Shown here: positions 1 to 64,000 of the stretch, piece after piece
How positions within the stretch are numbered: the stretch's first letter is position 1
Layout of the letters: each line of letters opens with the position of its first letter
Assembly: GCA_951406725.2 (NCBI GenBank)
Contig: OX597823.1
Coordinates: forward strand, 93,682,001 to 93,746,000
Length of the DNA stretch: 64,000 nucleotides
Direction of reading: 5' to 3'
Source of the DNA: Octopus vulgaris
Taxonomy: Eukaryota
Translations under genes and position numbers: made by a program
Notes under the pieces: model-generated
The model's database searches: none
Seen by the model: only the letters and a program-made list of their open reading frames with translations
Told to the model about the DNA's origin: nothing

Positions 1-437
1 AATAAATAAGCTGAGTGTAGAGGCGGGAGGTGGGGACTAAAACTAGTAACAAGATGGAAGGATGTATGAGAATAAGTTATCAGAAATTCTTAAATTAAAG
101 TATAAGATAACGATTTCACACAACCTGGTACACACGTACACAAACACACACATAGATACTCACACAGGCACACACAAACACTCACACACACAAACACTCG
201 CACACAAACACATACTACATACATATGTATGTTTGTTTTTATACTCAGTTATAAAAGCAATCTGATGGGTTACTCTATAATTTTGTAGATTACAAATTTA
301 TTATTCTTTAACGAAAATATCATTGACAGTGACTTCGGAGTTTCGGTCAATAAAACCTAAGTCGGAATGCAATCCGTCGATGGCTTTACTATCCGAAACT
401 TTGAAGTGACAGTCAATAATATTCGCTTTTAATATAC

Positions 438-838
438 ATGCGTGGATTGGTGGTAAGAAGCTTGCTTCCAACCACATGGTTCGGCGTTCAGTCCCATTGC
501 GTAGCACCTTGGGCAAGTGTCTTCTGCTATAGTCTCGGGCCGATCAAAGCCTTGTGAGTGGATTTGGTAGACGGAAACTGAAAGAAGCCTGTCGAATATA
601 TGTGTGTGTTTTTGTATCTATGTGTGTGTATCTTTGTATTTGTGTTTGCCCTCCACCATCACCGCTTAGCAACCGTTGTTGGTGTGTTTACGTCCCCGTA
701 ACTTAGCGGTTCGGCAATAAGAGACCGATAGAATAACTACCAAGCTTCAATACAAAATAAGATCTAGGGTCGATTAAAAACCTTTCATGGCGGTGCTCCT
801 GTATGACCGAAGTCAAATGACTGAAACAAGTTAAAGAA
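438..838 (+). mobile_element. tRNA-derived SINE family A, full-length diverged copy
   Basis: Head ...GGTAAGAAGCTTGCTTCCAACCACATGGTTCGGCGTTCAGTCCC, internal TG/TA tract and tail ...GGCGGTGCTCC...AAATGACTGAAACAAG; about 10 homologous copies in the window. Confidence 0.85.
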
Positions 839-839
839 T

Positions 840-840
840 G

Positions 841-912
<72 letters not shown>

Positions 913-953
913 TAGATATAGATATATACATATATATATATATATATATTTAT

Positions 954-1025
<72 letters not shown>

Positions 1026-1207
1026 GTATACACATGTATATATATACAGATATATATATACATACATATATATATATACATATATATATGCATATATAGA
1101 TATATATACATACAATATATTTATATATATATTTAATGTATGTACATACACGTTCATATACGTATATTTGTATGTGTGTGTGCGCGCCTATGTATGTGTG
1201 TGTGTGC
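840..1207. repeat. compound (TA)n/(GA)n/(TG)n microsatellite
   Basis: Direct reading; source of the YIYI ORFs. Confidence 0.95.
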
Positions 1208-2634
1208 TTATAGAAGGATATGTAAGTTGTAAGGTATTAGATAACAGCTGTAAATAAAGCAGAGCATATAGCATTGTCTCTGTGTTCCATTAACGAAATT
1301 CCCGCCCGTATCAACGATCTGCATATAAACAATCACACCTTCACAAAACCTTTTTATGTGTTTCGATAAGCTATTTCTATAACCTGGTCTCTACCTTGAG
1401 ATAAGAACTTCATTGATAAACACTTCATGGAAATAATGTATATTTTCTAGCCAGTACCGTTTGACACCCATTCCATCCAGTCCAAATTCTTCTTCGATTT
1501 GCCTTGGAATTCTATATTTTCAGGCTACGTCGTGCGTATATTTCTGTAATATCTCTTTTCTTATAACTGTTTTCTCTTTATTATTATTGTGTAAGAGTAT
1601 TTTTTCACACAATATTTTCAGGCAGAAGCCTTTCATCTAAAACACTATAAAAAATTATTAAATGCCAGAGAAAAAATATGTAATCTTGATCTCCAATTTA
1701 ACGTGCCTATCGCTTTAGAACAAAGAATACGGTGTGACTTACCTGGAAATCTTTCATAAGGATTTGTGGTGCATAAAAACACATGTAATTATACTGTTGA
1801 CAGACGATAGTCGTCTGCTACGGCCACTGGAGGTCTCAGATCATGTAATTTCACCCTTCAGACTCTGTTTTCTCCCAAGATTCTATGTGTCGTTGACGGG
1901 AGATTCGTCTATTATCACGCTGCTGAACATCTATCACTGACTAACCCACAAGTTGAAATGATTCTGGCTGCGTAACAGACGGCTCTCGTCCGTCAACGAT
2001 GTAATTTGTGCATTTGTGCACCCCACGTCCTCGTGAGAGATCCTCTTAAGGTAAACAAGGGAGTATTTTGTGTTCAAACACCACCGTCATGCTAAGCTGA
2101 AGATCAAGATTACGTAAATAACACCATATTGATTCTGTACTTCTTTTGCTACGCTTCATAAACACTCCGAATTTTATCTCACAAAGTCTCATCTCCAGAA
2201 TGTTAAACTATATCTCAATAGCCATCAGGTGAATATCCATACTTTTGAATATCTTAAAATTCTCTTTGCCAATGTATAATACGATTATTCAATTTTACAT
2301 ATATTATAAAAGTCATCCGAAATAGCTTTTCTTACAAACGTCACAAGATTCAAATTTGTATCTTTTTCCCCAACAAATTTAAATAATCACATTCCTGTAA
2401 CAGAAGAAAATATTCTCCTGCAGTGAATTCCATTAATATAAATATTCTTTTTTATATCAATATATTTTCACTTTTAGTCAATTTCTTTGACTCATCCAAC
2501 ACATCCATAGATTAACTTAACAATTTAGAGTGACAATATTTCATCTTAATTACATCTCTGAAATTTTTCTCGTCTAATTTATACTCTAATAATCTTCATA
2601 TCTTTCATCTGCTTCAATTGTGATAATTCAGTTT

Positions 2635-2982
2635 CAAATTTTGGCACAAGACAACAAAGTTCGCAGTGGAAGGTTAAGTCAATTAGATCAACCCCAGTGT
2701 GCAACTGGTTCTTATTTTTCTCAGCCCCGAAAAGATGAAAGGGAAAACAGACCTGGGCGGAATTTGGACTTCGAACGTAAAAGACGGATGAAACTCCTCT
2801 AATGAATTTTGCGGCATTTCATCCGCCTTTTACGTTTCAAGTTCAAATTCCTAGTGGGCCACCTTTTTCGTTCATCCTCTCGGGTTTTCTAAAATGAACA
2901 CCTGTTGACCACGGGGATCGATATAATCGACTTTTGACCCTGAGTCCTAAATTATTGGCGTTCTATCAGCATTTGAAACCAA
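2635..2982. mobile_element. two SINE family C fragments in opposite orientation
   Basis: ACCCCAGTGTGCAACTGGT...AAAGATGAAAGG...GGCGGAATTTGGACT followed by a reverse-complement version; matches 10120-10475. Confidence 0.65.
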
Positions 2983-3549
2983 TACGGAAGTTAAATAACT
3001 ACATTCAAATACAAATCATCTTAAGCTACAGTTTTCATTCGAACTGCTTCCATATAATTTATTCATGTATATGTGATGTGTGGGAGTGTATTTAATAAAC
3101 ACTGTGTATAATTAATATTATGATGCTATGATTTTAAACTACTATAATTTTCACTTATTCCAAAACACTACCCTCTGCTTGTAAGTAATTCTTCTATTAC
3201 CAGGATCACAGGAGCATTCTTCGTTAATTGCCCCCCTATTACATCGACATTTCGCTTGCAGCCCCCATATAACTCCGCCGAAAATAAGGAATGAGCACAA
3301 CCATACAATCAAATTATTCAGGAATTGAACAAAGTTGATAGGAAAGATAGCTTTAGAAGAGAGGAAAACGATTAAATTAAGAAAAATATCAATAACGCGA
3401 ATTTAATCGTATTAAATGTAGATCGGTATCAAACATTAGGTCAGAATCTAATATACATATGCTTCAAATCAAAGCGTCGGCCGCTTACAATAAACAAATT
3501 AGAAATGAAAATGACAACGGAATAAATCCATTAAGTTATGAACTTTAGC

Positions 3550-3624
3550 AGCTTACAGTTGTTTCTGCTATATGAAGCAATGCAAGAATAGGCTTATGTG
3601 ATAACCATTAGCTTCATCAGAGCT
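3550..3624 (-). ncRNA. type I hammerhead ribozyme motif
   Basis: Minus strand: AGCT-CTGATGA-A GCTA...TAGC A-GAAA-CAACTG-TA-AGCT; stem I AGCT/AGCT, stem II GCTA/TAGC, GUA cleavage triplet. Confidence 0.7.
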
Positions 3625-3874
3625 TTAATCATGAAGTGCAACTTTTAAAATTGCATTTCATATTTGAAGTTCCGGTAATAGTATAGCATAATAAAGGCCA
3701 CACACAAGCACCCTAACGGGCGCTTGTGTATTACTTCCTTACATACATGCACACAGAACACATGCATAAACACATACATACGTACGTTCCTACATAAATA
3801 CATAAACACATAATACCGACCTACACACACACACACACACATACACACACACATATATATATATATATATAACA

Positions 3875-4175
3875 AATGGAAGACAAGATGGAACATATGA
3901 GCATATATTGTTAATCACGACAATTGTTTCGACACATCTAGCACCGAATCCTTTTGTGGGACACTCAACAACTGGTTCAGGAGTATCCGGTGGTGCAGAG
4001 ATATCTCGTCGGGTGATAAGTAAATAAATAAATAAACTCGTTAAAATGACTGTTGCACAATGCAACTTTCTGTTTTGTAGAGAGAAAGAGGTAGACAGAG
4101 GAAACTTCTTCATATATATAGAAGATCCCCAAAATAAATTTGCAGAAGACAAAGAGAGAAACGAACACGTATATA
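3875..4175 (-). mobile_element. PLE pLTR-like repeat with variant hammerhead at 3914-4017
   Basis: Reverse-complement homologue of 16365-16660; ATCAC-CCGACGA-GATATCTC...AGATGTGTC-GAAA-CAATTG-TC-GTGAT. Confidence 0.65.
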
Positions 4176-4667
4176 TAAATTTGTTATGTGAAGTGATATT
4201 CAGATGACAAAATGGAATATAGTGAATATTTGAACAATGAACTCTAGGCCCGTAAGGTTTCGACTGAAAAGGAGAACAATGGAAGTTCACTGTTGATTAG
4301 CTTTGCAGAATCATTTCGAAATATGATTTGAATTATTATTTAAATGTAAACTTATAACAAAGCATTATTTGTTGTTCAGAAAATATATTGACTTAAAGTT
4401 GTTTTTAAAACGCATTTAAATTATGTGAAAGGAGAACAAATGTAAAATAGTGTCAGATGACTTGTATTTTAATGAAGTTAAAATGACTAGAATCTTAAAC
4501 TAAAAGCTAATTCGGCTGAACGCCCCAGGCCATGCAAACCTATTAGATTGGAAGGTAATGGCAGATATAAAGGTTTATCAAGGGAAAAAAGCACATTAAT
4601 ATGAAGGAGTGCATTTCATGAGTTCTAAGTTGATTTCTAGATATTTTCACTGAGAGCCACATTAACG

Positions 4668-4996
4668 TAGCAGCAGCAGCAACGGCAGTAGTAGTAGTAG
4701 TAGTAGTTGCAACAGCAGCAGCAGTAGCAGTAGTAGTAGCAGCAGCATAGTAGCAGTACTAGTAGTAGTAGTAGTAGCAGCAGCGCGCCAGCAGCGCGCC
4801 AGCAGCAGTAGTAGTAGTTGTAGTAGTAGTAGTGGTAGTAGTGGTAGTAGCAGCAGCATTGTAGCAGTACTAGTAGTAGTAGTAGCAGCAGCAGCGCGCC
4901 AGCAGCAGTAGTAGTAGTTGTAGTAGTAGTAGTGGTAGTGGCAGCAGCAGCAGCAGTAGTAGTAGTTGTAGTAGTAGTAGTGGTAATTGCAGCAGC

Positions 4997-5028
<32 letters not shown>

Positions 5029-5087
5029 CAGCAGCAGCAGCAGTAGTGGTGGTAGTGTTAGCGGTTGAGGTGGTGATGGTGGTGGTG
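4668..5087. repeat. compound (TAG)n/(CAG)n/(TGG)n trinucleotide repeat with ~100-bp internal duplication
   Basis: Direct reading; GCAGTACTAGTAGT...GCAGCGCGCCAGCAGC occurs twice. Confidence 0.9.
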
Positions 5088-5649
5088 TTCATGTATATGT
5101 TCAAACACCGGAAATTCTCCTCAAATAATTCTTACGCTGAATCGTTAATCGCGCGCCATAAAATCCGGAGATAGACATTGCTTGGTTCTACGTAACCAAA
5201 CGCAAAGAAATAAACGGAGAAATATAAATATAATAAAAATTTCGGAATGGTTTGAATCCAACCCGCATTCGCTAGCAAAAAGTAATAACTTCCATGCTGC
5301 TAAATCTCTTTCGTCTGTTTGTAGGCATTCCATAGCAGAAAATATCATTGTATTCCGACATGAAGCCAAATGGTTTTCTTGGCAAGAATATGGTCAAAGC
5401 GTATTTTAATATTAACGTAAACCTGGTTGAATTGTTCCACTCAAACAAAAACGGTAGAGTTAATAATTTGTAACCAAGCTGCAACCGAAAATTACTTTCT
5501 CGTCCCCATTTGTATTCCATTCGTATCAATGTATTTGAAGGGTTACTTCGTTACTTTTTATGTAAGATGATAATAGTGTAAAACCTACGCGAAATCGTCA
5601 AGAATAGATTCTTTATATTTCGATATATATATATATATATATATATATG

Positions 5650-6255
5650 ATAGTGAGCAAAAATATGCGACCAGGAAGGGAAATGTAACGATAAAGCGAT
5701 CTCACACGTACTTGTACATACGGCGGCAAGCAGCCGAGGTGTGTTGAGCCGGCTCCGATTAACGAGTTCATCACACCGCTTATGAATGCTATAAGAGTAA
5801 GCGATTCGGATAGCGTAGACGCGCCGTAGCCGCGCTCAGTATTCGCTCTTAGGTGCGGAGTTCATGTTCGGAGGGTCAGTTGGAAAACATGTTCGCATGT
5901 GGTCTCCCCTTACATGCAAACACAGGTTCGCATGTGGTCCCCGCTCGCATGTTCCTCTTTCCGTCGATTGTCGCCCATTGCAAAAGATTCTCTTACCAAG
6001 TTACCGCACATTATTGGAACAGATACAGCTTGGTTTTGAAGAAGGTTCTAAAGACATGCTTTAACAAAAGCTAAGGGGTCCCTCACTCCCAGTGAACTTC
6101 CAGTACGCCGAATATTAACCTGCAATTTGTGAGGACCGGCGCTATTAATACATAGTCGTCGAACCTACATTTGGTTAACCTGTTCTTATGACTGGTTTTA
6201 CTTTTTGCCCTGTTGAGGCTCTAGCAACCCTCTTCACGAGGCAGGCCTAGTGGGG
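5650..6255 (-). mobile_element. possible 3' remnant of an R2-superfamily (REL) non-LTR retrotransposon
   Basis: GC-richer island next to (TA)n; only weak minus-strand resemblance to REL C-termini (GSSLGV). Confidence 0.25.
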
Positions 6256-6261
6256 GAGGCG

Positions 6262-6388
6262 ATTTAGTCGTCGAATACCTGACTATGGAGCAGGTCAAAA
6301 AATAAGTACCAAGTGAGAACTAGGGTCGATGTAATCGAATTATTACCATCACTGAAATTGCTGGCCTTGTGCCAAAATTTGAAACTAA
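6262..6388 (+). mobile_element. SINE family C fragment
   Basis: AATAAGTACCAAG...GGGTCGATGTAATCGA...GGCCTTGTGCCAAAATTTGAAAC. Confidence 0.6.
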
Positions 6389-6539
6389 TATCATAAAATA
6401 TCATAATATTTCTTTCATCATATAATTGTAACGTGTTAACGGCCTTCAATACGTAGGTACTCATGTATAAATATACACATGTATAGTGTGTGTGTATTAC
6501 ACACACACACACACACACAAAAACAAACAAAACGTCATC

Positions 6540-6750
6540 TGAAATGTGGTATTCAGGGAATGAGAGAGTTTGCTACTCTTGTCTATGTTTCCTGTTGCAA
6601 GGTGGTTTCATCCGAAACTCTCAAAAGAAAGAGATCCAGTCTTTTGAATACACCTACGTCAATCTTATGCTGGTCTCCCAGGCCTTTTAGTAGGTATTTG
6701 AAGAGCTGTTGTCTATCCAGCCCCAAGCTGTTGCAACATCTGTTTCTGAA
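6540..6750 (-). mobile_element. CR1-group LINE 3' end fragment
   Basis: Minus frame KYLLKGLGDQHKIDVGVFKRLDLFLLRVSDE resembles the ORF2 C-terminus at 62500-62640 (FKRSLDRFLQGIQDKP). Confidence 0.55.
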
Positions 6751-6753
6751 TCA

Positions 6754-6791
<38 letters not shown>

Positions 6792-7229
6792 AAGTGTGTG
6801 TGTGTGTGTGTATACGTATGTATGTACACATGTATGTATATCTTATTGAACATAAAATCAAAAAATTGCCAACAATCATGCCGGCATCGTCCTGTGTGTT
6901 TATTTATTTCACACAGAACACTGACATGGAATATGGAATATGGCCCAAAACATTTTCACTTCTTTTGCGACTTTTGTTCCAAGAGAAATTCATGTGTTTT
7001 GAAAAAGTCCTTAGACTCTGTATAGTTTCTACGGTGTCCCATTTGTATTGGAATTAAATGCTTGACAGAGCGATGAAGCACAAGATTCCCATTTTCAAAA
7101 ATATACTGCAGTTGAGTAAACGTTCAAAGATGTCGCCCCAGCATGGCCACTTGCCATTGACTGAAACTGATAAAGGAATGAAAAAAACTGAATACGGTAA
7201 ATGGATATAGATATGCGCGTCTATGTTTG

Positions 7230-7327
7230 AGTGCGTGTGTGTGTGTGAGAGACAGAGAGAGAGAGAGTGTGTGTCTTTGTGAGCGTGCACGCGTTTATAT
7301 GTATATGTATTCATACACATACACACT

Positions 7328-7387
<60 letters not shown>

Positions 7388-7667
7388 GATGATTAAAAAC
7401 CAAAAACATATATAAATGAAGATACATACATGCATATACACAATTAAAAACGTATGTATCTAATGGGACATTTACTTAAAATATATAAAAACATATGCAC
7501 ATACACATATATGTATCTATACACACACACACACACATATATATTTATATATATTTATACATACACACATACACACATACACACACACATGTATATATAT
7601 TCAGAGACATCCTTAACGTACGTACAGAACCATACATAAGTGTGTGTGTATATATATAAGCATATCA

Positions 7668-7717
<50 letters not shown>

Positions 7718-7897
7718 ATATATATGTATATATATAGTGCCTCTGTATGTATACATATGTGTCTATTTATCTCTATATATATACATATATATGTCTAAAT
7801 GTATATGCATATATATATATATATATTCATATATATGTATATATACACATACATATATGCATCTATAAGTATATATATATATATACATATATACATA

Positions 7898-7990
<93 letters not shown>

Positions 7991-8005
7991 GTATATATGG
8001 ATGTG
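7230..8005. repeat. compound (TA)n/(CA)n microsatellite region
   Basis: Direct reading. Confidence 0.9.
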
Positions 8006-8794
8006 TGCCTGTGACTATTTATGCATATGTTTACACAGAGTGCGTAGAGGCTGCTTTATTGACATATCATCGATATTTACTTTATCATACGAAAGACATT
8101 TGAAGTAAAATGAAAAAGAAAATCTTCTTTAAAAAAAACCCGAGAGTCTATCCACTCCTCGGCTTTTGCCTAAAGCAGATTTTTCAACAGAAACATTTCT
8201 TTATTCTCTTTACGTCCTATAACACAGACACACACACACACACACAGACACACATGTGCATGGATGCTACTATTTACGAATACCTACCTCCGTACACATA
8301 CAGATTCAGTCGTACCTCTTCACTATTGTATAAGTTCAATATTCGTGTTCTGATAGAAAATGTCTTTCAGTATTGACATGAAAGATGATGAATAACGATT
8401 ATTAAATCAGTGTCTATATTCTTTAGAAAATTCCATGGATCTACGTCGTGGATAACGATGATTATTCCAGTTGTTCGTAGTGTTTAGCTCGGTAAAAACA
8501 CACGCACATACTATTGTGAAATTGGTTGTTTTTGTTAAGATTTTTCTGTCTTTCGTGTTACTCGAGTAAAGACGCCGAGATAATGAGTCTGTTAAATGTG
8601 TCTGGGGTTTACAGATGCGATCCAAATATCGCTTTCCAATAGTTTATTAAACTTTTGCTTCGGCCCTACTGCGACGGATTAAGGACCGCATGGTTGCGAA
8701 ATGACTATCTTAATTAGATGGTACCAACTATATGCATTTTCTTTTACTTGTTTTAGTCATTAGACTGCAGCCAAGAATTTAAATCCGAAAACTT

Positions 8795-9700
8795 TTGGAA
8801 TTTAAATTAATACAAATTAATATAAACCCTAAAGTTAAATTTACAATGCAGCGTAACAAAGAACAGCTCCCTTTCTTGGATATTATGATGAAAAAAGCCG
8901 ACAACCAAATTGTAACTGACATTTATCTTAAACCAACGGACTCGAAGCAATATCTCCTGTTTAGCTCATGCCGCCCGAAAAACATCAAAAGAAATATCCC
9001 CTTTAAAAGTGATTTGCAGAACAGTGTATAATGAAAGTACTCGGGACCTTCGTCTTCAAAACTCCAGAACAGCACTAACTGAAAGAAAATATCCACCCTC
9101 ACTTATAGACAATAGAAATAAACGTTGTAAGAAACGGTAACAAAACGTAACACCACACCTCATCTCAAAACTCTACCGTATATATCAACTCACAAACCTA
9201 GAAACAATGAGGCATACAGTACTATTTTACAAACTCTACCTATGCTGAAAAGATTTCTAACAAATATGAAGCTTTACACAATAACTACGAAACCAACGGT
9301 TAAAAATGTGGACACCCAAACTGCGGAACACGCCCCAACCTAATGGAAGGCTCGGAATTCCTATTCAAACAAGGAGATAAGTTCACAATCAAAACCAAAT
9401 TCAATTGTGCTTCCGAATATCTAATTTATGTTGTAATTTGTTCAGGTGGTGGACGTAACGATATAGGACAGACAAGTATGGTACTTAGACGAGGAACCAC
9501 ACTATATAAGGAAGAGATCCGGTTCACGCAATACACACATATTCCTTTCAGTCAACACATAGAGATGTGCAGGTAATATCCAACGAAACTGCACAGTTTT
9601 CCCCGTCTACCAGTGCAAAGAAACAATTTCTGTACAAGAACGTTTAAATAAAGAAATTTGTTCATTGAACAATACAGAACACGTCTAAATATGAATGCAT
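8795..9700 (+). mobile_element. Penelope-like element (Neptune-type) remnant: RT C-terminus, Cys linker and GIY-YIG endonuclease, frameshifted
   Basis: LPFLDI...TDIYLKPTDSKQYLLFSSCRPKNIKRNIPF (PLE RT thumb), KCGHPNCG linker, FNCASEYLIYVVICSG..DIGQTS (GIY-YIG). Confidence 0.85.
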
Positions 9701-9994
9701 ATCCAACTTTGGTCTCAGTATATATTTTAATTCACGATCACATAACCATCACTGTACATATTTTATCTCACTACTTTAGGTTTTCAGTTTTCGTATATGC
9801 ATTTATCGTATATGCATTTATCTGAAATCTGAGCAATTATTCCCCCTGTCCCCAATGAAAATAAACCCTAATTACCTCTCCTTAGATTTTTCTACTTGTT
9901 GAATCATTCATTCACAAACTTCTCCACACACATCACGAACTAAAATATTCTTAGGAAAATACGAAATTACAATAATTTCAATGTCAGTATTAGC

Positions 9995-10475
9995 GAAAGC
10001 GAAAGGATGAAAGACAAGGTCGACATCGGCGGAATTTTAATTTGAACTCAAAATTTAAAGCCAGCCGAAACGCTGCTAATCATGTTGTCAGGCGCGATAA
10101 CGATACTTTTTTTTTCTACTCTGAGCACAAGGCCTGAAATTTTGGGGGAGAGGGGGCAGTCGATTAGACCTACCCCAGTACACAACTGGTACCCGAAAGG
10201 ATGAAAGGCAAAGTCGACCTCGGAGGAATTTGAACTCAGAACGTAAAGACAGACGAAATATCCTTTTCTGCTTTAGGCACAAGGCTCGGAATTTTGGGGG
10301 AGGGGCTAGTCGATTAGATTGACACCAGTTCGCAACTGGTACCTAATTATCGATACCGAAAGGATGAAAGGTAAAGTCGACCTCGGCGGAATATGAAATC
10401 ACAATGTAAAGACAGGCGAAATAGCATTAAGCATCTCGCCCCGCGTGCTAACGTTTCTGCAAGCTCGCCGCCTTA
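9995..10475 (-). mobile_element. cluster of three SINE family C copies
   Basis: Three repeats of GAAAGGATGAAAG..AAGTCGACCTCGGCGGAATTTGAACTC; ends ...GCTCGCCGCCTT. Confidence 0.85.
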
Positions 10476-12605
10476 TACTTAAAGCCACATATTATGATGA
10501 AAATATTTTCCCTTATTCTGGTTTAATTTGTGTTTAATCCTTGAGATTCTTGGAGAAATTTTCAAACAGAATATATGCAGAAAGCCCTACATTGTCTCTT
10601 TTAATAAACCTATATTTGGATTTTGTTTGAATACTGTTAAATAATCAATACCCTGGATCCTACAACTGCAATGCATTGATATCGTGTCTAGTTTAATTCT
10701 AGTGATAATGTAATTTAATATCTAGTTAGAAACTGACCCTAATTCACATTTAATGTTGTTCAATTGTTCGCAATTAAGCTTGCTTGTGAAGTTTCCTTGT
10801 GAACTCTGGATGTTTAATACATCTTACACTCATTGATGCTTTCAATAGGATCATCTATTTGGAACTATTTGCGTTAATATTTCGGCTAATCATTTATTAG
10901 CTTTTATTTTCTAGTTCTAATTTTCTTGTACAACGTCGTGGTCTTCTCTCATAATAATGCAGCGTAGATATTTCTATCACCGTCTTAATTTACTGAGTTG
11001 TGTTGACCAGCAGAAATAGAATTCTATGTCCTTATTTAATTCCCAAATCTCTTACTCTGAACGTTTAATTTTACTTAATACATTTTTAATTCAATTCTGC
11101 TTAAACTTCAAGTTTTTGATGTTTAAGGCAGAACTGAAAACCGAACACATTTGTCAATGAGTTGGGTATGAATATATTGAAGTTGAAATGCTATTATATT
11201 CTTCTTTCAACCGTTTTGTAAAAGTTGCTTGATCAAAGTTTCTGTTGGTAGAATTAGGCTGTTTCTCACCTTGGTTGAAATTGCACAATCCGATTGCGTA
11301 ATGTTTCCCCATTATTTAGTGTATTATCCTTTAGACTATTAAGTCATCTATCGACTTGAAAGCATTTTAGTGTTAATTATAAGCAACGAGCAACTATGCC
11401 CTCGCTTTCCTCTAAAATTTTGGTTAGATCAATAAATATACCCCTGAAAAGCCTCAGCGCCAAAACGAACGAGTGTAGAAATATCTTGGGACTGATTTGA
11501 AACTTTAATTTTCCATTATTGGATTAATCTGATTTGATTGATTTAGAAATATAATAAAAATTATATAATAAAAATTATCATTGTTCCAGGGTTTCATTTG
11601 GACTCGCATGCCCTAAGTAAATTTTTTGTCCTGCACTTAGTCATGTCGATAACCACTAGACTGAATTTAATCTATAAGTATATAAGTTTAACGATATCAT
11701 TGCTTCAATCGACCATAATGGAAAAAAAAACTATTGAAATATCGAACAATATTACCCAATAGCGAATGGGCGCACCCTAATTTCTGTATGATAAGCTTAC
11801 GGCCAGCTAACATAACGGATAAATAAATATATGTAATAGGTGACCAGAAATTCACAGCTGATCATTCGGGGCAATTTCATACCGCCATGAGTCACCCATA
11901 TTTTGAAGTTAGTCTTATATCGTACGCCATGTGTGACGAAGACTAAACGGTTCGCCGGGATGAGTTCCATCTTTTCAAGATTTCCCCTCTACTTAAAAGA
12001 ACCAACCCTCAACAGATCTGTAAATGAATCTCGATAGAAGTTGCAGATTTAGTCTACGGATCATTTAACTCGGCAATATTTCAAAATTCCTTATGTATTA
12101 ATTATTTAAATACATGTACCCTGCCGAAGTCTCTTTCTTTTCATTGTTTTTCTTTCGTAAATTTAACGCATTTCATTATTACATTTTTATTCATGTGTAT
12201 TTTATGGAAGCCCTATATTTACTAACGATTGTATAAAGTATGTTGCAACCCGAAAAAGTAAGTAGCAAAGTGAAAGCTATGTCCAAGTGCGTGTGAAACT
12301 ATTTATATTGGTACGTATGACATTTAAGCCTTTTAGTCATACTCTCCTGTGAATAGGAAACTAAATGAGAACATTAAATAAGCTATATCACATTGTCTCA
12401 GTGTCCTATTTATAGGACACCGAGTATTTCCATTTCTACTTGAAGTAAAGGAGTTTTAATAATTATCCTTTTTTTCATTTTAACCTCTTTTCAATCATCC
12501 TTAAAAATTTCAAAGTAATATTCAGAAATTTAAGTACTCTGGACTTAATGTGTTAAGTATGTGTGTATAGAGAGATATGTTCTACACATTATACAAACAT
12601 CATAG

Positions 12606-12810
12606 GGGCAGGCGTGGCTTTGTAGTAAGAAGTTTGCTTCCCAACCACATTGCTCCCAGTTCAGTTCCACTGAATGGCACCAAGGGCAAGTGTATTTTAC
12701 TTCTGCCTCAACAGCAAAAGCCTTATGAGTGGAATTGGTAGACGGACTCTGAGAGAATCGCGTCATATATATATATATGAATTGGTAGATGGAAACTGAA
12801 AGAATCCTGT
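12606..12810 (+). mobile_element. SINE family A 5' part
   Basis: GGCGTGGCTTTGTAGTAAGAAGTTTGCTTCCCAACCAC...GGTAGACGG. Confidence 0.75.
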
Positions 12811-12813
12811 CAA

Positions 12814-13275
12814 ATTCGAGAGCGTACCCAAAAGAAACCGGAATTTTACAATATCATTTTATTCACTTAATTTTACATATTTCTCTTTCCTTCAAAGTCT
12901 TCTTCATTTGAAGCAATATATATATCGGTCCAGACGCGTTTTTCACTTTTCGAAGCAGTGCTGGAATTCTTGCGAAGTTATACTTTTTAACGCATCTTTC
13001 TTTTCTTCAACCTCCTCCACATCTGCAAATTCCGTAGCGCCAGATTTCGTCACCAGTGAGGACCTTCGAAAAACAAAGGCCCGGATCAACTTCCGATTCT
13101 TCTTTCAGTCCACGACATGCATTCAGTCATGACGCCTTTTGATCTTCCGTGAGAAGGGGAGACACAAATTTTGCTACAACTCTTTTTATTCGCAAATTTT
13201 CGCTCAAAATTTGTTGGCAGGAGCTTCAGGACACACCAGTTATATCAACAAATTCATCATTGTTCGGTGTCAGTT
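12814..13275 (-). mobile_element. decayed, internally deleted mariner transposon
   Basis: Minus-strand FADVEEVEEK...SQEFQHCFEK*KTRLDRYI (mariner C-terminus) and VLTGDE motif; TIR-like CGAGAGCGTACCCAAAAGAAACCGG. Confidence 0.75.
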
Positions 13276-13284
13276 ATGTATGTG

Positions 13285-13363
<79 letters not shown>

Positions 13364-13950
13364 GTGTGTGTGTGTGTATACATGTATATATATATATATA
13401 TGTATATATGTGTGCTGGTGTGCATGTTTGTATGTTCGCACATTTCTTTTTATGGAATTGTGTAATATTAATTTTCCAGTGAATAGGAATTTAATCAACC
13501 GGTAGTTGAAGTACGGAAGACGTTTTAGCCATGTGTTTGGCGAGCGAAAACACAGTATGGAATATATTTCAAGATATCAAGAAGACCAAATTAGTTATGT
13601 ATTAATATATGAAGAATATATAGATGTAAAGCCTATCAAAAAATTCCCCTCGCATTCAGAATAATTTTTATATCTATCGTCTCGGCTTAATGGCCCTCAC
13701 CGTTAGTTTGTACTGTTTTCTTCTCACTGTCCTGTTCTTGTTACCACTTTCACCCTCTGCAAAAAATTCCAAATTTTATTTAATTTGCTTTGTGGGAAGG
13801 ACTGTTTCAAAGAAGTTGCGTCATGTCCTTGCCTTCAAAATTCGGAGAAGATTAAACAGGGACAACTGAAGAAGGGGAATATTCTTTATGTTGTATGGCT
13901 CGTTTCTCATTGTGTTCAACGTTTTTTTGATGTCCTGTACCTATATATGC

Positions 13951-13997
<47 letters not shown>

Positions 13998-14301
13998 TAT
14001 GTAGGTATGTACATATATGTATGTAAATATATATTTATATATTATTTAAATTTTTATATGATCGAAGTTTTATCTATATATATGTATATATATATAGTGA
14101 GAGCGAGATAGATAGATAGATGTACACACACATACACATATGTATATATATGTATGTATGTATGTATGCATGTATGTATGTATGTATGTATTTATGTATG
14201 TATGTATGTATGTATGCATATATGTGTGTGTATGTATGTATATAATTATATATATATATAAAAAATAACAGAAATGCGACTGTATATATATATGTATGTA
14301 A

Positions 14302-14335
<34 letters not shown>

Positions 14336-14893
14336 TTGTGTATAGGAAGAAAGTATGGTAGGAAGACGCAGATTGACAAAGCGACTGAAGAGAAGACAAA
14401 CAGTGTACCGTATGTGTTTGTGTACATTTGTTTGTACCTGTGTATATGTTCTTAAGTGTTGTATGTTATTAGGTGTATATATGTGTGCATCAGACTATAT
14501 GCGTGTCTGAATATGCGGTAACCGTTATGATGTTTTTTTTTTTATATTTGGAAAAAGAAATCAATTGGCAATATAAGGCATCAATGCGTTGGTGTAGCAA
14601 TTTAATAAAATATGTCAGGTAAATAAGATGGGAAATTGGTTAATGACAAGTTGATAGAATTGGTGGAGATTCGTATGATGAGGAGAATGAATGTGAAAGA
14701 TATTCATATTCGGAAAGTCAGATGTTTTGAAGTATACGAATAATAAAGAAGAAATATTCAGAAAATGTCCACTTGATAGAGCGACAAGTAATGGCAGAAT
14801 ATATATGGAATAAAAATAGGAAGAAATGAAAATTGAAAAAAAAAACGTCCATGCAACATGTTAGCATGACTATTATAATGTGAATGGGCATAC

Positions 14894-14937
<44 letters not shown>

Positions 14938-14940
<3 letters not shown>

Positions 14941-15410
14941 TAATAAAATATTAGGGAATAAGTCCAAACTTACAGGGAAAAATCAGATTTAGGATTAAAT
15001 CCAATTTTATAGTATAAATATATTATATTAAATTATATTAAATTAGAGATAAAACCACTATTAGGCAAATCAAACAGTGAAAAACATAAGCCAATGCATA
15101 AAATTAATTTATTTATATTATTTTAAATATATATCAAAAGTATTAAAAGTTTAAAAGATAAAGAAACACTCTTTTTAAAGAAACACTCGTTATCACTATG
15201 GACTCCGTGTGGGCAGTCATCCAAAAGTTTTTGTTCGTCATGATGCTGACATAAGTTTCTTGTCTTTCCTGATGAGAAGGCGGCATAATGCACCCTTTAT
15301 TCCTTCGGAATTAGGAATATGCAGTCTTCGAAACATATGTCGAGAATAAAGGAATTTTGTTAAATCGTCGTTCAACTCCAATCTTTCATTTATTTATAGT
15401 AAAAAAAAAC
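14938..15410 (+). mobile_element. PLE pLTR-like insertion within (TA)n
   Basis: (TA)n on both sides; 15280-15400 is homologous to 46511-46640; contains a hammerhead. Confidence 0.7.
15258..15352 (+). ncRNA. type I hammerhead ribozyme, extended stem II, palindromic stem III
   Basis: TTTC-CTGATGA-GAAGGCGGCATA...TATGCAGTCTTC-GAAA-CATATG-TC-GAGA. Confidence 0.8.
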
Positions 15411-15425
15411 TATATATATAGTGAA

Positions 15426-15765
15426 GGCGCATGGCTCAGTGGTTAGAGCGTCGAGCTTACGATCGTGAGGTTGTGAGCTCGAATCCCGGACCGGGCTGCG
15501 TGTTGTGTTCTTGAGCAAGGCACTTTATTTCACGTTGCTCCAGTTCACTCAGCTGTAGAAATGAGTTGCGACGTCACTGGTGCCAAGCTGTATCGACCTT
15601 TGTCTTTCCCTTGGATAACACTGGTGGCGTGGAGAGGGGAGGCTGGTGTGCATGGGCGACTGCTGGTCTTCCATAAACAACCTTGCCCGGACTTGTGTCT
15701 AGGAGGATAACTTTCTAGGTGCAATCCCATGGTCATTCATGACCGAAGGTGGTCTTTACCCCTTT
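15426..15765 (+). mobile_element. tRNA-derived SINE family B
   Basis: A box TGGCTCAGTGG, B-box-like GCTCGAATCCC, then CTTGAGCAAGGCACTTTATTTCACGTTGCTCCAG shared with 33782-34103. Confidence 0.85.
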
Positions 15766-15905
15766 ATATATATACATACATACATACATACGTACATACA
15801 TATGTATATATAATATTTTGTATATGTTATATATACATATATGTATCATAATATATTTATGTATATATGCATATATATGTATACATGTATTATAATATAT
15901 GTATG

Positions 15906-15991
<86 letters not shown>

Positions 15992-16364
15992 TCATATATT
16001 CATGCATATACGAGTGATTTTACATGTTCTTTGTGTGTGTGTGTTGTTGTGTGTATGTGTGTGCTTAAGAAAATGACACGGGAATAAAAGAATTTTGTCA
16101 TGCACTTCATTAGATCATAGCTGCATCTGCTAGAAGAAGAAATGCACCCATTGTTGAGCGTTTGTGTATTACCGCACAACATCACCGGATCTTCAAGGGT
16201 GAACTGACTAGTTTTCTTGGAAACCGTTTACAATAAGAGACATTCAACATCTTTGGCCGATTTCTATGCCGATTTTTTATGCGAGTGAACACGCACCATG
16301 CAGCTTACGCGAGCGCGTTTATACATTCACATTCATTGACGGTTATTTTTAATACTTTCATCAC

Positions 16365-16660
16365 TGTATTGCATGTTGGTTTCTTTTTTGCATCTGCGAT
16401 TTTATTTTGGATCTTCTGTATAAATGAAGATATTTCCTTCGTTTTGCTGCTTTTCGTTCTACGAAACGAGAAGTTATATTGCGGAACTGTTAGTTTAACG
16501 AGTTGTATCTATTTATCATCCGATGAGACACATCTACACCGCCGGACGCACCTGAATAAGTTATTAAATGTCCCGCTCGTGAGGGATCGATGGTAGATGT
16601 GTCGAAACAATTCTCGTGATTAATAACAAAAATTCTCGTATATTCCATCTTCTGTCTTTG
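16365..16660 (+). mobile_element. PLE pLTR-like repeat with variant hammerhead at 16515-16620
   Basis: ATCAT-CCGATGA-GACACATCTAC...GTAGATGTGTC-GAAA-CAATTC-TC-GTGAT; 11-bp perfect stem II; homologue of 3875-4175. Confidence 0.7.
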
Positions 16661-16666
16661 ATTTTA

Positions 16667-16772
<106 letters not shown>

Positions 16773-17439
16773 CATGGGAAATGCGAGCAAGAGAAATAAT
16801 ATACTTAAGATTTTAAATATAGACAATTAGAGGTAGAGGTAAAATTATTACGCTTGGAAAAGTTCATCACAGCTTATAACATTTGGTAAAGTACAGGACA
16901 CTCAATATTTTTCTTAAAATATTGCAGCTAAGTATAAAATTAAAAATAAAATATTTAGATTTAGAAAACATTAGCTTTTATTAAAACTAAAAATTTTATT
17001 ACAAGTTAGTACTTCCATTTGTTGTTACTTGTTGCTTCTAATTAATAATTAGAATTTTAAAAATACGTTATAAAAAATAATAGTAGTAATCGGTTAGTAC
17101 AATAAATTAAGCAATACAAAAATTAGTAACGTATTACAGCAAAATCTTTCTATAACAACAAATTCACAGTAAAATTTGCTTGAGTTATTGCCTAAGTTAT
17201 TGCCAAGTCTTCATATATTTAGTCTTGACCCAATTTCTATTTTTTACTCTGTACATTTGTGAGTACAAATTTATTATTCTTAAACTAGAATATTATTGAT
17301 AGTGACTTCAAAGTTCCCAGCAATGATTAGCTGGCCGAATCCTCGAAGTCACTCTCAATAATGTTTTAATTTTGTATTTTGTCCTGTACTTGATATATTT
17401 TATATTCATTTATATACACACACACGCACTATATACATA

Positions 17440-18672
17440 GGATTTAAAACCAAAAGTCTTACCATACAAATCCACACACAATCCTCTTAACGGTGAAGTC
17501 TTCGACACCATCCTCCAAAGCATTCCCCTACTAAAAAGGGACCGCAGAATGAACTTAATCCTCCAAACACACAGCATCATAAAAAGCAAGAGACAGCCCA
17601 AATCTATGAAAAGTGTCCTAACGCAAGCCCGAATACGCTCAACAACACAGAAGCCGTCAGTAAAAAGATGCAGAAGATCCAAATGTGGAATATGCGTCAA
17701 TTTAATTGAGGGATGAGAGTTCTCTATCAAACAGGGACAACGTCTCACAGCGAAAAGCAGCTTCACATGTGCTTCGGAGAACCTGCACAGATCCCAGGTC
17801 AAAATTCCCCAAAACAGAAAAATAGAATTCAGCCAACACATCGACATTTGCACCAATAACAAAAATCCAAGCTTCTGAATTTTTCCCCTCTACCAATTCA
17901 GGGACGACACAACCTGTAGCCAACGAATTAGTAAAGATACTCTCTTTATTACAAAATACAGCCTCCCCACCTTTGAACGCATCTACAACAAACGACATAT
18001 CCACCACAGCCTTAGAATAACAAACACGCGCAAATATTAAAAATGATACGCTCAAGAGATTACCAAGAAACAGTCCCAATCACTGATATAATCTACAACG
18101 AGTCACTTTTAGGTCACTTGACCATTTAACATCCTACTACTATCATACCACATGCATTCCCATATTATTCTCTCCCCTTTTTATCCTTCTTCTTCTTCGT
18201 TTTCTTCCTCTCCGCCACCTCTTTCCTAACTTTACCATCTACGCAAATATTAAAAACAATACATTCAAAAGAGATGTCTCAAGAATTCAATCACTACCAC
18301 CATCCACAACGGCTCACTTTCAGGGCACTTGAGCATTAAACATCCTACTACTATCATGACACTCCCGCATTCTTCTTCTTCTCCTTCTCCTTCTGCTTCT
18401 TCCCCTCCTCCTCTTTCTTCTTCTTCTTTTCTGCCAAGAATTCACAACGACTCGAACTCACAAATGTAAACAAGAGAGACAGAGACAGGCGGAAACAAGG
18501 AAAATGCCCCTTGTATATGAATACTATGCAAATATTCTTTTAAAAAACTTTTCTTTTAATTTTTCCAAAATTTGCTTTCCATACTTACAGTTGAAAAGGT
18601 CTCAATGACAGGAACCGGTACTGAAATGTTTTTCATAAAATTATTTTAGCATTTTCTACCTTGACTTTTTCC
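17440..18672 (+). mobile_element. Penelope-like (Neptune-type) 3' remnant with downstream non-coding tail
   Basis: KPSVKRCRRSKCGICVNLIEG*EFSIKQGQRLTAKSSFTCASENL, homologous to 9290-9425; ~212-bp duplication (18028/18241); eroded hammerhead at 18588-18623; ends in (TA)n. Confidence 0.75.
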
Positions 18673-18738
18673 ATATATATATATATATATATATATTATT
18701 TAAAAAAGGAGATGTGGAACACGAGTTGTGATATATAA

Positions 18739-19041
18739 AAAAGGAAATGAAGAAAATGCTGACAAAATAATTTAAGTAATTTAAGTAATTTAATTAGGTG
18801 AAGTTCTTTTTACCGGTTGCACATTTGTTATGCTTATCAAAAGATGTTTTTTTAAGAGAGATAGAGCTCCTTTCTGATAGATTTTTTCCTCTTATCAGAT
18901 AAGAGGAAAAAAATCTATCAGAAAGGAACTCTATCTCTCTTAAAAAACATCTTTTGATAAGCATAACAAATGTGCAACCGGTAAAAAGAACTTCACCTAA
19001 TTAAATTACTTAAATTATTTTGTCAGCATTTTCTTCATTTC

Positions 19042-19046
<5 letters not shown>
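18739..19046. repeat. ~150-bp-arm palindrome centred at 18897
   Basis: ...TTCCTCTTATC-A-GATAAGAGGAA...; arms reverse-complementary apart from a few differences and a 9-bp duplication. Confidence 0.95.
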
Positions 19047-19555
<509 letters not shown>

Positions 19556-19688
19556 GATATAAGCGTTAAAGTAAGTTTTAATATCTTAAAAAAGAGATTT
19601 CACTATAAATGTTGACTTACAGTCGGAGGTGGGAATCTTAAGTTCCCTTAAAAGCGCATCCTTACCTTTTGGAATATATATGTGTGCA

Positions 19689-19742
<54 letters not shown>

Positions 19743-22421
19743 TGTGTGTGTGTGAAATGAATATACTATAATGTGGGGTATGATAAAGACGTTTGGTACC
19801 GCAAATGCATTTGATTAGGTTTTGTGCACTGACTTTTAACAAACTGTATAATACACGAGACCCCACAAGGAATTTTAATAAATAATTCCTCGTCAAACAT
19901 TTTATTCTCAATCATACGGTTAGTTTTTATGGAGAGAAGAATTGATTTTTATGCGTTTTTCGTTCAGTCCTTAAAGATTACAAGTAAAAATGGTGGCACT
20001 ATTTAATCTGATGTTTGCACTTGCTGTATATATTCCACAAAAATATCTTAAAGTAAGGATTTCATTTGATTGAAAATGCTTTACCAAATGACTGGTATTT
20101 ACTTTATTTATATCATATGTATAAAACTAGAAAGACTGCATAAACAGTTATAAACGAGGTGGGACAGAATTATAGAGTGAAGTGTATTGAATAAAATGTT
20201 CTATCGCTTGTGATCTTCCACCCTCGTCCAGGAAGGCTAATGTTAAATATTGAACATAATGTCAGAATAAGATGGTGAATATTTATACACGATTTGTCTG
20301 TGTTATAGACTACAGATTTAACATAATCTGAAATATAAGTGGAAATGGTAATCTTTGTTAGAAACTAAAAACCAGAAACAATACTTGGCATTTAGAATCT
20401 ACCATTTAAAAGCTGATATAAAATGTAGCTGTCAGATATATTGGGATAAAGTGGCTTTATACAAATAAGAAAGCATTATAAAATAACCTCATTTGGTCCT
20501 ACAAGTGTATTTGGAAAGGGTAAACCTAAAGACCGATTAGAAAAGAAAACAAAAATGATTTTTTTCTTATTAGGTTTAGAAAGCATAGAAGAAGAAATGG
20601 AAGAAAAACAGTAAAAATCTAAAATAATACAAATGAAATAGAATGAAAAATGAAAGACAGAATTAAGTAGAGGAAATAACAAAATGTTTAAATAAAAACC
20701 TGATTCGGTGATTGTAAAACATTTTAAGTAAAGCACAGTGGACAGAAAATATAAATCTCAATCTTTAGTATTCAAATTGTCTAGATAAAATTGAAGTAAG
20801 CACAACTGAAAAGAAAGGCGTTCCTAAGGGCTCTGGGATTCAGTTACAAAATAAATTATTTAGATTATAGCAATATGAAGGGCAGATCGTATATTGTTAA
20901 GACCAAAAAGGCATTCTATTGTTGTAACCAGAAAAGATTAATGGCAATTGTAGAACATACAGTGAAAATATATCAAAAGGCAACATGCCGTCTTCAATTT
21001 TTTCCAAAAACTAAAATTACGATCATGACTATTTTTATATTCAGTGAATAAATGATAAGAAACTCGATGTAAGAGACACACGTCGTAATATATCATAAAG
21101 CAGAAGAGGTGACATTGTGCTGTATTAAAGAGCTCACTTGAAAAGAAAGCAAATAAAGTTATCGAAATCTCATTTTAAATAAAGCTAAAAGAAAAAATAA
21201 AACATTCAGACTCTCAGAGTCATCCATTCACTGAAAGCGAAAGAATCCTACATAGAGTAATATATCCAAAATATGGAGAGAAATGATGTAATTGCTACCT
21301 ATGATAAATTCCATATATTTCTACACACTTCGGTAAATATCTTTTGTACGATGCACATTGACAGCGTGGTTATTTCAATGAAACTTGACACACGGCCCAC
21401 TCGTGCAAATCAAAGATGTATTGTGAGAACAAACGTGTTGATCCAAGTTTATATCAAGATCTTTCTGAATTTCAAAATACAAGTTAGGCTGGGGACAAAA
21501 AAGGGTCTCTCTCCATAAAGTAACAGAATTTCTAAAGACATGTAACATATTTCGACTTGCTAGTCTCTTTGTTTCCGTCATACTTTTTCACATAATCACA
21601 TCGATGGAAATATTTTTGATGACTTTGTAATTTCCGAGAAAGTTCATTCGGTAAGACTCCTCAGCAGCATAAGAAGGTGAATACACACCTACGTCTTACT
21701 TACCGAAGAATATAAACTGTTACATATATACATAGATTAGTGCATAAATATGTATATATATCAATGTGTGTGTCCGTGTGTGTATAATATAATATAGTAT
21801 AATATAATATAGCATAATACAACACAATATAATAAATGTACATAAGGCATAGAAGAACGTCATAACAGAAAAATAATGTAGGAAACCCGTACAAATGAAA
21901 ATTGCCCTCTAAGCAATGAGCAGTATAATTATATAATTCATTAACTCGAAAATTTTACTATCTAATTAAAATTTTATCCTCTTTCTCTTCCTTTTTTCCT
22001 TCTTCTTTCCTAAGAATTATCTTCAACTTCCCATTTCCCCGCTATTTCCAATCCTTCGAATAAAGACAACCACGAAAACATGCATATACGTAAGCAGAGA
22101 TTACCAGACTTATATACAAAAATAAAAGAACATTCAGAAAAGTCAGCAAAAAGAAAAAAAAATACTAACTGTTAGAATTGTTATAAATGCAAACAAAAAT
22201 CTATATTGTAATGTTTTCAATTAAATGCTGGCATTCTTAAAAAGAGATCCTGAAGAGTCGAGAAGTAATATTCTTGCCTTCAGGAAAATCTTGTTTTTTT
22301 GCAGTAACGAAATAATCTGTGGAAATAGTTCCTCACTAAATAAACGAGGAAAGGAAATAGGAATATCATTTACATATATATGTTTTTTATAAAATTATTT
22401 TAGCATTTTCTATCTTGACTT

Positions 22422-22424
<3 letters not shown>

Positions 22425-22459
<35 letters not shown>

Positions 22460-22481
22460 TGTGTGTGTGTATATATTTACA

Positions 22482-22530
<49 letters not shown>

Positions 22531-22583
22531 CATATAAATATGTATGCATCAGTATATAAAATATATATATATGTGTATGTATG

Positions 22584-22641
<58 letters not shown>

Positions 22642-22673
22642 TATATATATGTATATATATATGTATATATGTA

Positions 22674-22710
<37 letters not shown>

Positions 22711-22850
22711 CCCAGAGACTTAATATAAAATATCTCTCATATATATATATAAATATATACATATGTACATACATACACACACATATATATATATATATAT
22801 AAATATTTACATATATATATAACATACACACGCACGCACACATATATATA

Positions 22851-22886
<36 letters not shown>

Positions 22887-23164
22887 TGCATCTATCGCAA
22901 ACACAATGAAGCAGAAGTGACGGAGTTTTTTAAAACATACGCCTATTAAAATGACTGTCTCCTCGTCGGCCATGATCGTTTTTGCCTGGCAGGCGAATAC
23001 CTGTTTAATTACTATGTATAGCCAACTATCTACAGTGACTGCACGTCTATCTCTCTAATTAAAATGGTGTGTATATCTATGTTTTATAAATACACATATG
23101 TGTGTGTGCGTGTGTATGTGTGTGTACATACCTATGTAAACATGTATGTACATATGTGTATATA

Positions 23165-23214
<50 letters not shown>

Positions 23215-23250
23215 TATGTATGTATGTATTTATGTATGTATGTATGTATG

Positions 23251-23322
<72 letters not shown>
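22425..23322. repeat. compound (TA)n/(TATG)n microsatellite region
   Basis: Direct reading. Confidence 0.85.
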
Positions 23323-23324
<2 letters not shown>

Positions 23325-23519
23325 GAAAATAAGTCAAATTAGAATATGCTAACATAATTTTATCATAAAAGACATTTGAGTACCGGTTACAGTCATTGAG
23401 ACTTTTCCAAGTCCAAGCATGGAAAACAATTAAATTTTGGAAAATTTAAATGAAATTTTTTTTTTACATATTTCCATTCTGTTCAAATACAAGGACGTTT
23501 TCCTTGTTTCTGCCTGATA

Positions 23520-24372
23520 TACGCGTTCTAGTCAAGAAGTATACAGACTGTTACCATACCAACAAAGCTAAACATGAGGGTAAAGCCACTTGGCAAATGC
23601 TGACTTTGAACAATTTTGGGCATTCGCACTAAGTTTTAACGTTCTAGATCACTTTCGCTGTCTGCAGCAGTGCTTGGAACGAAGGTGTGTAGTGTGTGAT
23701 CGTCGCATTGATCATGACAGAGTAAGTTCTCATGGCAATACCTACTCAGAGGCCTACGCAGTGTTGCAGAAAGTATGAAGAGTAGTTTATGAGCCACACA
23801 CAAGTGTCTGGGCGGTTCAGACATTTCCAAGATGGCCGAAAAATGTCGATACTGACGAAAGTTCTGGGGGACCCGCAACCAGCAAAACTGAGAAAGGCAT
23901 CGCAGATGTGTGTGCAGCTGTGAGGGGAAATATAATTGATTCACAATCAGTGAGTTATCAGAGGATGTGCAGATTAGTTATGGTTCAGTTCAGTCTGTTA
24001 TCACTGAAGATTTGAGTATGAGACCGTGTCTGCCAAGTTTGTGCCAAAAACCGGGTGCTTTCTGTGACAAAAAAGACAGTCAAGTTTCAGTTGCGCAAGA
24101 ACTCCTTGATGGTGGTGAGAAGGATGAAAACCTACTGAAAACTTTGCGTTGGCCTCTGAGCAGGAATCGCTAAACTTTTGGCGAAATTTGATGCGGATTC
24201 TCTGCTTAACTTCGTCTGACATGGTCAGTGCGAGGATCCCATGCTACACACCTTCCTTCCAAGCACAACAAAGTTCAAGGTCAACGTGGATCACTGACAA
24301 GCATCTTCACACTGTTTGCTTTTGCGTCGTTGATATAGCAACAGTCCGGATATTTATTGATCAAACCACTTA
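23520..24372 (+). mobile_element. decayed mariner transposon with TIRs
   Basis: TYSEAYAVLQKV...RFRHFQDGR...ISELSEDVQISYGSVQSVITEDLSMR..AKFVPK (N-terminal HTH); TIR-like TCAAGAAGTATACAGACTGTTACCATA / TATAGCAACAGTCCGGATATTTATTGA. Confidence 0.8.
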
Positions 24373-24559
24373 TTGATCAGACCACTGTTTAGCAAGCTGT
24401 TTACTGCCGGCACTTAGATTCCTCAATGAATTTCCCACCAAATTCTTGACTTCGCGGTCTGAGAACTGAAGTAGATGACCAAGGGCCTTCTTCACCGTCA
24501 TGAAATCTTCGAAACTTTTTTATAAACCTATACACAGTTCTTTTTTGCAGTCTACCTAA

Positions 24560-24569
24560 ATTATTATTA

Positions 24570-24650
<81 letters not shown>

Positions 24651-24706
24651 CATTATCATTATTATCATTATCATTATCATCATTATTATTATTATTATTA
24701 TTATTG
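24560..24706. repeat. (ATT)n/(ATC)n microsatellite at a LINE 3' end
   Basis: Direct reading. Confidence 0.95.
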
Positions 24707-25235
24707 CCTTTGCACAGCTTCTAACGCTGGATATGTACTATGGTGTCAGCTGCTCACTACCAGGGAACTAAGGTAACCTTTTTTTTCGAGGACCTTCTGG
24801 AGTTTTCGAGCAGTTCCAAGCAGTGCTTTTTTCTGCAAGTGCTCCACCCTTATTCCAGTCAATATTTTTTCCATGTACTTCTGGAATTTTTACTCAGTTC
24901 CCAGGGCTCCAACAATTATTGGCACTACTGCTACCTTTTTCAGCGATCACAACTGCTTAACTTCCCAAGCTAACTTGTCATATCTCTCGACTTTTTTCTT
25001 TCTTATCGCATACCTTGTTGTCAGCTGGGCATGCTATATCTATGATCCAGCATAGTTTGTTTTCTTTCTCGATTAAGACTACATCTGGCTTCCTATTCTC
25101 TATCTCATGGTCGCACTGAATCATAAAATCCCACAGGATCATTGCATTATCATCTTCGACAAATTCCTTCAGGCTTGTGGTCATACCAATTTTCTGCACT
25201 GTCAAGTCCATGCTTGTTGCAAAGTATCCAATGTT
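24707..25235 (-). mobile_element. R4/Dong-type LINE 3' fragment (REL endonuclease)
   Basis: ILWDFMIQCDHEIENRKPDVVLIEKENKLCWIIDIACPAD (PD..D REL motif); 3' end abuts (TAA)n. Confidence 0.8.
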
Positions 25236-26823
25236 TGCCTTGGGTAGGTGCTCTTATTCCCACCGTATAGGAAGTGTTTTACGTATGATGTATGCATTGC
25301 CACGTAGTTCTATTTTCTGTGTTATATATATATTTATTAGTTCTGGTGATTTTGCTATATATTTGTTTGAATGTTTTATGATACCTAATGCGCCTATTAT
25401 GATAGGAATTGTTTCTGATTTTAGGCTCCACATTCGAGTTACTTCTATTTCCGGATCATTGTATTTTGAAAGTTATCCGGCCTACTGACCTTAAATTCTC
25501 TAAGTGTGTGTATTTACATATCCCAGTGATTGGTTGTTTCTCATTTTCTGTGACCTTCTCTGGTGTGTGCCTATACCATTTTTTTCTGTTGTTATTTAGA
25601 GTGATGGCATAGCTTCCAGTGTATATAGGTCCCAACTCTGTCGTGTCTGTGAATATATTCCTTCTTAGCAAGAACTGGGAAGCCAGCGACAACATGGTTT
25701 ATTGTTTCTTCTCCGTCACCACATATTCTCCAGTTACTTGTATTTTTTTTTTCATTACGTGTTTTGGGTGATTTCTGGTGGAAAGGCTTTGATCTTGTGC
25801 TGCAATAAAAATCCTTCAGTCTCTACGTTGAGTCTTCAGCTTCAGAGCCATTGTTGGGATTTTGCTTTTTTCTATTTCTGTTCTATTTAGTTTAACCCAG
25901 TATTTGCCACCGTTTTATCATGATCCTTTGCTGTTCCAGTTTTAATTTGGATTTCAGTTGCTTTACAGCTTTTGTTGTTTCTTTTTTTTTTCTTCATAGC
26001 TGTTAGGTACTATAAATTCTTTTTCGAATTTGTCAGATTCCTTAATGTCTGAAAACAGGTTTTTGTATTGTTCGTATCTGTGGCTATTTTTATTAGTTTT
26101 CCTGCCTTCTGATGTAATTATTACTGTAGTTCCATGATGGATATTTTGTAATAATTTTGTAGCTGTATAAGGTCTCTACCACCTTCTAGACGTTGTAATT
26201 ATAACCTTTCTATGTCAGATTTAGAGTGGTGTATCCTAAATTCTGTTACTCTTCTTTTTTCGTTTTATTTTAATTCAGTGTCCATCTAAGAATATTGTAG
26301 CTGTAACTTATAACTGGAACTGCTCGAGTGTTAATACCTATTATCGTGTTTTTCAAATTGAACTCTGTTTTCAGTATTAGTCTAACTCGTCTATAGCATT
26401 CCTTTTTTATCTTCTCTTTCATTTGTGTGTGTATCCAGTTCATTGATTCCTAAATATTTGTATGTCTGGCTTTAGTTTAATTCTTTTATGTCATTTGATT
26501 TATCTAGTGTTATATTGGTACTCTTAACTAGTTTTCCTCTTTTCAAGGTTGCTTTGGCAAATTTTTCTAAACCAGATTTCATGCTTATTTCTTTGGTAAA
26601 TCGATGTACAGTTTGTAGTAATGTTTCCAGGTGTTTATCATCTGTAGCATACAGTTTTAGTTCATCCATACACAAGAGTTGGTTGATTGTTTTGCCGTAA
26701 CAGTTGTATCGACATTCAGTTCTGTTTAGCAAGTCAAATAAAGGTGTCAGAGCCAAGCAGAAAAGGAGTGGAAAGAGCGTGTCTCCCTGGAATATTCCTC
26801 TTCCAATAGCGACAGCTTTTATC
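25236..26823 (-). mobile_element. R4/Dong-type LINE, RT to 3' end, decayed
   Basis: [22 protein letters not shown]...NQLLCMDELKLYA...GLEKFAK RT motifs; colinear with 58357-59960. Confidence 0.85.
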
Positions 26824-26899
26824 GGTATATATATATATATATATATATATATACCAGCATACATATGTATGTAAGTCTATATATATATGTTGTAATATC

Positions 26900-26983
<84 letters not shown>

Positions 26984-27005
26984 ATGTATATATATATACA
27001 TGCAT

Positions 27006-27098
<93 letters not shown>

Positions 27099-27109
27099 CA
27101 TATATGTAT

Positions 27110-27315
27110 TCTTTTAATTGTTTTGTTTCTGTCATTTGACTGCGACCATGCTGAGGAACCACCGGCTTTTAGTCGAACAAATCGACCCCAAGACCTATTC
27201 TTTGTAAGCCTACTACTTGTTCCGTCGGTCTCTTTTGGGGAACCGCAAAGTTACGGGTGTTAAAGCACACCGACGTCGGTTGTCAAGCGATGGTGGAGGG
27301 ACATACACATACACA
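27110..27315 (-). mobile_element. SINE family A 3' half
   Basis: GTCATTTGACTGCGACCATGCTG...TAGTCGAACAAATCGACCCC...GGTTGTCAAGCGATGG. Confidence 0.75.
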
Positions 27316-27339
27316 GAAATATACACACACGTATATGTA

Positions 27340-27409
<70 letters not shown>

Positions 27410-28509
27410 AATATATATACATATATATAGTAAATCGAAAATAATGAAGGACAAACACAAGAAAAAAACAACAACGTGAGCATGTGGTAGATGCAACGTA
27501 TTTACAGACGGTCATGGAAATAAAGAAAGGTGGTTTAACATTTGGAGCAAGAGGAAGAAGGGGAAACATATCGCCAACAATTCACAACTGGTTAAAATTT
27601 GAATATATATGTATGGATGCATGTATGTATGTATATTAACTGCATATAGAAAGATAGAGAGATAGATATCATTGTACTGTTCAATATATACCAGAATTTA
27701 TATTCAATTGCTTCTAATGGGAGTGGACATATTGTATTTTCACATAGAAGAATCAGAGCAATAATATCGTTACACGAAAATGTTAATAAATATGGTAAAT
27801 AAACATAACTACGGTCCTAAATATATCCTTGTCCAAATGCTTACCTCTATTCTACGAAGGATATTCATGTCGTATAACGTATTAACTATCCCGTTAATAA
27901 ATTCTAAAGAGTCGGCTGTTATCCATGAAAACATGGAATTCTAATATATAACAGCAAAATTGAATTGTTTTACGGAAGCACAGATATGATTTCCAGAAGG
28001 AACGAGATTTCACTCAGATAGTAGAGTATATATTTCCAAACGTTTGCGGCTAGAGACACCAAGGTACGTACACAAAAATATAATACTGAAGCGTCTAGAT
28101 ATGGATGTATCAAAGCACAAATATACTTTCCCGAACAATATCGTTTCAACTACCAGATGACGTAAAACCAACGGGAGGATAGAATATAAGTTTTACTCAG
28201 AATATCTCTTGGCTGTCCGTATGTATACTTGTTTAGGATTGGATATCATAAGAAGAGGCTCGGTGGATGATTTATAGCATGTCTGCTGTATCTAAAGTAA
28301 AGCAAACGGAACCCGTGACAACTGAAACGAGACAAAACTACCTACTGAATAAACATTTCACTCGTGTACTTCCAAGATTAAATACACAGTAAGTCAATAA
28401 GCCCAGAGACAATCCAACGCGATGCATATGTTTATACACACGGGGACACACACACACACAAGGTCATTAACTGGCTAGATAGAACTACACACACACACAT
28501 ATATATATG

Positions 28510-28586
<77 letters not shown>

Positions 28587-28721
28587 GCAGGTTTGAAAAT
28601 GCAATTTTAAAAGATGTGTAAAATTTCATTTTCATACTTTCTTTCATATATAATTCCACTCGTGCTCGTGCGGTACTTTACAACTTCACTTTGTTATATA
28701 TATATATACTCTTTACTCTTT

Positions 28722-29122
28722 TACTCTTTTAGTTGTTTCAGTCATTTGACTGCGGCCATGCTGGAGCACCGCCTTTAGTCGAGGAAATCGACCCCGGAAC
28801 TTATTCTTTGTAAGCCCAGTACTTATTCTATCGGTCTCATTTGCCGAACCGCTAGGTGACGGGGACGTAAACACACCAGCATCGGTTGTCAGGCGATGTT
28901 AGGGGGACAAACACAGACACACAAACACACACATACATATATATATATATACATATATATACGACAGGCTTCTTCCAGTTTCCGTCTACCAAATCCACTC
29001 ACAAGGCATTGGTCGGCCCGGGGCTATAGCAGAAGACACTTGCCCAAGATGCCACGCAGTGGGACTGAACCCGGAACCATGTGGCTGGTTAGCAAACTAC
29101 TTACCACACAGCCACTCCTGCG

Positions 29123-29124
<2 letters not shown>
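28722..29124 (-). mobile_element. SINE family A, full-length, young copy within (TA)n
   Basis: Complete head to tail; reverse complement of the 438-838 family. Confidence 0.9.
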
Positions 29125-29172
<48 letters not shown>

Positions 29173-29338
29173 ACATACTCTAATGACTAATTCGTTTTTG
29201 TACTAGGCCACTGGTAATAATAATTTCTTATTACCCTATTGTTATTTATATATACATACACACACATATGCATATATGGGTACATGACGTCGCAAACAGT
29301 AAACACATTTGCTTTCGTATTTCATGTTCTTTAGTCTT

Positions 29339-29377
<39 letters not shown>

Positions 29378-29573
29378 GAATATATTTTATGTAATTTTCT
29401 AGATGGTGTGATTTAATTGTTCATTTTGAATTGATGAAAGGTGTTTTTTTCTAATTTATATATATATATATATTTTATTTTGTGAAATTTTATTTAGTAT
29501 TTCTAAATTGAATTTTATTTAGTATTTCTAAATTGAATTTTTTCCCTGTAAGTTAGGAATAATATTCCCTCAA

Positions 29574-29617
<44 letters not shown>

Positions 29618-29621
<4 letters not shown>

Positions 29622-29826
29622 TAGTTTTATTTTTATAGCGTGCTTTCACTTCACTACTGAGCGCAGCTCTGTGTGCCTTGGGTATGTGCTGTGATTTGTT
29701 GTGATGCTCTGATGGTTATTGTATGGAAAGTGTTCTGCGTAGGATGTGTGCAGTGCCTTGTAGTGCAATTTTCTGTATGTTATATGTGTTTGTAAGTCCT
29801 GGTGTTTTGTTATGTATTTGTCTGAA

Positions 29827-29827
<1 letters not shown>
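29618..29827 (-). mobile_element. R4/Dong-type LINE extreme 3' end, flanked by (ATT)n on both sides
   Basis: IQKIALQGTAHILRRTLSIQ* plus 3' UTR shared with 58360-58470. Confidence 0.8.
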
Positions 29828-29917
<90 letters not shown>

Positions 29918-29929
29918 CATATATATATA

Positions 29930-30405
29930 GAAAGCCAAAATTGCAAGAGGTCACAGAATTAACAGAAGGTATTAATATATATGTATTAGTACCCTCAGTC
30001 ACTTTTGAGACCTCTATAAATGTTGCCTTTAGGTTCTAATTGCTAATAAGTCGCCTCTTTAATTTGTTGTTTACATATTTACTGTTTTGGAAGTCAGCAC
30101 GCGTTTTCAACTGTTTATCTTATAAGACAAACAGAGATAGTTGAGTTTATAAGCCTAGGAATTAAGAGCCGCTGATGAGGATTAAGATGGTCTACATCCA
30201 AATCCGAAATCGCGTTCAGTCTATGCACTCTGGGACCTAACCTCCCTTTGTCAGGGATTTAAAAACAATGTGTTTATGGCTTTGGGTTAGTTTAAATATT
30301 TTCTTTAGCAAAAACCGGTGCGTCACAGTACACTCCCTCTCTTTTGTAACCGCCATGAATTTTGAGTTTAGGTTCTAATTGCTAATAAGCCACAGTCTTT
30401 AAGTT
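29930..30405 (+). mobile_element. PLE pLTR-like unit: 5' hairpin, ~340-bp period, partly eroded hammerhead
   Basis: Imperfect fold-back 29931-30030; TTTAGGTTCTAATTGCTAATAAG at 30028 and 30368; CTGATGA-GGAT...ATCC-GAAA-TCGCG-TT at 30172-30216. Confidence 0.65.
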
Positions 30406-31034
30406 ATATATATATATGTGTGTGTTTGTGTGTGTGTGTGCCAAGAAAGTGTGGCGTCCTATACAGGACATTGCTAGGACGCGACACTTTGTTGACAAAT
30501 ATATGTTGCGGTTCCGTAGAGTTCCTGATCATATCTCGCTCAGAGATTTAATGTAACGTTCTCTCTCTTCACTTTCTCGTTCTCCCCCTCTCCCTCTCTC
30601 TCTCTGTATATATATATTCATGTATGCATGTATGTAAGTATGTAAGTATGTATGTATGAATATATATGTATATATATGTGAATATATATTTGTCTCATGA
30701 GACAGACGGAATATGGAAGATACAGAGACGTAGTTGATTACTACAATTGTTTCGTTTATGTAAAATCGATCCCTCCCAGGTGGGATTCTGAATGTAATGT
30801 AATTCTTTTCTTATTAGATTCTTATGTAAATCAATGTTGACAATGTAAATGTTACTTGTTTTCCATCTGCTACAAGCATCCCTGGAGTTTTCTCGTAGTC
30901 ATCAAGTAATTTCGTAAGATTTTCTTGGTGTTTGTTGTCTCTTCTGGGGTTCTTCCTGCATCTCACATTCTTAACTATATTATAGAATTCCTCTTCGAAT
31001 CTGATTATGTGTTGGTCGGTCGGTGGATTTTTTC

Positions 31035-31975
31035 CTTGTTGCCTGCAGCCTACGGTGCCTTTGTTTTCAGCTACCTAATACATTCCTGGTTGTTCTGACT
31101 GAGTCAAGGATGCAAAACGTTTGTAACGGTTCTACTGGGCACTTTATTCCAATTTCATTGATATTACTCTTGATGTCTTCTGATACTGTTCCAAAGGCCC
31201 CAAATATAATTGGCACTCTTTTCACCCTCATTTCATTTTCCATAGTCAGGTTATTTCGTACTTAAAAGTGTTGAATCTATCTATATTTTCGCCTTCTTTC
31301 TTGATTATTCGTGGGTCGAAATGGCATGCAAGTATAGGATATAAGCTATATAGCATATGTGGTGCGCCTTGTCCAACACAACTAGGTCCGGTCTGTTATG
31401 CTCTAGCACCTGATCTGTTTGGTTTGAGAAATCCCAGACGATTTTGATAGTCTCCAACTCTTCCGTACTTTGCGGTTTGTGCTCATACCATGTCTTGCCT
31501 CTCTCTAGCCCCCACTTTTCGCACAGTTTCCAATTATGCACTTTCGCTATTTGGTCATGTTCCCACAATTAGCAGTGTTTTGCGGCAAGTCGTAGGCATT
31601 CGTTCGTGATATGGACAATGCTTCATCCACTCTGTTACAGATGCGGCACAGCGGGGACACTTGATCACTCTTAAGGTTTGCTCTCCAATTTATAGCCAGT
31701 ATTGCGCTGCCAGTATAATGCTCTCGGTCTCGTTTTTAGTGTTCTTTTCTTCAGCCAATCCCACCTACTTTTTCCAGCAACTTCTGTTGTGACTGCATGG
31801 AATTGATTGTGTGTCCCTTCCCGCCTAAGTCTTCTTCATATCCTTTTTGAACTTCTTCCCTTGTTTTTCATTTTTTCTCTGATTCCAATACTCCTTTGCT
31901 CCAAACTTTCACTAGCAAGGTTTCTTTACTTTCGGCTAGGTATCTCATTAAGCTCTCGAGTTCGATACACACACA
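31035..31975 (-). mobile_element. R4/Dong-type LINE 3' fragment
   Basis: CRIC zinc knuckle, HDQIAKVHNWKLCEKW, IVWDFSNQTDQVLEHNRPDLVVLDK; same family as 57460-58356. Confidence 0.8.
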
Positions 31976-32298
31976 GCCTGCTCGTAAAATTAGCATGCAA
32001 GTGGCTAAGCACTCCATAGACACGTGTAACCTTAACGTAATTTCTCGGGGAGATTCAGCTTGACACAGGGTCTGACAAGGCTGGCTTTTCAAATAGATGT
32101 ACAACAGAAATTGAAAGAAATGGTGAGAGAACGTTGTAGTTAAAGAGTATAGCAGGGTCCGCCACCACTCCCTGCCGGAACCTCGTGGGTTTTTTGGTGT
32201 TTTCGCTTAATAAATACTCACAAAGCCCAGTCGGGGAATAGAAACCGCGATCCGACAACTTCGAGTCCGCTGCCCTAACCACTGGGCAATTGCACCTC
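31975..32298 (-). mobile_element. tRNA-derived SINE related to family B
   Basis: Minus head GGTGCAATTGCCCAGTGGTTAGGGCAGCGGACTCG...GGTTTCTATTCC; tail shared with 33950-34050. Confidence 0.7.
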
Positions 32299-32686
32299 CA
32301 CTGTCCATTATATAAGCGTTACATGTATTAAGTGATTTTATTAGCAAAGAGTCAAATGTATGAGAAGTATTGGCATACAGAAGACCCAAGGTGGCAGGTA
32401 ACGCTCTGTAAGTGCTATGGAAGGACCGTAGTTATACTCTCGGTTCGATAATGATACGAGTGAGGAGTCTAATGCGGGTCTTGTATGAGCATGTATATAA
32501 ATATATATGTATATCGTTAACGTAATATGATGTAAGAGCGAATTGATAATACAGAGAAAATCAAACTAATACTTCTTAGATCAAACATATGAAATATCTA
32601 TTTAATGTAATAAGTTTATTTTATTAACTTATTTGAACGTGTATTCATTTGTTGCCAGTTTACGCTCAACATACACATACACTTTA

Positions 32687-33234
32687 TATTGGATTGTCCG
32701 GAAAGTTCATCAAAGTTCGTGCTGATTTATAGTAGCTTGCCTTTGGACTTGTTTTAGAACATGGTTGCGCCCATAAAATAGGATCTGACTACACCTCCAT
32801 TTATAGAGCAGTTTAATCTATCTTTTCGTGGAAGAAGGTTTATGTTCCTATAACCCGTGTTAATTCTGTTATCCTTTAAAACGGAAGATAAGAAAGTTCA
32901 TTTTTGGCACTTGATGCTTTGAGAGCCAGACAAAAATTGCTGCCGCTCAGCAGGGATGTGTTACCCTACCCTTCGTATTCATCAGATATTGCTCCTTCGG
33001 ATTTCCACTTATTCAGGTCTCTGCAGGATAGTCTTAATGGTAAAAATTTGATGAATTCTTTGCCATGAAACCACCTTAATTCTGGGAAGAGGGTATTTTC
33101 AAGTTAAAGGAAAGATTGATACGCATTGTACAACAAAATGGTTCATATTTGGTTGATTAAAAATGTAATGGCAAGTACTTATTAACCTTTTTTTGCCTTT
33201 AAAGATCGGCACGAACTTTCCGGACAACGTAATA
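32687..33234 (+). mobile_element. non-autonomous mariner (~550 bp) with TIRs
   Basis: TIRs TATTGGATTGTCCGGAAAGTTC / GAACTTTCCGGACAACGTAATA; internal LPYPSYSSDIAPSDFHLFRSLQ (YSPDLAP motif). Confidence 0.85.
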
Positions 33235-33583
33235 TTTGTGTTTGTGCGAGTGCGAGTGTGTGTGCGCGCGCACGGTTTGTTAGACCTTCAATGGAAACAG
33301 TCGGTTCAACTACATTGTAATAAAGTGTGGCTTTTTGCACTTTGAACAAACGTTTCTCTATTCATCACCGATGAGTGTAACATATTTGGTTAAATAAATC
33401 TAGGCTCCGCGATTGTTAAAGTCAAGATACTATTTTATGAGAAACTATTTTAAAATTGAATTTTAAAATGTTGGTTAATGTTTCCCCATTTTCATAAAGG
33501 TTAAAGAACAAAAAACTATGGCATTACGTCAATTTGAATAAAGAGAGCTATGTTACTGGTAGTAACATATTAGCAACACAGGA

Positions 33584-33728
33584 GCGGCTGTGTCTTAAGC
33601 AGCACGCTTCCCAACCACATGATTCTGGGTTCAGTCCCACGTGCCATGCAAGTGTCTTCTACTATAGCCTTGGGCTGACCAAAGCGTTGGGAGCGGATTT
33701 GAATCACGGAAACCAAAAGAAGCCCGTT
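33584..33728 (+). mobile_element. SINE family A 5' part
   Basis: GCTTCCCAACCACATGATTCTGGGTTCAGTCCCAC...AAGAAGCCCGT. Confidence 0.7.
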
Positions 33729-33781
33729 ATATAAAAGATGCATATATACATGGACTTGCGCACGTGAGTGTGTGTAGTGAA

Positions 33782-34101
33782 GGCGCATGGCTTAGTGGTA
33801 AGGGCATTCGGCTCACGATTGTAAGGTCGTGAATTCAATTCCCGGCCACGGGTTATGTCCTTGAGCAAGACACTTTATTTCACGTTGCTCCACTCCACTC
33901 GGCTGGCAAAAATGAATTGTAGCTGTATTTCAAAGGGCCGGCCTTGTCACACTTTGTGTCACGCTGAATCTCCCTGAGAACTACGTTAGGGGTACGCGTG
34001 TCTGTGGATTCCTCAGTCACTTGCACGTTAATTTCACGAGCAAGGTGTTCCGTTGATCGTATCAGCTGGGACCCTGGTCGTTGTAACTGACGGAGTGCTC
34101 C

Positions 34102-34103
<2 letters not shown>
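33782..34103 (+). mobile_element. tRNA-derived SINE family B
   Basis: GGCGCATGGCTTAGTGGTAAGG...GAATTCAATTCCCGG; body homologous to 15426 and to 36430-36725. Confidence 0.85.
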
Positions 34104-34177
<74 letters not shown>

Positions 34178-34764
34178 TGTGTGTATGACGTTGGTGTGTT
34201 CAGGACCCCGTACGCACTAAGTTCGATTACTTTGAGTAAAAGTTCTTTGTGGCGGTGCTCCAGTATTGCCAAAGTGAAATGATTGAAAATAGTAGAAGCT
34301 TATGATTCAGGCATCTACAAGAAGCAACCATTACTTTCTGGCCTGTTTGAAATCGAACCAGAAGGTACACTTATACCCTGGTACACCCAAGTATTGAAAC
34401 CAAAATATAACGATCGCCCTCCTTTTAGTCGGATGATAATTGCTAGAGCTGAAAGACCAGCGAAGCCTTTAGTTTTATTTTAGCTTAGGTATTATCTAAA
34501 ATATCCTATGCCATCACTTTCATAACAATAGATTAAAAATGTATGACGACGGCAATACACAGTTCGGAGATAGACATTCCGTTGCGTAATATATTGTATA
34601 TTGTATATTCGCAAACGCACGCACACATTCACACACACGCTCGAACACACACATACGTTTATGTATATATGTATGTGTGTCTGTGTGTGTGTGTACACCT
34701 CGAGGTAACATAACATATACATATATACAATCAGTACATTCACGATATCGGTAATGTGTATACA

Positions 34765-35358
34765 TATAGATAGATAGACAGGTAGATAGATTGATAGATA
34801 AGTAGGTAGGTAGGTATGTAGGTAGGTAGATAGGTAGGTAGGTAGATAGATAGATAGATAGGGAGCTAGATAGGCAGACAGATAGATACATAGATAGATA
34901 TGTAGGTAGATAGGTATGTAGATAGATAGACAGGCATATATGTATATATACATACAGAGACAGACAGACATACATAAATAGCCATACTTACATACAAACA
35001 CAAACACATATCTATGCGTATATATATATGTGTATATATATATAAATATATATATATATACATATATATGTATATATATTTATATATATACATATATATA
35101 TACATATATATACATATATATACATATATATATATATATATTGATATATATATACATATATATATACAGACTGACAGACATATGTTCACACGTATATAAA
35201 TACACACACTCACTATGTGTGGGTGTGCGAGCATCTGTGTGTATATATATAAAAATGGTTGCCTTTTACGGTCGTATGTCTAAATAGATGTCTCCTTAAT
35301 AAATAGACATGTATGTGTCTGTATGTAGGTAACTAAGCAAACTTATATACACGCTTTC

Positions 35359-35429
<71 letters not shown>

Positions 35430-35434
35430 ATATA

Positions 35435-35505
<71 letters not shown>

Positions 35506-35510
35506 ATTTA
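34765..35510. repeat. (GATA)n/(GGTA)n/(TA)n microsatellites
   Basis: Direct reading. Confidence 0.9.
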
Positions 35511-35914
35511 TATATTTATGTATATGATATAGTCAGTGTCTATTTGTGTCTGTGAGTGTACATATTTGTACATCCTTGCGTGCGATGCGTGTGCCTTCGT
35601 CTGCGTGTGCGTACGTGTGCGTGTGCGTGTTTGTGTGTTTGTGTGTGTGTAACATAAAGTAGGAGCAGCTATTTCAGAAGAATTAGCTGCGAGTCACAAA
35701 TGTTCCACTGCAATTAATTTGAATTATTGTAGAATACAATGGAGAGATCTTTTATCAACTTTTGTCTGCTGCTGCTGCTACTGCTGCTGCTGCTTGTGGG
35801 AAGAGGGTGGGTTATGGAGGTATTCCGAGATAGGAGAATTCCGCTTATGATGGCAATATGTAATGTAAAGTCTACAATACAGACATAACGCCAGTTCAAC
35901 CCTTTAGTTTTAGT

Positions 35915-36237
35915 TGCTGCTGCTGCCGCTGATGATGATGATGATGAGGAGGAGGAGGAGGAGGAGGGGGAGGAGGAGGGGGATGATGATGATGATGATG
36001 GTGGTGGTGATGGTGGTGGTGGTGGTGGTGGTGGTGGTGGTGGTGGTGGTGTCGGTGGTGTCGATGATAATGATGGTGAGGCTGATGAAAATGACAGATG
36101 ACAACAGCAACGCCGACGCCATAGATCACCATCATCGTCAAGAAAATCATGATTTTGATCATCATCATCATCATCATCATCATCATCTTCGTCATCATCA
36201 TCAACATTATCATCATCATCATCATCATCATCATCAT
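35915..36237. repeat. compound (GAT)n/(GAG)n/(GTG)n/(CAT)n trinucleotide repeat
   Basis: Direct reading. Confidence 0.9.
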
Positions 36238-36429
36238 ATTTACTCATAATTGTTCTGTTAATTGTGTCCAATATAACTTTCACAATGAAAAATAATGGTT
36301 AATTAAACAACGGAAGGAAGACTACTAACGGAGGAGATTAAGTAAAGACAAACTAAAGTGGTGCTGTTTATCTAAGAATTGCAGAAGATAATTCCCGTTT
36401 TGTATATTTTAGAACCACCACCCAACAGG

Positions 36430-36725
36430 TACTCCGTCGGTTACGACAACGAGGGTCCCAATTAATCGAACCGACGAAACAGCTTACTCGTCGGATCAAC
36501 GAGCAAGTGGTTGATCACTCCACAAACACTCGTACCCTTAACGTAGTTCTCAGGGAGATTCAGTATGACAAAGAATGTGACAAGGCCCTTTTAAATTACA
36601 GGTACCCCTCATTTTTGCCGGCTGATTGACCTGGAGTAACTGGAGATAAAGTGTCTTGCCCAAGGATATAACGCGCTACCGGTAACTGAACCCGAAACCT
36701 TATGATCGTGAACAGAATACCCTAA
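36430..36725 (-). mobile_element. SINE family B, diverged
   Basis: Reverse complement of 33790-34100. Confidence 0.75.
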
Positions 36726-38178
36726 CATCGATGCCTCTTGCCTTCAACAAACAGATGCAAAACTATCGATCGAGCCATCTACGAAAACGGTAACACCTGA
36801 ACAGCTCCTATATTCGGTCTCTATCATAACCCCAATAGAGCCATTGGCATGTATTAGCATATATTTGTCAGATATGTAGAATTATAATCAAAGAGAGCAT
36901 TAGGCAATAGTTTCTGTGATTGAACTGTCTGATCGATTCCAGCTGTGTTTTCAATAATCATGCTTGTTTATGTGTGAACTGCAACCTGTGAACTGTAACC
37001 GAGAAGTTAAATGTGACTACAACCGTAGTAAAATTTAAACATAAAATGCACTTCAAGTCGAGAAGCAGCGGCATGCATAAAGCTAACTGTTTGCTGACTA
37101 GTTCAAGTTGAATATAAACTATGGAGTTCAAACTGAGCAATAACAGTAGTCTTTATGTATTAATTGCAACGCTTGACATAACTACAACGGTTATGAATTC
37201 GTTAACATTTTTACATCTAATAAATAATACAAAAATGCAACAGTTAAGTTACATATTGTCGGTGGTTGTGGAATATTTCGCAACATAGGAATATTTGCCA
37301 CAAGATACATTTGTTATATGCCCAACGATAAAGCAAATCATATCAGTATTATATATTTAATAAAAGAAAATGATGAAAAGTATTATAAAAGAATTAAACT
37401 GTCACGCTTTAATCAACATCAAACATTAAAAAATAAACCTGATGATGTTATTTAAAACGTATGGCAATTTCAAGCCTTGTTCTACAAATAATCTACATCT
37501 TGCTACGGATTGTATGGAAGCATTTGTATCTGGAGTCTTTTAATGTTTGACATGAATAAAGACTTACCTCTTTAATGCTTTTATAAAACCATTTATCATT
37601 CTATTTTTTTTTAAATGCTATCGTAATACACTTTAACCAAGAGGTGAATGTTCTTACAATGAATTGGTCTAAATCAGATTTTTCCACGACAAAAATATTT
37701 AAGGCTAATTGCTCGGACGCGACTGTAGGTATATGTCCACGATACAAATAGTGAATTCAATTATGGTCAGGAATTATAATCCTAATGAATAATTTGTTCA
37801 AGTTTGCGTGTGGTCAACACGAATTCGAATGGATATAATAGGACCATGCGTTGCTGAGAGGGTTATGGCGTAGCGGTCAGAACATACTGCGTTCCTTATG
37901 CATTTTTAGACATATGTGAGGCGCGACCTCATCACACACGAACAGAAATATTTACGAAATGAGAAGAGACGAGGGGCAAGGCTGCAATTTTGATTATCGA
38001 TCTTGAAAGGATCAAAGGCAAATTTACCCTTGCTGAGATTTGAATTCAGAGTATTGTTACAATTACAGAAATCATCTGGCCCTCATTCTAAAAGCTTAGA
38101 TAATTGACCATCCATATATATAACTTCCATAGTAGCTTACTCTCCGTAACTTACAAAACCTTTCTGCTTTGTTTACAA

Positions 38179-38237
<59 letters not shown>

Positions 38238-38360
38238 AGGGATACTCCAAAACTATTACCCGTGCTGGTCTCTGTAAGGTGGTTTATAAATTAAAGAATT
38301 AAATGTAATATTATGCAACTTCGTAGTAATCCATATTGTTAATATTGTATATATATATAT

Positions 38361-38488
38361 ATACAAAATTTAGAGGATTGACCACTAAAAAATGGACAGC
38401 TTATATGCTAGATATAGACGTCAAAATCGTCTATATCCAGCATATAGGGTGTCCATTTTTTTAGTGGTCAGTCCTCTAAATTTTGTAT
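38361..38488. repeat. imperfect ~60-bp-arm hairpin starting an insertion in (TA)n
   Basis: ATACAAAATTTAGAGGATTGACCACTAAAA...TTTTAGTGGTCAGTCCTCTAAATTTTGTAT. Confidence 0.9.
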
Positions 38489-38590
38489 GTAAAAAAATTT
38501 TGAATCTTCAGATATTTTTTTTTAAATATGCTAGGCCACTGGTTTTTATTGATTAATATCAATTTCTACCCTTATTTAATTTTATATGTA

Positions 38591-38663
<73 letters not shown>

Positions 38664-38759
38664 GTGTGTGTGTGTGTGTGTTGTGTGTGTGTGTAAAATC
38701 CATGCACCAGTGTGTAGGAGGTCAGTAAGCTTCGAGCAGTTAGTGAGCTTCCGAGGTCC

Positions 38760-39000
38760 TGCTCGCTATGAGTCCTATGCAGCCTGTTCCATGTATGTCT
38801 TCTCGTGCATAGACTTGCATGAAATAAACGTACTCATATATACTTAAATGATAAACTTCTGGAAAGTTTTACAGGCTTTTACAGTTCCAGTGATGGTTTG
38901 AATAAACTTTCTCCTTTCTGGTTTTGGGAAGCCTAATCTCTGAGCATTGATATTTAGGCAGTGTGTTACACATCCCAGTGCTCCCCCAAAATACAATGTC
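38760..39000 (-). mobile_element. REL-type (R2/R4 superfamily) LINE 3' fragment
   Basis: GGALGCVTHCLNINAQRLGF...ITGTVKACKTFQKF resembles the terminal GALG region of REL ORFs. Confidence 0.55.
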
Positions 39001-39197
39001 ATGGTTTTATGTTTACATTTTATTAAGGTTTTCACTACAACCTTCCTCCAGTACTGTAGTGTACTAGCCACAAACATCATCTCTTATCGGTAGATAATAC
39101 ATTTTAATAATAGAATTACAGATAATAATAGAATGACCTTTTCGAACAACTGCTTATGATGGGCGTGAAACTTAACTCCACAAAGTCTGCATCGGTT

Positions 39198-39411
39198 ACT
39201 CTTTACTCTTTTACTTGTTTCAGTCATTTAACTGTGGCCATGCTGTAGCACCGCCTTTAGTCGAACAAATCGACCCAGGACTTACTCTTTATAAGCCTAG
39301 TACTTATTCTATCGGTCTCTTTTTTCCAAAACGGTAAGTTACAGGGACGTAAACACACCTCCATCGGTTGTCAAGAGATGTTGGCGGGGACAAAAACAGA
39401 CACACAAACAT

Positions 39412-39420
<9 letters not shown>
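39198..39420 (-). mobile_element. SINE family A 3' half (host of the ribozyme array)
   Basis: Continues as the 5' half at 41422-41585 across the insertion. Confidence 0.85.
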
Positions 39421-39444
<24 letters not shown>

Positions 39445-39673
39445 CATAATTAATCAATATAGGGTGGCAAAAAATTTCGTAGAATTTATTTGCCACCAGC
39501 GGCCTAGTGGGAAAAAATTAAATAGTCATAGACCATTTATAAGTTCAACATCACAATCAAGGAATGGCCATAATAGGCCATTCACCCACTAGAAATAACA
39601 GCCAAAGCTTCAACCGCAAAATAACATTAATTCCGCAAACCAGTAGAAAATTAAAAAAACATTTACCCTGTAA

Positions 39674-39778
39674 TTTCTTATACGATGCACCGTTTCATCT
39701 ATTGTTTAATGGTAAACTAACCTGATTAAATTAAATCAAGCCAATCTTCCATAGGCCGATAGATTCGTCAGTAAGAAA
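39674..39778 (-). ncRNA. type I hammerhead ribozyme (inverted array copy)
   Basis: Reverse complement of 40127-40231. Confidence 0.85.
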
Positions 39779-40126
39779 CAGCCAGATCCGAGCAGATATT
39801 ATCACGAGGCACCTCTATCCCTGCCTCGGCAATATCTGACCTAAAATTTTCAAATCATCGCACTCGCGCCAAATTTATCGGCAGCAAATATAAGCCGCCG
39901 ATTCCATTACGGAATTAGCCGCTGGTGGCAAATAAATTCTACGAAATTTTTTGCCACCCTATATTGATTAATTATGAATTTTCTGGTTAAATCCGTAATG
40001 GAATCGGCGGCTTATATTTGCTGCCGATAAATTTGGCGCGAGTGCGATGATTTGAAAATTTTAGGTCAGATATTGCCGAGGCAGGGATAGAGGTGCCTCG
40101 TGATAATATCTGCTCGGATCTGGCTG

Positions 40127-40231
40127 TTTCTTACTGACGAATCTATCGGCCTATGGAAGATTGGCTTGATTTAATTTAATCAGGTTAGTTTACCATTAAA
40201 CAATAGATGAAACGGTGCATCGTATAAGAAA
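40127..40231 (+). ncRNA. type I hammerhead ribozyme with branched stem II
   Basis: TTTCTTA-CTGACGA-ATCTAT...ATAGAT-GAAA-CGGTGCATCG-TA-TAAGAAA; predicted cleavage after 40224. Confidence 0.9.
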
Positions 40232-40611
40232 TTACAGGGTAAATGTTTTTTTTAATTTTCTACTGGTTTGCGGAATTAATGTTATTTTGCGGTTGAAGCT
40301 TTGGCTGTTATTTCTAGTGGGTGAATGGCCTATTATGGCCATTCCTTGATTGTGATGTTGAACTTATAAATGGTCTATGACTATTTAATTTTTTCCCACT
40401 AGGCCGCTGGTGGCAAATAAATTCTACGAAATTTTTTGCCACCCTATATTGATTAATTATGAATTTTCTGGTTAATTCCGTAATGGAATCGGCGGCTTAT
40501 ATTTGCTGCCGATAAATTTGGCGCGAGTGCGATGATTTGAAAATTTTAGGTCAGATATTGCCGAGACAGGGATAGAGGTGCCTCGTGATAATATCTGCTC
40601 GGATCTGGCTG

Positions 40612-40716
40612 TTTCTTACTGACGAATCTATCGGCCTATGGAAGATTGGCTTGATTTAATTTAATCAGGTTAGTTTACCATTAAACAATAGATGAAACGG
40701 TGCATCGTATAAGAAA
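40612..40716 (+). ncRNA. type I hammerhead ribozyme (array copy 2)
   Basis: Same sequence as 40127-40231. Confidence 0.9.
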
Positions 40717-41095
40717 TTACAGGGTAAATGTTTTTTTAATTTTCTACTGGTTTGCGGAATTAATGTTATTTTGCGGTTGAAGCTTTGGCTGTTATTTCTA
40801 GTGGGTGAATGGCCTATTATGGCCATTCCTTGATTGTGATGTTGAACTTATAAATGGTCTATGACTATTTAATTTTTTCCCACTAGGCCGCTGGTGGCAA
40901 ATAAATTCTACGAAATTTTTTGCCACCCTATATTGATTAATTATGAATTTTCTGGTTAATTCCGTAATGGAATCGGCGGCTTATATTTGCTGCCGATAAA
41001 TTTGGCGCGAGTGCGATGATTTGAAAATTTTAGGTCAGATATTGCCGAGGCAGGGATAGAGGTGCCTCGTGATAATATCTGCTCGGATCTGGCTG

Positions 41096-41200
41096 TTTCT
41101 TACTGACGAATCTATCGGCCTATGGAAGATTGGCTTGATTTAATTTAATCAGGTTAGTTTACCATTAAACAATAGATGAAACGGTGCATCGTATAAGAAA
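41096..41200 (+). ncRNA. type I hammerhead ribozyme (array copy 3)
   Basis: Same sequence as 40127-40231. Confidence 0.9.
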
Positions 41201-41322
41201 TTACAGGGTAAATGTTTTTTTAATTTTCTAATGGTTTGCGGAATTAATGTTATTTTGCGGTTGAAGCTTTGGCTGTTATTTCTAGTGGGTGAATGGCCTA
41301 TTATGGCCATTCCTTGATTGTG

Positions 41323-41403
<81 letters not shown>

Positions 41404-41421
41404 CATATGTATATAAATATA

Positions 41422-41585
41422 AACGACGGGCTTCTTTCAGTTTTGTCTACCAAATCCACTCACGAGGATTTGGTAGGCCCAAGGCTCTAGTAGAAGACAC
41501 TTGCCCAAGGTTCCACGAAGTGGGACTGAACCCGGAATCATGTGTTTCGTAAGCAAGTTATCTACCACACAGTCACTCCTACGCC
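41422..41585 (-). mobile_element. SINE family A 5' half
   Basis: ACGACGGGCTTCTTTCAG...TACCACACAGTCACTCCTACGCC. Confidence 0.85.
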
Positions 41586-42967
41586 GGATAACCAGGATAA
41601 GCAGCATTCTGCTTCTTATCCTGTCTCCCTGTTCCGTTTGTGCATTGTGTGTATGTATGTATACATGTATTAAGAGTTATATAGTTATTTTCTAGAAAAT
41701 TAAATTGGATAAAATCGCAGTATATGATCTCTGAGTCTCATGCGCGATGAGCCAATAATATTACTTTCATGTTTGGGTCTATTAACCTTGGATTATGTTG
41801 GACAGAACCATGAAGTGATGAGAACTAAGATACCATAAATAAATATATTAAAACTCGTAATGATTTTGGATCCTGAACTGAAAAATAAAATGCTAGCTTG
41901 AAGAAAATGTTCGTGCACCATGTTACAATAATTAACTGAATTAATACACATACAACTAAAATATATTTTAAAAAAACATTATTTTAATGCAGTGCACGGA
42001 CATTTTCCTCAGCCTAATATTACAGAGTATGTTGAAAGAAGGGAATGTGAGTAGGAAAAGCATGATAAGATCAAGGCAAAAGCTAGGTAGATGGATAATA
42101 TACAGAATTGTATCGACATTATTCAGAGGAACTGTGTGAGTTTACATAAGAATGGCCGACAAGACGTCGTATGGTATTCAAACTGCTGATGTCAGACGAC
42201 ACTGGATGACGTTGATCGTTATAACAACGACGACGACGGCCGTGACCACCACGAGAAGGAAGACGACGATATTGGTGGTGATGAAGAGGAATAATGTGAA
42301 CAAGAAAATAGATTTCATTTGTGCTTTTCTTTAAATCATGCAGTTTATTTTAAAATTTCTTTAGTTTAAATAGGGAAATCTGATGAAATTCACAGCAATA
42401 CCGATAAGTTAAGATTATTTATATATAATGTTTAGCGTCTTCAATCAACCATTGATGCCTTTGATATATTCTATTTGATGTATTCGAAATATACTTTTCC
42501 ATAGTATGTAGTGTTCGCGTTAATCGAAATGTTTTTATTGAAATATCCAATAATTATTAGAACTGGAACGAAATAACGAATATTGAGATTCCGGATCCGC
42601 CTACGCGGGATTATTTGCACATACGTAATGCAGTTTTTCTTGTAGATATTCTTAAACATTTATTCAGTCTCAAAGGGTAAAGAACACGAGTTTTATTTTA
42701 TGTCAATATATAAAGAAAATATGAGAGAATCCAACAGCCTCAGCTAATCTTGTTAAAATAAACAATATGAAATATAAGAATGTAGAAATATGCGTTAGTA
42801 ACCTTTGTTAGGAATATGAATTTAAGGAAAGAGTTGTTCGAAGGATGTTTCCTTTTTTTTCTATTGTTTGATCTTGTAGTTAAAATTGACAAAAAAATTT
42901 CTTAATCACGAATCAGCAGAAATACACCAGAGATGCATTTTAAATGCAACTAATGTATGACATAAGT

Positions 42968-43160
42968 CGGTGAGCTGGCAGAATCGTTAGCACGTTGTTC
43001 AAAATATTTAGAGGCAATTTTCCTGGTTCTTTATGTTCTGGGTTCAAATCCCACCGTGGTTAATTTTTTAAAATCTTTTCAGGGTCGATAAGATAAAGTA
43101 ACAGCCTAGTAATGGGACAATATAAATAGACTTTCACCGTCCACTCAAAATCGCTGGTCT
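42968..43160 (+). mobile_element. SINE family C
   Basis: CGGTGAGCTGGCAGAATCGTTAGCACG...GGTTCAAATCCC...GGGTCGATAA. Confidence 0.7.
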
Positions 43161-43434
43161 TGAACACTGCAATGGATCGACATCCGACTCATACGTCACA
43201 GAAACCATGTAACTGTCCTTATGAAATTTAGACCACACCCACCAATTCTATAGACATGACGTACAATACACCGCAAATGCTTGATATGGGATTATTCTAA
43301 AGAACAATCATAACAATATGTGCGGCTTCTATTGAAACTTTGTTCTTTCTTTCCCTACAACCATTCACCCCGCTCCTTTAACACTTCCTACGCTGGCATC
43401 CAGCCTTTATCATAAAAATCAAGGAGGACATGAT

Positions 43435-43790
43435 TGCGTGGTTCTGACTACATTATTCCAGTTCCAGTCCGATTGCGTAGCACTTTGGACAGGAGTCTTA
43501 TGCTATAGCCCTGGGCCAACGAATACTTTGTGAGTGGATTTGATAGAGAAAACTGAAATAAACCTGCAGTTTATATTATATAAATGAATGATTTTGTACG
43601 CGCGTGCGTATGTTTGCTTTTTGTCACCCACCGCCGCTTCACAACCGTACCTTAGCCGCTCGACAAAATAGGCTGATACCCGAAGTACTAGGCTTAAAGT
43701 ACGTCCTGAGGTCGATTCATTTGAATAAAATTCTTTAACAGTGTGCCCCAGCATGGCCGCGATTTAATGACTGAAACATAGAAAATATAA
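43435..43790 (+). mobile_element. SINE family A, diverged
   Basis: TGTGAGTGGATTTG...CCAGCATGGCCGC...ATGACTGAAAC. Confidence 0.7.
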
Positions 43791-44884
43791 AAGGTTAAAA
43801 ATAAAATTCGACCAAGACTTTATAAACACAGCAAACCCACTCCGTAATATGAGCAGATATGTGTAGTGTTGTGAGGATGTGAGGCGTAGTAGGAGATACG
43901 ATTTAGGTGGCGTGGTCTAAGATTTCTAACAAGGGACAGGAACAAACGGAGGCATCTTTGTCATAGAATGAGCGACTGGGGACGGAAGGAACTAAAGATT
44001 GTAATGAGAATACTATGAGTAATATTATGGGTAGGAAGTAATTATTTTGATTTTCTATGATACATCCAACACATTATGTATATGTTCCTGGGAAGGAACT
44101 AATAGAGGCTATTATAGGTAATATTATGGGTAGTAAAAGTAAGTACCTTGTTGTTCTATCATGTATCCAACTCATTATGCCAAAGTTTCTTGGAACTAGA
44201 ATATCCGTCATTCGAATCAATCGAATACATTTGATAGATTGGAATTTTTCCATTACTGTTAAATTGTGGTTTTAGACGTTTCATTAGGATTGTATCTTTA
44301 ATACGCATTTCCGATAAGACGACCGAATGCCTGAATAGAATATATTATCGCTGTAGTCTTGTTGAAGTCGATTTTACGTTCTTTATAGAAACATCTTTAA
44401 CATTCGTATGTTCTTTAATACGAATCGGTTACGGTTGGATAACGTTGCCAATTTTACCGACACCAAATTGTATAAACGGCACAATCATGAAATAATGACT
44501 ATGTGGTGTCCTCCTACACTCACTGTATGTCAAGTCCGAATAATTTTTGATATCCATCCATCGACTTCTTGCTTTTCTCTTTCACTTTTTACCTTTCTTT
44601 ATGTTACAGTGTTTCAACGACACAAAAATGGAATAATAGCTCAAGAGAAGGAAAACGGAACGAAATGAGCATTTCTTTTTCAAATATTAATTTCACAGTC
44701 ATCCTAAGATTTTTCCAGTCAGTAAAGACAGAGCAGAGTGAAGGTACAACTCCTTAGGTGTTTGGCATCGAAACAAACGCTTGTTCAAATCTACGACGGA
44801 ACTTCTATTCGATAGTCCAACCTAATTTAATTAACATCTAAACATCTTCCAAATTATAGTTTACCAAATCGGCAAAGGAAAGGC

Positions 44885-45038
44885 TGAGTATCACTTGGTT
44901 CCTGGTTCAGTCCCACTACGTAGCACCTTAGTCAAGTGTCTTATAGCTTTAAGCCGACCAAAGACTTGTGAGTTGATTTGGTAGACGGAAATTGAAAGAC
45001 TGTAGTACATTTATACACACACACTCGCAAAACACACA

Positions 45039-45077
<39 letters not shown>

Positions 45078-45328
45078 GTATGTGTGTATGTATGTATGTA
45101 TGTATGTATGTATGTATGAATGAATTTATATAAGTATATATGTATGTAAGTGTGTATGAGTGTGTCTTCACCACAGCTTGACAATCGGTGTTGGTGTATT
45201 TATGTCGTCGTAACCAAGCAGTTCAACAAAGAGAGACTGAGATAATAAGTACCAGGCTTTAAAACAATGTACTGCGGTCAATTCATTCGACTGGACGGAC
45301 GAAGTCGAATGACAGAAACGAGTAAATA
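44885..45328 (+). mobile_element. SINE family A, diverged, with internal microsatellite
   Basis: GGTTCAGTCCCACTACGTAGCACC...GCTTGACAATCGGTGTTGGTG. Confidence 0.7.
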
Positions 45329-45369
45329 GTACACGATTAAAGAATTCAAATGGAATGAATATTCTTTTC

Positions 45370-45575
45370 TACTCTAGGCACAATGCCCAAAATTTTTGGG
45401 AGGGGCCAGTCGATTAGAACGACCCCAGTACGCATATGGTACTTAATTTATCGACTCCGAAAGGATGGAAGGTAAAGTCGACCTCGTCGAAATTTGAAAT
45501 CAGAACATAAAGACAGGCGAATTACTGCTAAGCGTTTCGCCCGGCGTGCTAACGTTTCCTCCTGCTCGCCGCCTC
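45370..45575 (-). mobile_element. SINE family C, near full-length
   Basis: ACTCTAGGCACAATGCCC...AAAGTCGACCTCG...GCTCGCCGCCT. Confidence 0.8.
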
Positions 45576-46141
45576 AAAACGAATGAATATACTAGACGAA
45601 TGGCCTTGAAAATAAAACTGCCAACACAACAGAGACTAAATGTCGGTTAAAATATTCAAATTCAAAATGGAGGACCACACATCCCATATTTAACTCAAAG
45701 TTCAATGATACAACTTGCAGTGAACAATATACAGCAAATATGGCACTTGGATGTTTACCATCGTCGTTAATAAATGAACGCACACAGAAATATTTGCGCC
45801 CAGACCCAGTCACTATTGTACACCTCAGTCTTTTGATATAAATCCATAAACATGTAAAAGTGTATATATATTTCTAAATTCAGTTTTATGTGGGTGCTAC
45901 AATACATCCTAGGAATGTTACGTGAACAAAGGGACTTAACCTATACATTGGAAGTAATGCAAAATATATAATGATAAGAGGTCGAGAGAATGACACAGGA
46001 ATATATGGAAATCATTTATACAGACGTGCATGGAATACATTCAGAGATGTAGGAAGGTAAATACATTGGGGGTGAAGCTATATTCTTAGGTGTCATTTGT
46101 AACTAAGAAAATCCAATTCTTACTTTATTGAATGTTGTGAA

Positions 46142-46173
<32 letters not shown>

Positions 46174-46317
46174 TTAAGTAGTTAAATGAATTATCTTATT
46201 AAGGATAATTCGAAAGATAACCGATACCTGGGTAGCAAATTCACATCAGAAAGAACACGGTTGAAGCTACGTCCCTAGGGAATAGACTACGTGTCTTCGT
46301 GCGGAAATTTGTATGTT

Positions 46318-46636
46318 TATTTTAAAATTATAAGTATATGAAAGAATGGAGTTGAACGGCTAGTTAACAAATATCCTTTATTCTCGACATATGTTTCGAA
46401 GGCTGCATATTCCTAATTCCGAAGGAATAAGGAGTACATTATGCAGATTTCTCATCAGGAAAATCAAGGAACTTATGTCGACATCAAAATGCACAAAAAA
46501 CTTTATGCACAATCTGCATAATGTACTCCTTATTCCTTCGGAATTAGGAATATGCAGCCTTCGAAACATATGTCGAGAATAAAGGAAATTTGTTAACTAG
46601 TCGTTCAACTCCATTCTTTCGTATACTTATAATTTT

Positions 46637-46642
<6 letters not shown>
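46318..46642. repeat. inverted repeat (132-bp arms, ~61-bp spacer) of a hammerhead-bearing pLTR
   Basis: 46318-46449 is the reverse complement of 46511-46642 with a few mismatches. Confidence 0.9.
46375..46469 (-). ncRNA. type I hammerhead ribozyme (same family as 15258-15352)
   Basis: CCTTGATTTTC-CTGATGA-GAAATCTGCATA...TATGCAGCCTTC-GAAA-CATATG-TC-GAGAATAAAGG. Confidence 0.85.
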
Positions 46643-46703
<61 letters not shown>

Positions 46704-46899
46704 ATGCAAGGAAAACAGTCTCCCCTATAGGAATGGAAGCATCCAATTTTCACTGGTTTGGTGGTTTAATACCCAGCATAGCAGAGAAAAAATTTTCCGC
46801 AAGTCAAAGGGGTATATATTCAATATACAAAAATGAAAAGAAAATGGAGATTTACGATTGACATATTTGGATTTATTAACATAATTTTATATTATTGTC

Positions 46900-46985
<86 letters not shown>

Positions 46986-47244
46986 CATTATTATTATATA
47001 ATATAATATAAATATTATAATCCTACAATTGTTTCAATTCAGACCCAATAATATAATTTATAAATGTTCGTCATTATGGGTAAGAGTCTCAACGGGGAAA
47101 TATTTGACAAAAATAACATGTAAGGAATTTCGTGTACACACACACAAACACACACACACACGCACACACACTCAAACACACACACACACACGTACGCATA
47201 TACACACACATACACACACACACACATATATATATATATACTTC

Positions 47245-47821
<577 letters not shown>

Positions 47822-47914
47822 GATAAATCTCAGAGCGAGTTATAAACAGTAGCGGTAACACATCGTATATGTATTTGTGAGGGAAACTGAATTCTCGTCG
47901 ACAACTATCATTGT

Positions 47915-47959
47915 CACACGCTGATGATAGGTAAACACCTTGAAACTCAGGTCCGTGTG
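47915..47959 (+). ncRNA. minimal type I hammerhead ribozyme
   Basis: CACACG-CTGATGA-T AGGT AAAC ACCT T-GAAA-CTCAGG-TC-CGTGTG. Confidence 0.8.
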
Positions 47960-48266
47960 TATCATAAGTTGAAGACGGGAAGGATTACTTCCCTTCACAA
48001 ATACTGATAGGGCACAGATAGTGTGTATATAGCCAGCTGGAGGAGATATCTTCCTGAGGCTACAAACTACAGTAGCATCCACCCTTAGGGGTTAACCATA
48101 TTCAAATGGCAAATATGCGTCACGATGTGTTACCGCTACTGTTTATAACTCGCTCTGAGATTTATCATTGTTTGATTTCACTTTTTCAATATCAGTGTCA
48201 ATCGACACTGGAAAAGGTATATGTATTTGTGAGGGAAACTGAATTCTCGTCGACAACTATGATTGT

Positions 48267-48311
48267 CACGCGCTGATGATAGGTAAACACCTTGAAACTC
48301 GAGTCCGTGTG
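48267..48311 (+). ncRNA. minimal type I hammerhead ribozyme with palindromic stem III
   Basis: CACGCG-CTGATGA-T AGGT AAAC ACCT T-GAAA-CTCGAG-TC-CGTGTG. Confidence 0.85.
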
Positions 48312-48546
48312 TATCATAAGTTGAAGACGGGAAGGATGACTTCCCTTCACAAATACTGATAGGGCACAGATAGTGTGTCTATAGCCAGCTGGAGGAGATA
48401 TCTTCCTGGGGCTACAAACTACAGTAGCATCCACCCTTAGGGGTTAGCCATATTCAAATGACAAATATGCGTCACTATATATATATATATATATATATAC
48501 ATATATGTATGTATGTACATATTTATATATATATATGCGTGTGTAA

Positions 48547-48603
<57 letters not shown>

Positions 48604-49654
48604 ATAATCATTAACCAATCATCATAGATGTTATCATTAAACTAGAACATTAACCAAAACTCATTCAGCTTAACCAACTCTCATAAACATTAAAAACCAA
48701 TCAGATATATGAAACGAAAAATCCTATGCATTAGCCAACAGCGAAAAACGTAAGAGACAATGAGGCGTATTCATAAAAATAAAATCATACATTTAACCAA
48801 TACTCGTAAATATCAAACAAATAAAAGAATATGAAGCTAAAACCAAACACCTTCTCAGCAGCAGAGATATGCGTTATCCAATAACGCTACATAAAATAGC
48901 AATCATTCACATTAGACTAAAAACAACCACGTTAGCCATGACTTGCTATATATTCACACATACACAAGTATATTAACTAACAATAATAACGTGTAAGAAA
49001 AAAATGAATAACTCAGTATATTAAGCTGTATATTATAATGCATTTGATTATATATATATTTTTCACTTCTCTCCCTTACTACTTTCCGCCATTTTCAAAA
49101 CGATATGCTTTAATCTAGTTTTCACTGGGAGCCATTACTTACTGTTTCAAATTATTTTAATGTAATAAAGAAATTTTTTTTTAATAATATGATAAAATAA
49201 ATAACATTAGATCCAGCAAAGAAAATCCTGCATATTTTATGATATGCAGCCAGTATTTTTAAACCTCTATTAATATTGTAATATTGAAGTATCTGTCCAC
49301 ACATATGCTTGCAGATACAGTAGACTTGTGTTTACTTCTGATTTTAGTTTTTCATAAATCTCACCAATAGTAAATTTGTCGGTTTCTAACTCAGAAACAA
49401 GAATACTTCAGTGGCTTTAGAAAATTAAATTAAATTTTAAATAAGCAGCTCTAACGTAAACATCGTCGATGTCATATGCTTATAGAGTGTGCTTTGTTTA
49501 TGGTCTCATTAGATGCGGGATAATATCAGAGAAGAAAGACCCTTTTAGATGATGTGTGTTAAATGAACATCGAATAACTCAAGCTAGGCAACACAACTCG
49601 TCCACAGACGACCGAGATGAGTTGTGACATCGATAAGGAATTTAGAAAATATCG

Positions 49655-49870
49655 GTTTCAATTTTGGCATAGCACCAGCGGTATTTAGGGTTGGGGTAAG
49701 TCTATGGCATCGACCCTGGTATTCAACTGGTACTTATTTTATCGACCTTGAAAGGATGAAAGGCGAAGTCGACCTCTGCGCAATATGAATTCAGAACGAA
49801 CGTAAAGATGGCTGAAATGCTGCCACACATTTTGCCTGCTATACAAATGGTCCTGCCACATCGCTGCCTT
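49655..49870 (-). mobile_element. SINE family C, diverged
   Basis: CAACTGGTACTTATTTTATCGACCTTGAAAGGATGAAAGGCGAAGTCGACCTC. Confidence 0.7.
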
Positions 49871-50478
49871 AGAATTTCCAAAATATTAACTCGGTATTCA
49901 TCTTATATATGCATTTTACGTGTGTATTTATGGTTGTATGGGTGCATCTGTTTTGGAGATCAAGTTGAGTGGGGTTTCAAGTTTCACCTCTTGGTTTGTT
50001 AAAGCAGTAAAGAGATCTTTGCCTACCTTTTTTTTTACATAGGGAAGCAAGTCTCGTTAAACGAGTGGGTGTGTAACATAGGTTTACAATTTGTTAAAGT
50101 CATCGATGGCAGACTTTTATTTAAGATGTAGCAAACTAAATGGATTATGGTCAATAAACTAGTAAAACATAAAGGTAAATAGTCAAGTAGATGAATGGAA
50201 ATGACAAGGAACGCGTGGAGGAAGATATTAATGAGAATCTTTATTAGATATAGATCACAGGGAAGCTGAGATGAGAACAATAGCTTAGATCAGAGTAGGG
50301 TAGCTTAGAGATAGATGCGTCTGACTCTAAGAATGTTTTCATTCTAAAGACAGCTTAGTGTCATACGGAATTAATGTGAAAAATATTTATTTATTTACGT
50401 AGCTGTGTCTCCGCCTGTGTCTTTGTGTGGTAGTGTATATGTGTGTATGTCTGTCTATCTGTCTGTGTTTGTATGTGC

Positions 50479-50524
<46 letters not shown>

Positions 50525-50879
50525 ACGTGCGTGCATCGGTGTGAACCACATTCCTTCTAACAAATGAGACGATTCAATATCCATAAGGAGTTGTAATGTA
50601 GAGCGAAAAGAAAATAGTGAGAAATATATTAACGCGTGCAGGAATGAAAAGAAAGTTTTTTATGCATATATGTCAAAAAAGAAAAGAACTGCTATATGTT
50701 AATATTTTAAAATTTTCCACAAGTTTGTGGATAGTCATAGGTTAGTATCGCAAGTTCAAAAATATAATATGCAAATTAATATAAAATCAGAAGATTTTAT
50801 TTGTAAACAAAACCAAAATTCTTCATTATTATCAGCCAGGTTTTATATATTTAATTCTCAAAAGCGTTTGTCCAGTATT

Positions 50880-51145
50880 TTGTCCGCGCGTATAAACTGC
50901 ATCGATATTTACTGAGAAAAACCGGCCAGAGGTGAGCGATTGTACACTGAATATTTTCGTGACATCCACCTAAGCAATAATACATCATCACCTGTTGGGT
51001 GCCACTTCAACCCACTTGCCCAATCTATTTCCCATGTGTCAGTATGTGAGGTTATTTCACAACACGTATCCATCGCTACTCCATAGCAAAAAGAGCAGAG
51101 CCTCATCTTCCAACTGATTCTATCTACCATATCAGAGATCAACCA
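50880..51145 (+). mobile_element. Penelope-like GIY-YIG endonuclease remnant
   Basis: EYFRDIHLSNNTSSPVGCHFN...QKEQSLIFQLILSTISEIN matches the PLE endonuclease C-terminal pattern. Confidence 0.6.
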
Positions 51146-53182
51146 CACAATTGACTCCGCCACCGCCCCATCATTGTGCTCGGCACTTTACACATCATCT
51201 CACAGAATACACACTCCACCCTACGTATCTATACAAAATTATAGATTGAATGTAACACAAACTACGTCAGTACCTGTCCTTCACTCCCTAATTCAGATTG
51301 GCATAAGGGACACAGAAATTGACGAGGTCTCACCTGAAACCCACAATCATACTTCCAGCTTATTATTTCCCTGTTACATTTCTCGACATCATGTCACACC
51401 ACACAAATACATTGCGCATGTTAACACTCTTTCACCACACCCATACTCTACACCTTCCCGCACAAACTCAGACACCGGTATCAAAGGCTCTACCTTTTCT
51501 CTTCCCAACCCCCGTTCACTTTCCCTTTTCTCTCCATTTTACTCGCGTTTTATTTATTCTCTCGCTCTCACAATATTTCTCCATTTCAACTCACTTCGAC
51601 CCAGACTCTATCCCGTCTTCTTGTAGTCCAATTCTATTTTCCACTTAGATTCTACCTGGGACCTGCTTTTTGAACAAGCGTCTCTTTTATTTTTTATTGG
51701 TTTTGGCCTTATTTCTACGATTTTCAGGTTTATGTTTTCGTATGTCTAATACCGAATAGTATTTCTTTTTGTTGCCTCATATAAAGCGATTCTAGAATTC
51801 TTTAAGTGAAGTTGTATGAGACACTCTATAGTATATATGCAAGCACTACGTTTAACGAGTTAAAATTATCCGCCATTTCCACGTCATCCCATTAGTGACA
51901 ACTGAACATTCTTGAATTGGCTAACGACCATCCATTGACATGTCAAATAGAGTGATGCGTCACCTGCAGCAAAATGTCTATGGTATCGCTCCATAACATT
52001 GCATATAACAATCGCCGATTAATAGCACAGAAAAATTTCTGTCATATGTATTGAAGTGTATTAGCTTCATAGAAAAACGGTTATGGTAGTCTTACTCCCC
52101 ACAGACAGAAGAATAAAAATGGCAAAATATTAATTTAGAACTGTTTTAACAGCTTTAAGTGTAGAGCTAAATTTGCTCCATAACTTTTAGTAATTCTGAT
52201 ATGATTCTAACTACGTAAATCTTTTGTATGCTCCTACGACTTTTCAGCACCGTTATCTAATAACTATCATGACAAACCATTATTTCTATGAATATGTGGG
52301 TTACGCAAATATATAATTATATAAGTTTGGCAGCATACACTTTGAATTTTGGAAATGAGATAAATTTTATTGTAAGCTGTCAAACTTTTTGAAGCCTTTG
52401 AAATTCTATTGTCATAAAATGCATAGTTCTAACATAAAATCAATTTAAATTAAGGATTAATCAACTCTTATACACATTAAGAAATACCACAGGAAAATCG
52501 TCCGTCTAGTAGATTCTTTTGTTTGTATTATTTTGTTTTAAGTAAGCTTTTGGAAACAAGACTTATTTGAAATAGCAGAGTAATAACATTTACTGCATCT
52601 GTACTGCTGAAAAAGTGTTATTCTCTTCGATATCAGAAATATTCTGAACACGAATTCTGAATTAATGTGTCTGCCATTTTATATCAAAGTAGTCTTTGGC
52701 ACGTTATAAAACGACAATTAGTCTATCAAGTATTAATTGATACAATTATTTCACCTATTCGTCGCTTATAAAAATAATATCATTGTTTCTAAAAATTTGA
52801 TTTTTAATTTTGAATATTGTTTAAACATCAGTCTCATTAAATTTTATGGAGCAGAATTATCAAATGATCATTCTACTTTCGATTGTTTTTCTGTTGTACA
52901 CGTATTTTTGCTTAGCGTCTTCGAAACACATATCAGCGTGTCACGCTGTACGGTTTGATAACTAAGCAAGGAGTTTAATCATGAGAAAATTAACCATTTT
53001 TATTTTGCTTTTCAGATTTGTTTCTATAATTCTATACTCAAATAATTTTCCGTATTACCTGACCTTTTGAAAGATGAAACTCGGAGTGGAAATCGCAAAA
53101 TATCCATTCTAATGTAAGCGATGCTATGTCAGTCTACGGGCGTTTATCTATGAACGACGTAGCTTTTCAACAAGAAATTCTT

Positions 53183-53624
53183 TCATCTTTTGCTTGTTTC
53201 AGTCATGAGATTCCGGCCATGCTGGAGCACCGCCTTCAAAAATTTTAGTCGAACAAATTGAACCCAGTTCTCGTTTTTCTTTTTCAGCTTGGTAGTTATT
53301 CGATCGGTCGCTTTTATCAGACCGTTAGATTGCAGGGACATAAACACAGGAACACCGGTTGTCAAACAGTGGTAGGGGACAAAAACAGACACAAAGACAC
53401 ACGCACATAAAAGCAAGCAAACTTCCACATACATATATATATATTTTTTTTTTTATTTATTTATTTATTTATTTATGTATGTATGTATGTATGTATGTAT
53501 GTATGTATGTATGTATGTATGTATGTATGTATGTATGTATGTATGTATGTATGTATGTGTGTGTATGTATACATATGTAGCCATGTTCTTGGGAAGCAAA
53601 CTTACCACACAGTGACGTTGCGCC
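53183..53624 (-). mobile_element. SINE family A with internal (TATG)n
   Basis: GGCCATGCTGGAGCACCGCC...GGTTGTCAAAC; head remnant GGGAAGCAAACTTACCACACAG. Confidence 0.7.
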
Positions 53625-54429
53625 TATGATGATAGTAAACAACTAGAAACATTGCCCTTAGAGCGTGTGCAGATTTCAGGAGAAACTCAATGGTAATTCC
53701 TTGTAAAGGAAATCTGTTATTGAACCTTGTGAAGTAAATGTTCGAGTCTCGAGTCCCGGGATTTAAAGGACCAGTTACGTGGTTTCCATGTCTCGTAAGT
53801 GACCAACACCACAGAATTCCCCTTGGATGGGGTGGTAAAGTGTGGCAGTGGTATGCATTTACAAGTAAGTGATTTGGAGCAATGTAAAATGAAGTTCTTT
53901 GCTGTCTGGAACACAATGCACCGCCCACTTCTGGAATCGAAACCGTGCTCTTATGATCGTCAATGCAGTGCCCGAAACACTGAACCACGTTGCTTCTCAG
54001 TCTAACTTTTTGGCGAGAAGAAAACTGAGTAAAGTAAAAGTGTGAATCTTTTATTGGATGAAAAATCATATGTATGAAAACTAAATTAAATACAAGATTT
54101 ACAAACATATTCGATAATTAAACAAAGTAGAAGAGACAGCGATGAAAGAAAATGTTTTGACAGATTATTATGAGTGTATTCGATAACCTTGAATACCTGA
54201 AGAGGTCTAATAGTAATAAGAAATATGTATGCTAGATATATTTGGTTTTGTAATAGCTATAACAGCAGTTTTTAGTCATTTACTTTAATCTGAGTTCAGA
54301 AGAAACTCTCTTAATCAAAATAACTACCCTTAAAATCAAAATAGTTTTGCAACCAAAGAAACTATACTCGTATTCTTGTAGCTTATGACATTTTACACGA
54401 AGGCAGCAAAAATGTATTAGAAATAACGG

Positions 54430-54568
54430 TCTCAAATTTTGGAACAATGCCACCAATTTTGGGAGAGTAATGAATCGATTACAGCGGACCTAGTGCTCGA
54501 ATTGTACTTATTTTATTAGTCACGAAAGGGATGAGAAGCTAGATCGACCTTGGCAGAATTTGAACTCT
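54430..54568 (-). mobile_element. SINE family C fragment
   Basis: TCAAATTTTGG...GTACTTATTTTA...TCGACCTTGGCAGAATTTGAACTC. Confidence 0.55.
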
Positions 54569-54619
54569 CTTTCGAGTAAAACCACCAATAGAAGAGAATA
54601 TGACCAAAAACTGAAGCTC

Positions 54620-54925
54620 TTGTAGGCTATACAAAGGCGAAGCATGTCGCCCCCTCAGAATAAGGGTGGACGAACATCGTAGAGCTGTGACACGAGGAGA
54701 TATTGATAAATCGGTAATAGCTGATCATGTATGGGGAAATGGAGACCACCTTCCCCTGTGGAATGAAGTTAAAATAATAGACAGAGAATACCACTGGAAA
54801 ATACGAAAACTATAAGAAGCAGAACATATATTAGGACAGAACAACCTCCTAAGCAGACACAGTGCAGATATGAGTAGCATATGGGAACCCGTATTAATGA
54901 AGGATAGGAAAATATTAAAATTATA
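54620..54925 (+). mobile_element. Penelope-like GIY-YIG endonuclease remnant (second family)
   Basis: YKGEACRPLRIRVDEHRRAVTRGDIDKSVIADHVWGNGDHLPLWNEVKIIDREYHWKIRKL*EAEHI. Confidence 0.8.
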
Positions 54926-55179
54926 AGTCCTAAAATTCATTCCATAATTGCCCACAGGCATATGGCCTAGTGGTTAAAAGAGCGAGCCACTAACCCCGAG
55001 TTCGATTCCAGACAATGACCTGAATAATAATGATAATGGTGGTTATTTCACAATAGTTTTCCAGCTGTATAATGCATCTACCACCTTCTATACGTTGTGT
55101 GTATGTATGTATGTATGTATGTATGTGTATGTATGTGTATGTATGTATGTGTATGTATGTGTGCATGTATGTATGTGTG

Positions 55180-55210
<31 letters not shown>

Positions 55211-55216
<6 letters not shown>

Positions 55217-55339
55217 TATATAGAAGGAGCTTCTACAGGACTAGTACTGTTTCATTCAAGAGAAATCTTCAGGAAGCCTGAAGATTTCTCTTGAATGAAA
55301 CAGTACTAGTCCTGTAGAAGCTCCTTCTATATAATAAAT
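55211..55339. repeat. perfect 63-bp-arm palindrome carrying a hammerhead-like core on each strand
   Basis: ...GAAATCTTCAGG-AAG-CCTGAAGATTTC...; CTGAAGA-T TTC TCTT GAA T-GAAA-CAGTACTAG-TC. Confidence 0.9.
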
Positions 55340-55405
55340 TAATTTTACTCTGCTATGTATTGAGTACCTTACTTACTGTGGTTAACCCCGAATCAACCCG
55401 GGACC

Positions 55406-55461
<56 letters not shown>

Positions 55462-56250
55462 ACGTATAGAAGTTGGTAGATGTCTTATACAGCCGGAAAA
55501 CTATTATAAAATAATCACCACAGGACTGCTTCAGAAGCAAGGAAAACTAGTACAAATAGCCACAAAACACGAGCAAAATAAAAAATTGTTTTCAGTGTTC
55601 AATTGGTATTAATTCTTATTGACCCCGAAACGATGAAATGCAAGCTCAAACACTGGCGGAATTAGAACTCCGAACTTAAAGACGCCAAGAAATACTAAAA
55701 ACTAATAAAAACAGATGGCGATAAGCCACATGTTATCTGAGAAGTGTGAAATACTTCATGGCGCACAAAGAACAAAAAAAAGAAAGCGCAGAATGAAATC
55801 CTTGGACAAAATGGTAGTGAATACGTATTAAGACAATTATTTCCTATGCAACAGAAATATTTAAATCAAAACTAAACGCTGCCATCAGCTTTTACCGCAG
55901 TGAAGGATTTGGATAATACAAAGGAGTAAGAGTAATAAAACATAATGATACCGACACCTCTGCTATAGGCACAAGGCTCGAAAATTCAGGGGTGAGACAC
56001 ATCTAAGATGTTATATGGTTCCGAGTGCTCTACTAGTATTTATTTTATCGACTCCGAAAAGGAAGAGAGGGTAAGTCTTCCTCGAAAAACAAAAACCCCT
56101 TGTAGAGTTTGTTGAAATCTAAAGCAAAAATTTTACTTTAGTCTATTGGTTGCCGAAAGCTGACATCTTTTCACATTCTCTATGCAAGATGCTGTGAAAT
56201 AACACCAACAACAACAACAACGGCAACTAAGGATCGTCGACGACGTCGCT

Positions 56251-56286
<36 letters not shown>

Positions 56287-56405
56287 ATTGTGGGTTTCTA
56301 ACAAGAGGAGAAGCATATATAAGACTAAAACTATAGAGTGCATTACTTCACGGACACACACACAAACTCACACACATATACAAACACGCACACATACGTA
56401 ACTTT

Positions 56406-56466
<61 letters not shown>

Positions 56467-56953
56467 GTATGTGTATATGTATATGTGTATGTATATATAT
56501 ATGTATATGTATATGTATATGTGTATGTGTGTGTATGTATGTATGTATGTATGTATGTATATATGTGTGGGGGGTAATTTTATTGATCAGCGAAGATTAA
56601 AGGCAAACAGAATCTGACTTCTAAGATCGCAGCAGACACAGATTTTAGCGGAGATACTCTATTAATTGACCATTAGTTCAACATTATTATTCTTACTGAG
56701 TGAGAGAGCAATGCATGCCATCAAAGTGACATTCGGGTATAAATATACGAAGCCCAGCATACTCATCATGACTACCCGACTGATATGGGTACACCAGACA
56801 CATGCATCACAGCCACATATGCTCGACATGGTGATCTCATGTCAAGATTAACAGCGCATGACCTTGCAGGAGAGGCCCAGTAATGATAACACTTCCAATC
56901 AGTTAAGATCAGAAACCATCAGAGAAACTGTCTAGTACTGCATCACGGCATTA

Positions 56954-56954
<1 letters not shown>

Positions 56955-57036
<82 letters not shown>

Positions 57037-57055
57037 CATTATTATCATTATTATA
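56955..57055. repeat. (ATT)n microsatellite
   Basis: Direct reading. Confidence 0.95.
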
Positions 57056-57459
57056 ACGTTTATATATTAGTTTTGCAAGTTTTTTCGTGTGAAATCGTGT
57101 ATTGAAACAGATATTGTTGTATTTATGAATGGGCATGTTGCCAGTTTAGCCAATAAAAACACACGCACCATATATTTGATGTTACTTTGCTTCAGCGTTA
57201 TTTATTTTTTACATTAATCTTAATCTTATTTCGGACAGAGTTCTCTCGTCACACTCCCTCTTTCTCATTTGTGTGTCTCTCCTTACTAACGGTCAGCCAT
57301 TTTGTATTCCTATTGTGTGTGTCTTCATTTGCGCATGCGTATACCTCTATGTGTGTCTATGTTTAGTTAGTGTGTGTGTGTGTGTGTGGAAGTGCCTGTA
57401 ATATTTGTATCTCCTGTTTATATACGTTCGTGCAATTTGTTTTTGTAATTAGTTTTTGT

Positions 57460-58356
57460 TCCCAAGGACCCAACAATAATTGGCACTACCCTCACCTTCT
57501 TCATTTTCCTTAGCCAGGCTATTTCTTACCTAGGAGGGTTGTATTTATCTTTCCGCCTTTCTTCTTCACTATTTGTGGGTCAATGAGACATGCAACATCA
57601 ACTACATAGCATCTATGGTGCACTAGCACCTGATCCGTTTGGATTGGGAAATTCCAGAGGATTTTGCAAGACTCCGACTTCGCCGCTCTCTGCGGTTTGC
57701 TCTCTTACCACATCTTGCGACTCTCTAGCCATCACTTTTCGCACAATTTCCATTGGAGCACTTTCGCTATTGGATCATGTCGCCACAAATTGTAGTTATT
57801 TTGGGTAAGTCTAGAGTATTCGTTCGTGATATAGGAAATGGTTTCATCCACTCTATTGCAGATGTGGCACAGCAGAGAAACTTGCTTGTTCCAAATGTTG
57901 ACTCTACAGTTCATGGCCAAAGCTTGGTCTTCTGCTGCCAGTATAGTGATCTCGGTCTCTTCTTTAGTGTTCCTGTCTTCAGCCAATCCCACCTACTTTT
58001 TCCAGCAACTTCTGTTATGGCTACATGGAATTGATTGTGTAGTCCCTTCTTGCCTAAATCGTCTTCATGTTCTTTTTGCACTTGTTCCTTTGTTTTTCCT
58101 CTTTTCTCTGCTTTCAATTTTGTTCCTAACAGTCACTAGCAAGGTTTCCTTACTTTCGGCTAGGTATCTCATTAAGCTCTCGAGTTCGATACCCACGCAA
58201 TCTTTCACACTTATAATTCCCCTTCCTCCATTTGCTCTCTTCATCCGCACGTGGATGATGGACTCCATTCATCGTTAGAAGCTTTCTTGATTTCTTGTCC
58301 ATCTCCTGCATTTCCTCCTCTGTCCACTTCAGGATTCCGGCACCATACCGAACCAC
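57460..58356 (-). mobile_element. R4/Dong-type LINE 3' fragment
   Basis: VRYGAGILKWT...MDKKSRKLLTMNGVHHPRAD, GGRG, ETEITILAAEDQAL, CHICNRVDETISYI, RHDPIAKVLQWKLC. Confidence 0.85.
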
Positions 58357-61300
58357 CGTGTGCCTTGGGTATGCGCTGTAGTTTGTTGTGACGCTCTTAT
58401 TGTTATTGTGCCTAGTAGTGCTATTTTCTATTTGTTATATATACTTGTTAGTCGTGGTATTTTTGTTATGTACGTGTCTCAATGTTTTATCATACCTAAT
58501 GCGCCAACTATGATAGGAATTCTTTACTGATTTTAGACTATATTCGAGTTACCTCTATTTCCAGGTCTTTGTATTTTGAAAGTTACTCCGTTTCTTTCAG
58601 AGAAACGTTGTCATCTCTTGATATTGATACATCGATTAGAAAGCACTATTTTTCCTGGTGGTCTCTGACAACTACATCCGGCCTAGTAGCTTTGATTACT
58701 TTATTTGTGTGTATTCGCATATCCCAAAGAATGGTTGCTTTCTCATTTTCTGTGACCTTTTCTGGGGTAAACCTATACCATCTCTTGCTGTTATTCAAAA
58801 GTGTTGGCATAACTTCCAATGTATATAGGCCCCAATACTGTCACGTTTGTGACTATATTCCTTCTTAACCAGGACTGGGCAAGCAGAGACAATATGATTT
58901 ATTGTTTCTTCTCCATCGCCACATTTTCTGCAGTTATATGTTCTATTTCTTTTCATTGTGTGTTTTTAGTGATTTCTGGTGGGAAGACTTTGATCTTGTG
59001 CTGCTATGAAAAATCCTTCAGTTTAAGCTTTGAGTCCTGAGCATCACAGCCATTGTTGAGATTTAGCTTTAACCCAATATTTGCCATGTAGAGGCTTTTC
59101 TTGCCCTCGCTTTATCATGTTCCAGTTTTAATTCGGATTTCAGTTGTAATGCAACTTTTGTTTTTTTTTATATATGTGTTAGCTTCCTTCAAGACAGAAA
59201 ACAGTTTTCTGTTTTGTTCGTGTTTTGAGGGTATTTGTATCAGTTTTCCTTGCTTCTTAAGTCGGTATTTCTGTAATCTTATGGTGATTATTTTGTAATA
59301 ATTTTCTAGCTGTATAAGGCATCCACCACCTTCGATACGTTGTATAAATAACCTTTCTATGTCAGACTTTGGTTGGAGCATCCTAAAACCTGTCATTAAT
59401 TTTACTGCTTTCGTGTCTATTTTGATTAGTTCATTTAAAGTCTAATTAAGAATATTGTAGCTGTAACTTATAAGTGGAACGGCTAGAGTGTTGATGCCTA
59501 TTATCTTGTTCTTCGCATTGAGCTCTGTTTTCAATATTAATCTAACTAGTCTATAGTATTCTTCTCTTTCATTTGTGTGTTGTATTGTATCCAGTTCATT
59601 GATTTGTATGTCTGGCTTTGGTCTAATTCTCTTATTTTATTAGTTTTATCTAGTGTGATGTTGTCACACTTAACTAGTTTTCCTCTTTTCAAGGTTGCTT
59701 TAGCACATTTTTCTAGGTCAAATTTCATGCTTATTTCTTTGGTAAATCGATGTACAGTCTGTTGTAAAGTTTCCAACTGTGTATCATTTGTAGCGTACAG
59801 TTTTAGTTCATCCATACACAAGAGTTGGCTGATTGTTTTTCCGTAACAATTGTATCAACATCTAGGTCTCTTTAGCATGTCAGATAGAGGTGTCAGTGCC
59901 AAGCAGAAAAGGGGTGGTTAGAGCGTGTCTCCTTGGAATATTCCTCTCTTAATAGGGACAGCTTTGGGTTTTAGGACTACCTCTTTTGTCTGGAACTGTA
60001 GCACTGTTTGCCATTTATTCATGGTATGTTTTATATATTTTATGATTATTGGTGCTACCTTGTTCATGGCTTGTGTTTCTAGCATCCATGTGTGGGAAAT
60101 ACTATCAAAGTCTTTTGATAATCGATCCAAGCCATACTTAGACCCTCCTTCCTTCTTCGGTTGTCTCCAGTTATGGCTTCATTGATCAGAAACTAATCTT
60201 TAAACCCGTATGAGCCCTTGCAACATCCCTTTTGTTTTTCTGGAAGCAAGTTGTTTTCTTCCAGGCCTTTGTCCATTCTCTGCCATATCATTGCAGTAAA
60301 ACCTTTGTAAATTATAGGGAGACAAGTTATTGGTCTGTAATTTTGTAGGTTTGACGTTTCAGTGGATTTGGGAATTAGGAGAGTTTTCCTTTCGGTGAGC
60401 CATTCAGGCATTGTCTCAGGATCTCATAGTATTCCATTAAATTTCTCAGCCAGCGTTTTTGCATTCCTGTTAGATATTTTAGCCAGAGGTTAGGGATATT
60501 GTCGTACCTAGGTGCCTTCTAGTTGCCTAGTTTCTGCAATGCCTGGGTAACCTCTTCAATTTTTATTGCAGTCCAGATTTGTTCACGTGCTGATTTCATT
60601 ATTTTAATAGATCTTTTCTGAAATTGTTCCAACGTCGACCATATTTCTCTCCAAAATTCTTTCACTTCTTCTGTTGTTGGCGCTGCACTGATCTCTACTT
60701 TATTTTTGCCAAGTTCTTGGTAGATTCTTTGGGATTGGAATTGAAATGTTCGTCCAAAGAAACGTTGGCGTTCCTCATACAAGCGGATTCTTTGTGCTTT
60801 AGTGAGGACGTCTTGCTTTAGCTCTTCTTTTACTTCAGGTAGATTCTGTTCTGTAATTTTGTACTTACATAGTAATTTTCTTCTCTTCTTGTTGCTTAGC
60901 ATTGTTGATTGTCTACTAGTTTCATTAAGGATTGACAAATCCTTTCTATTCTTTTTTCTTTTTTTCTGGATATTATCTATCCACAGGTTCTGTTTGGGTA
61001 GTAATACTCCTTTTTGGGTGGGTTTTAGGGAGTATCCAGCATCTTCTGTGGCCACAGAGGCTGCTGCGTATATTATATCATTTAGCCTGGTCATATTGAC
61101 ATTTGTTTCTGTGGCCATTAGTTCTGTGAGAGCCTGGTTCATTCTATTTATTATTGATGTTGTTTTATTATCAATTCTAATTTTTGGGAGGTATAATCGG
61201 TGGTTCATACTGAAATCTGTGGCTTTCAATTCTTTGATGATGCTCATTTTTAGAGCATCATAATCAGTAGTTTCACTTCATTGTTTCCAGGTTTTAGATT

Positions 61301-61720
61301 TGTTTCGTATTCCCTCCGCTTCATATATTTGTCTGCGGTGTTCTGGTTAGATGCATTTTGTCCATCATTATACATTTCTACCGTCTGCGTTTGTTGTCTT
61401 TCGTTGTTTACTTCGTTTATGTTGGACATGTTACTTCTCTCTTCGTGATTTACAGTTCCAATACTTTGCCATTGCTGTGTGGTTACCATCTACGTTTTCC
61501 TGATATATTTCTTCCTTTTGAATGTTCTATTTCTATTTCTGATATTTTTTGTTTTTGTTTTTAGAATATATCTCCGTATATTCGCTAGTTTATTAGGCTT
61601 CATTGTTGTATCCAGATCTTTATCTAGGTTATCTTTCTTCCAGATTTTATATGTATATGTCGTGGGGTTTACGTTCTGTGTTTAGATCATTGCTTTAAAA
61701 TAAGCATGTAGGATTGAAAT
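58357..61720 (-). mobile_element. R4/Dong-type LINE, near full-length single-ORF element, heavily decayed
   Basis: NYRPITCLPIIYK...[40 protein letters not shown]; many stops and frameshifts. Confidence 0.9.
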
Positions 61721-62017
61721 ATACTCCCCATGTGTCCATTTATGCTGCTTTAAATTCTATTTGCAGGAATGAGGAACAATGTCTGGTCCTTTATTTTAAT
61801 GGTCATCAATTTTGTAGGGTATCGGTTCGTTCATTTCTGGTGTTAAATGATTTTACACGCGTAGTTTTTCGTACTTTTTTTAGTAATAAGTTTAAAGTAG
61901 GTACTTCCGTTTGTTTTCCTTGGGTTGAATAATGCAGGTATTATTTAATTTATTTTCCATATTTCTCTGTGTATGGTGGTTGGGACGGGAGATGGCCTGA
62001 TGTTGATTGGACCGAAG

Positions 62018-62312
62018 TGTGGCGAGCGTGATTACACAGGTGGCACGACTGATGGAGATGATACGCAGTTAAAATATATCATTTCATTCGGAAAATAGAA
62101 AAAATATTAATGAGTATTACTAAGTCGGATATAGTCCAACAGTTAATGAGTATTACTTGCTCGAGTATAATCCAACACTTTGTCTGTGTGGCGAGCGTGT
62201 TTACACGTGTTGTGCGAGTGACGGAGATGATACAGTTAAAATACATCATTTCATTCGGGAAATAGAAACAAATTTAAATGAGTATTACTTACTCGGATAA
62301 AGTCCAGCACTT
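62018..62312. repeat. two diverged ~168-bp direct repeats upstream of the R4-type LINE
   Basis: GTGTGGCGAGCGTG...CATTTCATTCGG...AATGAGTATTACT at 62018 and 62186. Confidence 0.8.
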
Positions 62313-62439
62313 GGTAGTTATTTAAGCTCCATTTGTTGTCTTTATTCCCGATGATATATTAATGATAAATTAATATTAATGATACATAAACTTAGATAAA
62401 CTTAGATATGTTTCGACCAAAGATTGGTCCAGGCCATGT

Positions 62440-64000
62440 CTAACTTAATAGCACCACCTGATAAGATTATTTGAATCCTGTTTAAGTCAAGTTTAGTTTA
62501 TGGTCCATTCAAGTAGTGAGTTTTTGTTGGGTGAGTTGTATCCAATTATGGGTGGCTTATCTTGTATTCCTTGAAGAAATCTATCCAGACTCCGTTTAAA
62601 GTTGATGGGATCCTTTTCCTCTTTGATCTCTTTCGGGACAATGCTAAATAGGGCAGGGCCTGTTGAGAAAAAGAAATTATGTTGCAGTGTACATGTATGC
62701 TGTGATCTTGAATTGGGCAGGGGACGTAAGGCCCGTGGTCCCAGTCTTGGATGAACCTTGAAGCTAATGTTCAGGTCGTTTGGGTAAAGTTGGGGGTATA
62801 TTCTCCACATCGTACAAATGATGTACCGCTCAAAGCGACGCTGGAGAGAGTAGAGTTTCAAGGCTTTAAGGCGATCCCAATAATCGAGAGCAGCCATGCC
62901 TTCAATTCGTTTAGTGAGTGACCTCTGGAGTGATTCAATCCTCGAGATGTTTTGTCTTGTATTGGGAGACCACAGTGGGCAGCAGTATTCGAGGTGTGGC
63001 CGTACAAAGGAGGACAAAAGTGGTATGATGACACCTTGTTCTCTGGACTGGAAAGTTCTTAAGATCCAGGAACTCATCCTACGAGCTTTATCGACCTTCT
63101 TGTTGATGTGTACACCCAACTGAGATCGTCATCAACAAATTACTCCCAGGTCTCTGATATTGTTAGAGGCTGTGAGCGGTTCCCTTGAAGGAAGAGAGTA
63201 TGGCTGTTTTAGTGAGGAATTTCTTCCAAAATGCATCAGCTCAAATTTTCCCTCGTTCAGTTGCATTTTGTTTCTGTCTGCCCATTGACTCACAGCATAT
63301 AGATCAGACTTAAGTTGAGTTCGGTCTGCTTCTTCATTGACGATTTGCTTAGTGTCATCAGCAAATATTTTCACTTTGCAGTAATGTACGACACAGGAAG
63401 GTCGTTTATGTAAATTATGAAGTGTAGCGGATCCAAGACAGTCCCCTGGGGGACGCCGCTGGTGACTTTTGCTGGGCTTGAGTGGACTCCATCAACTACA
63501 ATCTGTTGTGTTCTATTCGCCAGGAAATACTTAATCCAGTGTAGAACTTTTCCACAGATTCCAACATTTGCCAATTTTGAGAGTAGGATATTATGGTCTA
63601 CCCTGTCGAACGCTTTACTGAAGTCAAGATATATGACATCAGAGTTCGAACCTGTTCCCAAGGCTTTGAGTACATCTTCAATGTGGTGTAAGAGCTGTGT
63701 TAGACAGTCCCTGCCACAGCGAAAGCCAAGCTGATTTGCTTTTAGGAGTTTGTGGGTCTCCAGGAAGCCAGCTATCCTTGATCTTAACACTCTTTCAAAC
63801 ACTTTAATGATGTGGGAGGTGAGTGAGATTGGGCGATAGTTGAGTGCGAGGGATCTGTTTCCCTGTTTGAAAACCGGGATGACTGACTGAGTTAGAAACT
63901 GTTTCGGTATATAACCTGCGTCTAACGAATTTGTCCAGAGGTTGGTCAGAGGGACTGCAAGTTGGTGTCTACATTCCTTCAGGAGACTAGCGGGGAATCT
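62440..64000 (-). mobile_element. CR1-group (CR1/L2/Crack-like) LINE ORF2 RT and C-terminus, frameshifted, runs off the window
   Basis: NYRPISLTS, YLDFSKAFDRVDH, SGVPQGTVL, FADDTK, VRPHLEYCCPLWSP, YWDRLKALKLYSLQRR. Confidence 0.92.

Follow-up and report, generated by a model that had tools for sequence, protein, structure and literature searches.

The window, i.e., the whole stretch of 64,000 nt of Octopus vulgaris DNA that was analysed, is contained in a 2.8-Gb assembly that is rich in microsatellites. Between two (TA)n runs in this window lies a tandem array in which direct units were called by TRF at 39918-41324 (period 484, 2.9 copies, 99% matches), with unit starts at 39918, 40403 and 40887 and spacings of 485 and 484 bp. 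The direct units are preceded by an inverted arm of 473 bp (39445-39917) that is 99% complementary to them and is arranged head-to-head with them, with an overlap of 1-3 nt at the junction of the arms (39917/39918). With unit positions numbered from 39918 and direct unit 1 as the reference, the inverted arm covers positions ~68-485 and then 1-59. Thus, of the layout given in the original prediction, the inverted 473 bp and the ~2.9 direct units of 485 and 484 bp stood, while the inverted arm proved not to be an in-register unit. The array had also been described as ORF-less, and indeed no ORF of at least 100 aa overlaps it; the GC content of the unit is 37%. Features absent from that prediction are the (TA)n target and two fixed 3' ends, located near unit positions 58 (T58) and 439 (E439). 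The ends of the window copy, T58 on the left and E439 on the right, are typical of the repeat family described below. The features of the locus are as follows.

39426-39444, no strand: (TA)n target run, left flank (sequence)
39445-39917, minus strand: inverted arm, its 3' end being the T58 (tail) site at 39445/39446 (sequence comparison)
39674-39778, minus strand: hammerhead motif within the inverted arm, with cleavage predicted after 39681 (sequence)
39918-40402, plus strand: direct unit 1, 485 bp (TRF, alignment)
40127-40231, plus strand: type I hammerhead 1, predicted cleavage after 40224 (sequence, fold, copy comparison)
40262, plus strand: insertion-private base at unit position 345, C>A (exact genome-wide matches)
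40746 and 41230, plus strand, and 39644, minus strand: the same private 345A in the other units (exact genome-wide matches)
40314-40460, plus strand: conserved 3' domain (end mapping, consensus fold, sister-family comparison)
40314-21/40395-402, plus strand: stem CTAGTGGG/CCCACTAG in the 3' domain
40323-44, plus strand: GAATGGCC hairpin in the 3' domain
40356, plus strand: E439 site in direct unit 1
40357-40460, plus strand: ~104-nt 'tail'
40403-40886, plus strand: direct unit 2, 484 bp, with hammerhead at 40612-40716 and predicted cleavage after 40709 (sequence)
40409-43, plus strand: GGTGGCAAA hairpin in the 3' domain
40460, plus strand: T58 site downstream of direct unit 1
40887-41324, plus strand: direct unit 3 (unit positions 1-439), with hammerhead at 41096-41200 and predicted cleavage after 41193 (sequence)
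41324, plus strand: E439 site, the 3' end of direct unit 3 (sequence)
41325-41400, no strand: (TA)n target run, right flank (sequence, TRF)

Repeats which we take to be SINE-like flank the TA runs in the window (~39200-39400 and ~41425-41545) and also at many related loci. In a transcript reading through the whole array, base pairing would be expected between the inverted arm and one of the sense units.

An intact type I hammerhead motif was noted in all four units of the window, three on the plus strand and one on the minus strand. In hammerhead 1, stem I is formed by TTTCTTA (40127-40133) and TAAGAAA (40225-40231), the core by CTGACGA (40134-40140) and GAAA (40209-40212), and the predicted cleavage site by GUA (40222-40224); stem II is ATCTAT/ATAGAT with an insert of ~63 nt, and stem III has a UGCA loop. 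The original prediction of a complete hammerhead in each unit was borne out on reading the sequence, and the positions that it gave for cleavage of the direct units, after 40224, 40709 and 41193, were right by motif coordinates. A search with Rfam models returned no hammerhead match at the gathering score or at E<=10, and hairpin-type chance matches were below the gathering score; the absence of a hammerhead match is probably due to the ~63-nt insert in stem II.

The motif region folded at z=-3.97 (0 of 200 shuffles as good) and the monomer at z=-5.33 (0 of 100). In the minimum-energy fold, the core is paired instead of stem III being formed; in the window copy, the fold competent for cleavage lies 2.3-3.5 kcal/mol above the ensemble, compared with 0.3 for the isolated motif of subfamily C. 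A proposal that alternative pairing switches the ribozyme off in a circle was unsupported on the fold test. Among hairpins predicted earlier for the rest of the unit, GGTGGCAAA/TTTGCCACC, CAGATATT/AATATCTG and GAATGGCC/GGCCATTC were present in a 14-copy consensus fold, while TCGGCGGC/GCTGCCGA appeared in the single-copy fold and was absent from the consensus.

Conservation of the motif was evident from comparison of 157 copies, in which the core varied almost only at N7 (C/U/G/A) and H17 (A/C), i.e., almost only where hammerheads may vary freely, and in which the cleavage junction GUA/C-UAAGAAA (or a one-base variant) was intact in 156. At one locus (L192, 1498-2417), a core change of GAAA>GGAA was fixed in both units of a single arm. 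Covariation among 80 distinct main-subfamily copies was not above the shuffle control. With subfamily C included, the sole two double-sided changes among 137 consensus pairs were in stems I and II, each probably a single event on one branch. Stem III of subfamily C has G-C in place of G.U and a UAUA instead of a UGCA loop, with the palindrome retained; a palindromic stem III loop has been linked to dimeric cleavage (PMC4209133). These compensatory changes, few as the events are, support the ribozyme fold as far as sequence comparison can speak to it.

The dispersed, high-copy and mobile family that had been expected from a genome-wide search for the unit was found. At least 179 matches were obtained in a DNA search in which 40 of 1,669 candidates were scored, with 95-100% identity among the 150 matches listed. 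The exact stem III pattern had 1012+1010 = 2,022 matches in the genome compared with 3+3 = 6 for controls, and a pattern for a second subfamily had 245 compared with 0 for its control; the unit was present in 31 of 39 second-subfamily loci examined, the remaining 8 being chance matches or another repeat. From the first 100 stem III matches on C1, which by eye amounted to 42 loci, the number of dispersed insertions is estimated at ~900 or more. Thus, ORF-less units of ~485 bp with an intact hammerhead core are present at ~900 or more (TA)n sites. Exact patterns for ends placed directly on TA matched 461 times for E439 and 909 times for T58, with 0 matches for controls; the excess takes in short ribozyme-less copies and a sister family (3 loci sampled).

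This sister family, known from its 3' domain, is ~70% identical to the unit over that domain and retains both ends (e.g., L221:49-279 and L203:3106-3420). Its pattern had 32 matches with a repeat spacing of 484-492 bp, and three credible compensatory changes were noted in the 3' domain, a fourth being a misalignment. The conserved 3' hairpin domain is likely to be an RT-binding element. A further subfamily variant was seen at the E439 end of L033:345-397 and L219. An unrelated old repeat (~74-78% alike) at L180-L182 and L195 has the same 17-nt 5' hammerhead-like pattern.

Part of the unit was also contained in 19 public runs with four organism labels. Contigs from four of these, one of which may be the source of the assembly itself, cover the unit fully; such contigs cannot tell circles from tandems, and two of the four runs are RNA by guess. 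A loose contig end, ATATAT, was noted at 40356 (the E439 site) in run X15, and a pattern from the loose end of run X1 had 0 matches. These observations bear on the view that the array arose in assembly or is an ordinary satellite whose hammerhead-like motif is there by chance. In favour of this view, palindromic tandems are hard to assemble and Rfam gave no match. It is extremely improbable, however, given units that differ at single positions, a dispersed family with fixed ends, contigs of four public runs that span the whole unit and variation that spares the catalytic core.

The anatomy of insertions was determined for 93 loci consisting of the best BLAST matches, all 42 consecutive loci on C1 and subfamily C. 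The sample is about a tenth of the family, and 18 further DNA-search loci and 9 of 12 T58-only loci lie outside it. Outer ends numbered 154, of which 71 were at unit position ~58, 70 at ~439 and 13 elsewhere; nearly all of those at the two canonical sites, which are ~104 nt apart, adjoined TA (139 of 141). Among 60 simple two-armed insertions, 50 had one end of each kind, none had the same site twice and 10 had a non-canonical end. Several seemingly single arms were found to hide a tiny second arm bearing the other end, and the insertion at one locus (L002) was complex, with four arms and an inverted duplication inside it. Target-site duplications were unreadable because both flanks are usually (TA)n. 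Coding Neptune-type elements, used as a control, had mixed ends in five of six two-armed insertions, with the tail on both arms of one. The 'tail' of Penelope-like elements (PLEs) is a 30-40-bp extension that is often present on one end only (PMC8557442, PMC3846280) and has been attributed to RT starting at two internal sites (PMC11167929). The twin fixed ends of the present family are this PLE 'tail' signature.

Arms had a median length of 659 nt. Their break offsets were uniform (KS p=0.997, n=37), the lengths of the two arms of an insertion were uncorrelated, and in 14 of 50 insertions neither arm contained the other. Independent breaks and non-nested arms favour two primed cDNAs, and fold-back self-copying was rejected as a general source of the second arm; the independent arm lengths together with one start site per arm similarly argue against self-priming fold-back as the general route. 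When two pieces cut by a locus edge and arms with non-canonical ends or unresolved breaks were set aside, 121 arms were left. The 5' breaks of arms fell at unit positions 308-345 in 22 cases compared with 10.7 expected (p=0.0017), a value of 0.065 after scan correction, the width of this interval having been picked after the data were seen. Four arms outside the break sample stop at 314, 337, 337 and ~312, and sampling by ribozyme pattern under-counts stops just 3' of the cleavage site.

A source for the enzyme had been predicted in a PLE RT, and intact Neptune-type RT-GIY-YIG ORFs do exist in the same genome. In a GIY-YIG search with 150 of 6,136 candidates scored, many of the matches were in intact 781-aa frames, and a second family with many intact 811-aa frames that were 99-100% identical was found with 71 of 30,883 candidates scored. 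Both coding families have TA-anchored ends and 36-45-nt tails of their own. RT and GIY-YIG matches were obtained for these candidate donors, the RT scores being mostly below the cut-off, as was the score of P0002 for GIY-YIG, and a CX2-5CxxC motif, common to Neptune and Nematis (PMC8557442), was read before the C-terminal GIY-YIG of P0001 and P0002. By this motif, the 781-aa and 811-aa families would be of the Neptune/Nematis type.

Copies of the first family (L061-L067, e.g., L064:2081-5781) have an upstream 479-aa frame and a 781-aa RT-GIY-YIG frame and appear to be a young Neptune-type PLE family with a degenerate hammerhead-like motif, a ~36-nt tail, (TA)n targets and many intact copies. 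The 811-aa family (L140, L142-L151) is very young and has two-armed insertions. Many other Neptune-type families were seen only as fragments. In the window itself, decayed PLE RT/GIY-YIG fragments with 50% and 30% identity to the 781-aa protein were noted at 17453-17986 and 8783-9658, respectively, and frames labeled by eye as resembling LINE-type RT fragments were present at ~26472-26876, 59115-61277 and 62493-63491. Our best guess for the current donor is the 811-aa family. A Neptune-type mobiliser is suggested by the footprint rather than by sequence: comparison of three unit variants with ten Neptune-type 3' regions gave no significant similarity (best 3 of 150 shuffles, 60 tests), and a 23-nt resemblance to the 3' end of the 811-aa family was not significant.

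The possibility that each unit is a 5'-truncated pLTR remnant of a coding PLE family that escaped sampling was weighed against the same loci. The ends are of PLE type, 93 insertions were sampled of ~900 or more, Neptune-type families known only as fragments are numerous, and 24 of 57 Xenopus retrozyme families have Repbase homologues that are mostly PLEs (bioRxiv 2026.07.22.740005). Nevertheless, no RT-GIY-YIG ORF was present in the array or joined to any of the 93 insertions, which include all 42 C1 loci from the first 100 pattern matches, and none of the 93 was the pLTR of a coding PLE; by the original prediction, the array would have been an ordinary remnant had every other copy been such a pLTR. 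Arms longer than one unit enter the next unit and never coding DNA. Among 43 GIY-YIG loci, a single nested 53-bp copy of the unit was found, beside the end of another PLE. The closest neighbours also proved to be separate insertions: L107, where the TA run at one end of an 811-aa-family insertion has a retrozyme copy nested in it, and L130 were rejected as coding parents since the Neptune-type copy has its own ends with a TA run or host DNA between, and L135 was likewise rejected as a joined neighbour. Other tblastn neighbours (L008, L109, L111, L115, L179, L193 and L204) were judged by strand, position and flanks only. An E439/T58 pair 4.65 kb apart showed unit sequence in the 201 nt sampled, and the 32 matches of the sister family, with their 484-492-bp repeats, included no kb-spaced same-strand pair. 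We consider it very unlikely that the units are pLTR remnants.

The earlier proposal, in which a PLE RT acting in trans mobilises the retrozyme, agrees with the dispersed high copy number, the 93 ORF-free insertions, the PLE-type ends and the intact Neptune-type frames of this genome, and mobilisation of a non-autonomous element by a PLE is, in our estimation, highly probable. The nature of the template was approached through variants shared by units of the same insertion. Divergence between arms, calculated for segments of at least 100 nt and for bases away from gaps, averaged 0.4%, whereas divergence from other insertions had per-insertion medians of 4-9%. Alleles seen nowhere else in the sample were fixed in all covering units of 24 of 73 multi-segment insertions and on both arms of 14 of 51 two-armed insertions. 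At two-arm sites with at least three segments, such alleles comprised 44 singletons, 6 of intermediate frequency and 13 that were fixed, and only 3 of 171 within-array variants were common to both arms in a subset of units. Genome-wide privacy was tested in one assembly for three variants with exact contexts of 26-29 nt. Thus, 345A of the window had exactly four matches, namely its own four units on both arms, and more than 99% of the depth in each of the four public runs reads C at 40262; the L207 variant had five matches, all in its own insertion and on both arms, and the L187 variant had five, all in its own insertion and on one arm. Four variants that were fixed and private within the genome sample were found in 3 of the 18 near-identical youngest insertions. 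A check for A-to-I editing as the source of fixed variants gave A>G in 4/21 versus 4/80 (p=0.056) and an A>G:T>C ratio of 4:3.

Private variants that fill an insertion point to a monomeric, probably circular, template, and a homogeneous parent array absent from the one assembly could be an alternative source of them; the fixed L192 change in the catalytic GAAA likewise counts against repeated copying of a monomer. The private variants also bear on the view that a PLE mobilised uncleaved linear multimers, with arrays lengthened and homogenised by unequal exchange and gene conversion and with a weak or incidental ribozyme. Consistent with that view, one or more cleavage sites were read through in 110 of 121 arms, and periodic or mosaic variants were noted in long arrays of up to 14 units in one arm (period 4 in L136, period 3 in L110, mosaic in L172, and also L024). 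Such arrays are retrozyme insertions turning into satellite, and they indicate that duplication in place also makes tandems. Moreover, the 2026 preprint, which shows pLTR homology in Xenopus and in which only one of nine retrozyme dimers was cleaved in vitro, puts forward local amplification (bioRxiv 2026.07.22.740005), and unprocessed RNA was the main in vitro substrate in a study in which cleavage was not needed for insertion (PMC11167929). Against uncleaved multimers stand the U shape of the within-insertion spectrum (44/6/13), the filling of both arms by genome-unique variants alongside persisting singletons, and the rarity of variants on both arms in a subset of units (3 of 171). Uncleaved multimers are, on balance, an unlikely template.

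A linear cleaved monomer, from the end of which the RT jumped back to the start without any covalent circle, would explain the monomer bottleneck equally well, and there is a cluster of stops immediately 3' of the cleavage site. The junction was intact in 156 of 157 copies, however, whereas end-to-end template jumps are usually imprecise. In the retrozymes of corals and mussels, circles are also the dominant form (PMC7229834). At the level of DNA, a circle and jumping from end to end would look alike; taking these points together, we judge a circular template probable and a linear monomer quite improbable.

The array and its relatives are thus best described, with reasonable though incomplete confidence, as a Penelope-like retroelement that is non-autonomous, is a non-LTR retrozyme in kind and would move as follows. 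Tandem transcripts would self-cleave, possibly as a double hammerhead via the palindromic stem III loop, to 485-nt monomers, some of which would be ligated into circles. A Neptune-type RT-GIY-YIG protein acting in trans would place one nick in each strand of a (TA)n run, and the two nicks would prime reverse transcription at separate internal sites of one and the same template (E439 and T58, in the conserved hairpin domain). Each cDNA would run round the monomer and stop independently after some hundreds of nt, with stops somewhat commoner just 3' of the cleavage site, as expected at the end of linear cleaved RNA. Joining of the two cDNAs would yield a head-to-head insertion with tandem units, and some long arrays have been further duplicated in place. 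A bolder reading is that the family is a viroid-like circular RNA of animals whose mutations arise in RNA before integration, by RNA-to-RNA copying or error-prone synthesis, and that a dimeric Neptune-type RT rolls round the circle, its subunits priming asymmetrically at two sites of the same molecule. This reading arises because each of the three variants tested genome-wide fills its whole insertion although the assembly contains no unit that could be its parent, and because of the four such variants noted among the 18 near-identical youngest insertions. Parents missing from one assembly are a simpler explanation, and we hold the bolder reading to be rather unlikely.

The significance of the retrozyme reading lies in the display of a PLE-specific twin-end footprint on an ORF-less ribozyme repeat. 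The mutation pattern is as expected of a single-monomer template, and together with the footprint it makes the genomic case for a PLE mobilising the family from a monomer unusually direct. The PLE mechanism is also sharpened in that one start site per arm was used in 50 of 50 resolvable cases, and the presence in one genome of young intact RT-GIY-YIG frames and a 485-nt substrate opens the whole cycle to in vitro study.

In L1 twin priming, two target nicks prime two cDNAs, creating an inversion in which the two parts do not overlap. The present insertions likewise suggest two nicks and two cDNAs, but their arms, unlike those of L1, start at fixed sites 104 nt apart and copy the same sequence. 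Compared with PLEs that carry an endonuclease (EN+) of the Neptune/Nematis type (PMC8557442, PMC3846280, PMC11167929), the family likewise has 5'-truncated and partly tandem insertions, with the 5' arm inverted and the tail confined to one end; its targets are similarly AT-rich or microsatellite sequence, and a hammerhead lies upstream of the 3' end. It differs in having no ORF and in a tail of ~104 nt as opposed to 30-40 nt (36-45 nt in the coding families of this genome). The hammerhead core is canonical in the family and mostly degenerate in the local coding families. PLEs with an N-terminal EN (Naiad, Chlamys) are presented in the text of PMC8557442 as being without canonical hammerheads. 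Non-autonomous Chlamys elements such as MRC1 are similarly ORF-less PLE derivatives with multicopy head-to-tail insertions, but generally resemble their partners at the 3' end (PMC8557442), whereas no partner match was found here.

Retrozymes are an established class, of which the present family is a new member. It has several of the attributes by which non-LTR retrozymes are recognised, namely a hammerhead in consecutive tandem units, a short non-coding unit, GC below 50% and a dispersed mobile family, and its head-to-head tandem anatomy has no LTR architecture. In agreement with descriptions of non-LTR retrozymes (PMC7229834; bioRxiv 10.64898/2026.07.22.740005), it consists of non-coding type I hammerhead tandems that range from dimers to multimers, co-occurs with PLEs and has a monomer that is predicted to be highly folded. 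The unit of 485 nt is longer than the 170-400 nt of the species tested and within the 51-972 bp of the 2026 survey. Circle-templated tandem cDNA and PLEs as mobilisers were proposed without test in PMC7229834 and repeated in PMC7761336, and PMC4209133 likewise treats PLE mobilisation and circular templates as hypotheses; to this idea the 2026 preprint, in its text, adds only homology and co-occurrence (bioRxiv 2026.07.22.740005). Searches of the open-access literature turned up neither this family nor a comparable anatomy for any retrozyme. Compared with other non-LTR retrozymes, then, the family has a stem II insert of ~63 nt and has no homologous coding pLTR among the sequences found, and it shows (TA)n targeting, twin fixed ends and head-to-head arms, which are features undescribed for retrozymes in the text of PMC7229834 and bioRxiv 10.64898/2026.07.22.740005.

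Follow-up and report, generated by a model that had tools for sequence, protein, structure and literature searches.

The window, a stretch of 64,000 nucleotides of Octopus vulgaris DNA (contig OX597823.1), contains a mobile-element insertion at 39442..41324 that occupies both strands: an inverted arm (39442-39920, minus strand) lies back to back with three tandem units of 484-485 bp (39918-41324, plus strand), as delimited by repeat and ORF analysis of the window. The insertion sits in (TA)n, which is present on both flanks. The unit has a GC content of 37% and contains no ORF of 100 aa in the window sequence. A hammerhead motif was found at 40127-40231 (plus strand), with a second copy at 40612..40716 (plus), a third at 41096..41200 (plus), and a fourth within the inverted arm at 39674..39778 (minus). 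The two outer ends each consist of a hairpin and a fixed end followed by (TA)n: E1 (41286..41324, plus) lies 131 nt past the predicted cut site, and E2 (39442..39503, minus) approximately 235 nt past it. At 40262, 40746, 41230, and the equivalent position of the inverted arm, all four copies carry A where most other copies carry C. This A weakens the hairpin just downstream of stem I, and its occurrence in all four window copies suggests that both arms came from one template.

A search of the genome (2.8 Gb, 227 contigs) yielded 43 matches to the unit on many contigs, and the 40 full-length ones were 98-100% identical; 117 distinct insertions were mapped. The copies are thus dispersed and recently mobile. 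The ORF-less tandem arrays, with one type I hammerhead per unit, reached at most seven units (L080), and representatives of five subfamilies were 73-97% identical to one another. Contigs matching the unit occurred in sequencing runs of four organisms (presence only; no run is on record as RNA). Judged by these sequence features, the 484-bp element is a protein-free, Penelope-type tandem repeat with the hallmarks of a non-LTR retrozyme.

Other repeats were seen in the window. Two copies of a CTGATGA...GAAAC motif with a short spacer lie 352 nt apart, at 47921 and 48273, within a 262-nt direct repeat, which is possibly another hammerhead-bearing repeat. CTGATGA...GAAA motifs occur at 15269 (plus) and 46458 (minus), as copies of one repeat, and at 30172 (plus), there with a GGAT/ATCC stem. 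A dispersed repeat segment of 58 nt occurs in four diverged copies, at 33663, 43504, 44942, and 47332, and is also found beside many of the insertions.

Hammerhead core and stems

The elements of a type I hammerhead, CUGANGA, GAAA, and NUH, are found in circular order, with all three stems (I, II, III) present and stem I open. Stem I is formed by TTTCTTA (40127-40133) and TAAGAAA (40225-40231), and the catalytic core CUGACGA (CTGACGA in the DNA) occupies 40134..40140. The segment 40209..40224 comprises the GAAA half of the core (40209-40212, within GAAAC at 40209-40213), a stem III that is near-palindromic and has UGCA as its loop, and the triplet GUA (40222-40224). All of these lie on the plus strand, and cleavage is predicted after 40224, on GUA. 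The triplets of 113 distinct variants were GUA in 70, GUC in 39, AUC in two, AUA in one, and UUA in one; an NUH triplet was present in 113/113, but the search pattern itself demanded it. Stem I had at least five pairs in 107 of the 113, and its strands varied in a compensatory manner (TTTCTTA/TAAGAAA, TACTTTA/TAAAGTA, TACCTTA/TAAGGTA, and TCTTTTA/TAAAAGA). Stem III consists of 3 bp plus an A-U pair and is nearly unstable alone (−0.2 kcal/mol), whereas two copies paired with each other reach −17.5 kcal/mol, so that cleavage as a dimer is possible.

A tight pattern of core plus stem III gave 720 genome matches versus none for the reversed control. A second pattern, designed for a diverged subfamily, gave 179 matches versus one in its control, partly overlapping the first set. 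The G10.1-C11.1 pair of typical hammerheads (purine-pyrimidine, usually G-C) is missing from the window subfamily, where the core-side position is A-U, A-A, or A-C; the pair that follows is U-A in the window copy and G-C in the diverged subfamily. RNAalifold on the whole alignment did not recover stems I and III. Rfam hammerhead models gave no match to the motif, either at the gathering score or at E values up to 10. They also missed the short-stem hammerhead of an autonomous element (L112), which makes this a weak test, and the long stem is therefore not shown to be the cause of the miss. In its sequence, the motif is a real type I hammerhead with an intact core, CTGACGA plus GAAAC, and an unusually long stem II, as the initial annotation had proposed when it described a hammerhead of PLE type.

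Fold of the stem II insert

ATCTAT (40141-40146) and ATAGAT (40203-40208) enclose exactly 56 nt (40147-40202), as had been claimed. Folding and variant alignment on the plus strand divide the arm into an A at the core-side position plus the 5′ strand of base helix IIa, TCTAT (40141..40146); the 5′ strand of an internal loop, CGGCCU (40147..40152), also the predicted pseudoknot strand; helix IIb (40153..40196), in which 40153-40171 pair with 40178-40196 under a UAAUUU cap; the A-rich 3′ strand of the internal loop, UAAACA (40197..40202); and the 3′ strand of IIa, ATAGA, plus a variable base at 40208 (40203..40208). The segment 40141-40208 folded at −22.8 kcal/mol (z −5.0), and 0/200 shuffles folded as well. 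In the window copy, 18 of the 19 IIb positions are paired, five of them as G-U, which function on the plus strand only; the minus strand folded worse (z −2.3 versus −4.1).

This layout, a base helix of 4-6 bp, an internal loop, and a 19-position helix, was common to 76 distinct inserts of the family, and all 76 folded with a single hairpin loop. IIa had no invariant position (0/11) among the five subfamily representatives, and its pairing was still kept: the strands are swapped wholesale between subfamilies, TCTA/TAGA in one and GTGT/ACAC in another. This replacement bears out the proposed pairing of ATCTAT with ATAGAT except at its first A-U pair, which was A-U in 30, A-A in 27, and A-C in 19 of the 76 inserts. 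Since that pair is not kept, the base helix proper is TCTAT/ATAGA. For IIb, we used 31 variants picked from 51, truncated and near-duplicate ones being left out. Its positions were paired in 96.1% of cells, versus 10-57% in slid controls. One pair changed on both sides (G-C in 18, A-U in 13) and nine changed on one side. These counts are of related sequences and for that reason are not probabilities; the covariation of IIb is modest, as related sequences can beat a shuffle even when they share no structure. The apical 11 nt of the hairpin were almost invariant among the 31 variants. Among the five representatives, 33 of the 44 IIb positions were invariant, compared with 64% across the whole unit, and 6/6 positions of its loop. 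IIb and its loop are thus conserved somewhat above the unit average, which leaves room for a sequence-specific role.

The fold differs from the one first proposed, in which three hairpins formed a multibranched junction on stem II. One long hairpin has a calculated energy of −21.9 kcal/mol, against −9.7 kcal/mol at best for the three-hairpin fold. Pair probability was 0.0 for both the GCC..GGC and GTTTA/TAAAC hairpins; they were paired in 66% and 83% of cells, respectively, among the 31 variants, and covariation did not exceed that of shuffles for either. The pairing of CTTGATT with AATCAGG is real, but it forms the tip of the long hairpin and not a separate one.

Predicted internal-loop pseudoknot

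Directly upstream of stem I lies GGCUG (40122-40126, plus strand), which is complementary to the internal-loop bases CGGCC on the 5′ side (40147-40151) and is their predicted partner in a pseudoknot. Four pseudoknot pairs were kept in 30/31 variants of the smaller set and in 94 of the 100 scorable variants of the larger set of 113; the 13 unscored ones include truncations, offsets, and several in which GG was lost. The register was set by anchoring on GG and CC, which was our choice; an anchored script was used because the MAFFT alignment left GG out of register. At the third pair, the close subfamilies have C-G where the diverged one has U-A. This is the only two-sided change, and it represents a single evolutionary event. 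The fourth pair varies among U-G, U-A, and C-G, with U-G to C-G changes in both groups. The distance between the pseudoknot and the core, otherwise 11-12 nt, is 9-11 nt where IIa is shorter.

In 8/8 representatives, the site ranked between first and eleventh among approximately 390 positions, and equal or better pairing partners exist elsewhere in the unit; it is thus a good site and not a unique one. A partner in the AGG downstream of stem I was set aside, as by eye this AGG is part of a covarying hairpin there. Pseudoknots between stems I and II have been predicted in ~40% of hammerheads and shown to matter for rate, as described in PMC3088659. From the conserved complementarity, we consider it probable that a pseudoknot of 4-5 bp forms between the internal loop and the bases upstream of stem I. 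The suggestion that the insertion provides tertiary contacts would then hold for the basal internal loop, but not for extra hairpins.

Long stem II arms across the genome

A long stem II is common in this genome, with more than 4,000 pattern matches in several unrelated families. For a different type of stem III, inserts of 47-77 nt gave 3347 matches (control, three) and inserts of 8-38 nt gave 2146 (control, five); both are pattern totals, with the first 100 of each among the matches listed. Another unrelated family with a long stem II had 803 first-look candidates, of which 40 were scored. A single hairpin resulted for 39 of the 43 long inserts folded, which comprised 8 of the window family and 35 of other families; the median z was −2.9. 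By a crude count, only 26/43 had at least four contiguous stem I pairs, and many are old copies.

The arm varies in length among related elements. One group with homologous flanks had inserts of 16, 19, 21, 30, 36-38, 50, 58, and 68-70 nt, and another related pair, also with homologous flanks, had inserts of 25 and 59-60 nt; AT-rich sequence possibly helped the flank matches on the downstream side, and to a lesser degree those on the upstream side. Between families, the long arms have no sequence in common. The arm has thus become both longer and shorter in lineages every one of which has spread, in favor of a tolerated extension. It is likely that the distal hairpin is tolerated and not required, its dispensability being argued from other families; among the variants collected from the window family, none with a short stem II turned up. 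Several unrelated short repeat families (L215-L244, L245-L274, and L386-L403) also carry hammerheads, with the common palindromic stem III ACGATCGT, stem II inserts of 16-70 nt, and thousands of copies.

The idea that descriptors with short spacers would miss this motif agrees with the 7-17 nt spacer in the core search of Craig et al. (PMC8557442), but the Rfam miss is not necessarily due to spacer length. A further proposal, an RT-binding or regulatory role for the insertion, is unsupported: the two fixed ends are found beside other hairpins, 131 and 235 nt past the cut site, and related elements differ freely in the length of their inserts.

Insertion geometry and candidate partners

Across the 117 distinct insertions, 179/203 arms ended at one of two sites, approximately 131-145 and 225-240 nt past the cut. 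Simple two-armed insertions combined one E1 with one E2 in 53/60 cases and had the same end twice in none. Flanks were TA-rich in 201/234. Arms ran through the cut site in 161/179, and 47 ran through two or more. The 5′ ends were not enriched at the cut (3/203, versus 2.9 expected), and a small 5′-end peak near 177-182 was an artefact of where the query unit starts. Both E1 and E2 adjoin hairpins other than stem II and lie away from it. The insertions thus have the anatomy of PLEs: a tandem plus an inverted, 5′-truncated arm, two fixed ends (tail), and a microsatellite target. Two RT start sites are known for one PLE (PMC11167929), and by analogy with this anole element, the two-end geometry fits two internal start sites acting on an uncut multimer or circle.

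Intact (TA)n-targeting PLEs are present in the genome as two Hydra families and one family that we take, from its motifs, to be Neptune-like. This last family (L295-L325) is young and (TA)n-flanked, with a 781-aa RT-endonuclease frame, an upstream ORF, and ends 32-40 nt apart; our pattern found no hammerhead in its repeat. The first Hydra family (P0001) encodes 727 aa with RT and a C-terminal endonuclease in an intact ORF (L064:1019-3202; G000:C1:64218818-64220998). Its RWK, DKT, and CxCx5C motifs are as described in PMC8557442, and its ends lie 76 nt apart. Copies at 95-100% identity number at least 61, the hammerhead has a short stem, Pfam gave no match, and the family's insertion geometry is that of the ORF-less unit. 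The second has a 2.59-kb tandem unit, ends 67 nt apart, and a hammerhead (L214:3750-3810) with the core CCGAAGA and a 31-nt stem II containing an internal loop.

The partner search covered a subset of the genome's PLE copies: the two intact Hydra families, the Neptune-like family, and 20 of 22 decayed Hydra-motif loci. BLAST found no similarity to the unit in the three families (H1, H2, and Neptune-like), no homology was found in the 20 decayed loci, which were the ones extended, and by eye the 3′ end of the published Naiad_Ovul showed no similarity either. Long-stem hammerheads beside PLE ORFs at L174, L203, and L291 look like separate insertions in shared (TA)n tracts. A PLE-type ORF at L289:713-3345 has RT and GIY-YIG matches below Pfam cut-offs, and a hammerhead-like motif with a 27-nt stem II (GGGG/CCCC, 19-nt loop) lies near a decayed Hydra ORF at L178:5537 (plus). 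In the length of its tail (104 and 86 nt) and in having a mismatched base next to the core, the unit resembles Hydra more, and on balance we favor a Hydra PLE as the partner.

Discussion

Taking the core, the anatomy of the repeat, its fixed ends, and the conserved pairs as they stand in the DNA, we infer how the RNA folds, docks, is cut, and is copied, and which part of it is dispensable. The 56 nt would be the stem II arm of the predicted type I hammerhead, with a short base helix, a 6 × 6 internal loop, and a hairpin of 19 positions. Through its 5′ strand, the loop would pair over 4-5 bp with GGCU just upstream of stem I, and this pseudoknot would bring stem I and stem II together, the role of loop 2 in ordinary hammerheads. 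Facing away from the core, the distal hairpin would have to stay paired and would not be needed for the chemistry. A PLE reverse transcriptase that targets (TA)n, with the Hydra clade as its most plausible source, would copy the RNA in trans, beginning at two fixed sites of an uncut multimer or circle. As a whole, this combination of an unbranched arm, pseudoknot docking, a tolerated hairpin, and copying in trans is the explanation we judge best and consider more likely right than not.

The same hairpin could also form while the pseudoknot does not, its loop docking non-canonically or not at all, and cleavage would then be weak, dimer-dependent, or protein-helped as in other PLE hammerheads. 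The energy of stem III, far lower between two copies than alone, points this way, as do reports of low PLE hammerhead activity (PMC4209133), of one that needed its protein (PMC11167929), and of 8/9 frog retrozyme dimers left uncut (bioRxiv 10.64898/2026.07.22.740005); by eye, most of the other long-stem families also have no such internal loop. On the other hand, dimer dependence is compatible with a pseudoknot, GG and CC are both kept, the changes being two-sided once and one-sided several times, and the geometry agrees, so that we regard this alternative as conceivable and lean against it. The long hairpin could instead be a functional module, a binding site for a protein, either that of the PLE or one of the host's proteins for double-stranded RNA, which would gate cleavage or aid packaging. 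This would explain the lengthening of stem II in unrelated families. Several such families do have paired arms of 54-70 nt, most of the folded long inserts form a single hairpin, one stem III type has more long arms than short, hardly any variation is seen in the apical 11 nt, and an autonomous Hydra element also has a lengthened arm. Yet the long arms of different families share no sequence, relatives with 16-38 nt inserts have spread too, the fixed ends lie far from stem II, and in the one PLE tested, hammerhead mutants had no effect on insertion (PMC11167929). Editing of the stem might have left an A-to-G bias, and none was seen: among 134 copies in four identity groups, site changes per base were similar for A-to-G and for T-to-C (0.041/0.056, 0.124/0.090, 0.065/0.065, and 0.211/0.215). 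A module of this kind therefore seems unlikely.

Three small hairpins on a multibranched junction are very improbable. The short complementarities are present in the window copy, and TTTA/TAAA persists in most variants, but two of the hairpins (GCC..GGC and CTTGATT/AATCAGG) overlap at base C40165, the fold is 12 kcal/mol worse, and the outer pairs are broken in 13-20 of the 31 variants. A bolder version of the module idea holds that long-armed hammerheads are a distinct, uncounted class dominating the PLE-derived repeats of this lineage, the arm having been lengthened independently in many families as a protein-bound switch that suppresses cleavage while copying proceeds, and here locked to stem I by the pseudoknot. 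We consider this doubtful.

Returning to the tolerated arm docked by a pseudoknot, neither the kind of element nor the chemistry is new, and the architecture is widespread and not singular. As censuses limited by spacer length would miss apparently thousands of copies in this genome, the count of PLE-linked ribozymes may be too low. [quoted passage not shown] The role of PLE hammerheads is still open, and the arm series bears on it.

Comparison with known systems

In the literature examined, mostly open and with supplements that may show variants, we found no animal PLE or retrozyme hammerhead described with a hairpin of 50-70 nt as its stem II, and the accessible parts of PMC6765202 and PMC10085705 contain nothing on such arms. 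Published animal type I hammerheads are described with a helix II of 4-8 bp (PMC4209133; PMC13725137). Precedents for a long loop 2 appear in PMC8557442, where PLE-X1_sMoe (35 nt) and PLE-X1_sTam (29 nt), which are plant PLE-like, are marked as deviating, and eight Naiads are flagged with core halves 35-50 nt apart.

Animal non-LTR retrozymes (PMC7229834; bioRxiv 10.64898/2026.07.22.740005) are likewise described as ORF-less tandem repeats with one type I hammerhead per unit, low GC, a short palindromic stem III, and a proposed dependence on PLEs. The 484-bp unit lies above the 170-400 nt given by Cervera and de la Peña (2020; PMC7229834) and inside the 51-972 bp of Li, Clavereau and Pollet (2026; bioRxiv 10.64898/2026.07.22.740005). 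The element differs from them in its 64-68 nt stem II arm, where animal retrozymes have a 4-bp helix and a small loop; in its predicted pseudoknot, where they have loop-loop contacts; and in its back-to-back, two-armed (TA)n insertions.

Hydra-clade PLE hammerheads, as described by Craig et al. (2021; PMC8557442), share the type I layout, the palindromic stem III, the (TA)n target, the tandem plus inverted structure with a tail, and one additional base per side, often mismatched, between the core and stem II. In those listed, stem II is 3-7 bp with loops of 3-10 nt, compared with the 56 nt found here; the unit lacks an ORF, and its tail is ~86-104 nt, compared with 30-40 nt. [quoted passage not shown] (2011; PMC3088659) predicted in hammerheads of all three types has a predicted counterpart here, with four pairs kept in 94 of 100 scorable variants (13 further ones unscored) and one two-sided change. 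Here the stem II partner would be one strand of the internal loop beneath a long hairpin. Poseidon of the green anole (Frangieh et al. 2024; PMC11167929) is, unlike the ORF-less unit, an autonomous element with a short hammerhead overlapping the start of its ORF. As described for Poseidon, two internal RT start sites set the genomic ends, the targets are AT-rich, and no reads or ends fall at the hammerhead cut, which resembles the insertion geometry reported here.
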